Assembly (NCBI RefSeq): GCF_037042905.1
Contig: NC_087250.1
Location: forward strand, 20,772,001-20,836,000
DNA length: 64,000 bases
Direction of reading: 5' to 3'
Source of the DNA: Lytechinus pictus
Lineage: Eukaryota
In this document: piece by piece, positions 1 through 64,000 of the stretch
Layout of the letters: each line of letters begins with the position of its first letter
Numbering within the stretch: position 1 is the stretch's first letter
Notes under the pieces: model-generated
Seen by the model: the letters and a program-made list of their open reading frames with translations, nothing else
Databases searched by the model: none
Told to the model about the DNA's origin: nothing
Program-made: the position numbers and the translations under genes

Positions 1-242
1 ACAGGAGAACTTAAAGAAATACTAGGTGTTTCAATGACGGAATAACAAAGTGCACAGGAAAGATTATTTGACTGAGTTTTTCAACTTAAAATTTAGACAT
101 ACCACTCCTACACACTGTTGTAAATCCGGTCCGAGCAGTGTGTGTGTGTGGGGGGGGGGTGAAAATAATTGAGATGGAAATTAAGTATATAACCGTCTAC
201 ATAATCCTTTTATCTTTCAGTTAAAGGACTCTTAGGATTTGC

Positions 243-637
243 TTTTGTCTCGCCTGCATAGCAAAGCGAGACTATAGGCGCCGCTTTTCCGACGACCACG
301 GCGTCCGCGGCGGCGTCGTCGTCAACATTGAAAACTTAACCAAGGTTAAGTTTTTGAAATGTCATAACTTTAAAAAGTATATGGACCTAGTTCATGAAAC
401 TTGGACATAAGGCTAATCAAATATTACTGACGCCCGAGTTTTAGGTCACATGACTAAGGTCAAAGGTCATTTAGGGTCAATTAATTTAGAACATGTTGGG
501 GGATCAATATAGAAATCTTAACCAAGGTTAATGTTTTGAAATGTCATCATAACTTTTTAAGTATATGGGCCTAGAGCACTGATGCTATATCGAATCACGT
601 AATGCAGGCGAGAGTGCCAGTGGCGTTCCACTTTTTT
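243..637 (+). mobile_element. Non-autonomous Helentron/HINE (DINE-1/pearl-like) element
   Basis: Sub-terminal inverted repeat TCTCGCCTGCAT (248-259) / ATGCAGGCGAGA (602-613). A short 5' internal IR (GCGAGAC), a GC/CGT-rich microsatellite-like stretch, about 1.3 copies of a ~180-bp internal repeat (CTTAACCAAGGTTAA at ~335 and ~517), a 3' GTGG..CCAC hairpin, and T-rich flanks. Confidence 0.7.
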
Positions 638-1101
638 TCAATGGCTATAATAATGAATTTATTGTGTTATAAACTACTGAACTACAGTTAACATCCAAAT
701 GAGAGCGAGTAAGCAGTTTTTCAGTAGTTGAAAACATGATGACCAGAATTGTCTTTCATGAGGTGTTGATATTGGATAATGTGGCGAATGAGGAATGAGC
801 CTATACTAGCGACCGAGCAAATTTTCAATAGGTGGAAGAATATTGCCCCCAAACCTCTTTTAAGTGGCGTGAATTATCTCATCACAGGCTATATGTACAG
901 GGATACTACCATCTTTCACTTGAAGGAATATCACAATGATGGTTATATTGCAATTGATCTGTTGTGATGCAAACTACTGGATTGCAGTTAGTATCCAAAT
1001 GCGAGCGAGCGAGCAAATTTTCCATAGTTGGAAGAAACAGAATGATTATCAAATCGTCTTTCAAGGGAGTGTAATTATGGGGGAAATTGCGGCTGTGAGC
1101 G

Positions 1102-1335
1102 TAGTCTAGTTCTAGACGATTTTAAACGAATCTATTTGCACCACGATATAATACGTTCTATTCCGTGCGTACGCCCAGCCGAGTGTGCGCGCAAAACCGA
1201 GAACCTGTACTCCGAGGAAAAACGGAGTACAGGTTCTCGGTTTTGCGCGCACACTCGGCTGGGCGTACGCACGGAATAGAACGTATTATATCGTGGTGCA
1301 AATAGATTCGTTTAAAATCGTCTAGAACTAGACTA
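1102..1335. mobile_element. Perfect palindromic MITE with 9-bp TSD (AcademH- or MULE-type)
   Basis: 113-bp arms (1102-1214 / 1223-1335) around an 8-nt loop; termini TAG...CTA; direct repeat CTGTGAGCG at 1093-1101 and 1336-1344. Confidence 0.85.
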
Positions 1336-1984
1336 CTGTGAGCGTAGTTAGCGAGCCTTAAAAGTTGCTTCAGTCGTTTAAAATAATATTCATCGAATAC
1401 AGAGGGTGATAAGGGTATATTAGCAATAACGCAACCTTTAGAAGGAAATGAACAAGAAATATACATAAACAAACAAATAGGGATTTTAATAATCGAGTTT
1501 TGTTCAATGAAAACTCATTTGCTCAGTGGTTAAAGATGAGATGAGAATGAAAAAAGAATAGGATCATGATTATCAGGAATAAGGGTACCATATGAACTTA
1601 TCAGAGGCCATCACACGCCACAATATTAACTTCAAAACTCGTGGAAGTATCACAACGATGAATACGAAATTGAAAGATTTCGTAATATATTTAAGATTAC
1701 GTTGGGAAATGAAGATGCAACATTCAAAATTTGAAGAAGAATACATTTATGTGATATTTATTACATTGTTGTGTTAATAACTGTGATTTAAAGTCCCCTA
1801 TAAATGGATAAAATGGAAAAGGTGAATGTTAAGGTTAATAGGGGTTACGTTTACTTCGTGATCCGACTTGAAATTTGTGTGATGAGCGTTGTTTGAAAAT
1901 ATTGTGTACGTGCGAACTTTTTTGGGGGAAATATCGGAGTATGGAAACTGCGTGCATTAGCGCCAAAATAACACCGTCTCGTGC

Positions 1985-2105
1985 CGGACTCGTCACCGAG
2001 CCATCGAGTCAGGGGCCCCGATTCCGACTCCGAGTCATGAACCTTCGAGTCCGAGACCGAGTTCGGCAAACCTAGACTCGAGTCCGAGACCGGTCTCGAG
2101 TATTT
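1985..2105. repeat. Fragment of a DNA-transposon end with reiterated GAGTCCGAGACC motifs (hAT-like subterminal repeats)
   Basis: Repeated CGAGTCCGAGACCG / GACTCG motifs ending in GAGACCGGTCTCGAGTA; no partner end found. Confidence 0.4.
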
Positions 2106-2107
2106 AC

Positions 2108-2212
2108 TGGGGGTGCAAGACGTTTACTTGCCCTCCTACCCACCCATCTATGGGTGTTGTGAGTGGTTGGTTATATGTAATGGTCGGAGGGAAATGACAT
2201 ATGCCTCCAATG
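2108..2212 (+). mobile_element. Relict of a tyrosine-recombinase retroelement terminal region
   Basis: Colinear similarity to 54355-54460 (GGGG.TGCAAGACGTT..TTGCCCTCC...GTTGTGAGTGGTTGGTTATA...GGTCGGAGGG...TGCCTCCAA), which spans the A2 end of the split-repeat element. Confidence 0.55.
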
Positions 2213-2342
2213 TTACAATTACAAAGGATACGACGATAGATATAGAAGCCAGAAATGACATAAGATTATTATTTTGATAAAATTTTTTTTTTTGATTTTT
2301 GCTAGTAAGCTAATACATACGGTATGAAGCCAGAATTAATAG

Positions 2343-2410
2343 GTTGGTCCTGAAAAGGAACAAACTCGACGTTTCGACAAGTGAGGTGTTGCCATCTTCA
2401 GGATAATGAA
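2343..2410 (-). ncRNA. Degenerate minimal hammerhead-ribozyme-like motif (Penelope-type terminal repeat)
   Basis: Minus strand reads CTGAAGA-T-GGCAA-cacctcac-TTGTC-GAAAC-GTC. Helix II is present but helix I is poor. Homologous to 24745-24810. Confidence 0.45.
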
Positions 2411-2642
2411 CAGAGTTTGTAAAAGCAGGCCTTCTGTCAAGATGCCGTATGCACGGTGCCTTGCAGGGTACATGTCTCTGATTGGCTGGATATGTCACAT
2501 GACATCTAGATATGCGAACATGAGTGACAGCGCACATACTGGGTAGTGGGAACGCGAAACAGCGAAAACAGGAAATGCCGCCAAGTATCATTCCCGCCAA
2601 AATTGCACGAATGACATAAGCCACTAAATGTGCCCGTATCAA

Positions 2643-3091
2643 GGGGGGGGGGGCACTCACATATATTGGTGGTACGGGGACGTGCCGCTTTGATGATCCC
2701 CCTTTTCAGACCTAATTTTTAGTTCTCTAGATACTCCCAATGACAAAAGTTCTGTTCAGAAGCCGAACAGCCCCGCTCGCAAGACCCCCGTTGCGAGACA
2801 TCTCAGTCCCCAAGCCCTCACTGACAAAATTGTGATGCGCGAGCACCGCAAGCACCTACGACTTCGTAACTCCCTACATAAATTATAACTAGTCGCCGCT
2901 CCATGCATGGCTAGCGCATGCACAACGCTATACCTACAGTGCCCCGATCCCGTTCCGTAGACCCTGTTTTTCACACACATTTAGTTCCCGAGACCCCGTA
3001 CGTTACCCTTGAAGTCAGTTCCTTAGACCCTAATTTCAGGGTTTCGTGAGGCACACCCCCATCAAAAAATAATTTGAGTGCCCCCCCCCCC
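2643..3091. mobile_element. MITE with poly-G/poly-C termini (GnCACTCA...TGAGTGCn)
   Basis: Terminal inverted repeats; same end design as 44249-44778; CCCGTAT near both flanks. Confidence 0.6.
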
Positions 3092-3649
3092 GTCCCGTAT
3101 TACTGTAAAGCTCACACGTGTGAAACGTCACAGCAGAGTCCATACAATTATAGCGTAGGATATTGTGTGGGGGCTGATCGGTCTTAATTAGCCTCTTTGT
3201 CTAGAACGGTAAACCAGATATTGGTAAGTTGGAACCTGCTGCTGTCTTGAGGGACGGTATTATGTTTCTCAATATCCAACGCTTCTCAGACTCTCCACTG
3301 ATGCCAGTTGGGGATACGAGTGACCAGTCTACTCTCATCCCAGAGGATCCGGTGAACATGCGTGATCGATGATTGCAGACTTGTCCCTCCCGTCTCTCCT
3401 ACCATGAGCCTTTTGTTCCTTCATCCGAGTGTCTCACGTTGAAACAATACCGCATTCAATTTGGTAAACTCCAGTGATGTCCTTAATTGAGTTGCGCTTG
3501 TCGTTGTGGGTAGTGAGGCCAGATTGAAGTTTGATTATGAGGAGCTATGACGAACCCCAATGTCGACTTCTCTCAAAGTCTTCTGAATCTATTGAGATGC
3601 TGCTCCCAGATAAAGAAGAACGACTCTCGCCTTGGGCTGAGCTACAAGA

Positions 3650-4000
3650 GGGTCCCGTGAAGGGAGAAGCTCAGTACAGATCTTATGTGAGGGGTAGTTG
3701 TTACATTTCTAAACATATTTGATATGTCCAAGCTCCCCTCTCAAGTGAATAGTCACTAACCTCATGGGCTCGTTTGACCAACGTCTTGTTGATTAAATCT
3801 TAGCACTGATGGGTGTTGAAATGAATGGACAGTTCAAGTACCAATCAGCGGGATAGGGATCCCTGTGCCGTCCTCGTAATCTTAGTACAAGAAAGGGAAT
3901 AGCCCCTCCATTTCCATGTTGTAAAGTAAAAGGGAAGTGTGTACATGATAGTGTGACATCGCAGATCTATTGGTCGAATTGTAATGACAGGAGATCTAGA
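3650..4000 (-). pseudogene. Highly degenerate DIRS-type tyrosine recombinase remnant
   Basis: Minus-strand translations GSLSR*LV (3839-3862) and RAHEVSD (3752-3772) resemble the DIRS YR motifs SRW and AHEVR, in the expected order and spacing. Confidence 0.4.
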
Positions 4001-4195
4001 TTAGCGTTAGTGATCTCACTATTCAAACGTTAATGACTTTCTTATCATTCATACACACTTCCATGAGCTTCATCAATCTGGTTCTTTGATTGTTGTATTA
4101 TATATAAACTCAAATGATGTAAAGTGCTTCATTCTGTTTAAAAGAGGGAAGCGGCTAGCCACACTGTGCTGTACGCCGGCTTACGCTAACTTACA

Positions 4196-4793
4196 TTAAA
4201 AGACAAAAGTCCACCCCAACCATGCCAACAGAAAGATGATTTGAATAAAAAAAAATCCAACAAGCATGACATTGAAAATTTCATCAAAATCGGATGTAAA
4301 ATAAGAAAGTTATGGCATTTTGAAGTTTTGCTTCGTTTCACTAATCCTGGTCTGCATGCAAATGAGGGGACCGATGACATCACCCACTCACTTTTTCTTT
4401 TGTATTTTATTACATGAAATATGAAATGTTCTAATTTCATCTGCATATTGTCATATGTGAAACAAACTTTTATTCATCCCTGTACATGCGGTATTGCCAT
4501 TGCTTTAACAATTTATCGCTCAGAAAAGTTGGCCCTCAATGTAAAATCTGTCAAAATTGAAATATTGTATAATTCAAACAATAAAAAACAAAATAAATAG
4601 TGAGTGAGGGACATCATTGACTCTCTCATGTGCATGTCACTGAGTTGTGCATATAAAGAAAAAATAAGTGAAACTTAAAAATGTCATAAATCTCTTCTTT
4701 TACATTCGACTTTGATGAAATCTTTAGCATTATGCTTGTTTGGTTTTCTGTTGATTCAAATCAACATATTTCTTGGGTAGACTTGACCTTTAA
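4196..4793 (+). mobile_element. Non-autonomous Kolobok-like DNA transposon, family K1 (TTAA TSD)
   Basis: TTAA at both ends, long imperfect TIRs (..AAGTCCACCCCA / TGGGTAGACTTGACCT); homologous to 15695, 19064 and 20307 copies. Confidence 0.7.
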
Positions 4794-4995
4794 TAACGCC
4801 AGGCGAAATTTAATTAGGATAATGAAAATGAGGTATAGCACCGAACGAAAGCGGATAAGCAATGATCCATCATTACTTGTTATTAAATAGCTGTAGTATA
4901 TACAATCGGATTATATGTACGATGTAATATACAATATTGATACGGCCATTACATGCGACCGATTCGTGGTACTCTGTTCATCCTTTATCACCAAG

Positions 4996-5050
4996 ATGTT
5001 GCTCCCATGTACCGTACTGGCTTTAGGCATACTAGCCACGAATTTCGAAG
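4996..5050 (+). CDS. Exon 1 (signal peptide) of SUEL-lectin/CUB/mucin/PAN secreted-protein gene, probable pseudogene
   Basis: CAAG-ATG start; MLLPCTVLALGILATNFE is a hydrophobic signal-like peptide; canonical phase-1 donor G|GTAAGT at 5051. Confidence 0.7.
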
Positions 5051-5460
5051 GTAAGTTAAGCCCGTTTTAAAACACAGTGCCCTGGCAGAGGGAGGGTAGA
5101 AAAAAAAGGGGGGTGGAATTCCTCGATGAGGCAATCAAACCACGGGTGGGTCGTGTCCTCCTTTCCACCCCTCCCCCCTTTACCCTTTATCCTCAATTTC
5201 TGTACTTTAACCCTTCTTTCCAATTTACCCATCCTCCAAATCTATCATTTTCTGCCCCTTTTTGTTTTTCCAATATGCCTTTCCTCCCCTTTCTAATTTT
5301 CTGTCCTCTTTAATTTTATATTTTAAATGTTTCCCTCCTCCTTTCTCATTCCTGCCCCTCTTAGCTTATATTATTTTTCCAATGTGCCCCTCCCACCCCC
5401 TTACTCATCTTCTGCCCCTCTTTAATTCCATCTTTTTCATTGTGTCCCTCCCCCTCCCCA

Positions 5461-5680
5461 GGAGGCGCGATAGCTCAGTCGGTAGAGCGGGGGATTCGTA
5501 TTCCGGTGACCCGGGTTCGATTCCCACTTGGTGCGCTAGTGCCCTTTGGTAAGGCATTAATCCTCATTACCAGGTCCTTCGGAGAGGACCTTAAGCCGTC
5601 GGTCCTCTGGTTGCTTGCTTACAAGCATTCATGCTTTCTTAGCAATCAGGTAAAAAAAATCCCCACCAATCAATCTATAT
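5461..5680 (+). mobile_element. tRNA-derived SINE
   Basis: A box TAGCTCAGTCGG and B box GGTTCGATTCC. The tRNA-like head runs into a SINE body (GTGCCCTTTGGTAAGGCA...CTTCGGAGAGGACCTTAAGCCGTCGGTCC) and an A-rich/CAAT tail. Confidence 0.8.
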
Positions 5681-5903
5681 CCGTTCCTGCCCTTCTTTAC
5701 TTTTAAGTTCCTCATATGCTTCCCTATCAATAATAATAATAAAAAAAATATGTGTGAAGGGTTTGCACAGCAGACTGCCATGATATATGGACAACTAACC
5801 TTGATCCTAAGGACTTTTTCCATGAATGAAATTGTTTGCTGTATCTAAACTTATTTAACCTGAAATGAAAGCGAAAACGGTCCTGTACGATTTTTTTAAA
5901 TAG

Positions 5904-6073
5904 CTATGAATACGTTGATCGTCAGCCAATGTCAAGAGGGAATACCTCCTCAAAATGCAAGTCTGGATTGTTCACCGAACTATAGGATTGTTGTCAAGCA
6001 AGCCATTTATTCGCTGGTGACATCTTGTGAAACCTTCAACATTTCTTCAGACTCAGACTGTCACTCGAATATG
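5904..6073 (+). CDS. Exon 2: N-terminal part of a SUEL/galactose-rhamnose-binding lectin-like domain
   Basis: Acceptor TTTTTTTAAATAG| is phase 1, matching exon 1. Reads AMNTLIVSQCQEG..ASLDCSPNYRIVVKQAIYS..SC..DC, matching the SUEL pattern C-E..L.C....I.I..A.YG. Phase-0 donor GTGAGA at 6074. Confidence 0.65.
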
Positions 6074-6731
6074 GTGAGAAATGAATTTGCTTTAAAGCTC
6101 AACTGCCTTGTCCCTAGCTCTTCTCCTATTTCCTTCAAACTTTGACCATCATGATGCGTGTCTTAAGTTATCGTATTTCACTCATATCCAGTGAGGCGGC
6201 ACCGGGTTTTCTTAAATGGAGGGGGGGGGGGGTAAGTGGGAAGCAAAATAATTGGGCAGGGATGACAATAATTTTTTTACTATACATGGAAACATTTTTT
6301 TAAATATAATTTTCGAGGGAGGGAGGTAACTGAGGGACAACGCATTTGACTACGGGGGATTCCCCCTACATATCACATCATGAATTACAATTTTAATTAT
6401 TTTCCAATAAAAATTTACTCTTTATTAGTACTAATATAATTATTACTGTTAATTGAAAGAGGTATTATGAATTATTATTGTTAATGTAAACTTTAGATAA
6501 TTATTGTAAATTTGAATTGGTATTAATCATTACTCAAATCTTGCCAGGTTCAAAGTCGAAATTAAACATTGTGCGTGTATTCTTGCAATGCAAATCCATT
6601 TTAATTTTAACACACCAATTTACACCCCAGTACTTTCATACCATATAAAAAAAAGTGGCAAAAAGAAGCTGCTGAAAACTGCTTATCTAATAAAAGAGAG
6701 CCAATGGAGTAAATTAGAAAGTCAAAAAGGG

Positions 6732-6770
6732 GCCTAAGCTTTCGATCCTAGCAGAATCTTCGTCGGAGGC
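6732..6770 (-). ncRNA. Minimal type I hammerhead ribozyme variant in a Penelope-like terminal fragment (~6650-6990)
   Basis: Minus strand: GCCU-CCGACGA-A-GAUUC-UGCUA-GGAUC-GAAA-GCUU-AGGC. It has a 4-bp helix I, a 5-bp helix II and a palindromic AAGCUU in place of helix III; the core carries a U4C variant. Confidence 0.6.
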
Positions 6771-7017
6771 AAAATGACAAACATATAAAGTGGAACAACC
6801 ATATTATAGACCACAAACAAGCTACAGCAACACTAGAAACAAGGAGACAAAAGGGGCATTAGTGAGTAGAGAAGACCAATCAGGTTAGTGAAGGGGATGA
6901 AAGAAAAGGAGTAGGCAGACACAAAGGGAAGTTAGTGTAAGTAAGGCCAGTAAAAAAAAAAGTCTAAGTTGCAAAACAGGTACTGTTCCTCTCAGTCGCA
7001 AAATATATATTTTCTTT

Positions 7018-7797
7018 ACACAAATAAATTATAAACCAATATGTTCTGTATTATCAATACACACTTAAAATGTTGGGCAACATACTGTCCACTGTGCTGC
7101 GTAATGTGTGTTGGTAAAAAAAATATATAATGTATATTCTTGGCAGTTATTATCCAATTGAGCAAACCTATTACCCGATTATTAGTTTTTATTACCCAAT
7201 TTGGACAGATTTTAAACACTATTTGTGTGGAAAGAATGTTTATCCAGTGATGGTTGAAAAATTTGCCTTTTTGCCCAACTTTTTGAACAGTGTACACTCT
7301 AAAAAATATTGGGGAAAAATGCTCTGTGAGGTTAATTATGTGTCCAACCAACATTGGGCATTTTTGGGGGCATTTTTATTTATCCAGACATGTGATGTAA
7401 ATTTTGCCCATTCTAGATTAATTGCTGCTTATTTTTTAAGGACAATATGCTTCCTGCATTGGGTAAAATACTGCCCCGAATTGGTTGGGCACATAATTAC
7501 CCTTGTGCTGTTTAACACTTTACCCAATATTTTTTTTTACAGTGTATACGCCTACGTGAAGTTATTGCAAAATTATTTTAAGAGCAGTTACACAGTAAAA
7601 AACGCTATATACCTAAGGTAGTTGTTCATCAGTTTAAACCACTGTGCCTAATTTATTGAGAATTTAATATTGAAAATTAAACTTTGTTGTTTAAGACTTA
7701 AAAAAATATTTGTTTAAATCGTTTAAACAACTACTGTAAAGTGCATTCTTGTAGCAATTAGCGTTGTATAGAAATATTAAACTGCGTTTTTACTGTG
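7018..7797. mobile_element. Cluster of three small CACTA/EnSpm-like MITEs (~7018-7292, 7295-7544, 7591-7797)
   Basis: CAC...GTG termini with A/T-run TIRs (e.g. CACAGTAAAAA / TTTTTACTGTG) and 2-bp TA flanks. Confidence 0.6.
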
Positions 7798-7818
7798 TAT
7801 TAACTCTGAGTCCGATGA

Positions 7819-8025
7819 CACGACATTTGATCCTGCGACATTGGCTCCGGTCTTAATATCTCAGAGGGCATAGGGTTAGAATTAGGATTGTAATAGAGTT
7901 TTTGATTTAGAATAATATAAAATAATGATTACAAGGTTTACTTAATAGTTAGGTAGTTAGATTTTATGTTTGGCCTAACGTGCATATTTTTCATCGGAGC
8001 AATTGTCGCCGGAGCAAATGTCATG
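7819..8025. mobile_element. Short TIR element with internal GGTTAG-like repeats
   Basis: CACGACATTTGATCCTGCGACA versus the reverse complement of TGTCGCCGGAGCAAATGTCATG. Confidence 0.5.
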
Positions 8026-8129
8026 AAACCCACAGTCCAAGAGAGTCCACACATAGTAGACGGTAGGCTTCCCATTTCAATACTTTGCCGTTGGTCCGAT
8101 TTAATTTTCACTGTATATTTGCATTTCAG

Positions 8130-8580
8130 ACAGAGGTTTTCGCTGCAATTTGCAATCCCCTAAACACATGCATCATCTTGTGTATAGAAGCAGGCGAATC
8201 GCTGAATGAAATACACCACAAAACATAGCAGCAACTCTTCGTAACGTCGTCAGGCCTACATGAATTACACTTTGCCACCCTTGTCTATGCAATTCGGCAA
8301 TTTGAAAAAAAAAACTGCTACATTTTTTTTTTGAAGAAAAATAAATGTTTACTTGCATTTAATGTTCTTTGAAAATATTGTATTGTTATAAATTTGTGAT
8401 TCCAACCATTTCCTGAAATGGGGTGATTTACCATGGTCCAGTAGGGGTTGTGGTGGGAAACCCTTTCTGGTGTCCGATATTAAAGCTTATATACTTTTTT
8501 ACGGAAAATGATGAAATTATAACGTAACCGGCAATAATTTTGAGGGAATTAGGTTAACATATTTTGCAACTGAAAGAACA
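8130..8580 (+). pseudogene. Exon 3, 5' part: end of SUEL-like domain and a degenerate CUB-like domain with stops
   Basis: Acceptor TTGCATTTCAG| is phase 0 and gives TEVFAAICNPLNTC. A later frame reads INVYLHLMFFENIVLL*ICDSNHFLKWGD..RGCGGKPFLVSDIKAYILFYGK**NYNVTGNNFEGIRLTYFA, a CUB-like pattern with stops at 8389 and 8509/8512. Confidence 0.5.
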
Positions 8581-9745
8581 CAATTTTCTTCCCAACAGGG
8601 CAACACAAAAGGTTCAGCATCCCCCGGTACAACCACACAAGGTACAACCACAAAAGGTTCAACTACACAAGGTACAACCACACAATTTCCAACAAGCGAA
8701 GGTACGGCCACACAAGATCTAACCACCGAAGGTCCAACAACCAAAAGTCTAACCACACAAGTTACACCCACCCAAGGTACAACCACACCAACTGCCACCA
8801 AATTTACAACCGCACATGGTACAACCATGCAAGGGCCAACAACTTTAGGTACAGCCACACAAGGTCCAAACAACAAAGTTACAACCACACAGGGAACAAC
8901 CAAACAATTTCTAACAACCGAAGGTACGGCCACACAAGGTCCAACCACCAAAGGTCCAACAGCCGAAGGTTCAACCACAAAATTTCCAACAACCCAAGGT
9001 ACTACCACACCAACTGCCACTAAAGTTACAACCGCACATGGTACAACCATGCAACGGCCAACAACTTCAGGTACAGCCACACAAGGTCCAACCACCCAAG
9101 TTACAACCACACAACGTACAACCACACAAGGTCCAACAACCACAAAATATCCAAAAGCCCAAGGTTCATTCACTCAAGGGCCGGCAACACAAGGTCATAC
9201 CACAAAAGTTACCACCACCCATGTAACAATCACCAAAGGTGCAGCCACCGACGGTCTAACCATACACGGTAAAAAAAAACCCCTCAATGTCCAACAACCA
9301 AAATAACGACCACACAAGGTCGAACAACCCAAGTTCCAACCACTTAAGGCTCAATCACATAAGGTACAACCACACAATTTCCAACAATCGAAGGTACACC
9401 CACACAAGATCAAACAACACAAGGTACACCAACCAAAGTTCCAATCACCCAAGGTACAACCACACTAGCCCAACCACCCAAGGTCTAACAACCAAGGGTA
9501 CGACCACACATGGTACAAACACACACTGTACAACTTTACACAAGGTCCAACAACCCAAAGTGCAACAACCCAAGGTCCAACCACCCAAGGTGCATCCACA
9601 CAAGGTATAACTACACAACGTCATACAGCACAAGAACCAACCAACAAATTTTCAACAACCACAGAAACAACTACACAAGGGTCAACCATGCAAGTTTTAA
9701 CACCAAAAGCTCCCACCAACCAAGGTACAGCTCCCAATCAGGGTG
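8581..9745 (+). pseudogene. Thr-rich mucin-like stalk (QG[T/P]TT, ~15-bp unit repeats)
   Basis: Frame is open from 8515 to 9306 (TTTQGTTTKGSTTQG...). The same CAAGGTACAACCACA repeat continues to ~9745 but with frameshifts, the first near the A-run at ~9271. Confidence 0.7.
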
Positions 9746-10050
9746 CCTGGCAGGGGCCGCGGAATGGGTTTGAAATTGTACATGGGGGGGGGGGGTGATA
9801 TGGCTCTGGGCCAAAGGCGAGGTGTATGGACATGCAAAACCAAATCAGATGATCATTATTACCATTTACTTTTTGAACACCGTTAAAAAACAAAAGAACC
9901 ATCGGTTCCACTCCCTCTGCCTTAAGCCACTTTCACAATTGGTGGTGCGAAAGCTTACAACCGTTGCGATTCTGTGCAACATAATTATATTGTGACCAAA
10001 TGATCGCAAACGAACTTACGAGCAATTGTGAAAGCCCCTTTAGTCTGTCA

Positions 10051-11936
10051 TTAAAGGAGAAATATATTGAAAATCGTAAAAATGGAGAATCATATATCAA
10101 ATCAAAGGAGAAAATAAGGAGAACACGATGGTGTACATCATTTATCATGGAGACCGATGGAACTCAGTTAATTGATTGTTTAAAGTTCTCTCTCTGAATG
10201 CTTCAAACACTCAGAATTACGTCCGCGAAATTGGGGATTTTTTATGACGTCACTTTCTGTACGAGATGCGTGATTGGCTCTCCCACGTGAAGCTCCACTT
10301 GCATGCAAAACCTGTTGCGAGGGTACGTTTTCTCCACTCTGTCACTGAATACTTCGATCACGAAATGACAGAAAACCCAGAATTTTATCTAGATTTGGAT
10401 TTTCAAATTGATGATTTTGAAGATGAAGAGAAAGATGATGAAGTGAACAACAAAGTGACGTAGTTGGGGGTAAATTGGGGGAATCGATGATGAGGGGTCG
10501 GACAATTCAACTTGCAACACGATCACATGCCGATTCGCTACCAACTCATGCAGCTGCTAAGTGCCTAGCTACACCGCGCGTGCCAAATTGAATTCACGAA
10601 AATGACTTACCACACTGTCCAGACAGAGTCTCTTACTTCTGTGACTATGAAGAAGGAAAATAATGATAAAACTGTACTTACAAATAAGTGAATGTAATCC
10701 GAACCTGAAGGCAAATCAACTCAACGAATAGCAGCAGACGATATGCACCGATGATAAACTTCATGTGGCTGGGATAGATTGTCACTCGTTCAGTTAGATG
10801 TAATTTTTATCTCATTAATTTGACAAAATTACGAAACTCGGGGAATTATTTATCTATATAAAAAAATAGTAACATCTCGTATAATTTTTAAATTACGATA
10901 AAACGTTTTTTGAAGGAAAACGTTGAGATAAATTAAAATTAGATGTAAAAGATCCCCAACATGCGCAGCTTGATTGAGAGCTGTGCAACACGTGCATAGA
11001 TCTACTCTCTCAGCCAAGGCGAGCAAGCAATACGGCATGTTTGTGATTTTGATTACGATCACATATACGAGCTTTTAAAAGGTTTTATCGTAATTTAAAA
11101 AATAATACGAGATGTTACTATATTTTTATATAGATAAATAATTCCCCGAGTTTCGTAATTTTTTCAAATTAATGAGATAAAAATTACATCTAACAGAACG
11201 AGTGACAATCTATCCCAGCCACATGAAGTTTATCGTCGGTGCATACCGTCTGCTGCTATTCGTTGAGTTGCCTTCAGGTTCGGATTACTTTCACTTGTTT
11301 GTAAGTACAGTTTTATCATTATTTTCCTTCTATATAGTCACAGAGGTAAGAGACTCTGTCTGGACAGTGTGGTAATTCATTTTCATGAATTCAATTTGGC
11401 CCGCGCGGTGTAGCTAGCACTTAGCAGCTGCATGAGTTAGGTAGCGAATCGGCAAGTGATCGTGTTGCAAGTTGAATTGTCCGACTCATCATCATCGGCG
11501 TAATTACCCCAATTTACCTCCAACTACGTCACTTTGTTGTTCATTTCATCATCATTCTCTTCATCTTCAAAATCATCAATTTGAAAATCCAAATCTAGAT
11601 AAAATTCTGGGTTTTCTTTCATTTCGTGATCGAAGTATTCAGTGACAGTGTGGAGAAAACGTACCCTCGCAACAGGTTTTGCATGCAAGTGGAGCTTCAC
11701 GTGGGAGAGCCAATCACGCATATCGTACAGAAAGTGACGTCATCAAATTCAAGTCAATTCAGAGACCGATGCGAGGCATATTTCGGAGAGGCATTTTGAG
11801 CGTTTTTTAATCGGCGATTTTCACCTTATGTATTATTTTCGTTATTTTTGAATGACCCACTGATAATCCCCACATCATTACCTTTCCATTGACATATAAT
11901 AAGACCACATTCATAATCAATATAGTTCTCCTTTAA
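10051..11936. mobile_element. Kolobok-like element (TTAA TSD) containing a ~660-bp internal inverted repeat
   Basis: TTAA|AGGAGAAATATATTGA ... TCAATATAGTTCTCCT|TTAA. Internal arms ~10244-10904 and ~11082-11743, each carrying a near-identical 65-aa acidic ORF. Confidence 0.8.
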
Positions 11937-12945
11937 GTTCCAACATTTTCACTTGGTCTTCAGCAGAAATAATTCGAGAGCAGTATTTACTTATTAAGGA
12001 GAGTTTCTAGGATTTCTTTTTCAAATTTATATTTTTTTTAAAGTGAAAAAGGGGATTCTCATTTCATTTCTTTTTTTCTCTTAATGATTTGAATCAGGCT
12101 AATTTTAGATGAGCGGAAGCGGTCAGTTTAACTCTATCATTTATCAAATCAAATAGACAGTCAGATTAATCAATTATTCACAAGTCATTGGCTTACTCAG
12201 TCATGGTTGTTGGCGATATAATGGTGTGATAATCGTTAGTATACAGGGCTATATCAACTCTTTATACTTAAATATTTATAAATCAATCAAGATAATTATA
12301 TATCTCTCAATATTCATTGTCACTGACATAGCTACAAATGGGGCTAATTAGAATATAGGAGTTGTTGCTCGCAAAGGTGTAACTAATTACGAGCATGCAA
12401 GGTGCGTCTATGCACCTTTTTTGAGATCCTTGCTTTTGGTAATAACTATAAAAGGGTGAGGGGGGATCTGTCCCCTTTTCTTGTACCGTCCGTCTACGAG
12501 ACTACCCACCCCCCACAAAAAAATTAAATAAAAAATAAGAAGTAAAAGAAACGTTGGTGTAAACTTATAAAAAAATTCCTCCACGAAAAAAAAAAACCTG
12601 TCAGGAAAAGAGCAACAATAAGAAAGAACTGTTTGTAGACGAAAACAAACTATCCGACATTTTGGTTTATCAAGCAAATAAGACAATAACAAAACGATCA
12701 ATAAAAATCCAAAACTGGGTGGTCCTTTCAAGACCAAAGCATGTCCACGTAAGAACACATGGTATACCGTGTCACCCAATACACTCTTCTTATAATAAAT
12801 CATTCGAAATTCTAATTTCTTGAAATAAATAAATAATATGGGGCAAGGTGGGGAGGGAGGGGGTTATAAATTTCAAACCCATAGTTTCGTTGCATTCATT
12901 CTCCGCCTGTCACCATTCTCATTTGTTTCGTTCTCATTCATCCAG

Positions 12946-13232
12946 CATCTCAGTCTCGGAACCAACACACCAAATCAAGCTTGTTCACGGCAGCCAAGGA
13001 TGACAGTGAACGCAATGTGATTGGCTATTGTCTAACCGGTCACGTGATGAAGGTTGTTCAAATGGTTAGCCAGTTACGGTGCGCTATGATGTGCAACGAC
13101 AATACAAGTTGTGTGTCATTCAACTACGTGAAGAGAGACGGTGTGTGCGAGTTGAATGACGAAAACAAAGAGGGCGCCGAGTCTGAATACCTCACTCGTT
13201 ATGACGGATGCACTTATATTGGACGAGTCTAA
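12946..13232 (+). CDS. Terminal exon encoding a PAN/apple domain
   Basis: Polypyrimidine acceptor TTCTCATTCATCCAG| (phase 1). CLTGHVMKVVQMVSQLRCAMMCNDNTSCVSFNYVKRDGVCELN fits the PAN motif C-x3-C-x5-C-xSFNY-x5-C-xL. Stop TAA at 13230-13232. Confidence 0.8.
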
Positions 13233-13529
13233 GTTTTAAAGGAGGGTGGGGTGAACCGATAAACACTTTTGTCTCTAATTGACTGTGTGTTAAACTGGTG
13301 TTGAAATATTCTCTTTTTCAGATAATACAGACAATAATTTGGATCACATTGTTACACCATTATTATCATTATTATCACTTTGATAGGAAAAATAGTTTTA
13401 TTTTACTATTTTACGTGATTATTTTGGAATGAATGGATTGTAGGTAAGTTAGTATGATATCAGTCAAGCGGGTCTATACTACACTGCTCAGTATGTTTCA
13501 GTATCGGATATGAACCTGAGGAGGTTAGA

Positions 13530-13718
13530 TACTGGAAAACACCGTAGTTAATTTAACACCAGCCTAGTATCTATATCAGTCCACACTAGAATCAAACCAA
13601 TTTTTATATTGGTTTAACACTAATTGGTGTTAGCCTAATGCTAAACCGGTGTTATTTCAACACCTCTCTGGTGTAGATACTAGGCCCTTGTTAAATTAAC
13701 ACTAGCGTTTTTGCAGTG
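13530..13718. mobile_element. CACTA/EnSpm-like MITE
   Basis: ACTGGAAAACACCGTAGTTAATTTAACA versus TGTTAAATTAACACTAGCGTTTTTGCAGTG; internal AACACC repeats. Confidence 0.5.
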
Positions 13719-13984
13719 TAACGAGTTAAATGAGCCTCTGAATGGGGCAGCTTGGGAAATGGAATTTAATATGAAATGAGGAACATTGGAACTAACGCCT
13801 GAAATGAGGGACTTGGGAATGGGGGAGAACGTGGTGGCCAACGAAAAAGGGTGAAAATGATTATGCTCGGGGAACTGCAGATTTTTTAAATAGGTGGTAA
13901 AATTATGATCATAAATAATAAGTATGAAAAAGATGACAAAAATGAAAATGACTCAAAAGCGATTATCTCTTCAAACATAACTCT

Positions 13985-14220
13985 GCGTGGGTGTCGTGGT
14001 CTAGTGGTTGCGACTCTCGTCTTTCAATCAGAGGGACGTGGGTTCAAAACCCAGCCATGGCGTGTTTTTCCTTCAGCAAGAAGGAAAACCCACATCGTGC
14101 TGCACTCGACCCAGGTGAGGTGAATGGGTATCGGGTAGGATTGTCGCCTTAACGCCGAAATGGCGGCTCAGCTACGGCCGGGGTAATGCTACCACATATC
14201 AAAATGCAGTTGAGTATGCT
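13985..14220 (+). mobile_element. tRNA-derived SINE (SURF1-like, degenerate)
   Basis: A box TGGTCTAGTGG, B box GGTTCAAAACC, and body CACTCGACCCAGGTG..AATGGGTA shared with the 46980-47323 SINE. Confidence 0.7.
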
Positions 14221-15219
14221 CATAGAAACATATTCATTAGGGGGGCTGATGATGTCCCAGCCCACTTTTTTTTTTAAATGTTATTACATAAAATCCCGAT
14301 TATTTCATATTTTCATACAAGCGTGTGTATGATATGTCTCCTTTACAGCTACATCAATGAACATAAATGCAATAAATCAGTTGTCGATCCAATTTTTTAG
14401 TTCTTGGATGATAACATTCGAAGAAATATGATTTCTTATAATAAAGTACAGAAGAACAAACCTGTGCGGATATGACAAGATCAAATTGTTTATTGAGCAT
14501 GTTGAGTCTGCAGAATCTTTCATATGCCATAACTGATTTTGTTGAAATTTTCAATGTTGCGTTTTTCCTGATTCGTCTCTATCTGTTCAAATTATGTTCA
14601 TGATGTGTTTAGCTTGGAATACCCCCTTTAAGTCTTTTTTACAGATCCACTTATTCTAGAATAGTTTGATATATAAAAGTAACAAAACGAAATGTTTATT
14701 TAATTATCAGCATTGTTTTGGAACGGCAATGAGCGTAGAATAAATTTTAATTCATGTATATAGTTGTATAGCGAAATTCAGTAATCGTTTGTAATTGATT
14801 ATGTAGGGATTTTCTTTAAAAATGTAATTATAAGCCTTCTTGCTGAGAAATAACGAAGTTTACAACTGTCTAATTATGTTAGCTTTGTATTTTTTATTAT
14901 TGTTCAATGTTCGGGTATAACAAGTAGTGACAATTACCAGTGTCTTAGCTGAAGAGATTTATTTCATGACTTTAATTTTTTTTAAGGGATAACATTTTAC
15001 GGCCTGACAAGCTCCTTACGAAATCGTTGAGCTCGGTCGATAAAGTCATGCTTCGTTCTCAATTACGTATCAGGCTACAATGCCTTATATAGGAGCTTAC
15101 TGCACGAAACTCTGTTCATTGAAGAATTTATCAATACTTTGCTTTCATACCTGTCGTTACTTTCTGTACGGAGCTACAGAATGCATGGTCGGAAAATCAG
15201 AAGTACGAAAATGTTGAAA

Positions 15220-15520
15220 GCACTGACTAGAAGAAGTGAGATTACGGAAAATACTGACTTTACCGAGATACGGAAAATACTGACTCTACCGAGGTACTGA
15301 TAATATTGAGAGACGAGTGAAGATACGGAAAATACTGACTTAACCGAGATACTGAGATGAGTGAGGATACTGAAAGTACTGAAATTACTGAGATACCGAA
15401 AATACTGAAATCACGGAGATATTGACTACTGGCATGAATGAGATATGGGAGATACTGGAAAGATACTGAAATTACCGAGATACCAAAAATACTGAAATTA
15501 TGAGATACTGAATACTGGGT
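15220..15520. repeat. Degenerate minisatellite (GATACTGAAATTACCGA / GATACGGAAAATACTGA units)
   Basis: Repeated ATACTGA and ACCGAGATAC motifs. Confidence 0.7.
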
Positions 15521-15694
15521 ATTCGGTCTTCAACATGGTTGTGCGGTTCCATGAGATATTAGTTAAGGAGAAGGAGCAAAGAGTCGGAAGGACGGAATTT
15601 ACACCAACTGGTTGTATATTGCAGCCGAAACGAACCAGCTAGTCAGGAAAGAAGTCGGTTCGGCTACAATATTTTACTAAGACCGGTACCCTTC

Positions 15695-16292
15695 TTACAG
15701 ATCAAGTCCACCCCAGAAAAATATTGATTTGAATAAATAGAGAAAGATCGAACAAGCAAAACGCTGAACATTTCATCTAATTCGTATGTAAAATAAAAGT
15801 TATGACATTTTAAAGTTTGCTTATTTGTCACAAAACAGTGATATGCACAACTCAAATGAGACAGTCGATGATGTCCCTCATGCACTCACTATTTTTTTGT
15901 TTTTTATTGTTTGAATTATACAATATTTTTTTAAAAATAGATTTGACAATAAGGACCAACTTAATTTAATCATATAGTAATAAACAATGCTCATTCCACA
16001 TTTTCAGGGAGGAATTAATCGTTTTTTTCACTTGACAATGAGGACAATAATAGAGTATTCCCTATTTCATAAAACAAAATACAAAAGAAAATGTGAGTGG
16101 ATGACGTCATCAGTCTCATTTGCATACACACCGGGATGTGCATATAACTGTTTTGTGAAATTAAGCAAAACTTTAGAATGTCATAACGTTCTTATCTTAC
16201 ATCCGATTTTGATGAAATTTTCAGTGTTATGCTTGTTGGATCTTCTCTTTTTATTCAAAGCAACTTTTTGTTGGCGTGGACTTGTCCTTTAA
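15695..16292 (-). mobile_element. Kolobok-like family K1 copy (reverse orientation)
   Basis: Ends ..CAAGTCCACCCCAG / GTGGACTTGTCCT-TTAA; homologous to 19064-19654. Confidence 0.7.
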
Positions 16293-19063
16293 GCGTTTCC
16301 TGCTCGTTTCCGACCACATAGAGCACGAATGCATTGCGTGAAATATGGGAGGAAACAACGCAGTTTCCCCGTTCAAAATATGAATTTAATTTTAGCGTTG
16401 CAATCTTCCCTTTTGTTTTGTATATCTAAAATATAAGTGTAAAAATAAAGTAATCATTAATCCGGTAATTATTTCCTTGATTAACGTTGATTCTTGTTAT
16501 ATAAAAACCATTGTAACAAAATCATTCATAAAATTGAATTCATGCGCATTTTTTTGAATAGCCAGAGTTGTAATTCCGGTTTTATTAAGTATTAAGAATG
16601 ATAGAATGGCAGAACAAAACTGCATCACAATCGATTACAATAATTATGATAGATTACAAAACAAACGCGTAAAATGCAAGTAACTATTCGATCTCATCAC
16701 TAGGTTATACTAATGTGTGTGTCCTAAAATAGTTATGCTCTGTTGGATGGAAAATCAGAACCTGTGTCATTATATAAATGTACAGTAGTGGCATCAGGAT
16801 TTTTTTAACGGGGGGGGGGTGCAAGAAGGGGAAAGAGCACATTTGGGGTCCAAGGCGGATAGGCTTTTTTTTTTTTTTTTTTTTTTTTTGCCTGATTGAA
16901 AAAATCAAGTGAGAAGCGCAACCTATTTTTTTTGTTTTAATATAGACCCTACTGACTTGAAAACAGACCTGTTAATGACTGTTTGCGTGACATGATGATA
17001 TATCTCGGCTAAATAAATAATAAAAGCGCGAAGCGGAATCTGAAAATGTGTAATATCCTTAGATGACGAGTGGACACATATATTTTGTTTAACAGGAATA
17101 GGATGGGTATAACACTTAACAATCATTGTGAGCGCGTAGTGCGAGGTGATTTTTATTTATTTATTTATTCATTCATTTATCTATTCATCTATTCATTTAT
17201 TTATTTATTTATTATATTTAACACTATTTTGTAATTGTGAAGATGCAGGATGCGTATCTCTCTAAAACAAGTAATGAAAACTTGTTTCTTGGAGAAATGA
17301 TTTGTGCATATTGACTTGAACAGTAGATTTTTAACCTCCATGTTAACCTATTAAACAGGTCACGCAAAAAAGCTAGCAAAACTTTGAATTCAGGGGCGGA
17401 AATCTCTACCAAAAGGTAACGGGGCAAGGGGCTTGAAAATTTGACAAGCAAAAAAAAAAAAAAGGATCATCTCGTCCTGAAACCTTAAATGCATGTTTTA
17501 TTTCGATTTTGAATGATGTATTTCTTACCAAAAGACCACATATAGTAGGGGGGGCAATTGATATTTATATCAAATGTTCCACTACTATTTTGAGTAGGGG
17601 GGACACGTCCCCCATGTCCCCTGTGATTTCCGCCCATGTTTGAATTCAAAATAATTATCCAATTCATGTTACTGACATATATCTGGGGGAGCTAACCAGG
17701 GCAATGTGAGAAAATGTCAAAAATTTGAAGATTAAAAAGTTCTGTTTGGGAACACTTTGCAAATTGGTTAGGGTGTTTATGAAAGTACTTACATTAATCT
17801 TTTAGTTTCCGAAATTTGTCTGGAGGAGCAAATGCCCCCGTGCCCCCCCCCCCTGGTAATATAACCCAGGTATTCAATTCAATTTATTTTCATTCTTCAA
17901 CATAATACAAATAAATACAGGATAGATTATTTCAATTTAAATAAAAGCATGAACAAATTCAACATTGAATAAATGCATTGGCGACGGAAGCCAAAAATTT
18001 AGGGGGGGGGGGGGGATGACCAAAATATTTTGACAAGCAAAAAAAAAAAAAGGATATATATCAACCAAAATTTTAGGGGGGACCGACAGGCATTTTTTAC
18101 AACCCCCCCCCCCCAAAAAAAAAAAAAAGTTATCAACATAAAATTTAGGGGGGATCGTCTCCCCCACCTCAAGTTTAGGGGGGACCTGCTTCTGAAACCT
18201 CTGAAATATATCAATCTTTGATTTAAGAAAAAAAATGAATAAGTAAAATTCTAAAAATGTAAAGTTCGTCTATTCCTTCACCCTTCAACCATTTCTCTCG
18301 TATGTTCTTTACACAACCATCTCGCGACACGCAATACGCAAAGGTTAAAAAGAAAAAAAAGTTGTTGCTTGCTCTTTCCGAGCGTTTCATTGCGCGCTCT
18401 ACGTTCTGTTCGATACTCCCTTGTAGTACATGTAATATGAATGAAATTTACCAAGATGATTGTCATTTCTTTTGAGAAGTAGGTTCCATTTATCTACTTG
18501 GGGAAAAAACAACGATCTTCTTCCCTCACAAAAAATGTACAATTTATTAATAAGTGTTTTTTAACCTTCACTGAAGTTAACACATATTTATCATTACTTA
18601 AACTAAATATTATTCAAGTTAGTTTTTATTTAGATGTTTTTGCTATTCAATTACAATTCTAAGAAACGTATTGCAGGATAAAAAAAACTTATATATGAAA
18701 ATAAACAATTTTGTAAATAAATTGTTGAAAATTATTATTTAGGTTTCAAATAATTATTCGTTTTTCTAAGCATTTGTAACAATTAATGGCATACGAAATA
18801 AAATCAAGATCGATTACAAAAGTTATGATCGACTACAAGGAATACATGTTTTCATCGCGTAGAACTGTCAAACTTCTTCTCTGTCAACACCTATTTTCAT
18901 ATCCGACAGTTACCATTGTAATGGTGCTCCTTAGCCAACCAAACTCACGGAAAGTTGTCAGATCTGTGAACTTGTTGGATAAATATGTTGATGGGACGCT
19001 CCCCAGATCATGTATAAAAAAAGTAGAACGTTGCCAGTTTGAGTGTGACAAGTCAAGCCTATC

Positions 19064-19654
19064 TTAAAGGACAAGTCCACCCCAACAAAAAGTTTATTTG
19101 AATAAAAAGAGAAAAATCCAACAAGCATGATATTGAAAATTTCATCAAAATCGGATGTAAAATAAGAAAATTATGACATTTTAAAGTTTCGCTGAATTTC
19201 ACAAACCAGTTATTTGCACGTCCTGGTCGGTATGCAAATGAGAAAACTGATGACGTCATCCACTCACAATTTTTTTTGTATTTTATTATATTAAATATTC
19301 TAATTATTTCCTCATTTTCAAGTGATACAACGATTAATTCCTCCCTGAACATGTGGATTTAGCATTGTTTATTACTATATGGTTCAGTCAAGATGGTCCT
19401 TATTGTCAAATCTAAAAAAAAAATGAAATATTTAATAATTAAAAGATAAAATAAAAAAATAGTGAGTGATGGACATCATCGACTGAGTCACCAAGTTGTG
19501 CATATCACTGTTTTGTGAAAAATAAGCGAAATTTTAAAATGTCATAACTTTCTTATTTGACATCCGATTTCGATGAAGTTCTCAGCACTATGCTAGTTTG
19601 ATTTTTCTCTATTTATTGAGGTCAGCATTTTCCTGGGGTGAACTTAACCTTTAA
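19064..19654 (+). mobile_element. Kolobok-like family K1 copy
   Basis: TTAA|AGGACAAGTCCACCCCA ... TGGGGTGAACTTAACCT|TTAA with long imperfect TIRs. Confidence 0.8.
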
Positions 19655-19860
19655 GTTTGGATGATTCTCACATAAGTGCATGGCACTATTTCAATTCTTT
19701 ACTAGATTATATTATCGTGTTCCCTAATATATGTTTCATTGTATGATTTTAACCGAATTTACAACTAAGTTTTTATTTGATGGGGCGCACGATAAAAATG
19801 AAATAAATTTTCTGCGTCATAAAATTATTCAATCTTCTTATTAAATCGCATAAATTCCAT

Positions 19861-20190
19861 ACCTGAAAACCTACACAGGAAAATCCACTATCTAAAAAAT
19901 CCTGGGGCGATCGAGCCTTTGCTCATGCCGTACCAGCCCTGTGGAATTCACTACCACAGTAGCTGAAGAACTCAAACTCTGCAACATCCTTTAAGGGCAA
20001 CCTAAAATTGCATTGGTTCACCAGCAGGTACTAGGTTTGAAGACGAGACATATTTCCTCATGTTTAATTTACCCTTTCTTGTACTTCTGTTAGTTTTCTT
20101 TACTTTTATGTTTTTCTCTCCTCTAAGCGCCCTGAGCATCAAAATGGAAAAGACGCTATATAAATCATATGTATTATTATTATTATTTAA
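19861..20190 (+). mobile_element. 3' end of an L2-clade LINE
   Basis: Translates KSWGDRAFAHAVPALWNSLPQ*LKN..SFKGNLK, the L2 ORF2 C-terminus; followed by an AAGCGC..GAG..CGCTATATAAAT stem-loop and a (TAT)n tail. Confidence 0.75.
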
Positions 20191-20306
20191 TAATAGACAT
20201 GATGTCTCCAGTGGCCAGGTTCTCAGAGTAACTGGTAATTTGAAAAAGGTGAAAGGGTCTGTCTAAAGTGTTTTCTCTTAATTAATGGGGCCACCATCTG
20301 CAACAC

Positions 20307-20910
20307 TTAAAGGACAAGTTTACCCCAACAAAAAGTTTATTTGAATAAAAAGAGAAAAATCCAACAGGCATAACACTGAAAATTTCATCAGAATCGGATG
20401 TAAAATAAGAAAGTTATGACATTTTAAAGTTTCGCTTAATTTCACAAAACAGTTATATGCACATCCTGACTGGTATGCAAATGAGGACACTATGACGTCA
20501 TCCACTCACTATATATTTTGTATTTTATTATATGAAATATGAAATATTCTGATTTTCTTCCCATTGTCAAGTGATACAAAAATTAGTTCCTCCCTGAACA
20601 TGTGGAATTAGCATTGTTTAATACTCTATGGTTCAGCCAAGTTGGTCCTCATTGTCAAATCTAAAAAAAATGAAATATTGTATAATTCAAACAATAAAAA
20701 ACAAAAAAAAATAGTGAGTGATGTATATCATTGACTGAGTCACTTAGTTGTGCATATCACTGTTTTGTGAAGAAAAAAAAAGCGAAATTTTGAAATGTCA
20801 TAACTTTCTTATTTTACACCTAATTTTGATGAAATTTTCAGCACTATGGTAGTTTTATTTTTCTCTATTTATTCAGGTCAGCAATTTCCTGGGGTGGACT
20901 TGACCTTTAA
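20307..20910 (+). mobile_element. Kolobok-like family K1 copy
   Basis: TTAA|AGGACAAGTTTACCCCA ... TGGGGTGGACTTGACCT|TTAA. Confidence 0.8.
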
Positions 20911-21668
20911 CCGAAAAGATGTGGTGATCAACTTGTTTGATTCTGGAATGCTACATGACCTTCAAGAGTCCGGAGGACTGGCCCAAATGTTCTCTGTGTG
21001 CCATGGACAACCGCAAAAATGCCTGACTGCTGATCTCCTGACTTCCTGTGGTTGGTGTTTGGGTTTCTTTTGATGTCATCTGCCATCTTTCCCTACTCCT
21101 GCGATTATAAATGATTTTAAGTCATAGTATTCTGTAGTTACTCTTTGGAAAGTCAAGAAAAGAATGACGTCTTTGGTCACTTGGACTTTATTAATATCAG
21201 TCAGTCTCCAGATGTAGCACAATTCGTGGTGGTAGCTTTTGATCCCAGTCTGCATCATTTTGTAACAAACCACAACGGTTCGTAATGGTCGTATCCGAAC
21301 GTACATGCACGTACCAAATAGTCGTAAATCAAGTATCTGATCGTGATGTTCGTACCAGATCTTTACCTAACCGCGTACTCAATCGGAATAATCCCATCGG
21401 AATGTATTCGATTATATTTGAACGGGATACCAGATCGTGGCACCTGATAATGACAAATTGTTACCCATCCCATACAACATGAGCATTAAATTGTATCCAT
21501 TAGTATTACCTCGTATTTCAACGTGAAATTGCAGATAAGTTGACCAAAAAAAATTGCGATCAGCTACGGAAAGACAATCGTGGCGTTCGTAGCGCGATTC
21601 GTGACAATGGGAACTTGGTCATGTTGGTAGTACAACCGTTTATGGCGCGCCGTTTGACCAATAATTCA

Positions 21669-21952
21669 GATAAACACTGTTTATCGCCGATAAATAGTGT
21701 TTATCGCCGAAAAACACTGTTTATCGAGCGATAAACACTGTTTATCAAGCGATAAACAGTGTTTATCGAGAGAAACTATGTTTATCGACTGAAAAACACA
21801 GTTTCTCTCGATAAACAGTGTTTATCGCCGAAAAACACTGTTTATCGCCGATAAACACTGTTTATCGAGAGAAACTGTGTTTATCAGTCGAAAAACATAG
21901 TTTCTCTCGATAAACACTGTTTATCGCTTGATAAACATTGTTTATCGCCGAA
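21669..21952. repeat. Tandem array of 17-bp palindromes (GATAAACA-N-TGTTTATC) with higher-order mirror symmetry
   Basis: About 14 units at ~20-bp period; variant units are mirrored about ~21838. Confidence 0.85.
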
Positions 21953-21976
21953 AACGATCACACGGGCAATGCAGAG

Positions 21977-24900
21977 CAAGGCCCTATATAAACAAGGTTG
22001 CGACACCGGAAGTAGCCGTCATTTGCTCATGGAGCTTTTGAATAGTTCCAAATTCACCGAAGTTTGTGTACAAAGTCAATGGGGGAGATTTTTCGACAGC
22101 AAATTTCAGGTAATAACAATTGTTATTAAGAAAAACAAAATGATAGTTTTTAAAGAGAATTTTATGTGCTTCATTTTGATATGATTGGTTTGCAATAATT
22201 TTGAATTTTAACATGCTTTTTTACTAATTTTTAATAGTTCCAAGGCGTAAACATGACAGTAAAGATACGGTATGGGACTGGCAACTGTAGCCGGCAGTGC
22301 GGCTGGCTCAGTAGCCCGATATACGCTGTGGTTGTGTTTCCTGACGGGTTGGGTCCGGACTCACGATATCTCCTTTAATTTTGAAAAGTTTACAAAAAAT
22401 ACAAGCAATGTCTTTGATTTTTTTTTTAGCTCAGAATGTAAGAAAATATTATAAAGAACAAATAATGATGGTGATAAGCATTATCCAAGCTATATTTTTT
22501 GCTTTATTTTGCTGAGCTGAGAAGTGAGATAAAATAAAAAAAATGAAAAAAAGTCAGTGAGATAAACAACAGCAAGCCTAAACTTCTACAAATACAAGGC
22601 TTCATTTTTCAGTGTCCGGACACCAAACCCCTCATCGATGTTCCACAGATCCAAAACAAATTTCCTGAAAATGAATCCCAAATTTTCTGAAATTCATAGA
22701 CAATTCCTGGAATTTTCCATTTTGATTTTTCAAATCTGGCAATAATAATTAATACAGTGAGCCTAAATTTGGTCCAAGAAGTGACCAAAATCAAGAAATA
22801 AAACATTTTTGTTCGTCATGTCCTCTTGAAAATTGGAACAAAATTACGAAATGACGAGGGCAGAAAATTTTGAGCTCCGACGACGGAGCCTATGTCTGGA
22901 TCCGGAGGAAGATCTAGGCCTAATGTTAGATCTAAATCTTTGTAAAATATTACATGAATATTTTAAAGTTGCTACGGTAAATTGTCATTTAATTGTAATC
23001 ATGGGCGGATCCAGGATTTTCCAAAAGGGGAGGCACATTTTCCTGAGGAAAAAATTGACATGCAAAAATAAAAGGGACTTCACGTTCAAAGGGGGGGGGG
23101 CACACTTCTGCATTTCTACATTACAATTTTAAATTTTGCTTCTCAAGGGGCCCCCCTTGTAATTTTTGGATTTCCCTGAATTTCCTGGAATTTTTTTCAT
23201 TTCTGGAACCTTTCCTGGAAAAAGTAAAAGTTTCTTGAATTGCGGGAAGAGTGGAAGCACCCCATCCTCTTGCACTCTCCAACCACTCTTTCTGTCTTGA
23301 GTCTACGCAACATTCATGTACAATGCACACTCAAGAAGACAGATCCATTCAGTTATTTGTTTTCATTCTAGACTTAGAAATCTTTTTTTTTTATTCACAA
23401 GAGCGCTCAAAAACTTTTAATTTTGAGCATATTTTTGTGAGGCCCTCTGTGACTGATGCAGATCTTCATCTCCACAGACTCTCTTTTTAATCTCTTTTTA
23501 ATTAGAAAAAAATTATACATTTCAAGAATTCAATTTAGTTTTGTGCCAAGGCATTTTTTTATGATGATGAATTCACTGTATGGTCAAAATTGACTGTTCC
23601 AAAATATCAAGTATTCATCCAGTCTAGATCAAGAGAAAATTGACAATCTTGTTGACAATCTTGTTCACCACACAGGTTACTAACTGTGGACAAGGTTATC
23701 ACAACCTTGTGATAAAAGTGGTGTTAGCTTAGCACTGCATTTTTAAAAAGTGGTTTAAGACCACATGGATGTTATCACAACCTTGTAGTATTGGACAAGT
23801 GCCCCTATCATACCACTAGTTGCATGTCCGGACAGGTTGGGTATCTAGACCAAAAATTTATTCGACTAGGCCAAGTAATTTGAAATGGTTTGGAATTAAA
23901 ATCAATTCTTTGTAGTTTTTCAAAGAAACTTTAAAGGCCTAATTTAGCATACATGCACATGTAGACCTCTACTCTGTTGATATGTATGGTGTGATAACTA
24001 AGTAATTACAAAAGCCAATGATAATACGTGCTTAGTTGACATGATAATCATTGATGCACCAAACTTATCTAAGTTAGATCTAAATGTAGATTTTTTTTTT
24101 CAATTTGATTGTGGAAAATAAAATAGGCCCTACATGTAATTGCTGCCGATTGATCTGTTTTGGATGAGAGGAACTACTGGATAAGCCAGTAAGCTGTGTA
24201 AGTATGATTGTTTGATTTTCATCATGATTGTAATAAGATGTGATTATATTACATACATGTAGGGCTACATTGTGCAGTCAATCTTTCTTATTTCCTTGAA
24301 ATGTTCTCCTTTAAATCTTTCATCATGTATCATTCCGCCTGTCTTCTGACCGCATTTTGTGCAATGTTGGATGAGTTCGACTCTCATGAAGTTCCAAATT
24401 TAAATTAAGAACTTTCATTGGTGGCAACAGCATAAAATGAGGGTCAATCTCTCACTCTCTACCTATTGTTTCTTTTATTTCATATTTAGTGTACATGTAA
24501 TGATAATATAGTTGGATCATGCGTTAATTTAGATAGTTGTAAAGAGGTTGTTTTATTAAGCAAATACATTTTAATGCCAATATGAACTTTATATGGCATT
24601 GGATGGGTGAGGAGGTGCCATGGCCACATTAGTTTAGTCTGCAGGCACAGACTGAATGAAACTTGTTCTAAGTGTGGCTCCACGTAAGGACTAGCACATA
24701 CAATACTTGCTGTCTGAGCGAGAGGGCTTTCAGTACACAAGGCATGAGTAGGACGACAAGAACACACTTGTCGCAACGTCAAGATTGGGTGGTCCTTTTC
24801 AGGACCAACATTTGCCCAAGAAAGATACATGATGACCATGAAACCTACTACACTATCTCAGATGTTTTTTGCTACACTATTCTTTTTTGCCATGGAAACT

Positions 24901-26897
24901 TCCAGAACAACATCTGAGATGGTACAGAGATTGAAGATTTTTGGTCTAGAAAATGTGCAAAGTATTGGCAGTGCAGAAATGAAAGTAATATTTATTAAAA
25001 AAAGGAAGCTACATGCAAACCAACTGGATTACTAAACTCATTTGTCCATGTACTGACACCATGAAAGCATTTAGGGTTATCATAGACTTGCTGGTCAATG
25101 ATGTTCGAATATGCCTCGTGAGAATTGAACTCACCCAGTACACAACAAAGAGTTTATAGCCAAATTGGTATTAGGCTAGACAGGAATAACCATTTCTAGG
25201 GATTTATTTAACAATTTCTGACATTTTACTACGTGAGAGAAGCCAACACAGTTCAGCAAAACAACCAAATACAGATACTAAAGCTTTTGGTCTAGTACTG
25301 TACTAGGCCTACTTGGGTATTTCACTTTCCTTCGGAATAGTTTTACATCACGGTGGCAACTATAAGGATAACCCTGGCCTGTATCATATATGAAAATAAA
25401 ATAAAGCATGTTGATCTCGAGAGGAACGAGGTACATGTATGTAAGGCATTGAAATGGTATAAAATCCAAAGAACACCATGGTATGTTTTTACAGGGCATA
25501 AAGGGTAGAAATATTAAGAACGCTATGAAAAATTCTGTAGCGATAGGAATATAAGGGGAAACTAGCACTAGCCTTATTCTGGTGACAACTGACAAGACCA
25601 CTTATCCAATGTAAAATTTTATGATATAAGTAACCTAACGTTATCCTCATTTAGTAAATCCTGTGCTGTGTGGTGATTGAAATGAATAAATATTTATTTA
25701 CTTTCTTTTTTTTATGTTCTTTTGATCTAAACTGGATAAAGCACTTCACTATTTGGTACAGTCCTGGTTGTAAATTCACTTTATGCATTGGCCCCAAGCC
25801 CCCAAAATAAATTGAATTCTTGAAATTAATTTTGTTCTTAATAAAAATAAGGTTAGTAGAATTGAATATCTGCATTCTGCACAGCACTTATCTCTCTTTC
25901 CATCAATTAATAGGCAATATATGTTTCATCTTCAAAATCTAAATTCACAGGATTGATTCAAATTGTCATAGTTGATTTTAATATTAAATGAACATAATTC
26001 CCAATTAAGGATACCAATCATCTTTCCTATAACATGTTCGCATACATTTTTTGCCTACATTTTGTCATGTTTATTTCAACTCACTGCAGCTGCATGCCTG
26101 CATGTAGATCTAGATCTAACGTTAGATCTATTTGGTATTATTAATAGATCTAGTAACATTTTTTGCTGTACTTTTTTGTTAATAGGGCCACATGGAAAAC
26201 CACCAAGTTGATGATATGTGCCGCCCTGTGGCCTATTTAAATATCAGAAATCAAAAATAAATAAATAATTAATTAATGATTAAGGGCCCACTCAGTCAAA
26301 CTCAAACTAAAGTCTGCGGCAGTCTGAGTAAAGACAGGCACAAAGATATGCTCAAATCATTCATGTTTTTGAGTGCTCTGGTAAAAAAAATCAAATTCAG
26401 CTAAATTTACTACGGCAAAAAATCTACAATAAGAATTTAGGACATGAAACTAGTATTTATGGCACCACATGACATTCCGGTACATACTCACCTCTCGCTC
26501 TCCAAACGACCCGTGGGGGCCAGCAGAACCTTACATCCAGCCCGACAGTTCCGGGGGAAATTAGTGCAGCGTCCCGCTCGCTACCAGCAGCAGTGAGCAT
26601 TTGCGGCTTGCGACGAACTCGGTTGCCATTTTTCAAATCAACGATATTTCACGTATTTTGTTATAAGATCGTACAAATTTGATAAATTTAGGTGGTCGCT
26701 AATATATTGATATGAATGTGTAGTGTAAAAATAAATTTCTAACGTCAATTTCCAATATATTTATAAAAAATGATTCAAAATTTTGCACGCATTTCCAATG
26801 GTAGCAGTCGACAAAAAGGCCCGGTTGGAACTATTCGAGATCCTTCAAATTTGACCTTTGACCCCTGTTGTCGCAACCTTGTTTATATAGGGCCTTG
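21977..26897. mobile_element. 4.9-kb non-autonomous P-superfamily-like DNA transposon
   Basis: Perfect 29-bp TIRs CAAGGCCCTATATAAACAAGGTTGCGACA (21977-22005 / 26869-26897); 8-bp TSD ATGCAGAG (21969-21976 / 26898-26905); no transposase ORF. Confidence 0.85.
24745..24810 (+). repeat. Dead copy of the hammerhead-like terminal motif seen at 2343-2410
   Basis: GACAAG-aacaca-CTTGTC-GCAAC-GTC...TCCTTTTCAGGACCAAC matches the reverse complement of 2343-2400; catalytic core positions are mutated. Confidence 0.5.
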
Positions 26898-27575
26898 ATG
26901 CAGAGTGAATACTGCCCTCTTGCGTTCACAAGTATCAAAGGTCGGGGGGGGGGCGAATATTTGTTTCCGTACATAGAAACGCTATGGTACATGAGTTATT
27001 CATAAGTTGAGCTAAAAAACTGAAGTGCGCAGGCGCATGGACTAGGCGATAGTTCTATATCTTCATCGATTTTTACATGAACGAATGGACGAGCACACTC
27101 TTGTACATAAATGAATGGTCTCCATCCCAATCTCCCCGCATTCTGAAGTTTCGATTTCTCTCTTGCAATCTCTCTCCCTTCCTCTCTCTTAGCACACTCT
27201 CTCTGCTTTATGAATCATGAATGAATTGACTCGCATTATGTTCTCGCAACCCTCCCTCATCTAAATTTATGTTCCTTACTGAACATGTAAGCCAAGTTCT
27301 CCCTCTCTGTTGCTCTCTTTCTCTCCCCTCTCTACATGATTATGCCTATAACTTTTAGAAATACATTGATGCCTATAAATAAAACTTAATGTTGAATTTA
27401 AATGTTGATCAGGATTCATGAAGACCTAAAATCTCAAGAGCTTCAAGCTATAGTAATTTCAGTTTGAGTGATTTATGATTTAGTTATACTTTCCCCGAAC
27501 CCCCAAGTCACATTTCAATGTCGAATATTCCTTGCAGACAAATATAAATCATTTTGTGGGGGCTGACCGAGGAGG

Positions 27576-29442
27576 TCGATATTAGTCCTAAGGTAGTTAA
27601 ATATTCAATTCATGCAATAGTTTCCCCTTTATGTAAAATCATTAATATGTCTCTTGAAAATGGTGTGTTTCCGAACTCTTTAAAACTTGCTAAAGTAACT
27701 CCTATCTTTAAGAATGGTAATAAAACACTAGTAACTAACTACCGACCCATATCAATTTTATCAGTTTTCAGCAAGGTTTTTGGAAAAAAAGTATATGACA
27801 AATTGATAGCATTTATTTCAAAACACAACATATTATATAACAAGCAATTCGGTTTCAGACACGGATACAACACTGCTCATGCATTAATTGATTTAACTGA
27901 AAAAATAGTTAAGGAATATGAAAACAAAGCAATAACGATTGGTGTATTTTTAGACTTATCTAAAGCATTCGATTGTATAGACCATAATATTTTAATTGAT
28001 AAGCTATCATCATACGGGTTTAGAGGGACAGTTTTTGAAGTGGTTAATCAGTTACTTAAGAAATCGAAAACAATGTGTATGCATCGACAAAATTTATTCA
28101 GATTTTCAGGACATTAGAGTAGGGGTACCCCAGGGGTCTAACCTAGGCCCTCTTCCTTTTATACTGTACATAAATGACCTGCAACATGTAAGTAATATTT
28201 TAACTACTAACTTATTTGCAGACGATACAAGTTTATTTTTATCTGGTAAGGATCCCATTCAATTAAATAATATTTTGAAATTCTGAAATGGAAAAAGTTC
28301 ACATGTGGTTCCAAGCCAACAGACTACAAATTAACACTAAGAAGACATCTTTTATGATTTTCAAGCTTAAAAATTAAAAAAATTGAAGAAAACTCCATAA
28401 AATTATAAATGATTTTGAAATTCAGAAAGTGCAATATACGAAATTCCTAGGTGTCACAATTGACGATAGCATGAGTTGGAAACAACATGTAAATAATATT
28501 TCTATGAAGATTTCTCAAACCATTGGTATACTTAATAGAATCAAAGGTGACTTACCATTGCATATTCGTGTTCAATTATACAATACAATGATACTCACGC
28601 ATCTCAGCTATTGCAATATCTTATGGGGGGACTGTGCAAATTTTTTAATGCTACAATTATTTCGCTTACAAAAACGGGCAATAAGAATAATAACAAATTC
28701 CCCATATTTAGCTCACTCTCATCAATTATTCCGTAAATTAAAGATTCTAAAAATTTATGATATACATACCCTTCACACTGCAAGTTTTATGTTTTCATAC
28801 TACAAGAATCAGTTGCCTGACACATTCAACAGTTATTTTAAAACAAATCGCAGTGTAAACAAATATAATACGAGAAATTCTGATAATTTATGCATTCCTT
28901 TTTACCGCTTTTCTTTCTCAAGAACAGTCACAAGTTATAGTGGACCACTCATATGGAACAGTTTGCCCCCTGAAATCAAAGAAAGTCCTTCGCTAAATTC
29001 ATTTAAAGTAAGATGTAAGTCTTACCTTCTAAATATGTATACTTCACCATGTTCTCAGTGAACAAGCTTGCTTGCTTTTATGTGTATGTTTTTTAAACAT
29101 ATTTTTTTGTAATATAGTTGTTATTTTTTTTCCAATTTTTCATTAGTTTGTTGATTTCGTTTATTTTGAAATGTGTGTTTCTTGCAATCTAATAAATTGA
29201 TTGCAGGATGGTCTTTTTTCGGTAATGAATGTTAATCAGGGAGTAGCCTAGATAAGTCTAATTGGCTTTTGCTATTCCCCCACATCGCATTCATTACCCT
29301 ATGTATTTTGTTATTTTTGTTAATTTGTCATTTTACAATATTTATTACTCCTTTACTATGGAATCATTTTGATTGATCTCGATATATTGTATCTTGTATT
29401 TTTTTTTTTTACAGATGTGAAATAAATGAATTTGAATTTGAA
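27576..29442 (+). mobile_element. 5'-truncated CR1/L2-group (Crack-like) LINE, frameshifted RT ORF2
   Basis: RT motifs YRPISILS, QFGFR, FLDLSKAFD, GVPQGSNLGP, LFADDT, KFLGV and WNSLP across ORFs 27554-28117, 27996-28286 and 28429-29061. 3' UTR ends AATAAA-(TGAATT)n. Confidence 0.93.
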
Positions 29443-29469
29443 CTAAGATTCTCTTTGTTACATAATTCC

Positions 29470-29880
29470 TCAATCTATAAAGTATTCAAAATTTATATAT
29501 ATCAACAATCGAACTGATATGTCATCATATCCACTTGCTTTAGATTGTACAAGAGTGAATAAAATTTCTTTAACTTCTGAACTTGTTATTTGCAGGAAGA
29601 AAAATATTTGACTAATGTATGGACCCATGAACTCTCGGTAATTAACATTAGGCTCCTCAATTTTCTCAGCTAGATTTTTCCCAATAGTAGAGAAATAATT
29701 GTTGAGTGAATTTGCTATATCAACAGATGAAGTAATTTCGGAAGGTTCATTTTCTTGGTTAACAACTAATTTTTGAATTTTTGAATTCAGATTCGAGCCA
29801 CTATTTTTAATCAAAATTTCATTGATATGACTCCACGTTTTCTTTGAATCTTTTTTGTCTGCTTTCTCGTTAACTTTTCC
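29470..29880 (-). mobile_element. LINE ORF2 fragment (endonuclease-RT linker region)
   Basis: KTWSHINE..., IANSLNNYFSTIGKNLA and KASGYDDIS are typical CR1/L2-group pre-RT motifs. Confidence 0.8.
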
Positions 29881-30137
29881 AAATGGCTAATGCAGCACAA
29901 TAATAGACTTGGATTCCATCCTCCAAAGCAATGTGATTTAAAGTGAAGAAAATGGCGCTAAGTATACGGATATATATATATATATATATATATCTATTCA
30001 TACATATTTTGTGTGTGACTAAGTCAATGTTGAAACAATTATGCTTGTTTTATTCGTATTATTGCAGCACAATAATAGACTTGGATTCCATCCTCCAAAG
30101 CAATGTGATTTAAAGTGAAGAAAATGACGCTAAGTAT

Positions 30138-30204
<67 letters not shown>

Positions 30205-30301
30205 GACTATACGAAACTACAGTTACTGAAAAGTGCTCAACTACATGTACATATAGGAGCTTCATGTAGTATAGTAATAGGGTGGAGCGAGTTGCTTAGA
30301 T

Positions 30302-30348
30302 TTTAGTTGTAGAGACTGTTTCCCCCTGAGGGTTCATCAGCAACTAAA
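30302..30348 (-). ncRNA. Type I hammerhead ribozyme, copy with a helix III mismatch
   Basis: Same as 32318-32364 except position 30312, giving a CUA cleavage triplet and a C-C mismatch in helix III. Confidence 0.7.
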
Positions 30349-30554
30349 TCAAATTTAATGATGAACTAAAGTACAGTTAAAGAGAACAATAACTCTAGTG
30401 CAGTCAAGCAAACAAACAAAAGACACAATGTAAGGGGGATAAATGACTACAGTGAACAGATAATAGCTCTATTCTTTAAACTGAGTAAGGAGAATTGGGG
30501 TAATGTTGGGGTGGAGTGGGTTTGACACATAAGGGGGGGGGGGGGGTTCTATGG

Positions 30555-31090
30555 TTAACCATAACCTGAAAGTAAAAATGTCTTATTGTGTTTACAAGTT
30601 GAAATGAGTTCTGTTCTTGAGTTTATCATTGCTGCTTTCTTGGCCGTGATTATGTGGTACTTCTCCCACAGACACAGGTTGCATCTCTTTGTTTTGGGTG
30701 AGTAGGGCTGCGCATGTCTTACGATTCTCCATTTGACTGAGTAGGGCGTTCCTTCATCCTTCAGTCTCCATATGTACTCGCTGAGCTTAGTTTGGTGCCG
30801 TTTCCCCCGATTTGTGATGCTTGCTTTGTGGTTTGCGTATCTTGTCTTGAATGGAGTTGATGTGAGCCCGATGTACACTTTCCTGTCCCTAGATGTCACT
30901 ACCTCGGCTTCATAGATGAAATTGGTGGCCATGCATTTTCCAGGGATCGGACAGTCTTCTTTCTTTCTGCAGTTGCAGGAGTCCTTGGTTTTGTCTTTGC
31001 TAGTGTCTGTAATCTTGTTGTTGTGAGCTTTTATTGCTGTGGCCATATTGTCCATGCAGCTATAGCTGACTTTCAGCGTGTTTCTGTTGC
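30555..31090 (-). pseudogene. Penelope GIY-YIG endonuclease domain
   Basis: CNCRKKEDCPIPGKC..FIYEA..KVYIGLT..FKTRYANH..LCLWEKYHII; GIY-YIG motifs with the Penelope Cys linker. Confidence 0.9.
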
Positions 31091-31782
31091 AGACCTTGTG
31101 GAGCTGATGTTTTTTGGGAAGTGCTGTTCCACAAGGGCTAGGAACTTTCTGCCGATGTTCGTCCTAACATGCTTGCTGTAGGGTGGGTTGAACCATGTTA
31201 TGTTTCGTTTTCTTTGACGTTGGGTTTCTTTACTGCCACTTGTTGAATGTCTCGGTGAGTATACCAGCTTGGGCTTGTGTCCAGCATCTTGAAGTGCTTT
31301 CTCGTAGTCTGGTTTGGCACTGCTGAAGATGTTTTCGCTACTGGAAATGTTGACAGGCGGGTTTGGATGGACTGCGATATTCTCTTGGTGACATCCGGCG
31401 GATGATTCGATTCGGCATGTACATATAGATGGGAGTCTCCTGGTTTTGAAGAAGGTCTGAACTCTTTCTTGGAGAGGTCGAATGTCACATCAAGAAAGTC
31501 GACAATGGTTGCATTAGCATTGGCTGTGATCTGAAGTCCGAACTCTTTGAATTTCTTGCAGAGGTCCTTCTTTATGTTCTCGGCTGCTCTAGGGGATGCA
31601 TGGACAATCGCCAGGCCATCGTCTCGATATAGACCAATGTTTGTTTTGGGGATTATGTTGCTGACTTCCGCCAGTATGTATGCGCCTACTAGTTCGCATT
31701 TCTTACGAGCCGTCATACGAGCCCATGGTGACGTCGAAGAGGCCCTCAGCGTTCGCCTTCTGCCAGGTCTCGTTGTTGTGGA
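31091..31782 (-). pseudogene. Penelope reverse transcriptase C-terminal part (frameshifted)
   Basis: FDVTMGSYDG, GLYRDDGL, FLDVTFDL and YVHAESNHPP motifs. Confidence 0.9.
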
Positions 31783-32317
31783 AGACTACGAGAAAGCACT
31801 TCAAGATGCTGGACACAAGCCCAAGCTGGTATACTCAAACCACAAAGCAAGCATCACCAATCGGGGGAAACGGCACCAAACTAAGCTCAGCGAGTACATA
31901 TGGAGACTGAAGGATGAAGGAACGCCCTACTCAGTCAAATGGAGAATCGTAAGACATGCGCAGCCCTACTCACCCAAAACAAAGAGATGCAACCTGTGTC
32001 TGTGGGAGAAGTACCACATAATCACGGCCAAGAAAGCAGCGATGATAAACTCAAGAACAGAACTCATTTCAACTTGTAAACACAAGAAGAAATTTTTACT
32101 TTCAGGTTATGGTTAACCATAGAACCCCCCCCCCTATGTGTCAAACCCACTCCACCCCAACATTACCCCAATTCTCCTTACTCAGTTTAAAGAATAGAGC
32201 TATTATCTGTTCACTGTAGTCATTTATCCCCCTTACATTGTATCTTTTGTTTGTTTGCTTGACTGCACTAGAGTTATTGTTCTCTTTAACTGTACTTTAG
32301 TTCATCATTAAATTTGA

Positions 32318-32364
32318 TTTAGTTGCTGATGAACCCTCAGGGGGAAACAGTCTGTACAACTAAA
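32318..32364 (+). ncRNA. Intact type I hammerhead ribozyme in the Penelope terminal repeat
   Basis: UUUAGUUG-CUGAUGA-A-CCC-UCAG-GGG-GAAA-CA-GUC-UG-UA-CAACUAAA. It has an 8-bp helix I, a complete CUGAUGA/GAAA core, helix II, helix III ACA/UGU and a GUA cleavage site (predicted cut after 32356). Confidence 0.85.
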
Positions 32365-32388
32365 ATCTAAGCAACTCGCTCCACCCTA

Positions 32389-32399
<11 letters not shown>

Positions 32400-32425
<26 letters not shown>

Positions 32426-32850
32426 GAAATAGTCTGCTTCGGCATAAGGAATAAAATAATCACAAAAGGTTTAGTAAATGCCGTAAAAATGCCGTTTATA
32501 AATATATAAACGGCATTATGACTCTTATGATTTATATATATAAATGATTTATATATATAAATGATTTATAATTTATATATAAATTATTTATTTATATATA
32601 TTATTATATATATTATATTTATTTATATATATTTATTAATTAATAATTTATTTATAAATCATAAATCATTATGATTTATATATATAAATATATATATTTA
32701 TATATATATTTATATATATATAAATATATATAAATATATATATATTTATATATATTTTATATATAAAATTTAATATATAAATATATATATGTATAAATGC
32801 CGTTTAGTAAATGCCGTAATGTATGAATATATATATATATATATATTCAT
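32400..32850. repeat. (TA)n and AT-rich low-complexity tract
   Basis: Direct inspection. Confidence 0.8.
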
Positions 32851-33812
32851 ACATATTTTGTGTGTGACTAAGTCAATGTTGAAACAATTATGCTTGTTTT
32901 ATTCGTATTATGCTACTCGAAAAAAAAATGATACTTTATCATTTTTATAGTTTATATTGAATGAATATAATAAAGGCAAATAATTCATCCATATATATTG
33001 TGTGTGATTGAGTCAGTGTTGAAACAATTATGTCTATTTTATTTGTATTATGCTACTCGAAAAAAAATTAGGATACTTTATACATGTATTTTCTATTGAA
33101 TGAATATGATAAAGACAAAATAACAACAATAACAATCATTTTCTGGTGCTATTTTAGGGCTGGCCTGGTATGGTGCGGACAAAGAAATCTGTGTCGTTAG
33201 TCTATTCTATCACACGGCGGTTGCTTGTTTGGTCTTGTATTAGCGCAGTATCTAGTAATATATTATTTCAATTCATTTCATTTCTTGATATTTGTTTGTT
33301 TGGGGCAGAGGGGACTTGACCCCTCCCCCCCCCCCAAAAAAAAAGGAGAAAAAATACCGGTTTCAAAATAGAAAATGTATTTTTTTTTCAAATGAAATGT
33401 CCTTTTTCCAAATTTAATACTCCGTGGGCATATTATGTATTACGTAATACGTTTTGGGCGTAGAAATTCACAAAACGTTTGGTTCGCGATTTGCGAGCAA
33501 AAATTGCTTTGAATGTCCAGTTTTCTAGGTTGGATCATCACATATTTTCTGCTCGCGCTAATTCCTTATTCTTGGTTACAAAATTGCTGTTCAGTTTTCG
33601 GGCTGGGAAAAAAATCAAATGTTTAACTCGTGTTTCGTGCTCACATCATTTACTGTTTAGCAAGGTACTCATCCTGTTTCTGGTTACATAAAATGCTTTG
33701 AATGTCTTGTTTTCAGGTCGGAATATCATATATTTTCAGCTCGGGTTAATTCTTTAGTCAGACAAACATCCCTCTCATGATTACAAAAACTGTTAGGAAT
33801 GCTTAATTCTAT

Positions 33813-34480
33813 GGCACGTATTCTGAAGTCGGGTTTAACTTAAACTCAGGTTTAAAGTTGTGGTTGAAGTATGGATAGCCAATTGTTACATAAATCACTA
33901 ACAGTAGAGATATCATACTTCAGCTCATTTGGCTCTCAAATCATTCATAATTGTCTAGGAAGTATAAATAGATGTTTGCCTTCACCATCGATGAATCAGG
34001 AAAGAGCACAGTAAACATAAGAAACATACAACTTAATACAAATTTCGATACTTTTGGCTTCCCATACTTAAAGGTATTGTTTAACTTTGTGAGCAGCCGA
34101 TTTAAAAAATTCTCAAACCAAGATGAAACATGTGTACAAGTGCAACTAATAAACCCTGAAAACAACCATTATTGAGAATGGAAAGCTAAAACTACAAGGC
34201 AAACCCCGATTTTGTAAATAGGCGTCTTATAGACGCCTAAATAGTACACATAAGCGTATGGGATGAAATTAAGATGGTGTTTTCGGTCACTTTATATTTC
34301 AATTTTTGAAGCACTAAATAATTATTTTCGAACTTCATTTTTGTAACATATCACAGACACAGGTGACAAGTGTGACCTTCTAGCTCAGATTTTTTTAAAG
34401 TCAAACCAATGTTAACCAATCACTTTAAACCACAATTTTAAACTTGAGTTTAAGTTAAAACCGACTTCAGAATACGGGCT
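33813..34480. mobile_element. PIF/Harbinger-like MITE
   Basis: ~55-bp TIRs GGC(A/C)CGTATTCTGAAGTCGG...; 3-bp TSD TAT (33810-33812 / 34481-34483). Confidence 0.75.
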
Positions 34481-34959
34481 TATCTGTTTTAAATGAAATT
34501 GCCAAAAGTTGAGCTTACGATTCGCACTCCCAACATCTCGCAAGGATGCCCTTTTAACAGTAGTTAGCGTCAATGACCAAAACGCGAGTATTAAAACTTC
34601 AGGTTTAATTTTTTTTTCAAAGCGCTGTCTCGCTATATATATGCTCTCTCGCAGTAAAAAATAAAGCCTGAATACATATCTCATCAATCAGAAACCCTTC
34701 AAAAAGGCTTTCATCAACTTAATTACTATGTAGTGGCAATTTATCATTTGTATATTGAGAATTTATCCTATTTATATTGAGTAATCCGTTACGACTGAAT
34801 TGACATAAGATTTTATCTTTGATCTAAATTTTTATTTAATTAGATACCGTGTGAACATGACTCAAACATAATAGTTTATCTGCAGGCAAAGGAATGTATA
34901 CCAGTCCTTTTGTTATTTTCTAAAAAATAGAATCCGTTTACGTATGATTTGTATGGCCT

Positions 34960-35373
34960 GTTACGATCGTCTGCGTTCGCGGAGCGGGGGTGGTCGCACC
35001 CTTTCGAGAAAACCGCGGGAGCTTGACTCGAAAGGGTTGGTTGAGGGAGGGGCGTCAAAATAACGCACGTTTTCGAGAAAACCGGGGGATGTTTTCACGA
35101 AAGGCAGTGCTTAGTAGTATCTTGTACCAGTTGTGTATTTGTGTGTGTGTGTAAATTTGTTTGAGGGTAGAGAGGCCGCTTATGAGGTAAGGTGGTGCGT
35201 GGGTGCATGTGTGTCATCTTTGGAACACTTCAACAGACATTTGCATTAAAAAGGGAAGGAAAGAAGGAAAAATACACTAATTTTGTGCATTTTCATTTAG
35301 GCTTATTTATTTTCAATAATCTCGGCGTGTCCAACCTCCGAGCCGATTCACGGTGTAAACAAACACAGTAAGT
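34960..35373 (+). promoter_or_regulatory. Possible promoter plus non-coding first exon
   Basis: CpG-rich patch without recognisable repeats; TTTCGAGAAAACCG twice (35002, 35071), TTCACGAA at 35094; splice donor CA|GTAAGT at 35368. Confidence 0.3.
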
Positions 35374-36199
35374 GAGCTTTCAATGTTCAATTATCTTTAT
35401 CAAAAAGTCCTCTTCGCGTACAATACGTTTTCTGTAGGTCAGTGGGCAGTGACGGGTTATACAATTCCAATGCGTATAACCGAACCATTCAATTTAGGCC
35501 TTTCAAACTGAATGGATCACCTAGCTCGGCCGGCCCATGTCAGTGATGTGTTCATTTTTGTCAAAATTTGCTGATTACAGTCATACGTGTTAAGCCGGTT
35601 GGATCGCTTTGGTTGCTCAACAAAATAGGACCTTGGAGGTGAGAAGCCCAATAGTGATTCTTATTGAGATACTAATAAATATATGCCATTTTAAAAGAAA
35701 ATGCACTAACTTAGTAGATTTTCTGTCGATGCTTGAAAATGTGGAATTGATTCACTCATGTTTAAATGTGTGCATGGTAGTACGGATCATCCCGGAAAGG
35801 GCTTTATGGGACGCCATTTGGTGAGTCTGAGATGGGCTAAGAGAAGTGGATAGAGATAGAGGCAGGTGAAAATATCCGTTTGTACTAAAATGCCCTGTTT
35901 GGCATATATATATATATATATATATATAAGTGCCCTTTTTGGCTTTGGCCCCCCAAACGAAGATACGTTTCGCCGCCACTGGTCAGAGGTAAAAGGGAGA
36001 AGAGTAAAAGTGATAGGTTGGAAGAACACTAGAGCCTATCCACAACAGGAAGGCAAAATAGATTAATTCGCACCCTCCCCTTTCCCGCAATTATTAGATT
36101 TGATATTGCTGATTAACAAAGGTGCATTACGATTGGCCAACAATTCTCGACAGGGCAAGTACCGAACTTCCTTTGCCCAAATATCACTTATTTTGGAAC

Positions 36200-36472
36200 T
36201 AGAGGAAGAGGAAGCGATAGAGGAAGATTAAGAGGGAGGAAGAGGAAAAGAAGATGAAGAAGAGGTAAAGGGGGAAGGGGAGGAGATAGATGTATAGAAA
36301 GAGGAAGAAGAGAAGGAGGGAGAAGAGAAGAAGAGGAGGAGGAAGAAGAATAGGAGGAAGGGGAGGAAGAGGAGGAGGAAGGAAAGGAAGGGGAGGAAGA
36401 GAAGGAGGAACAGGAGGAAGATCAAGATGAGGAGGAAGGAGAGGAGTAAAGTGAGAAGGAGGAAAAAGAAAG
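36200..36472. repeat. Polypurine (GGA/GAA) low-complexity tract
   Basis: Nearly pure A/G on the + strand. Confidence 0.85.
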
Positions 36473-37577
36473 CAGAAACCGCTTTTCAGCTAAGAAAACA
36501 ACGTTCAGTTTATCTGCACCAGATCTAGATCTACAAGAAAAAAGGTGACAATCAATCTTAGTTTTGCAAACTTTCTCATGACAGTAGTGCTTACTGCACT
36601 ACTTCCAATTTATCTTTGATTGTGCATATTTAGGGGTATAAACTTAATTATATATACTTTTCCAATGGACTTTTCGTAGCCGTATGAACCATCATCGCTT
36701 GTACGCTCCTCTATGAATAGGTCTACTATTCAATGTGTAGGTTATACCAATGTTACACCGAGTTGTTTTCCATTTTTTGTGAAGATAATTCGTGGAAAAA
36801 AAACGAAAGAATATTGCAAATTCAATAGATCTTCTTTCTATGGCACTGTTATAAACACTTTTATAAACCCATAATGGGGTCAAAAAAACAGTTTCAAGGT
36901 CGAACGGGTCAGTGGCTTTTTATTAATAGGAAAATGAACGAGCATGGCAATAATACAATCGTAGTTATCTAAAGGGCAATGTATTTGTACGAACCTCATT
37001 ATGTTGGGGCATGTGCACGCAAAGGTTAGAGCCCTTTAGAGTTGAATCTTACGCCTGATTAGTAATGTTTTTGGCAAGTCATCAATTTATTTAACAATAA
37101 AATCGTTCAAAACAAAGGAACAAAATGATCTAAAAAATAAGAAAGAGCGCCCAGGACGCATCTGAGTTAACAAGCGCAGCATACGTAGATTACAGAGTAT
37201 AATAACAAAATAGCATATACCATACAATGCAAATGCATTTCTATCATGTACCGGGTGTTGAAACTAGTTAAATATGGAATTATGATAAACATGGCATTGT
37301 GTTACAAATACAAGCCACTGCAGTAGAAGGGGGGGGGGGGGCAATTCCATATAATAATCAAACCTTTTTGTACGTCCTACCCCCATTTTCTCAAGTTTAC
37401 TTCACCTCGTCATGTTCATGAACTGACCAAGTCATGGTCCTCTGATAACATTACAGTCTGTCAAAAGAATAAGAAATCAGAGACAGAAACATTCATGAAG
37501 GTCCCACATATAGGTGGCCGGAAGGACACATTTTATGGAATTGCACGAGGGGGGGGGGGGGGGGGGGCAGGATCTAT

Positions 37578-40500
37578 CCCAGGTAACAATACAGCGTTGG
37601 ACCAACGTTGGATCAACGTTGGGAAATTTTTTCCCAACGTTGCCTCAACGTTGGCAGGCCAACGTTGCATCATCGATAGAAGTGCACGCGCATACATCGT
37701 CAGACCAACAACATTTCCAACGTCAGTTCAACGTTGTCCAGCAACAATGTTTCAACGTTGTCTGGCAACGTTGATCCAATGTTGGCTAAATAGTCAAATA
37801 CAACATTGCTACAACGTTGGTAAGCAACGTTGCATCATCGATAGAAGTGCACGTCCATACATCGTCAGACCAACAACATTTCCAACGTCAGTTCAACGTT
37901 GTCCACCATCAATGCTCCAACGTTGGTATAATGTCGGCTGAGTCATCAATAACAGCATTGCTGCAACGTTGATGGGCAACGTTGAAGCAGCGATGGACGT
38001 GCACTTGCATACATCGTCAGTCCAACTATGTTTACAACGTTGGTTCAACGCTGTCCAGCAACAATGCTCCAACGTTGTCTGGCAACATTGCTCCAACATT
38101 GTTACAACGTTGTCACAACGTTGCTCCAACATTGCTCCAACGTTATTCCAACGTATGGCAGTAATTAACAAAACATTAATTGGTTTCAAGGTGAAGTCCA
38201 CCATTACAACTCTTCACTCTAATCTTTATCATCATGTCTTATCCTATCCTAAAATCCTACATCCTAATCCTATATCCTATTCCTATCATCCTACACCTAT
38301 CCACTGTATCCTGTCATTGACTCCTATATATAGAGCAACTTTGCTATACTTGGCAGAATACAGTTAATATCATTTTCCACACTTAACCTTGAATATTTCA
38401 CTTAGAATAATATGTTTTGATTATAAATGATATGGTAATGGAGCCACATACTTTTCTGAAACTTTTCATGGTGGAAATATTGAATAAACATAAATACTCT
38501 AATTATTATAGCAATATTACCTAAAATTTTGGTAATTTACTGATGTAATGAATATTCATGAGTGCATAATCATTGTCCAGATGAGGCAGGTTTGGCAGCG
38601 TTGGTCCAATGTTGGTCCAACGTTGGGTGACGTTGATCCAACGTTGGTATAATGTTGGTCCAATGTTGATGGAAAGTTGATTCAACTTTAGTCCAATGTT
38701 AGCGTAAACGTTGATTCAATGTTTGTCTAATATCGGTTAAATGTTGTTGTAACGTTGATTCTTTGTTGGTCTAATTTTAAACAAATCCAACGATGCCCCA
38801 TCTCCATCAAACAGTTTTCAACACTGTGCCATCATCATCTGTAACCTGTTCATGATTCTATCAAAAAACATTACAACTATTATTACAGCTATTTATTTCT
38901 TTTCATTCTTTCTGTTATTTCTGTTACAAGTCTCTTCACATAATTAAGAGGAATCAAGAGAATTACGTGTGATATTTATTTATCACAAAAACTCACATGT
39001 GTAATTGAAGTCTCTCAGTATTTACAAAATCTAAAAGGGAGGTCGCGTAACTTGGCCTCACTCAGAGTAACGTAACTACTGCCTACTGTAACTAAAGAGT
39101 GCCTCTTTTTTATTAAGATAGAAGTCAACTGATATCTCAATATGCATGGCCATGGCCCAGTCTCGCTCGTGCCATAACTATTAAATGATATTTCAGCGTC
39201 AAGTGTAGCATGCCTCACATAGCAACTACAGGTTTGACTGCAGTTGGAAAACACTCGGTCCAGGCTAGGCCAGGCAGGACCGACCAGGTCAATTCAAGGC
39301 AGCGTATAATAAATAAGGCAGGAATGCCAGGTAGCAAGTCATTGGGTGATTTCAAGTACGGTGTTGAGAGCGTGAAAGGGCTGCTGAACTGAGCTCCAAC
39401 ACCAAGCGTAATATTATTTTTCATTGAAATGTATTAAAACTCTAATGATTTGCTCTCATCTTAAATGTAAAAGATAATTTTACGGAGATGGTTCGTCGTG
39501 TTCGCCCCCTGTTCGTGAGCTACAGTTCATCAACACCAACACTGAACTTTAAATCACGATTCTCCAAATCCCTGGGGGCCGGTGTTGCTGAATGGGGAAA
39601 TTGCTTGTAGATCATCAACACCATGCAGCCACAGTGCAGTGTTGGGTTCAGCAGATGACAATCAACACCAGCCGTCAACACAAACTGCCAGAAATACACC
39701 ATATTTTCCAAGGTCAATCTCAACACCAGCCTGATTCAAGTACGGTGTTGTCACAACTCCAACACCAGATTTCAACACTGTATGGCAGTGTATCCTATTG
39801 CCGGACACCTTTATTTCAGTGCTGTAAAAATGACAACTAGAGGAAATACAATCAAGAAAAATTCGCACTTGCTATTCCAAATATTATGAAAATTATTCAT
39901 ATGATAAAATTATTTTATATTTACCAACCATTTTCTTTGCATCGCACTTGCCGCATACTCCTCCACGAAAAACAATTATTTTCGTGCGCGACAAATTACA
40001 TCATGATTCCGGACGCGCGCCGGACGGGTAAAGATATCCTTGATTATAATGATGTAAGAATAAATTTCTGTGATTTATTTCTTCTTATATCATTTCATGA
40101 ATAAATTCTAACTTTTTGTTTGCTTTTTTTATATCGAATTTGAGCAGATGTTGGTAATAAATTCGTGTTTGATAACTTAATTTATTTTTTATTTTTTGGT
40201 TAGCTGCATGTTTCATGGCACTTTCCAGTGCTCGTTCGTATCGTGACGCTCATCAAGTTCTATCGATGCGCAGCCGATCGTCGACGGCTCTACTCACGGT
40301 AAACCTCGCGCACGGTACCTTGAGAACTAGCCGTCGACGATCACCCACAATACACCTCACCTCATCATTCGATCGAAGGAGCCGACGAGATTGAAATTCG
40401 GCAAATCAGGCCCATATTTCCGTTAGAAAATATATACATTCATTCAATTGTTAATGCAAAACTATGTTATATGATATTTTAAGCATTTTCTGTCATTTTA

Positions 40501-43035
40501 GAGATAAATAAGGAAGAAATTTGATTTTTTCGCCTTGTTTTTGCAATCTTGTTCTATGTATTGATCTGTGAAAATGAATTGCGGAAGTCTTACGGTACGA
40601 AATTGTTTTCGAACGCATTTATATGCGCGTCCGGAATCACAATAGTGTCCGGTAATACAATTATAATACGTGACTATACTTGAAATTATTGAAATCACCC
40701 AATGACTGTTGCCTTGCCCTTGGTATCGCATACTCGTTCCCACTCACACGTATTGCGAGGTTAGTATTATATTAGTCACTCACACAAGCTAATTACGAGG
40801 TTAGTTAGTATGTTATAGTTTATACTGTGCAGTGACTGGTGTTAAGTACTACTTTACTACTACTTACACGAATATAGTAGCGTCGGACTGTACGCGCACA
40901 GAAGCTGACTCCGGGATCTTTCGGAGGGGATCAATGGTTGCAGTTACCGATTATCTGCAAGTGCAAAGAAAATTCCACTGTAGATTGTAGGTCCTAAATA
41001 TGCAGCTTATAAGTACTGTTCCAGATCACTAGATATTCTGGAATTCAATTGTCTATATCCACTATCCAGTCCAAATTCTACCAGATTCTTCAAGTTCAAA
41101 ATTGAAGGAAGCAGACTACACAGACATGACAGAAGGAGTCCGACGTCGAGACTAATTCTGCGCATCAGAATAGTATGGTATTTTTAAATAGGCACATTTG
41201 ATGCTTGTATTTCCTTCTTCAATTTCTTCTAGTTATGTGACGGTAGGCCTATGAATTATCTCGTAGTTACTGTGAAAGGCCGAGCCAGCTGCAAAGGACG
41301 AGGGTGTTTCTGGAAATTCTGGTCTTGAACTACATTTTTTTTCTTGTTTTTCTCCTTTATTTTCTATATTAATCGACACATTTGCATCCCCCGGTGCATG
41401 CAGCCTCTCTATTCTACCCCATCTTTATTTTTGTTTTCCCCTTCGACTTAGTTTTAGTTCCTCTTTCCCTTCCCATTATTTTCCTTCTCTCTCGATTTCT
41501 TTTCCCCTTATTGCTGGGGGATACCAAGGGTGACATGGATAGACAAGCAAACTTACTTGATCGACCCCCCCCCCTTGGCCCCATTAATAATTATGCGAGT
41601 AGTCGTCTGTATATCATTATCAATTCTCCAATGAACCAGTTTCTAACGTTCTCAACACTGTGTATATTATGCCGGGATATTATGTTGACTGTCAAACAAA
41701 TATCCAACAAACTATAGTTTCCAACATTGTGTCAATGTTAACTGTCAACAACTCTCCAATAAACTATTCCAATTACGCTGTCCACGTTGTGCCATTGTCC
41801 GTTGTTCAACAACTCTCCGTCAAACTAGTTTCCACTCCTTTGTCAACGTTGTGCCATTGTCGACTGTCCAACAAATCTCCAAGAAAATAGTTTCCAACGT
41901 TGTTCCTTTGTCGGTTGTTCAGCAACTCTCCATCGAACTAGTTTCCGACGTAGTCAACGCTGTGCCTTTGTTGGCTGTTCAACACCTATCCAATCAAACA
42001 CGCGTTTCCAACGTTGTGACGTTGTTGGCTGTCCAGCAAATCTCCAACACACTAGTTTCCAATGTTGTGCCATTGTCTGTTGTTCAACAACTTTCCAACG
42101 TTGCCAACGTTGTGTCATCGTCGACTATCCTACTGATCTCCAATCTACCAGTTTCCAACGTTGTGCCAGTGTCAGTTGTTCAACAACCTCCCATCTAACT
42201 AGTTTCCAGCTTTATCAACGTTGTGTCATTGTATACTATCTAACTAATCTCCAATCTACCAGTTTCCAACGTTGTGCCATCGTCGACTATCCAACAAATC
42301 TCCATCGAACTAGTTTCTAGCTTTGACAACGTTGTGCCATAGTTGGTTGTTCAACAACTTTCCATCGAACTAGTTTCCAACGTTGCCAACCTTGTGTCAT
42401 CGTCGACTATCCAACTAATCTCCAACCTACTAGTTTCCATCGTTGTGCAATTGTCGACTGTCCAACAACTCTCCAACTAACAAGTTTCCAACGTTGCCAA
42501 CGTCGTGTCATTGTTGATTGTTCAACAACTTTCCAGCGAACTAGTTTCCAACGTTGCCAACGTTGTGCCTTTGCTGGCTGTCAACAACTATCCAATCAAA
42601 CGTGTCTCCAACGTTGTGACATTGTCGACTGTCCAACAACTCTCCAACTTACTAGTCTCCAACGTTGTGCCATTGTCGACCGTCCAACAAATCTCCAACA
42701 AACTAGTTTCCAACTTTGTCAACGTTGTGCCATTGTCGGTTGTTCAACAACTTTCCAGCGAACTAGTTTCCAACGTTGCCAACGTTGTGCCTTTGCTGGC
42801 TGTTCAACAACTATCCAATCAAACGTGTTTCCAACGTTGTGACATTGTCGACTGTCCAACAACTCTCCAACTAACAAGTTTCCAACGTTGCCAACGTCGT
42901 GTCATTGTTGATTGTCCATCATCTTTCCATCAAACTAGTTTCCAACGTCGATTCAACGTTAATCCATCAAGTTTTTCCAACGTCCAACGACTTTCAAGTT
43001 TCCAACGTGGAGCCAACGTTGGCTTGTTACCTGGG
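37578..43035. mobile_element. 5.5-kb non-autonomous EnSpm/CACTA-like element with CAACGTTG subterminal arrays
   Basis: TIRs CCCAGGTAACAA / TTGTTACCTGGG with 2-bp TSD AT; dense CAACGTTG palindromes at 37590-38160, 38590-38770 and 41620-43020. Confidence 0.8.
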
Positions 43036-43198
43036 ATAGCAATAGAGACAGAGGGGCGGGTGTACATATCTAGTACACTGAATTTTGATTTCCGTAGTCC
43101 TACCACTATTCTTAAATCATTCTGATCGCCAATATTAACTGGTTGGAATGTTCAATGTTATTACAATTTCTTTGAAATTCGGATCGCAACAAATCGCA

Positions 43199-43597
43199 CA
43201 CAGCAAAAACTGGGATGTTAACCGGTGTACATAGAGGACCACACTGGTCATTTTACACCGGTGTTAAATTGACAGTGCAAGTTTTACGCCTATATGTGTT
43301 ATTACAACACCTTTGGTTGTTACATTTATACTCTTTGGTGTTATGTTCAATCTCTAGGGTGTGATTTTAACACCTCAGCGTGTGGTCCAGGGGCCGCAGA
43401 ACGGTTTTCAAAGTGGGAGGGCTGAGCCAAAAGTGGGGTGGGGGGGGGGGGGCTGACCATGAAAAAAATCACAATCATATGGTAATTTTTCCGTTTTTGT
43501 ACACGGTTTTGGAAAAAAGTGGGGGGCTGAAGCCCCACCCCCCCCCGCTTCCGGGGCCCCTGTGGTCCTTTTTTTTAACTCCTCAGTTTTTACAGTG
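43199..43597. mobile_element. CACTA-like MITE (CACAGCAAAAAC...GTTTTTACAGTG, TSD CA) with a nested CAGGGG...CCCCTG element (43388-43562, TSD TGGTC)
   Basis: Termini and TSDs visible; homologous to the host MITE split at 48775-60242. Confidence 0.75.
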
Positions 43598-44248
43598 CAT
43601 AGTGTGCGTCGGATTTTACGGGCCCCATGTATTCATTTAAACCGTCCATGATACAGGACGCTGCAGGTTGGACTCGGCCTGACCTCTATTTAAAGCCCCC
43701 TAACAAAAACACTCAAAAACAAAAAATAGCAACACTGATCTTTAAAGCGGCAAAATTCTGACACACACCCAAACAGGATTGTGAAGCACACACCCATGAG
43801 TTAACCTATAAGTTTCCCCTGCAAAAATACAGGTTATTTTGAATACACTTATTGAATAAACAAGAGCGAACGAAGCGAGCGAGTCGGCCCCGAAATCGAA
43901 TGTTTACAAATTTTACAATTTTGTGTAGCTATGATTTGGATGCGGATATCATTTAGGAGATGATGGTTTTAAGTCGGATTATCTTCTTAGACGGTTTGAA
44001 AAGCTTGAAAAGCCAATGACTTTCCAACTCAAATTGACAATTTTGGGATACCGCAATATATAGGGAATGAAAAAAGGTATAGAGTCAAGCCGATTAGAGC
44101 ATTCAAAATATGCACTGACGCGACAGATTCTGGAAAGAAAAAGAAAAACAAACGAAAACAAAAATGTTGTATTTTATGATTGTACAGGTCGTTTGGCACA
44201 GGTTATACATTTCCCATCTTTGCATACAAAGGCCTGAAGCAGCCAAGC

Positions 44249-44778
44249 CCCGGGGGGGGGGGGGGCACTTCCATTGACGAGTTGATACCACGCGACCATG
44301 GGGTCTCGAAAAGCACCCTAAACAAGTACTTTCCATATTCTGCAAAAATGCACCCCTTAACAAGTATTGAATTCAAATAAAACGATGCCCTTGACAAGTA
44401 TTCTCTGAATTGAACCCTAAACAAGTACAGCGATATTTTAATTGCTATATGTCACGGACGTCGGTTTTACCTTTACCTATATGTACGGGGTTTAGTACAG
44501 TTCCACACTTCGCGCAAATCGGACTCTAAACACGTGTTGACTGTAGGGGCAAAAAGTACATCCTTTATAAAACATTTTAGTCTTTTTTAAACCCTCGCAA
44601 ATTTGACCCTAAACACGTAGCTTTCCTAGCGAAATATATACCCTCTTTTTCATTATTTTAGTGTTTTTGACACCCTTATACGTTACGTACGTAACGTGCC
44701 CTATCCTTTTTACGTGTTTTTTTTTGGTCGCGCATGGTATCAACTCGTCAATGTAAGTGCCCCCCCCCTCCCCCCGGG
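44249..44778. mobile_element. MITE with CCCGGG-poly-G termini and 8-bp TSD
   Basis: TIRs CCCGGGn-CACTT.CATTGACGAGTTGATACCA.GCG; TSD AGCCAAGC (44241-44248 / 44779-44786). Confidence 0.85.
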
Positions 44779-45164
44779 AGCCAAGCAAAGAAAGTGACTC
44801 GGAATATTTTTACAAGTACAGATTTACTACTCTCTGTCGAAGGTCAACGAATATATTTACCTAACGCCAGCATTATCGACCTTTGACCTCACGTGTCATT
44901 TACCTTTTCTTGCATCTATCCCCCTCTCTCTCCAGATATTAAGATCACTCCCTCCCTATTTCTCTCTCTCTCTCTCTCTCCTATCCTCTTCCATCCTGCC
45001 CCTCTCTCTACCGATCTTTAGCCTTTGCACAAGTCCTCGCGCGCTGTTTGTCTGCAGAACATGGTTTGAAAAGGGACCAAAAACCATGCGTTTAGGCTAT
45101 ACATTCAGACGCGTTTACGGGGCTATTTTTCGGGGAAATAACAGCACCGGGTGCCTTGGCTAGT

Positions 45165-45327
45165 GGCACAGTAACATTTCCCCTACGGTGGCCCTACGGC
45201 AAGTCAAAAACAGCCGTTTTCACATGTTTTTTTGTGTTACCCTATATATAGGTGGGTTAAAACAAATAAATAAAACGGGTGATTTTGACTTGCCGTACGG
45301 CCACCGAAGTTGCAAATTGACTGCAGC
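45165..45327. mobile_element. Small MITE upstream of the SLC5 start; a related copy lies at 45681-45780 in intron 1
   Basis: CAGT.ACATTTCCCCTACGG..GCC.T.CGGC ends shared by both copies; internal inverted repeats. Confidence 0.55.
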
Positions 45328-45436
45328 ATAATAGAAGCTAACCGCTCTCTCGTATGTGTTCTTTCCTCGTTTTACCCGACATGTCTTTCATCATTTTAGT
45401 TCTGTAGAAGTTCTTTGAGGATTATTCGTTTTCAAG

Positions 45437-45517
45437 ATGGCGGCCGCAGTACTAGCACCTGGTGACTATGCAGCTATCGTGTGTTACTTCGTGATAGTTA
45501 TGGGAGCAGGGCTATAC
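45437..45517 (+). CDS. Coding exon 1 of sodium/glucose cotransporter-like gene (SLC5 family, SGLT/SLC5A1/SLC5A9-like)
   Basis: CAAG-ATG-G start; MAAAVLAPGDYAAIVCYFVIVMGAGLY matches the first SGLT helix (D..IV.YF..VM..GLW); phase-0 donor GTGAGT. Confidence 0.9.
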
Positions 45518-46600
45518 GTGAGTATGATATTATTATACTTAAACAAATCAAATTGATTTTATTTTCCAATTGTTTTGTTTAAACAACTGATGAAAATAAC
45601 GAAATTCTTCGAAAAGACCATTCTATAACATATTCATTTCATTCAGCAATTTTTAAAAACGTAAACTGCATTATTTCCCAGGCTACAGTCACATTTCCCC
45701 TACGGCAGCCGTGCGGCGAGTCGAAAACAGATGTAGCTGGTACCGCAATATGGCCACTGTAGACCAAATGTGACTGAGGTATTAGCTCCAGTTTGGCAGC
45801 GGCGGACCGGGGTAGGAGGGGCGGGGGGCATAGTGTTTATGACAATCATTCCATTAAAAAAAAATTTTTTTTAAGTGACGTGATCCAACGCCAACCAAAC
45901 ACAAACCCATCCTTCAAAAGAAAAACAATGATTCAATTCCCCACCCCCCCCCCATTCGTCCATGTTCCTGTATGATATTTGCAGTATGGTTGCTTTCAAA
46001 ATTGAGGTGTGGGACGTATAAGGGTGGCTGGTACAAACACGCACTGGTCATGGACCTACCAAGAGGGGCAAGGAAGGGGTGGGGTATGCCACTCACTTGG
46101 CCGAATAGAACGAGGAATAAGTAGACAAAACAAAAACACGGTATAGATAGGAGTAGAGGAAGAAGAAAAACATCACGTATCTAATCATTTCATTTATTAC
46201 ACATTCATGTGAAAATATATACATATACAGTACGTTACGTACAATATTATTACTTGATGCAATACACAGCAAACTGTAGTATCATCAGGGACCAGAAATA
46301 ACATAGAAATATTTTCGGAATAATAACATACAATAAAAAATAATTACACTGAACGTGACAACAAATATTCGTAAATTTAGATAATATATGCTACATTTTA
46401 AGACAATAACAAGTTTAAGCAAAACAAACATTAACAATTGCATAATGTTCATTTTACAAGTAGACACCTAAGTTAAAATGTTTGTATTTATATCTGTATA
46501 AATCTTTTGATTTAGTTTTCCTTTAAATCTGATAGTCTTTGATTGACCTACCAAATACACTGTCGTATAAATTTCTACCTTTACGTGTTTTATTTTATAG

Positions 46601-46672
46601 GCACTTTTTACATCTAACCGAGGAACTGTTAACGGCTACTTCTTGGCGGGAAGGTACATGACATGGCTTCCA
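46601..46672 (+). CDS. Coding exon 2 of SLC5 sodium/glucose cotransporter-like gene
   Basis: Acceptor TTTTATTTTATAG|; 72-nt exon ALFTSNRGTVNGYFLAGRYMTWLP carries the SLC5 signature RGTVxGYFLAGR; donor GTAAGT. No exon 3 was recognised before 64000. Confidence 0.93.
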
Positions 46673-46979
46673 GTAAGTTGAAGAATTTCCAAATTATCCG
46701 TTTAACTTTGTCTTTTTTTTACAACAGTCATTTTTTATACGATCTCATTTGGTTTCTTCCATAATTCAGTCAGTGCGAGAATTTATTGAATCCATTGTTG
46801 GTCGCGCTTTATTATGTTCTGTTGCTTATTGTATAATTTGCTTTTTTTCGCTTTATTTATTTAGTTTAACAAATAAAAACCGAGGATGGCCAGGTGCCGA
46901 AAACTTTACTACTCATATAACTCTGCGTCATTTACATCAGCAAAAAATACATCATTTCCATATGTTTTTGACGATCACA

Positions 46980-47323
46980 TAATAATAATAATAATAGCCA
47001 ATTTTTATAAAGCGCTTTTCCCAGAATGGCTCAAAGCGCGTTACAGCATATTATTACCCCGGTCATTTGATTCATTTCAATCCCACACAATTTCCACTCC
47101 CTGGGGAGCATTCCTTTCATTCATCGCAGCCTCATTGTGGCGCTGGCAAATTCAAAAATACAATATCTTTCGCATCCTACCGGGTACCCATTTAGCACCT
47201 GGGTCGAGAGTGGCAAAGTGTGGAATAACGCCTTGCCAAAGGACGCTAGACCGCGGTGGGATTCGAACACACGACCCTCTGTTTACAAGGCGAGAGTCAG
47301 AACCACTACACCACGGCTCTCCG
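46980..47323 (-). mobile_element. Full-length tRNA-derived SINE (SURF1-like) with L2-type tail
   Basis: Minus strand: A box TGGTGTAGTGG, B box GTTCGAATCC, core CTCGACCCAGGTGCTAAATGGGTACC, 3' GCGCTTTGAG..AAGCGCTT and (ATT)n. Confidence 0.85.
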
Positions 47324-48039
47324 TGGTGTAGTAATCTCAGAGAGATTATATACCGTCTATATCAAGTGGTTTAACTTGGTCGTAAGATATATAGTTTTAT
47401 TATCAGTTACTTTTAAAACCTTGCTACTGATCATATTGTCGGCAACCTAAATTGGAGGTTGCATGAATGATGCTGAACTAAAGCAAATGTTGAATAGGTC
47501 TTTATGAGATGTTGACTTTTGTTTGATGTTATACCGATTACTGGTCTATAAACCAATTAGCTTAGGAGGATATATAGCTTCCTTCGACGTGTCAGAGCTA
47601 TGTTGCTATAAATGCGTAAACCCTATGACCGCGCAGGGCAGTGCTAAATTTCGATTAACCCTAAAAGGCCAGGGGCGGATTCCGCCCCCCTACGTTTTTC
47701 ACGATAAAACCAAAAATTTTCAACCGCGCCACTCTTTGACTCTTTACTTTCAAATCTCGCACAACTTTTGAGACCAAATTAGCGATGCCCGGTAGGCGGT
47801 TACGAAAATACGCAACATTATGTAAATGTAGGTTAGACAAAAAAACGTGAATTCATGTACAAATCCAATTCAGATTGTGTATTTAGCCAAAATTCATAAA
47901 TGTATACTTATTTCTATTTTTACTGATTAAACTTAATGAATTGTGTCTTGTTTATGATCAAATTAAGTCTGCAACAATTTCCATCGAAAAAACAATAAAA
48001 ATAATTTCTTGGCTTAAAAAAATTAAATAAAAGAGATGT

Positions 48040-48490
48040 CGTCTTTGTGTTAAATTGAAGTCTTTTGGCTCGGAGCGACAAGTGAGTTTTTTGCCATTTA
48101 AGAATTTATGATATCATAATTGAACGGATCCTTACCAGATAAAAAAAAAAAACTTGTATCGTCTGCAAATAAGGTAGTAGTTAAAATGTCACTTACGTGT
48201 TGTAGGTCATTTATATACAATAGAAATGAAGATGGCCTAGGGTATAGATCCATGGGGGCACCCCTGCTGTAATATCCTGAGTTTCTTAATAAATTTTTGT
48301 TGATGCATACACATTGTTTTCGATTTCTTAAGTAGCTTATCAACCATTTTAATACTGTGTCTCTAAATCTGTGTGATTAAAACCTACTAATTTAGATACT
48401 ACGGTCGATACAATCGAATGCTTTAGATAAAAAAAAAAGTTTACTCCGATCGTTAATGCTTTGTTTTCATATTCCTTAGCTATTTTGTTT
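48040..48490 (-). mobile_element. Degenerate RT fragment of the same LINE family as 27576-29442
   Basis: ISYLRNRKQCVCI, LYINDLQHVS and LFADDTS nearly match the 27996-28286 ORF. Confidence 0.85.
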
Positions 48491-48923
48491 TATAAGTTTT
48501 ACATATTTGTGTGAAAGAAATGGATGAAGAAAACAATGGTAGGCGTAGCTTAAATCAAGGTTCCCCAGAGCTATCTGCCCTTTGGAACACCGGTGCCTTA
48601 ACCACTAGACCACAGAGACGGGTTAGTGGCTAGGGCCACATCGATCCAATTGACCGTCAGATAGACAGATTTTCGACACTATACCAATTATAATTTCCTT
48701 TGTCGGGTGTAGGTGTGTTTTTGAACAATGACAAGCCGCCATGCCTCAGCTGGATGCTTTCACATCCATATATACACAGCAAAAACTGCGGTGTTAACCG
48801 GTGTACATAGAGGACCACACCAGTTATTTTACACCGGTGTTAAATTGACATTGTTAGTTTAGCACCTATATATGAGGCGCCAAATGTACCAATATTATAT
48901 AGAACAATTATTTGTTATATAAT

Positions 48924-51900
48924 AAGATTATTCGAATAAGCGAAGAAGATAGTTTGCGAGAGAAGACAGGTCTTCTCAAAAAACCAATTATTGGCAAGCC
49001 ATACACGGCCCGCGAAAACAAAGCGCGCCCCTGCGATTCCGCGGGAATTCTCCAAAGACACGCCCCCAGCAACATGTCTGTGATTGGCTGGGCATGTCAC
49101 GGATGGCGCCGTTACACAGCGCCCTTGGTGACAGCCAGGCAACGGCAACGGGGGCACAGCCTCTACGCTAAAAAGAACCAATGAAATGCATTGAAAGAAT
49201 TCAGGGACGTGCGCAATACGCGACAGATTTGGAAGCACATGTTCATTCTCAACTAAGCTCTGGGGGATGCAAGACGTTAATTCGTAGTTCGCTATGAAAC
49301 CGTTCTTGGATCATCATAGTTTAGGCCTCACTTTAGCAGGCTAATACAAACAATTCAAGTACTAGTATTGCTCATCCCAGGTCACAGGGATGACAGGATA
49401 AAATGGATCCCGGGAAAATTAATTCTCAGCGTTTTTATCAACATTATGAATGGCTAGCCGTCCAGATCTCGCTGACGACACGCTGGTGGAGCTGCAGAGT
49501 GCAGTGAAGGGATGGACGGATACAACGCTGAATTACCGAACCCCTACAGGGACTATCTCAGTTAGGCCGGGATCACCGTTCTCGTTAGAGGTCTAACGTT
49601 AGATCGACCGCTATTTTGCCACGGTCTATCGGTGAGACTGCAGAGTTGGAATATACATCAGCTTCCACAGGAATAATAAGTACTTTCAGTCAAACGGAAG
49701 CTCTGACCAATGCCGTGAATGAGGATATTTGCCGGAGTTGTTCTCCTATGAGTACAACTAGGCCGGTTGTCTTTTGAGGCTGTGCCTGTGATAAAACTGC
49801 CGGCGATGCTTCGAGTTCGATGGAGCTGGATCTAATTGATTGTTGATGCGAATGGAGTGGAGTTAGGGCCCGGACCACAGTGTATATATCTTGACCCGGT
49901 GAGTGTTTGGATCCATGTTTGTACTTGTAGTTGCACATCTTGACCTAGACCTTAAATGAATTTGGCCTGAACCGGCCGCTATAGTATAGCTATTACTTAA
50001 CTTGGGGCCCGGAACTCTAACGTTATAACTTGTGATACTAGATCTAGGCCTATATCTATTGACCAAATTCAAAGTTCCAACTCAGACTAAATGTTCTCTG
50101 GGCCTGGATCTATCCCTATAACCCCTTTGGCTTTGGTTCTAGGGCCAACTATGATATACGATATCGATCTAATAGGACCGAACATTTTTCAATATATTTC
50201 TAATGTGGTTGCGGGAATGCAGGATACATGGAAACTGAAGGACCTAGGCTAGCTTCGACTCGGCTTGGTTTGCGACTGGAGTTGAGTTGCTCCATGAGTT
50301 AAGTTGATTCAATATGACTTTATGAGAGCGTTGGTAAGGGTCGTATCAGAGGGCTTGGCGTCGCGCCCCACTCGGAAAGGCAGCGTTGAACAGTGGACTG
50401 AGTTGAATGATCAAATATTAGGTCAAAACCTATCACAATATGAGTTTTTTGTATTGGATCTAATTAAAGGATCAACATTCTGTTTCGCCAGCTGAGTCCC
50501 GGCTCATGCTACAAAATAAACAAAAAAGAAATAAACGATGCTCCATACACCAAGCTGGATCCCACGATAATTTGAGCCCATTGATCAGCTGGCATTTTGT
50601 AACCAAATTCCCCAAAATGAACAGGATAGGGGCTATAAATGAAACTAGGGTGGCTGCCTTCGGTGTGAACAGGGATACGATAAATATGATGAAATAAACT
50701 GCATTCGCCTACCGGTACTAAAACGATATTATTCATTGAGATAGATGGTAGAGGTATAGGTCGATGTACCGTAATCCGTATTTTGCTGTCCATTGGGCGT
50801 GTGTAATAATAGTTATTTGCTTGGTCAACTTCATCCTGTTCTGGACCTACATGAATTAACTGGCAGCTTAGTTGCTTGATGAGGTTGGGGAATGCTAAGA
50901 TACGTCATTTTTTATAGACCTCTATTACCAAATTTCAGTTCGGAAATGTAGTCAATGTATGCCCAGTGTCCGTACCACTTATCCTATCTCGCCGGCCTCG
51001 AGTTTATAAGATGGCGTAAAGATAAAACATAACCACAATAAAATATACGTCGATTGTATCATTCCGGGTGAGGAGGGGAAGTTGAGGGCGTTTGTGCCCC
51101 CCCCCCCGCCGAAATGCTCAAAAGAGCCCTGGAAAACCCCATTTATTGCCATGTTAAAGCTTATCCAACGCTGTAGGTTCGGCCCCTAGTTGTGAAAAGT
51201 GAAGGGAACGAGTGCGGGATTCACAAATTCATTGGCATACTTTTTAAAAGGGCGCCTTGGAAAATCCCCTTTTATTGCAATTCTGGAGCGTTGCAAGTTA
51301 AGGCGATTAGTTGTGGAAAGTATAAGGGAAGAGGTATGGAATTCCTTGCACACATTCTTGTCACGTTGTGTTGAACAATACTCTGCCGGAAGATTTGTTT
51401 GTTTTTTACCTCTCCAGGGACGTGGAGTCTGAAGTTAATTGGCCAGGGCACAAATGATCAAGCCTAGACCCAGACTGATGTACGAGGAGGCTTAGCTAAG
51501 CTTGACCTGGACTGGTGTACGAAGGGACAGGGCTTAGACTTGGCTTACTATGGTTCACATTGGATGACAGTGGTTGCAAAGGTTTTCACACTGCAAGATG
51601 AGAAATCCGGATTTATTTGAAGATGCCGGATTTTTGGTTTAACGTAATGCTCTAAATAGACGAGAGGTTGAGAAATGCAGTGATCAAGATCCTTAAGTCC
51701 AGACTTGAAGAGGAAACATGAATAATCTCGAAGTTGTTGAGAAGTATAACCCTTTCGGAGAAAACTAAAAAACCTTGGAAAAAAGGGGCATTATGGGAAC
51801 ACCTTCAGTTCGTATCTATTTGCAATTCTGGGCAGCCAGCAAAGTCGGTTAAAGCATCGATAACCAAGAATATAAACAAAAACTGTGAGGCATGTCCCTC

Positions 51901-53459
51901 TGGTGCATTTATGTGCTTATATATGTCTCTTCCTTTAAGACATAACCTCACCTGTTGTAAGAGGCGATCTCATATATGAAGCCAACTTGAATGTGGGAAT
52001 GCACGCCTTGATTTTTATGCCCCCATTTAACTTCATTAATCGATGTGGAATGGATATTATTTGTTTCGATTCACACTGGTGACCAAAAACGAAAAAAAAA
52101 AAAAAAAAAAAGAGAGAAAAAAATCCCGGATCTTAGCTTGAAGGAAGGCATTCCTACATAAACATTACACATGAGAAAATCATGCAAAATTTCCTAATGC
52201 ATGAACTGTTACCTGGGATGATGAAATTCAATGGTCTTATTTAACGGTTATGGAGGCCACAGTTTGTTCACTTGGAAAGAAATACACATTTATCAAATAG
52301 TTGTGGAGATTGATTTTGTATGGCATTTCATCAAACAGTTGAGTTGTACAATAATGATAGAATTACTAGCATGGTTTGGCTATACATTAATTTGATATAT
52401 TCTTTGGCCTCAAATTATTTCATGTTAGAGTCACTTCGATGACCCCCTAATTGACATTAAGTTGAAATTAGTTGAAAGAAGGGTACTCCTTTTTAAGGTG
52501 TGCCAAGACATTTGTTGATTTGTTGTTTCACATTTCCGCAAAAGTGGATCCGAAGGTTTTCCAGAGTTTCTTCTCACCGAGTTTTATCTCTGGTTTTTTA
52601 CCCTGGACCTACTTGACGTGGAATTGGTTTCAGCTCTCGTTGCATGAGTTATGTTTAGTGCAACGAGGGCTTAAACTTGCGAACAACATTCACTCGCAGG
52701 GGGAATGAAATAAGCAAGGATGCGATGTTGTCAAGCTTGTTAATGGTTTAGAGTGAGAATGGTTGGCCAATGTCCAATTGATGTAGAGATATTCATAACA
52801 ACTTGGAGGTGTAGACGAAGAGTATGGTATATGATGCGTCCATTCGTTGATCGCATGAGATTGCTTTGTATGGAATAATTTTTTTATTGTTGACTATCCA
52901 TTCCGATGGCTGGCATGGTTTATTGATCATTAACTTAGTTATTGTTGTCCTTGATTATTGAATTGGCTGGGTTGTCGAGCGTGAAAACTCACTTTTGAAC
53001 TTATGGCTTGGTTGGGCTTGGTTACAGAATTACCGACTGATTATTATCGGTAGCTTTGACATCAGCTTTCCAGGGGAGGCAATGGTTTGATAATTTAAAG
53101 TCGACGGCACCGATGCACGGCCCTCTATTCTACCATTTAGGGTCGCCGCCGATGAGGCAGAATATGGGACCAAATCCTACCTTAGTCATGATATCGGGGG
53201 TGCTTTGGAAGAGTGGCCCTTATTTTATCGAGTATTATTATACGATAAAATGCACAAAATAGAATTCTCATACTAGTAAAATGGCGACATTATTGAAGTA
53301 CGAGTATAATTACATGACAAAAGAAGATGACGCTCATAGTATATATTTTGGTTTCCGAAACCATGAGTTGCAACCAGGAAACCAGACGCGATGGTTTGGG
53401 AGGGATGGCCTTGACATGAAGGGACTCCCAAAATCCAATAGTGTTTGCCAAGTGTCACG

Positions 53460-53509
<50 letters not shown>

Positions 53510-56468
53510 TTGGGGCTTTCGCTTTTTTGTGGGTATTTTTTCTTATATCGGTCAAATTTCAACACCAGGGGGAGGCACTGTATACTAATTATGTCAAGAA
53601 AATCGGGACAGGGGAACCCAACTTTCCAAAGTCTCCTGGTTTGGAAGTCCGGCTGGATGTCTTCCGGCAGGTTCCCCTTCCAAGAATTCACGTTCTGGTC
53701 TTGAAGCCTCTCCCCCAATTTTATTTCACACATGAGATAATCTTGTATTGAATAGATGATAAATGTAAAGAGGGGAATCCGCACCCCAGGAAATACCTGT
53801 CCTGGGATCCCGTTGGATCTCTTCCTTCTGGGAGGTCACGTGACCCGGTTTCCCCCTTAAAATCTGGTTGATTGTGGCTTGATGAATATTGTTTAGAAAC
53901 TGTGTACTTGTTAAAATATTGTAAATGTCGTTTTAATGATTCTGGTAAAATCCCCCAGAGGCAATAAAGTTGAGAAACGGCAATTTCATGTTCGATCTGT
54001 ATTTATTCTCGCAATAAGATTATTCGAATAAGCGAAGAAGATAGTTTGCGAGAGAAGACAGGTCTTCTCAAAAAACCAATTATTGGCAAGCCATACACGG
54101 CCCGCGAAAACAAAGCGCGCCCCTGCGATTCCGCGGGAATTCTCCAAAGACACGCCCCCAGCAACATGTCTGTGATTGGCTGCGCATGTCATGGATGGCG
54201 CCGTTACACAGCGCCCTTGGTGACAGCCAGGCAACGGCAACGGGGGCACAGCCTCTACGCTAAAAAGAACCAATGAAATGCATTGAAAGAATTCAGGGAC
54301 GTGCGCAATACGCGACAGATTTGGAAGCACATGTTCATTCTCAACTAAGCTCTGGGGGATGCAAGACGTTAATTTGCCCTCCCTCCCGCCCATTTAATAA
54401 TGGTTGTGAGTGGTTGGTTATAATATTGTCAGGGTCGGAGGGTATTGTTTCTGCCTCCAAAAATGTGGTACACATGTTATGAAAAAAGATTGGATGATAT
54501 AATACATGGTTGTTAATAATTCTGTCGTGATTTTTGTTTATACTCAAATCGGTCAAAGGCGATTTTGCTAATTAATCTAAATGTGGTAATAGCGAATTTT
54601 AAAGACGGGGCTCGAGATTGCTCAATGAGCCTGTTTAAGTGCAAGTTGTGCCGGTTACAGTTGATTGAAATAACCTTATATTTTGGTTGGTTATACTGTT
54701 GATAGATAACATGGATTTATTTTGGGTGGTTGGCTGGGCATGTGTTTGGATAGAATTGCATTGGTTGCATAGGCTTGTATTAGTTGACTGGATGGGCTTG
54801 ATTGGCTTGTTGGTCGGATAGACTTTTATTGGTTGGTTGGGCGATATGTTTGGTTGTTTATTATCATAAAGATCCACGCTCTACAAGCAAGGCTTTTAGT
54901 GGATCCCCTCATTTCCAAACAAGTTCTTGTTAATACAATTGCCCAAATTTTCATAATTTGTCTATAGTTGATTTGTAATTACAATTGTTGTGTATTTGTG
55001 TTTATGCATTTAGTGCATATTTGATTTGTACCGTGATTTTTTATGATGTACATGACGGAAGTTCAAAATGAACTCGTTTTTATTCGGTTGGATGTGCTTG
55101 CGCTGGTTGGGTGGATGGGCTTGCTATGATTGGTTGGTTGGTTATAATGATCATAGGGATTCACGCTCTCCAAGTAGTTATTTTAGTGGATCCCCTCATT
55201 TCCAACCAAGCTATTAATACTTTTGTACAAATTTTAAAATTTTGTCTGTAGTGGACCGGCAATTACAATTTATATGTATTTGCAAATTGTTTATGCGCAC
55301 TATGATGCATATTTAATTCGTGTTTGTATTTGGTAATGATGTACAAGATGAACTGAAATTTGTTTGGTGGCTTTATATGGTTGGTTGGCTGGGCTTGTTC
55401 TGGTTGACTACAATTGCACAAATTTTTATAATTTGCAGTTGATTTGGAATTATAATTGATGTGTATTTGTGTTAATGCATTTGATGCATATTGATTGGTA
55501 CCGTAATTTTTTGTGATGTACATGACGAAAGGAACTTGTTTTGTTTGGTTGGATGGGCTAACATTGGTTGGATGTTTAGGCTTGTTATGATTAGTTGATT
55601 GGTTATGATCATATCGATCCACGCTCTATCAGCAGATCCTTTAGAAAGATCCCCTCAGTTTCAACCAAGCTGATAATACTATTGTACAAATATTGAAATT
55701 GTGTCCGTAGTTGACTTGTAATTACAATTGATATGTATTGTCATTGTTTATGCATCATATCATTTATAATTGATTTATGTTTGTATGTGGTAATGATGTA
55801 CAAGGTGAACTTAAACTCGTTTGGCTAGTTAGATTGGCTTTACATGGTTGGATGGTTGGATGGGCTTGTTATGGTTGGTTGGTCGGGCTTGTTATGGTTG
55901 GTTGGTCGGGCTTGATATGGTTGGTTGGATGGGCTTGTTTTGGCTAGTAGGATGGGCTTGTTTTGGTGTTTGGCCTGATTACTGAGTATTTTTTCTTATA
56001 TCGGTCAAATTTCAACACCAGGGGGAGGCACTGTATACTAATTATGTCAAGAAAATCGGGACAGGGGAACCCAACTTTCCAAAGTCTCCTGGTTTGGAAG
56101 TCCGGCTGGATGTCTTCCGGCAGGTTCCCCTTCCAAGAATTCACGTTCTGGTCTTGAAGCCTCTCCCCCAATTTTATTTCACACATGAGATAATCTTGTA
56201 TTGAATAGATGATAAATGTAAAGAGGGGAATCCGCACCCCAGGAAATACCTGTCCTGGGATCCCGTTGGATCTCTTCCTTCTGGGAGGTCACGTGACCCG
56301 GTTTCCCCCTTAAAATCTGGTTGATTGTGGCTTGATGAATATTGTTTAGAAACTGTGTACTTGTTAAAATATTGTAAATGTCGTTTTAATGATTCTGGTA
56401 AAATCCCCCAGAGGCAATAAAGTTGAGAAACGGCAATTTCATGTTCGATCTGTATTTATTCTCGCAAT
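48924..56468 (+). mobile_element. Ngaro/PAT-type tyrosine-recombinase retrotransposon with split direct repeats (A1-internal-B1-A2-spacer-B2), coding region decayed
   Basis: A1 48924-49282 matches A2 54016-54374 (359 bp); B1 53533-54015 matches B2 55986-56468 (483 bp). AAT sits at the left junction, the B1/A2 junction and the right end. Faint RT/YR-like remnants occur in order (YVDCIIPG 51046, CPIDV 52771, KTHF 52984, GRQW 53074). Confidence 0.8.
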
Positions 56469-56599
56469 CATTATTTATTAAATAATAACTATTATTTATA
56501 TATAATTTACATTTTATTTGTAAATAACTACTATTATATAAAATATCATTTCTAATTATTTATATATAATTCCAAGTAATACTTCATTATTTGTAAATA

Positions 56600-57000
56600 A
56601 TAATAGTTCGACATTCCATTATTTATAAATAATGATTATTTATTTTTCATTATTTATAAATAATGATTATTTGTTTTTCATTATTTACAAATAATGATTA
56701 TTTGTTTTTCATTATTTATAAATAATGATTATTTGTTTTTCATTATTTATAAATAATGATTATTTGTTTTTCATTATTTACAAATAATGATTATTTGTTT
56801 TTCATTATTTATAAAAAATGATTATTTGTTTTTCATTATTTATAAATAATGATTATTTGTTTTTCATTATTTATGAATAATGATTATTTGTTTTTCATTA
56901 TTTACAAATAATGATTATTTGTTTTTCATTTATAAATAATGATTATTTGTTTTTCATTATTTATAAATAATTTGTTGAGTTTTCCATTATTTATAAATAA
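56600..57000. repeat. 31-bp tandem repeat TTATTTATAAATAATGATTATTTGTTTTTCA (inverted mirror at ~59500-59880)
   Basis: Period 31; each unit with its junction contains the palindrome ATTATTTATAAATAAT. Confidence 0.9.
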
Positions 57001-60000
57001 TGATTATTTGTTAAATAATGAAAACGTCTACTTCATTATTTATAAATAATTTTTTCGAGTGCACCATTATTCTCATTATTTATAAATAATCATTATTTAA
57101 TGTTCGAGTTTTCCATTATTTATAAATAAAGATTATTTGTTAAATAATGAAATATCTACTTCATTATTTATAAATAATAATTTTGTTTCAATATCCCATT
57201 ATTTATAAATAATCATTATTTATAAACAATTTTTACAGTTTGCCATTATATACAAATAATCATTATTTATATACAAATAACTATTATTTATTAAATAATG
57301 CGATTATTTATTAAATAATGCCATTATTTATTAAATAATGGATAACTCGCTATAACATGCAAATGTGGGACCGCCCATGTTATGAATATTCATGATGCGA
57401 TTTCCTTTTTCGTGATTTTTCTTCACAAATGTTTGTCCATTTCCTCTTCATAATGACATTTCTTGAAGCAATTTTCTAGGGATATGGTCTGATTGTAATA
57501 TTCTTCATTTTCTATATAACTTCGTCTTCGTAGAAATATCAAAAATTGTAATTTTATACGATTTTTCCTACAGTTCACAATCCCCATAGGCGCGCGTGTA
57601 TCGTAGGGACAACCGGTGAATCGACGGAGTGCTCTTCATCGAAATACTACGTTGGTTGGTCCCCGGAAGTGGCGGGCGGAATTTAGCCCGAATCCCGATG
57701 GAAGTAGATCAAGTGCATATGAGCTGAGAGAGTGAAATATCAGTGTACAGGCCCTTCTACTGTTTATAAATATTTCTTGTTGCTTTTTTTGTTAAGTTAA
57801 TTTTTCCTGGTGTAGAGATAAGTTTCAGTTCTAATAATGCACTTCAAATACATTTTGGAGTGTCTGTTTGAGGCGTTTGGGGCGATTTCACCCTGGCCCC
57901 AAAATGCGCTCGCAACGACAATACGGGGGCATGATGACCCCAACATTTTTAAAAACTTATTTTTCTATTGAAAATTATCACAAAATTCACCAAAAGTGTG
58001 CACGAAAGCCTTCGTATTTCACTTTTAAAACTCCAAAAAGTGCCCAAATGACAAGCTTGGTCGCTTCGCTGTGTCGCTTTCAACTTGAGAAAGTTTACGC
58101 GTCTGCTTCCCCCCCCCCCCCCCCCTCCTCCGAAAGAAATTCTGTATACGGCCATGCTCTAAAGAGCCTGGCACATTGATTTATGTATACTTTCATTTTC
58201 ATTATTTTTATCTCATTATCATCATGGCCTTACGCAGATTTTTTTTCCAGGGGGCCGGGGCCGGAGCATGACGCGCGTAAACTTTCTCAAAAAAATCTTG
58301 AAAGCGAGACAGCCACGGGACCAAGCCCAAATGACAAGCTTGGTCGCTTCGCTGTCTCGCTTTCAACTTGAGAACGTTTACGCGCGTCTGCCCCCACCCC
58401 CCGAAAGAAATTCTGTGAACGGCCATGCTCAAAAGAGCATATGGCACATTGATTTATATGTACTTTTCATTTTCATAATTTTTATCACATTATCATCATG
58501 GCCTTACACAGAATTTTTACCAGGGGGGGGGGGGGGGAGCAGCTAGGACGCGCGTAAAGTTTCTCAAAAAAATCTTGAAAGCGAGACAGCGACGCGACCA
58601 AGCTCAAATGACAAGCTTGGTCGCTTCGCTTTTTCAAGATTTTTATGAGAAAGTTTACGCGCGTCCTGCTCCCCCCCCCCGGAAAAAATTATGCGTAAGG
58701 CCATGATGATAATGAGATAAAAATAATGAAAATGAAGTACACATAAATCAATGTGCCAGGCTCTTTAGAGCATGGCCGTATACAGAATTTCTTTCGGAGG
58801 AGGGGGGGGGGGGGGAAGCAGACGCGTAAACTTTCTCAAGTTGAAAGCGACACAGCGAAGCGACCATGCAAGCTTGTCATTTGGGCACTTTTTGGAGTTT
58901 TAAAAGTGAAATACGAAGGCTTTCGTGCACACTTTTGGTGAATTTTGTGATAATTTTCAATAGAAAAATAAGTTTTTAAAAATTTAGGGGTCATCATGCC
59001 CCCGTATTGTCGTTGCGAGCATTTTGGGGCCAGGGTGAAATCGCCCCAAACGCCTCAAACAGACACTCCAAAATGTATTTGAAGTGCATTATTAGAACTG
59101 AAACTTATCTCTACACCAGGAAAAATTAACTTAACAAAAAAAGCAACAAGAAATATTTATAAAAAGTAGAAGGGCCTGTATAATGGTTATTTGTATATAA
59201 ATAATGATTATTTGTATATAATGGCAAACTGTAAAAATTGTTTATAAATAATGATTATTTATAAATAATGGGATATTGAAACAAAATTATTATTTATAAA
59301 TAATGAAGTAGATATTTCATTATTTAACAAATAATCTTTATTTATAAATATTGGAAAACTCGAACATTAAATAATGATTATTTATAAATAATGAGAATAA
59401 TGGTGCACTCGAAAAAATTATTTATAAATAATGAAGTAGACGTTTTCATTATTTAACAAATAATCATTATTTATAAATAATGGAAAACTCAACAAATTAT
59501 TTATAAATAATGGAAAACAAATAATCATTATTTATAAATAATGAAAAACAAATAATCATTATTTGTAAATAATGAAAAACAAATAATCATTATTTATAAA
59601 TAATGAAAAACAAATAATCATTATTTATAAATAATGAAAAACAAATAATCATTATTTATAAATAATGAAAAACAAATAATCATTATTTGTAAATAATGAA
59701 AAACAAATAATCATTATTTATAAATAATGAAAAACAAATAATCATTATTTATAAATAATGAAAAACAAATAATCATTATTTGTAAATAATGAAAAACAAA
59801 TAATCATTATTTATAAATAATGAAAAACAAAAAATCATTATTTATAAATAATGAAAAATAAATAATCATTATTTATAAATAATGGAATGTCGAACTATTA
59901 TTATTTACAAATAATGAAGTATTACTTGGAATTATATATAAATAATTAGAAATGATATTTTATATAATAGTAGTTATTTACAAATAAAATGTAAATTATA

Positions 60001-60943
60001 TATAAACAATAGTTATTATTTAATAAATAATGATTATATAACAAATAATTGTTCTATATAATATTGGTACATTCGGCGCCTCATACCTATAGGCAGATAG
60101 GTGTTATTGCAACACCTTTGGTTGTTACATGTACACTCTTTGGTGTTATATTCAATCTCTAGGGTGTAATTTTAACACCAGAGGGTGTGGTCCTCTATTA
60201 ACACCCACTGGTGTCAGTTTTAACACTACAGTTTTTACAGTGTATATATATATATATATATGGATGTTATCACGCACTCAGAAAGATTACATTAGTTTAT
60301 ATTGTATACTATTAAGTTTTAATATAGGTATATTTTTGTTATCGGCGCGTGTATATTTACATTAATTTTGAAGATAGCATTTTTATTTGTTCCTTATCCA
60401 CGATAGTTTGGGATCTGAAGATTGATAGATAAACAAAAGATAGACAAGGTGTTTTCTTTTATTTGCACACGTCTGAAGCATACCGACATATGTTTTTATA
60501 CCCACCGAGAACATAAAATATATTTCCCTTGGGTATACTGGCGTATACATTACATTGGAACGTTGCAGTCTGATCCCAAAATAGAAATAACCAAGAAAAT
60601 TAATGTTTAAATAATAACAACACAGGTAGGTAGAAGAGCGTTTTTTAATTTGTTCCTGAATGGTCTTTGTGATAAAAGGAGATTGGATAAATAATTTAGT
60701 ATTTATAAAATAACTAATTTGCTGAAGCAGGATGGTGATTTTTTTTCATTTTGTTAGTAAGTTTAATATTCAATATAACTCTCTTGACTATTATTCTGTC
60801 AAATGGATAAATATTTGCAAGGATCCTCCTAAAAAGGGTGTTTATTACCACTGGAAAATTGTATAGCATTAACAAGGTAACGAAAGTATGTGAATTTATT
60901 CATAGATGTGTGTCGAGAAAATGTTTTAAACCCATATTTCCCC

Positions 60944-61553
60944 TTAAAGGGATGGTCCGGGCTGAAGATACTCATATCTAAATAAATAGAGTAAAATTCA
61001 CAAAGCTAAATGTTGAAAATTACATCAAAATCTGATAACAAATAACGAGTTATTGATTTTTTTAAGAATTGCATTATTCTGGTGAAACAGTTCTAGGCAT
61101 GTCTTCATGAATATTCATTAGGTGGGCCGATGATGTCACATCCCTATTTTTCTTTTTTTCTTATGTTATTACATGAAACCATAATTGTTTCAGTTTTTCA
61201 TACATGTGTAAATTATGTGTCTCCATTATGATGATATAAGTTGCGGCAATAAATAATCATTTGTTAATCCAATTGTTTTAGTAAGAAAAAAAATCGGTAG
61301 ATTTTTTTTGAATAAACCTAATTTATATAGAAAGATACAAAGAAACAAGTGGGGATATGACATCATCAGCCCACCTTATGAATACTCATGGAGACATGAT
61401 AAGAAATGTATTAACGGAATAATGCAAATCTTTATAATTCAATAACTTCGTGATTTGTTATCCGATTTTGATAAATTTTTCAGTGTTTTGCTCTGAGGAT
61501 TTTCCTGTATCTAATTGGAATATAAAAAAATTCAGCCTGGACCATCCCTTTAA
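60944..61553. mobile_element. Kolobok-like family K2 copy (TTAA TSD)
   Basis: TTAA|AGGGATGGTCCGGGCTGAA ... TTCAGCCTGGACCATCCCT|TTAA with long imperfect TIRs. Confidence 0.8.
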
Positions 61554-61823
61554 CAATGAAGGAGTATTATTTCAGAACCAATTTCATATGTTTTATGTGA
61601 TTCCTTTTTAATGTTCCTTATCCACAAAGCTTACAGATTTGAAGAAACAGCAATTATATATCATTAATGTCGACATATATTTGAAAACTGTTGGGATATT
61701 ACGATCTGAGTTGTGTTACAGTTGTTTAGAAGACAATGAAACTAAAACTTATTTATTTTTGGAATGCCTCTTGACTTGTCGATTTTTTGAAAAATACTCG
61801 TATAAAACTGCAATTTATTATCT

Positions 61824-62792
61824 TTAAGGGGATGGTCCGGGCTAAAAATATTTATATCTAAATAAATTGAGTAAAATTCACAAAGCAAAATGCTGAGAAT
61901 TTCATCAAATTCGGAAAACAAACAACGAAGTTATTGAATTTCAAAGTTTATCAATATTTTGTGAAAACGGTTATTTGCACATCGTCATGAATATTCATTA
62001 GGTGGGGTGATGATATCATATCACCGCTTTCCTTTTTCTTATGTTATTACATGAAATCATATTATCGTTTCATGCTTTCATTGTATAAGTGATGTGTCTC
62101 CATTACGATGAAATAAGCTGCGGAAATAAATAATTAATGCACTTAATCAGTTGTCAATCCAATTGTTTTATTCAAATTCAAATTCAATTCGGTTTTATTA
62201 AACAATACTCATCAAAAGTCCGAAAACTAACAATGTGAGTTTACATTTTTTTTAATACATAACAAAGAAATAAATACATACATAACATGCAGTGACCATT
62301 AAAGAAGAAAAAATATATACATTAGGTTTAAAATGCAATAATAGTATAAAAAGAAATAGAATTAGCAGATGCATGTAATAAGACAGATTAAATGTATACA
62401 TATATATTAAAAAAAAAGCAGGTGAGGAGCAAGAAAGGGGAGCAAGAATGGCAAGAGTAAGAATGTGGAAAGGTGAGAATAGAGAGGGGGATGTAGCAAA
62501 AAATAAAGGAAAGAGGGGAAAAAGGAATGAAGGAGGATATAATTTTTTTATCAAACTAATTTCATATAATAAAAGACAAAAAACAAGTGGGGGAAATTAC
62601 ATCATCAGCCCAAATAATGAATATTCATGAAGACATGCCTAGAACTATTTCACCGGAATAATGCAAATCTTTAAAATTCAATAACTTCGTTATTTTGTTA
62701 TCCGATTTTTAACAAATTTTCAGCATTTTGCCCTGTGAATTTTACTTTATTTATTGAGATATAAATATTTCCAGCCTGGACCATTCCTTTAA
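61824..62792. mobile_element. Kolobok-like family K2 copy with a nested antisense LINE tail (~62171-62530)
   Basis: TTAA|GGGGATGGTCCGGGCT ... AGCCTGGACCATTCCT|TTAA; insertion starts with (TTCAAA)n plus TTTATT. Confidence 0.75.
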
Positions 62793-63618
62793 TGATTTTT
62801 TCATTTGGCAAATTACTATTCTTTTAATTTTTGATATTTTATATGCTAAATGTTATGTTTTCTACTCGATGTTTAAAAGGTTATTCATCGTTTTCCTTTT
62901 TCGTTTTTTAAAATTAATCAAAATATCAACACGAGTTTAAAAAAGCATTGTGAGTATTCACCTATTTATAAACATTGAATGTCGTGATGAATCCAGGCAC
63001 ATCGAACTTATTTTATTTTTTCAATACATTTTTAAAGTTTTCTATACATGTATGATATGATTTATGTATCACATGTCTTTTGTATTTAATTTTATGATTT
63101 ATGGAGAAATATTGAATACAGTTCTTCTTTGAAAAAAAAAGGTTGCGGACATTTGCTGTCAGTAGTCAATACAAATGAACCTTTTATTGCCATTTATCAA
63201 GTTTGCTCTCGTTAATTGGAGATTCCGGCAGTTATTCAATTCGGTATAAGCGATATACTGGACGTTTAGCAAACTTATTGATAGCGGTCAACAAACATGA
63301 AGGGTCAACGAAGTGTCAACTAAAGGCCATCACGCGCCTTACGATTGGTCTGCGACCCGATTAGGAATGAAATGTAGGAACATTTGTTGAGAATGTTGAG
63401 AAATGGACCGTCCTACTTTTTTAAAGTTCCAAATCACCATACGAATAGTTATGTTCAATTGTGTGAATATGCTACCTTCCTTATTAAAATATAAGCGAAT
63501 TGAATATCTAATGACGTCATAGCAATCGTACGATTTGAAACCAATTTGTCCTTTACACGAAAATAAAAATGCATCCACTCAAAATTGTTATATTAGTATT
63601 CTTTCATCTTTATTCTTT

Positions 63619-63620
63619 AC

Positions 63621-63664
<44 letters not shown>

Positions 63665-63740
63665 ATACTACTACTTCTACTTCTGATGCTACTACTACTA
63701 CTACTACTGCTGCAGCTGCTGCTGTACTACAACAACAACA

Positions 63741-63808
<68 letters not shown>

Positions 63809-63990
63809 TACTACTGCTACTACAACTACTACTGCTAGTACTACTACTACTAATGCAGCTACCACTGCTGCTACTACTACTTATAATACTACTACTACTG
63901 ATAATAATACTAATAATAATAATACTAATACTACTACTACTGCTGCTACTACTACTACTACTACTACTACTACTATTACTACTACTACTC
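63619..63990. repeat. (CTA/TAC)n compound trinucleotide microsatellite
   Basis: Direct inspection. Confidence 0.95.
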
Positions 63991-64000
63991 CTGCGGCGAT

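Follow-up and report, generated by a model that had tools for sequence, protein, structure and literature searches.

The window analyzed here, a 64,000-nucleotide stretch of Lytechinus pictus DNA, contains two short motifs resembling hammerhead ribozymes, one on the + strand (32318-32364) and one on the - strand (30302-30348). They raise the question of whether a single retroelement insertion can present a self-cleaving ribozyme alongside a natural point mutant of itself, as was proposed in a preliminary description of this DNA.

In the + strand motif, a helix I of eight Watson-Crick pairs (32318-32325/32357-32364) encloses the core CUGAUGA (32326-32332), the helix II region ACCCUCAGGGG (32333-32343), GAAA (32344-32347), the palindromic helix III ACAG-U-CUGU (32347-32355), and the GUA triplet (32354-32356), with cleavage predicted after A32356. 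Positions are given in the standard hammerhead numbering, with which PMC4209133 is consistent. Both copies carry C3-U4-G5-A6-N7-G8-A9, G12-A13-A14, A15.1-U16.1, and H17. A strict descriptor comprising the core, the 15.2-16.2 pair, and five helix I pairs gave one match in the real sequence, as compared with matches in 2 of 100 simulated windows that kept its trinucleotide make-up, and a looser hammerhead scan recovered 32318-32364 and 30302-30348 as the only copies in the window. A search with hammerhead models, which the preliminary description had offered as a check, gave no support: Rfam returned no family at gathering scores for the whole window, and none of the 13 weak matches obtained for 30100-32500 was a hammerhead. 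Folding z-scores of the motif (-1.1 to -1.4) were not significant. The segment is confirmed as a genuine type I hammerhead motif, beyond chance, by the 2-in-100 simulation count together with a placement shared by related elements, in which 49 of 69 endonuclease ends with at least 200 nt downstream (best 80 of 198 confirmed stretches) are followed by a type I hammerhead 92 to 320 nt on. The reading of the + copy as a type I hammerhead with the family allele draws on its sequence, on the letter seen in reads of the family, and on covariation in relatives.

These relatives were obtained in a scan of metagenome contigs that yielded 79 loci (L001-L079) from the best 80 of the 198 confirmed stretches, using a descriptor that presupposed the core and at least three helix I pairs and left the remaining pairs free. 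Within this best 80 of 198, the 49 hammerheads comprise 36 distinct motifs, in which 15.2-16.2 is C-G in 35 and U-G in 1, with G16.2 in all 36; 15.3-16.3 (U-A 29, A-U 6, C-G 1) and 15.4-16.4 (C-G 17, A-U 11, G-C 6, other 2) covary; and helix II has at least two inner pairs in every case. In the same 36 motifs (best 80 of 198), the fourth helix III pair mostly encloses zero to two unpaired bases, which are too few for a hairpin loop; therefore, this pair could form only between two molecules. Covariation had been set beforehand as a test of the fold, and we found that helices I and III do covary across related families. Compensatory change is seen at all eight helix I pairs in 19 hand-chosen rows, taken from an alignment (A2) that misregisters helix III in 5 of the 19 and was used for helix I only, and 98.9% of cells over the four helix III pairs are paired, two of these pairs with compensatory change, in 22 rows selected for a 9-nt helix III. 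These structure counts, which are inflated by the relatedness of the rows, beat 500 of 500 shuffles for both cells paired and covariation score. Within the window's own family, the motif is too uniform to reveal covariation. Variant hammerheads also occur in close relatives, namely, one near 1579 of L005 with GAAG replacing GAAA and a GUC site, one near 1644 of L015 with a longer helix III, and one near 955 of L028 with an unpaired helix II.

The element that carries the motifs lies between two (TA)n microsatellite tracts (30142-30202 and 32393-32420), inside which a target-site duplication is not readable. Its main copy, on the - strand, consists of a 5'-truncated reverse transcriptase (RT)-linker-GIY-YIG open reading frame (ORF) at 30555-31789, corresponding to residues 293 to 706 of a 706-aa relative (tblastn with P0003) and broken into four pieces by frame changes near 31700, 31351, and 31115, followed by a 3' region, or pseudo-LTR, at 30203-30554 that, judged from the sequence and family contigs, reaches the family's long end. 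A shorter inverted copy on the + strand (31783-32396, blastn) carries just the endonuclease end of the ORF, with the endonuclease C terminus extending to 32116, and its pseudo-LTR finishes at the short end. The arms 30270-30840 and 31831-32396 are identical in 558 of 571 blastn columns. The arm alignment stops at 30270, and the remaining stretch of about 67 nt (30203-30269, - strand), between the family's short and long 3' ends, forms a tail on one arm. At the junction, a 55-nt piece (31783-31837, + strand) copies 31256-31310 and then jumps to 30840, which marks an internal deletion in the inverted arm. The hammerhead follows the stop codon by about 210 nt on both arms.

The four ORF pieces show 64 to 79% identity in tblastn with P0003 and a 59 to 79% match to relatives of about 700 aa, and the homolog search identified 84 proteins among 176 candidates. 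The CxCX5C linker and the CxxC and CxH motifs, which flank the conserved E and N, are present in the window translation, and its RT and endonuclease motifs agree, judged by eye, with the published Hydra rows. In the 25 relatives of at least 650 aa, DKT, CxCX5C, CxxC, and CxH are found in 25 of 25, DKG in none, and an RWK-like motif in 17; the DKT/RWK region is absent from the window copy because of its 5' truncation, so these counts come from the relatives alone. The marks of the Hydra clade given by Craig 2021 (PMC8557442) are those seen in these full-length relatives. Of 14 proteins compared with Pfam, a single one had any match, and the four pieces of the element ORF had none; viral contigs gave 15 pattern matches and no relatives. 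By its motifs and sequence similarity, rather than by a tree, the element is placed among the Hydra-clade Penelope-like elements, and its family is a new one within this described class.

The anatomy agrees with this placement. As in the Hydra clade (PMC8557442), the RT precedes a C-terminal endonuclease in one ORF with the CxCX5C linker and CxxC/CxH motifs, the target is (TA)n, and the hammerhead, whose 4-bp helix III is palindromic, lies about 100 to 300 nt past the stop codon; an ACAG/CUGU helix III is also given there for Hydra-1_Amil, Penelope-1_NV, Penelope-1_SK, and Penelope-2_SK. The spacing from ribozyme to ribozyme is 2427 to 2447 nt in L002 to L004, a unit of less than 3 kb. The preliminary assignment to a Penelope terminal-repeat hammerhead of the dimer type is borne out by the endonuclease-linked position and the palindromic helix III. 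Craig 2021 (PMC8557442) describes as common both a neighboring inverted copy that is truncated at its 5' end and a tail on one side, and the supplement of that study includes Penelope-13_HM, in which the inverted 5'-truncated copy likewise places a hammerhead on each strand. Because this published layout includes an inverted copy with a ribozyme per strand, the twin is normal element anatomy. The window element differs from the clade in having a helix II of 3 bp, where A and G stand next to the core, and in the internal deletion of its inverted arm. We rejected a non-LTR retrozyme as the source since the element is coding and has only two, inverted, copies, with no further hammerhead in the window; the animal non-LTR retrozymes (Li et al. 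2026, 10.64898/2026.07.22.740005) share a type I hammerhead related to Penelope-like repeats but are described as noncoding direct tandem repeats. Among the relatives, L003 (5083 nt) has two 708-aa ORFs in tandem and three hammerheads at a spacing of 2427 nt; it is apparently intact, as are L002 and L004, and is a ready source for in vitro work. A sea urchin protein annotated as lactadherin-like (P0083) shows 78% identity over 36% of the endonuclease query and is probably a gene model that absorbed a piece of the same element family.

The least typical part of the ribozyme is the closure of helix II. In the + copy, an A follows A9 and a G precedes G12, with no canonical purine-pyrimidine 10.1-11.1 pair; the predicted energy of the whole fold is -7.8 kcal/mol with a bulged A and a C10.1-G11.1 pair and -6.1 kcal/mol with A10.1.G11.1. 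The dimer-type metazoan hammerheads of PMC4209133 resemble the window motif in being type I, in their palindromic helix III, in their predicted dimer cleavage, in the possible extra base after A9, and in occurring as opposite-strand pairs. They differ in having a helix II of 6 to 8 bp, a short helix I, and a highly conserved G10.1-C11.1 pair, as against 3 bp, 8 bp, and no such pair here. In the 36 distinct motifs of the relatives (best 80 of 198), 10.1-11.1 is U.U in 17, G-C in 8, G.U in 4, A-U in 3, and otherwise in 4; since it is noncanonical in over half of the related motifs, G10.1-C11.1 is not defining for the Hydra-type subgroup. U.U is frequent at this position in the Hydra table of PMC8557442 too. 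At 30323, which corresponds to 11.1, no alternative letter occurs among 40 of the 56 family rows, and G at 11.1 seems from these rows to be fixed in the family. This argues against a mutation at 11.1 shared by the two window copies, which had been considered given that the closest relatives have U. The apparently fixed A and G beside the core offer a natural test of tolerance at a place where hammerheads normally have G-C; in the literature searched on mismatch effects at 10.1-11.1 (including A.G) or 15.2-16.2, we found no measured rate for either.

A second unusual feature is an 8-nt segment upstream of the + copy (32300-32307) that is complementary to the core at 32327-32334 and recurs at 30359-30366 (- strand) beside the - copy. 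Folding predicts that the core pairs with 32300-32307 with a probability of 0.98, 0.34, and 0.93 in contexts of 107, 147, and 280 nt, respectively, and blocking 32305 lowers these values to 0.13, 0, and 0.11. The helix is perfect only with the 30361 allele common to both window copies, from which the family letter differs (all of the depth in three runs and 58% in the fourth), so we consider it a subfamily accident. A conserved switch was rejected because the helix is imperfect in most family copies and not evident in L002 to L004. The preliminary description of the motif as structurally complete is accurate for the core, the 8-bp helix I, GAAA, and GUA, but it is overstated both for helix II, which lacks a canonical 10.1-11.1 pair, and given the predicted upstream helix, which hides the core in both copies.

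These features bear on the alternative that the family hammerhead has no useful cleavage rate even as a dimer, in which case both copies would be inactive and the pair would contain no wild type. We regard this as possible but doubtful. It is consistent with the noncanonical closure, as A.G at 10.1-11.1 occurs in 0 of the 36 relatives (best 80 of 198) and, in our own reading of the published table, in 0 of 26 Hydra rows (PMC8557442), as well as with the predicted occlusion of the core. Related ribozymes are also weak or protein dependent: those in PMC4209133 cleave weakly and not as monomers, and the one in PMC11167929 is reported to cleave only with the element's protein, its cleavage being dispensable for insertion in vitro. 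Against it, the G at 11.1 is apparently fixed (40 of 56 rows) and the core and palindrome are kept, most copies of the family could form the competing helix only imperfectly, and a mismatch at 10.1-11.1 is common in the clade, with the prevalent U.U being a natural variant in hammerheads and the best-tolerated mismatch according to Perreault et al. (PMC3088659).

The - copy differs from the + copy at a single base of the 47, 30312, where G16.2 is changed to C and a C15.2.C16.2 mismatch results. The preliminary description was right about the single difference but placed the broken pair next to the cleavage site; it is C15.2-G16.2, the second from that site, and A15.1-U16.1 is intact. For family alleles, 4 of 24 sequencing runs were aligned to 30201-30700; these runs contain at most 0.30 of the words and therefore show other family copies rather than this locus. 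The letter of the + copy (32354) accounts for 84/84, 5461/5461, 236/250, and 579/579 of the depth at 30312 in the four runs (from 3, 11, 2, and 12 contigs), which identifies the + letter as that of the family and the - letter as derived. The changes at 30312 and 30585 in the - copy are both private relative to the family reads. Alignment of the arms shows 8 substitutions in 566 bases and, in addition, one 5-nt indel, and from this divergence the probability of at least one substitution in 47 nt is 0.50. This value and the three frame changes in the same arm make ordinary decay, neutral in effect, the likely source of the altered letter at 30312. A different origin, in which the letter dates from the insertion itself (through an RT mistake or a template that already carried it) or stems from misassembly, appears improbable to us: one divergent contig in run X11 (depth about 14 of 250) also lacks the family letter at 30312, but the seven other substitutions, the indel, and the three frame changes are spread over the insertion, as would fit later aging.

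The change was expected to impair the - copy, and the predicted energetics agree as far as helix III is concerned, with duplex values of -8.3 (+/+), -4.6 (+/-), and -0.9 (-/-) kcal/mol. The double hammerhead is predicted at -28.1 (+/+), -21.9 (+/-), and -15.7 (-/-) kcal/mol, against -22.4 kcal/mol for two folded monomers and, whichever copies are combined, -31.4 kcal/mol for the best alternative dimer, and in this nearest-neighbor model, the double hammerhead is not the best dimer even for the + copy (-28.1 versus -31.4). The monomer hammerhead fold has a probability of 0.0003, and helix III of the + copy adds 0.3 kcal/mol in the monomer versus the -8.3 kcal/mol of its duplex. The - copy is thus predicted by these models to be impaired, and a mixed dimer would have one of its two cores damaged. 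The notion of a built-in wild-type/mutant pair is not supported as something special or as a clean control: inverted copies are usual, the change is expected from the divergence, and even the + copy departs from the typical 10.1-11.1 pair, with misfolding predicted once its flanks are included. As a control the twin is weak also because the enzyme half of the - copy is intact; the change is on the substrate side only, and the - RNA could therefore still supply the enzyme half when paired with a + RNA. Mutants of this kind can be made synthetically, and core mutants are better controls than the natural twin.

In an active tandem element, the transcript would hold two hammerheads, and the ACAG-U-CUGU of one copy would pair with that of the other to form a 4+4-bp helix III, in which the CUGAUGA/GAAA half of each copy would cut the GUA of the other. 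By analogy with the measured Penelope-like hammerheads, such dimer cutting would probably be slow and aided by the element's protein. The RT-endonuclease may have nicked the (TA)n target and begun cDNA at one of two fixed sites, which could have produced the long end with its tail at 30203 on one arm and the short end at 32396 on the other. At the locus itself, the motifs are oriented outward, which means that no single RNA holds both in sense, and a read-through RNA would fold into a duplex of roughly 570 bp that would hide the ribozyme; for its last 106 nt alone, the predicted duplex energy is -186 kcal/mol. The insertion is probably inert. Drosophila Penelope has an internal promoter in its terminal repeat (PMC2377424), and by analogy, such a promoter could yield an outward transcript with a free ribozyme. 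That the locus is functional, with the + ribozyme cutting a host or outward transcript and the - copy selected to be dead, is very improbable. In its favor, the + copy retains every family position of the motif, and the altered position is invariant among the relatives, at 36 of 36 (best 80 of 198). Against it, the odds that a 47-nt stretch takes a change are even; the core and helix III make up about a quarter of the motif, so that a damaging change is not rare; read-through RNA would fold back; and monomer folding is improbable. We favor, with high confidence, an account in which both motifs belong, as terminal-repeat hammerheads, to one truncated, frame-broken Hydra-clade insertion with an inverted copy in a TA microsatellite, the family ribozyme is predicted to cut after GUA only as a dimer, and the change at 30312 is likely neutral damage; the anatomy, clade motifs, family allele, and covariation in this account are observed, and its mechanism is inferred.

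A conserved hairpin in the one-sided tail is the more useful lead; the hammerhead pair adds one example to a described class. Family contigs either reach TA repeats at 30267-30270 or run on to 30201-30214, giving the family two 3' ends, and the - arm extends about 67 nt past the + arm. Between these ends, downstream of the hammerhead, lies a bulged hairpin, GCUC-CUAUAU-GUAC-AUGUAG-UU-GAGC-ACU (30232-30260, - strand), which we consider a candidate start signal for reverse transcription. The pattern GCTC-N6-20-GAGC is present in 23 of 40 distinct regions behind the hammerhead, a few of these being distant, chance-like matches, as opposed to 0.7% of shuffles. The hairpin is doubled, with copies 55 to 71 nt apart before the start codon, in 9 of 37 regions, namely, those that reach the next ORF. 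The hairpin also stands behind the hammerheads of L002, L003, L004, L006, L007, and L011 to L014. The outer GCUC/GAGC stem is the search pattern and therefore is unable to show covariation. The first inner pair lay outside that pattern, and it forms with a 2-nt 3' bulge in all 26 distinct hairpins (UU in 23 and UC in 3) and with a 0- or 1-nt bulge in none; it is U-A in 15 and C-G in 11.

The ends of truncated regions point in the same direction. Of 28 such regions, 9 were dropped for poor alignment to a longer relative, and of the 19 counted, 15 end 1 to 14 nt before the first or second hairpin; these counts are from the stricter alignment, since a permissive one (15 of 25) overran into AT-rich flanks. 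Among six published consensuses, Hydra-1_Ajap has two such hairpins and starts 2 nt ahead of the first, Hydra-2_Amil has one near its 3' end, and in the other four, two 8-mers did not detect it. These observations suggest that each hairpin positions a reverse transcription start just 5' of itself. A precedent is available in the Poseidon element of Anolis (PAc), for which Frangieh et al. (PMC11167929) describe the tail as the stretch between two RT start sites and report a requirement for downstream RNA. PAc resembles the window element in its AT-rich target, in two 3' ends that bound the tail, and in a hammerhead upstream of the tail. It belongs to another clade and has its start sites in an AC-rich stem loop within the ORF, whereas in the window element both ends fall within the 5' untranslated region, and a copy of the bulged hairpin follows shortly after each.

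We give even odds to the proposal that the doubled bulged hairpin is bound by the Hydra-clade RT, with cDNA starting a few bases 5' of either copy. If so, the doubling would account for the existence of two fixed 3' ends and for a tail on one side only, and this locus displays both ends in one insertion. The rival reading is that the hairpin acts at the DNA level, in endonuclease recognition or as a promoter. An initiation signal of this kind would provide a short, conserved, mutable handle on the choice of internal start sites by Penelope-like RTs. We did not find a description of the hairpin in the literature searched, which included the main texts of Craig 2021 and Frangieh 2024 and had most subscription journals outside its scope.

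The surroundings of the insertion are themselves repetitive. The flanks form a small tandem duplication around the TA tracts, in which 29888-29973 recurs at 30060-30145 (98%) and 29970-30062 recurs at 32819-32911 (96%); the segments involved are 29888-30062, 30060-30179, 32819-32911, and 32983-33051. The element and a further AT-rich insert (about 32420-32820) lie inside the microsatellite of the second duplication unit. Upstream, 27548-29061 (+) and 29470-29886 (-) contain a broken LINE-type RT (Pfam RVT_1, E value of 4e-14), in which the - strand piece resembles the region normally found ahead of the + strand piece. Elsewhere in the window, 10240-11747 is an element of about 1.5 kb with long inverted arms that are 94 to 97% complementary and a center of roughly 200 nt, and 56466-60035 is a large fold-back with arms of a 31-bp AT-rich tandem unit and inner inverted arms (57741-58059 with 58869-59185), at 80 to 99% complementarity. 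Tandem repeats with units of 15, 20, 51/60, and 9 nt occupy 8515-9630, 21649-21967, 41717-42948, and 63559-63997, respectively, and the array at 41.7 to 43.1 kb sits in long open frames.

Follow-up and report, generated by a model that had tools for sequence, protein, structure and literature searches.

What is the 7548-nt insertion that interrupts a host foldback element in the window analysed here, a 64,000-nt stretch of Lytechinus pictus DNA, and how could it be copied when it appears to encode nothing? Repeat comparison and junction reading placed the whole element, including an AAT core at each end, at 48921..56468 on the plus strand, to which all of its repeats and signals described below belong. 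The initial annotation had proposed the order A1-interior-B1-A2-spacer-B2, and both repeat pairs were recovered with all four boundaries sharp. A1 (48921..49282; 50% GC, CpG o/e 1.06) and A2 (54013..54374) are each 362 nt with AAT and 359 nt without it, and B1 (53533..54015) and B2 (55986..56468) are each 483 nt with AAT. The two A copies had been thought to differ at about two positions and the B copies to be identical, which proved right: A1 and A2 differ at 2 of 362 bases (at A2 54183 and 54192), B1 and B2 at 0 of 483, and the pooled difference within the copy is 2/845 (0.24%). Two interleaved, near-identical repeat pairs in the order A1 ... B1 A2 ... B2 are the split direct repeats of Ngaro, PAT and VIPER, and the layout first suggested is thereby supported. 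The recent insertion claimed for the locus was likewise judged to be supported, and we call the element young.

The junctions are fully readable. The AAT core is found at the left end (48921..48923, attL-like), at the right end (56466..56468, attR-like) and at the internal B1/A2 junction (54013..54015). The left end reads TTGTTATAT-AAT-AAGATT and the right end CTCGC-AAT-CATTATT, and direct reading confirmed CTCGC-AAT-AAGATT at the internal junction. The host foldback (48872..60084) is interrupted in its left arm, and its uninterrupted mirror arm holds, on the minus strand (60026..60045), the empty target site TTGTTATAT-AAT-CATTATT that had been reported. Compared with the mirror arm, 51 of 52 bases agree in the left flank and 134 of 135 in the right flank, and the core common to ends, junction and empty site is exactly 3 nt. 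At this one site, AAT therefore occurs once in the target, once internally and at both ends of the element, and the precise insertion through an AAT core that had been suggested is supported. DIRS-order elements are described in excerpts of the literature as flanked by a junction trinucleotide (PMC7192593), most often ATT/AAT (PMC3266345). A plain 3-bp target duplication was rejected because AAT also sits at the element's own internal junction. Near-identical repeats within a foldback region are a typical site of assembly errors, but a local duplication or assembly artefact is refuted by the exact empty site in the mirror arm and by the recurrence of the joints and of all 30 bins of the element in independent sequencing runs, and has practically no chance of being correct. 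Among the loose ends listed for the public runs no second insertion site was found. The DNA pattern of the B end had 0 matches in viral contigs and 44 loci in metagenomes, which are chance matches because none extends past 28 bases.

The interior (49283..53532, 4250 nt) and the spacer (54375..55985, 1611 nt) are both non-coding. No open reading frame longer than about 160 aa had been reported, and this agrees with our results: a 162-aa stretch runs into B1, and the longest stop-free stretch in the interior is 131 aa, against 200 shuffles whose median is 104 and whose 95th percentile is 143, with 63-93 stops per frame. The interior frames are thus at chance length, which supports the claimed absence of coding capacity, and no spacer frame is above chance. 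The spacer is G/T-rich on the plus strand and built of diverged 250-470-nt repeat units plus a 23-nt tandem. Poly(A) runs and host-repeat pieces are found in the interior, including a short piece common to a high-copy host repeat nested at 51111..51168, marked by a depth spike and loose ends in the public runs X2, X10 and X19, and a second such piece at 52534..52626, seen in public-run reads. Pfam returned 0 families for 6/6 read-through frames of the element, and PHROGs 0 families for 6/6 interior frames. Among 67 stop-free stretches, Pfam gave 14 weak matches, which all fell below the curated cut-off and did not include RT, RNase H or recombinase, and phmmer with one of the six frames (49935-53531) gave 0 matches among 1.84 billion proteins. 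The word searches retained 0 of 85 candidates for an RT-like and 0 of 3 for a YR-like motif stretch, both weak evidence by the method's own caveat. Two sub-threshold Rfam matches in the element were dismissed. The faint RT/YR-like motifs of the initial annotation are thus supported by none of the Pfam, PHROGs, phmmer and word searches, and its statement that coding was lost long ago is unproven because these searches detected no RT, RNase H or recombinase homology or remnant; the interior may have decayed beyond detection, or may never have been coding.

The history first put forward, in which an autonomous Ngaro/PAT element decayed after its interior had encoded gag, RT/RNase H and YR, seems rather unlikely to us. 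The coding region of such elements is about as long as the 4.25-kb interior, and a few interior motifs, which we take to be RT-like by eye, would suit this history; however, RT/RH/YR came out of neither the family, single-frame protein nor motif searches, and the interior, with its host-repeat pieces and poly(A) runs, shows many indels against a diverged relative, organism C.

A lack of coding together with intact split repeats is the combination of TOC1-like non-autonomous elements. TOC1 of Chlamydomonas reinhardtii is named a non-autonomous DIRS in part of PMC9940879, and Toc elements are stated to possess split direct repeats in part of PMC4157794. TOC1 is a gene-less DIRS-order member relying on a helper, as we propose for the element, and is a precedent, so the class is not new; the element differs in its animal-type genome, its 1.6-kb non-coding A2-B2 spacer and its A-B pairing around AATAAA. 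The same portion of PMC4157794 reports a Ngaro element (SpNgaro) from S. purpuratus, and the Ngaro element DIRS-53_XT of Xenopus is described in an excerpt of PMC9210276 as A1 ... B1 A2 B2 with identical pairs of 236 and 152 bp. The element shares this order with identical pairs, but it has no gag, RT/RH, YR or SGNH frame and 1.6 kb separates its A2 from its B2; an autonomous Ngaro is marked by frames for gag, RT/RH and YR, the absence of MT and an RT in the Ngaro clade, and neither such frames nor homology to them were found here. In the PAT group (nematode Pat1, Kangaroo) the A2-B2 interval encodes the recombinase, whereas that of the element is a diverged tandem array in which no frame rises above chance, and the RT/RH, MT and YR domains of Pat1, Toc3 and Kangaroo were not found in the element, spacer included. 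SIRE of Trypanosoma cruzi, a non-autonomous VIPER derivative composed of A2, about 30 nt and B2 (excerpt of PMC6681497), resembles the A2-spacer-B2 half; SIRE lacks an internal B/A junction, whereas the element retains the full layout. The inverted terminal repeats and internal complementary region of DIRS1-like elements have no counterpart, there being no long inverted match in the element. We therefore consider it likely (a probability of about 0.75) that this young gene-less split-repeat element at AAT is a non-autonomous tyrosine-recombinase (DIRS-order) retrotransposon moved by the enzymes of a putative helper, its link to DIRS-order elements being purely one of anatomy because no RT, RNase H or YR homology was found.

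Relatives in public runs bear on this reading. Four of the 21 listed runs were examined, namely three contig runs (X2, X9 and X10) and the RNA run X19. The same interior, spacer and joints occur in public runs under two further organism labels, one of them 8-10% diverged, which supports the suggested existence of a family beyond one locus. In run X10 (organism C), A is joined to the interior (54357 to 49284) and to the spacer (record 5), and the spacer is joined to B (55985 to 53552), this last joint recurring in X2 and X9. The substitutions of X10 against the element are 8.0% in the interior (103/1292), 8.5% in B (28/330) and 9.6% in the spacer (127/1325). Record 4 of X10 stops at the B end and carries 1071 unrelated bases upstream. 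The X2 contigs differ at only 21 of 3971 bases, which is not enough to open reading frames; older subfamily alleles are common to X2 and X10.

The A-x-BA-y-B layout is formally symmetric, and might instead be read as two separate Crypton-like non-autonomous DNA elements, A-interior-B and A-spacer-B, that have their ends in common and entered a single AAT in head-to-tail order. In each of the three contig runs, spacer depth exceeded that of the interior 1.5-4 fold (in X9, interior 3.8, spacer 7.3, A 10.7 and B 12.6; in X2, A at 75 was below interior plus spacer at 49+75), and B-like sequence in X10 was about 15 times deeper than the interior; read depth in public runs does not equal copy number, and these values suggest that units of the A-spacer-B type, and further families ending in B, occur or may occur by themselves. 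However, both units are present in organism C at 8-10% divergence, yet the ends here differ by 0.24%; X9 record 21 reads through spacer, B and A within one contig and thus from B into A; and a predicted promoter at the A end, a poly(A) signal at the B end and A-B pairing suit an RNA intermediate. Crypton DNA transposons, as portrayed in part of PMC13465315, carry a YR gene and short (4-6 bp) terminal direct repeats and have no long split repeats; the element has long split repeats, and no YR gene was found in it. Two separate elements are accordingly improbable, and the non-autonomous retrotransposon is retained. Its repeats were probably regenerated from a single template, as happens in split-repeat retrotransposons, because 2/845 within the copy stands against 8-10% to organism C with the same joints; the comparison is indirect, organism C being represented by contigs and not by single copies.

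A gene-less family must retain only what helper enzymes read and therefore points to cis signals. In A1 we found a predicted initiator, TCATTC (49243..49248), by consensus match only, with its predicted +1 at 49245, and a predicted DPE, AGACG, at +28 to +32 (49272..49276; spacing from an excerpt of PMC4748587). Strict Inr+DPE pairs occur within the element only there and at the A2 copy (+1 at 54337), two of the six in the whole window on both strands, and such a pair appeared in 14 of 3000 shuffles of A. A1 also carries four CCAAT/ATTGG boxes (48984, 48990, 49083 and 49178), a number reached in 48 of 2000 shuffles, and the sole AATAAA of B (56416-56421 in B2) lies 53 nt from the B end (83/2000 shuffles). 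The A-end promoter and B-end AATAAA give a predicted transcription unit of plus-strand polarity. No reads fell on A, B or the unique interior in the approximately 6% of RNA run X19 examined, and no RNA run was listed as a holder of the element, which is given no weight as evidence; a bacterial promoter scan, irrelevant to this element, gave 0 sites. Enzymes of the putative helper would copy and integrate the element as follows. Transcription by RNA polymerase II would begin at 49245, 38 nt short of the A1 end, and the RNA would end about 15-25 nt past the AATAAA of B2. The resulting transcript of about 7.2 kb would miss the tip of B2 and the greater part of A1. Both ends, and the circle junction as well, would be restored with the internal B1-AAT-A2 cassette as template. 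Recombination by the helper enzyme between the AAT of that junction and an AAT in the chromosome would leave the inserted element with a single AAT at each end.

The least certain step is the joining of the RNA ends, in which RNA +2 to +24 is predicted to pair with B2 on either side of AATAAA. The 5' arm (49246..49268, copied at 54338-54360 in A2) consists of 9 nt, a 3-nt loop and 11 nt, and its 11-bp and 9-bp helix partners lie at 56403..56429 around the only AATAAA of B (in B1, 53950-53976, with AATAAA at 53963). The two perfect helices are colinear, and their 20 pairs were reached in 0 of 3000 shuffles, while the fold of the B1 end with A2 had a z of -4.9 (0/100 shuffles as strong), the two-helix statistic and folded region having both been picked after the helices were seen. 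The best binding site of the first 26 nt is B1/B2 (-32.7 kcal/mol), the next outside B reaching -21.0, and the predicted pair probabilities of the helices are 0.70-1.0. Of 3000 shuffles, 4.1% matched the 11-bp helix taken alone. Among 1474 real pairs from the window, 11 reached 20 paired bases, and at least five of these are inverted copies of known window repeats. A crude duplex scan over the whole of A gave no significant signal, 13 of 30 shuffles being equally strong.

From the predicted structure, this pairing may serve for self-priming in the manner of Tf1 or as a poly(A) switch. In Tf1 of Schizosaccharomyces pombe, the first 11 RNA bases pair within the same RNA and yield a primer after RNase H cleavage (part of PMC7175516). 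Tf1 is a mechanistic analogue only, being a Ty3/gypsy LTR element with its pairing site near the 5' end, whereas the element's partner surrounds the poly(A) signal at the 3' end and its priming is predicted. By this analogy, and doubtfully, the 11-nt arm has a 3' end that, should cleavage free it, would point the right way to prime a minus strand spanning the entire RNA. Within the same element class, the pairing could serve as a packaging signal or poly(A)-site switch in place of a primer, with the A arm hiding the AATAAA of B1 to allow readthrough to B2; this is a real possibility, though short of an even chance. Full-length RNA must pass the identical AATAAA in B1, AATAAA falls in the internal loop and the first base of the duplex, and B1 and A2 make the same helices within one strand (probabilities 0.70-0.98). 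On the other hand, B2, identical in sequence, might just as well be masked by the A2 arm, and the arm begins one base past the predicted +1, as a 5'-end primer would on the Tf1 model in that part of PMC7175516. The primer of reverse transcription in DIRS-order elements is stated to be unknown in an excerpt of PMC7192593, and A-B pairing would be a testable candidate for it. More speculative, and in our opinion unlikely, is the general proposal that split-repeat tyrosine-recombinase retrotransposons self-prime, the first 24 bases of the RNA annealing across the 3' poly(A) signal and being cut into a primer; this gene-less family, having stayed mobile through a species split with nothing but its cis signals, would then show the complete minimal set of initiator-DPE promoter, 5'-3' duplex, poly(A) signal and AAT junction.

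What appears new here, as predicted from modelled signals, is the initiator and DPE at the A end, the single AATAAA in B and the A-B pairing around it. The literature searched, with the subscription papers of Goodwin and Poulter outside its scope, held no description of A-B pairing or self-priming in split-repeat elements. The promoter, poly(A) and pairing signals were overlooked in the initial annotation. The predicted start, the 20-bp duplex and the poly(A) signal align to the base and give exact predictions of the RNA ends and of the cDNA 5' ends. Gene-less split-repeat families of 7-9 kb are missed by protein-based annotation, and TE libraries in paper supplements may contain them. One further structure, a hairpin that spans the B/A junction by pairing B 54007-54014 with A 54046-54053 and has an extension, was judged weak: 5 of 1000 shuffles were as strong, but so were 13 of 198 element windows and 13 of 300 DNA shuffles.

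The element at 48921-56468 (forward strand) is a real, young, gene-less, split-repeat element, in which two pairs of direct repeats are interleaved in the order A1, interior, B1, A2, spacer and B2. Two of 362 bases distinguish the A copies (48921-49282 and 54013-54374), and none of 483 the B copies (53533-54015 and 55986-56468), in agreement with the roughly two differences and the identity claimed by the initial annotation. The core claimed there was also recovered, i.e., exactly AAT is common to the left end, the right end, the internal junction and the empty site in the uninterrupted mirror arm of the host foldback. This arm agrees with the left flank of the element in 51/52 bases and with the right flank in 134/135, and the two foldback arms have 6 mismatches in 856 aligned bases. 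Because of the exact shared AAT and the flank matches, the insertion was precise and is younger than the foldback, whose arms are nearly identical. The spacer (54375-55985, 1611 nt) is an old tandem array with units 67-78% identical to each other.

The foldback (48872-60084) has arms of 31-nt tandem repeats and presumably resembles the sea-urchin TU foldback elements. Its flanks, ACCTATAT and ACCTATAG, are 7/8 alike, with 8 extra bases on the right side, and are likely its target duplication. It interrupts an older repeat of ~190 nt (48774-48874 and 60097-60193), which is uninterrupted at 43198-43388; there are thus three nested insertions, the element in the foldback and the foldback in this repeat. 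The middle of the foldback holds another palindromic element (57746-59180), whose internal units are 277 nt long.

The longest stop-free stretch is 131 aa in the interior (49283-53532, 4250 nt) and 120 aa in the spacer, as compared to 95th percentiles of 143 and 123 aa, respectively, in 200 shuffles; for the interior, this agrees with the lack of long ORFs in the initial annotation. No coding remnant was found in the read-through frames against Pfam and PHROGs, among 67 stop-free stretches against Pfam, or by phmmer with one frame against 1.84 billion proteins, and word searches with the two stretches that most resembled RT and YR matched nothing. With these searches, whose profiles were general and not Ngaro- or PAT-specific, the supposed loss of coding is an assumption; the interior is possibly a very old decayed coding region.

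Sixteen of 21 public runs contain the stretch or part of it, 9 holding at least half of its words, and four were compared with 49283-55985 at 85% likeness. The interior has 0.53% substitutions in organism A (run X2) and 0.69% in organism B (X9) in the pieces listed, so the non-coding state holds for the whole family and not just this copy. The spacer-to-B joint is present in both, and a single X9 contig runs spacer-B-A. X2 carries ~40 extra bases at 53350-53352. Organism C (X10) covers 30 of 30 bins, with 8-10% divergence and numerous gaps. It has the A-to-interior, A-to-spacer and spacer-to-B joints, so the layout predates the split from this organism. Yet the repeat pairs within this copy are only 0.24% different. 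They have therefore been kept alike, which is what one would expect if a single template served to rebuild them in every cycle; a tandem of two independent elements would hardly explain such similar repeats in so old a layout. At 8 of the 40 positions displayed (49749, 54205, 54943, 54988, 55012, 55075, 55095 and 55146), the minority allele in X2 is the one found in X10, indicating an older subfamily in organism A. Depth, which is not copy number, roughly follows a 1:1:2:2 ratio in X9 and follows it less closely in X2, whose A depth is too low. X10 does not fit this ratio; its B-like sequence is ~15x deeper than the interior (median without two high-copy bins). A 1389-nt X10 contig stops exactly at the B end (53686-54015), with 1071 unrelated bases upstream. 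This contig and the far deeper B-like sequence suggest that other families share the B end, one of them perhaps a helper. No second insertion site was visible in the four runs.

The element would work like Ngaro, PAT and VIPER. Of the Ngaro/PAT type claimed earlier, the split-repeat layout was retained but the proteins of neither group were found, and the element is therefore classified no further than as a non-autonomous, TOC1-like split-repeat element. Pat1 and Kangaroo also have a long A2-B2 interval, but theirs encodes the recombinase. The class is already known; in the literature searched, which left several key papers uncovered, neither such a non-autonomous variant nor A-B pairing and its other cis signals were found described.

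Layout, core, precise recent insertion, gene-less state and persistence in a diverged organism are firm for this element. A contains one initiator match, TCATTC, which puts the predicted +1 at 49245; a match to the DPE falls exactly at +28 to +32. Both were called on consensus motifs, and the combination occurs in 14 of 3000 shuffles of A. A CCAAT is found at position -67, and the repeat extends to +38. This initiator-DPE spacing and its use by insect retrotransposons are described in PMC4748587. Following these signals and the DIRS model (PMC7192593), an RNA would run from 49245 to just past the B2 AATAAA, the internal B1-AAT-A2 cassette would restore the lost 324 nt of A1 and the tip of B2, the restored copy would become a circle, and a helper's recombinase would recombine the circle at AAT. 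The commonest core in DIRS1-like elements is ATT/AAT (PMC3266345). The RNA run X19 gave no support for the predicted start or pairing; its reads were confined to nested host-repeat pieces, plus traces in the spacer.

Two colinear, perfectly complementary helices may join the RNA ends, A 49246-49254 (from +2) with B 56421-56429 and A 49258-49268 with B 56403-56413. In the duplex, the 11-nt arm would have its 3' end at 56403, facing upstream along the RNA, as a primer near the 3' end requires. PMC7192593 states that the DIRS-order reverse-transcription primer is unknown, and PMC7175516 that Tf1 makes its primer from its own first 11 bases. We give self-priming a probability of about 0.3. The only AATAAA of B (56416-56421) sits between the two pairing sites, and a poly(A) switch or a packaging role is an alternative of slightly higher probability than self-priming. 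None of 3000 shuffles attained the 20-pair sum, a statistic chosen post hoc. Among 1474 real pairs from the window, 11 did so, several of them inverted repeat copies, and a cruder A-B duplex scan was not significant (13/30). Chance or another role takes the remaining probability beside self-priming and those two roles.

The B/A junction forms a statistically weak, imperfect hairpin (54007-54053) with AAT at the loop edge, and a 12-nt perfect palindrome (54021-54032) lies just inside A; either is possibly the recombinase site. Elsewhere in the window, an inverted-repeat element (30270-32396) has frames at 30555-31785 which, by eye, resemble Penelope-type RT and GIY-YIG pieces. Two frames at 27548-29061 resemble, again by eye, a broken LINE reverse transcriptase. 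A 15-nt tandem array at 8515-9630 carries a Thr/Gln/Gly-rich open frame that to the eye is mucin-like.
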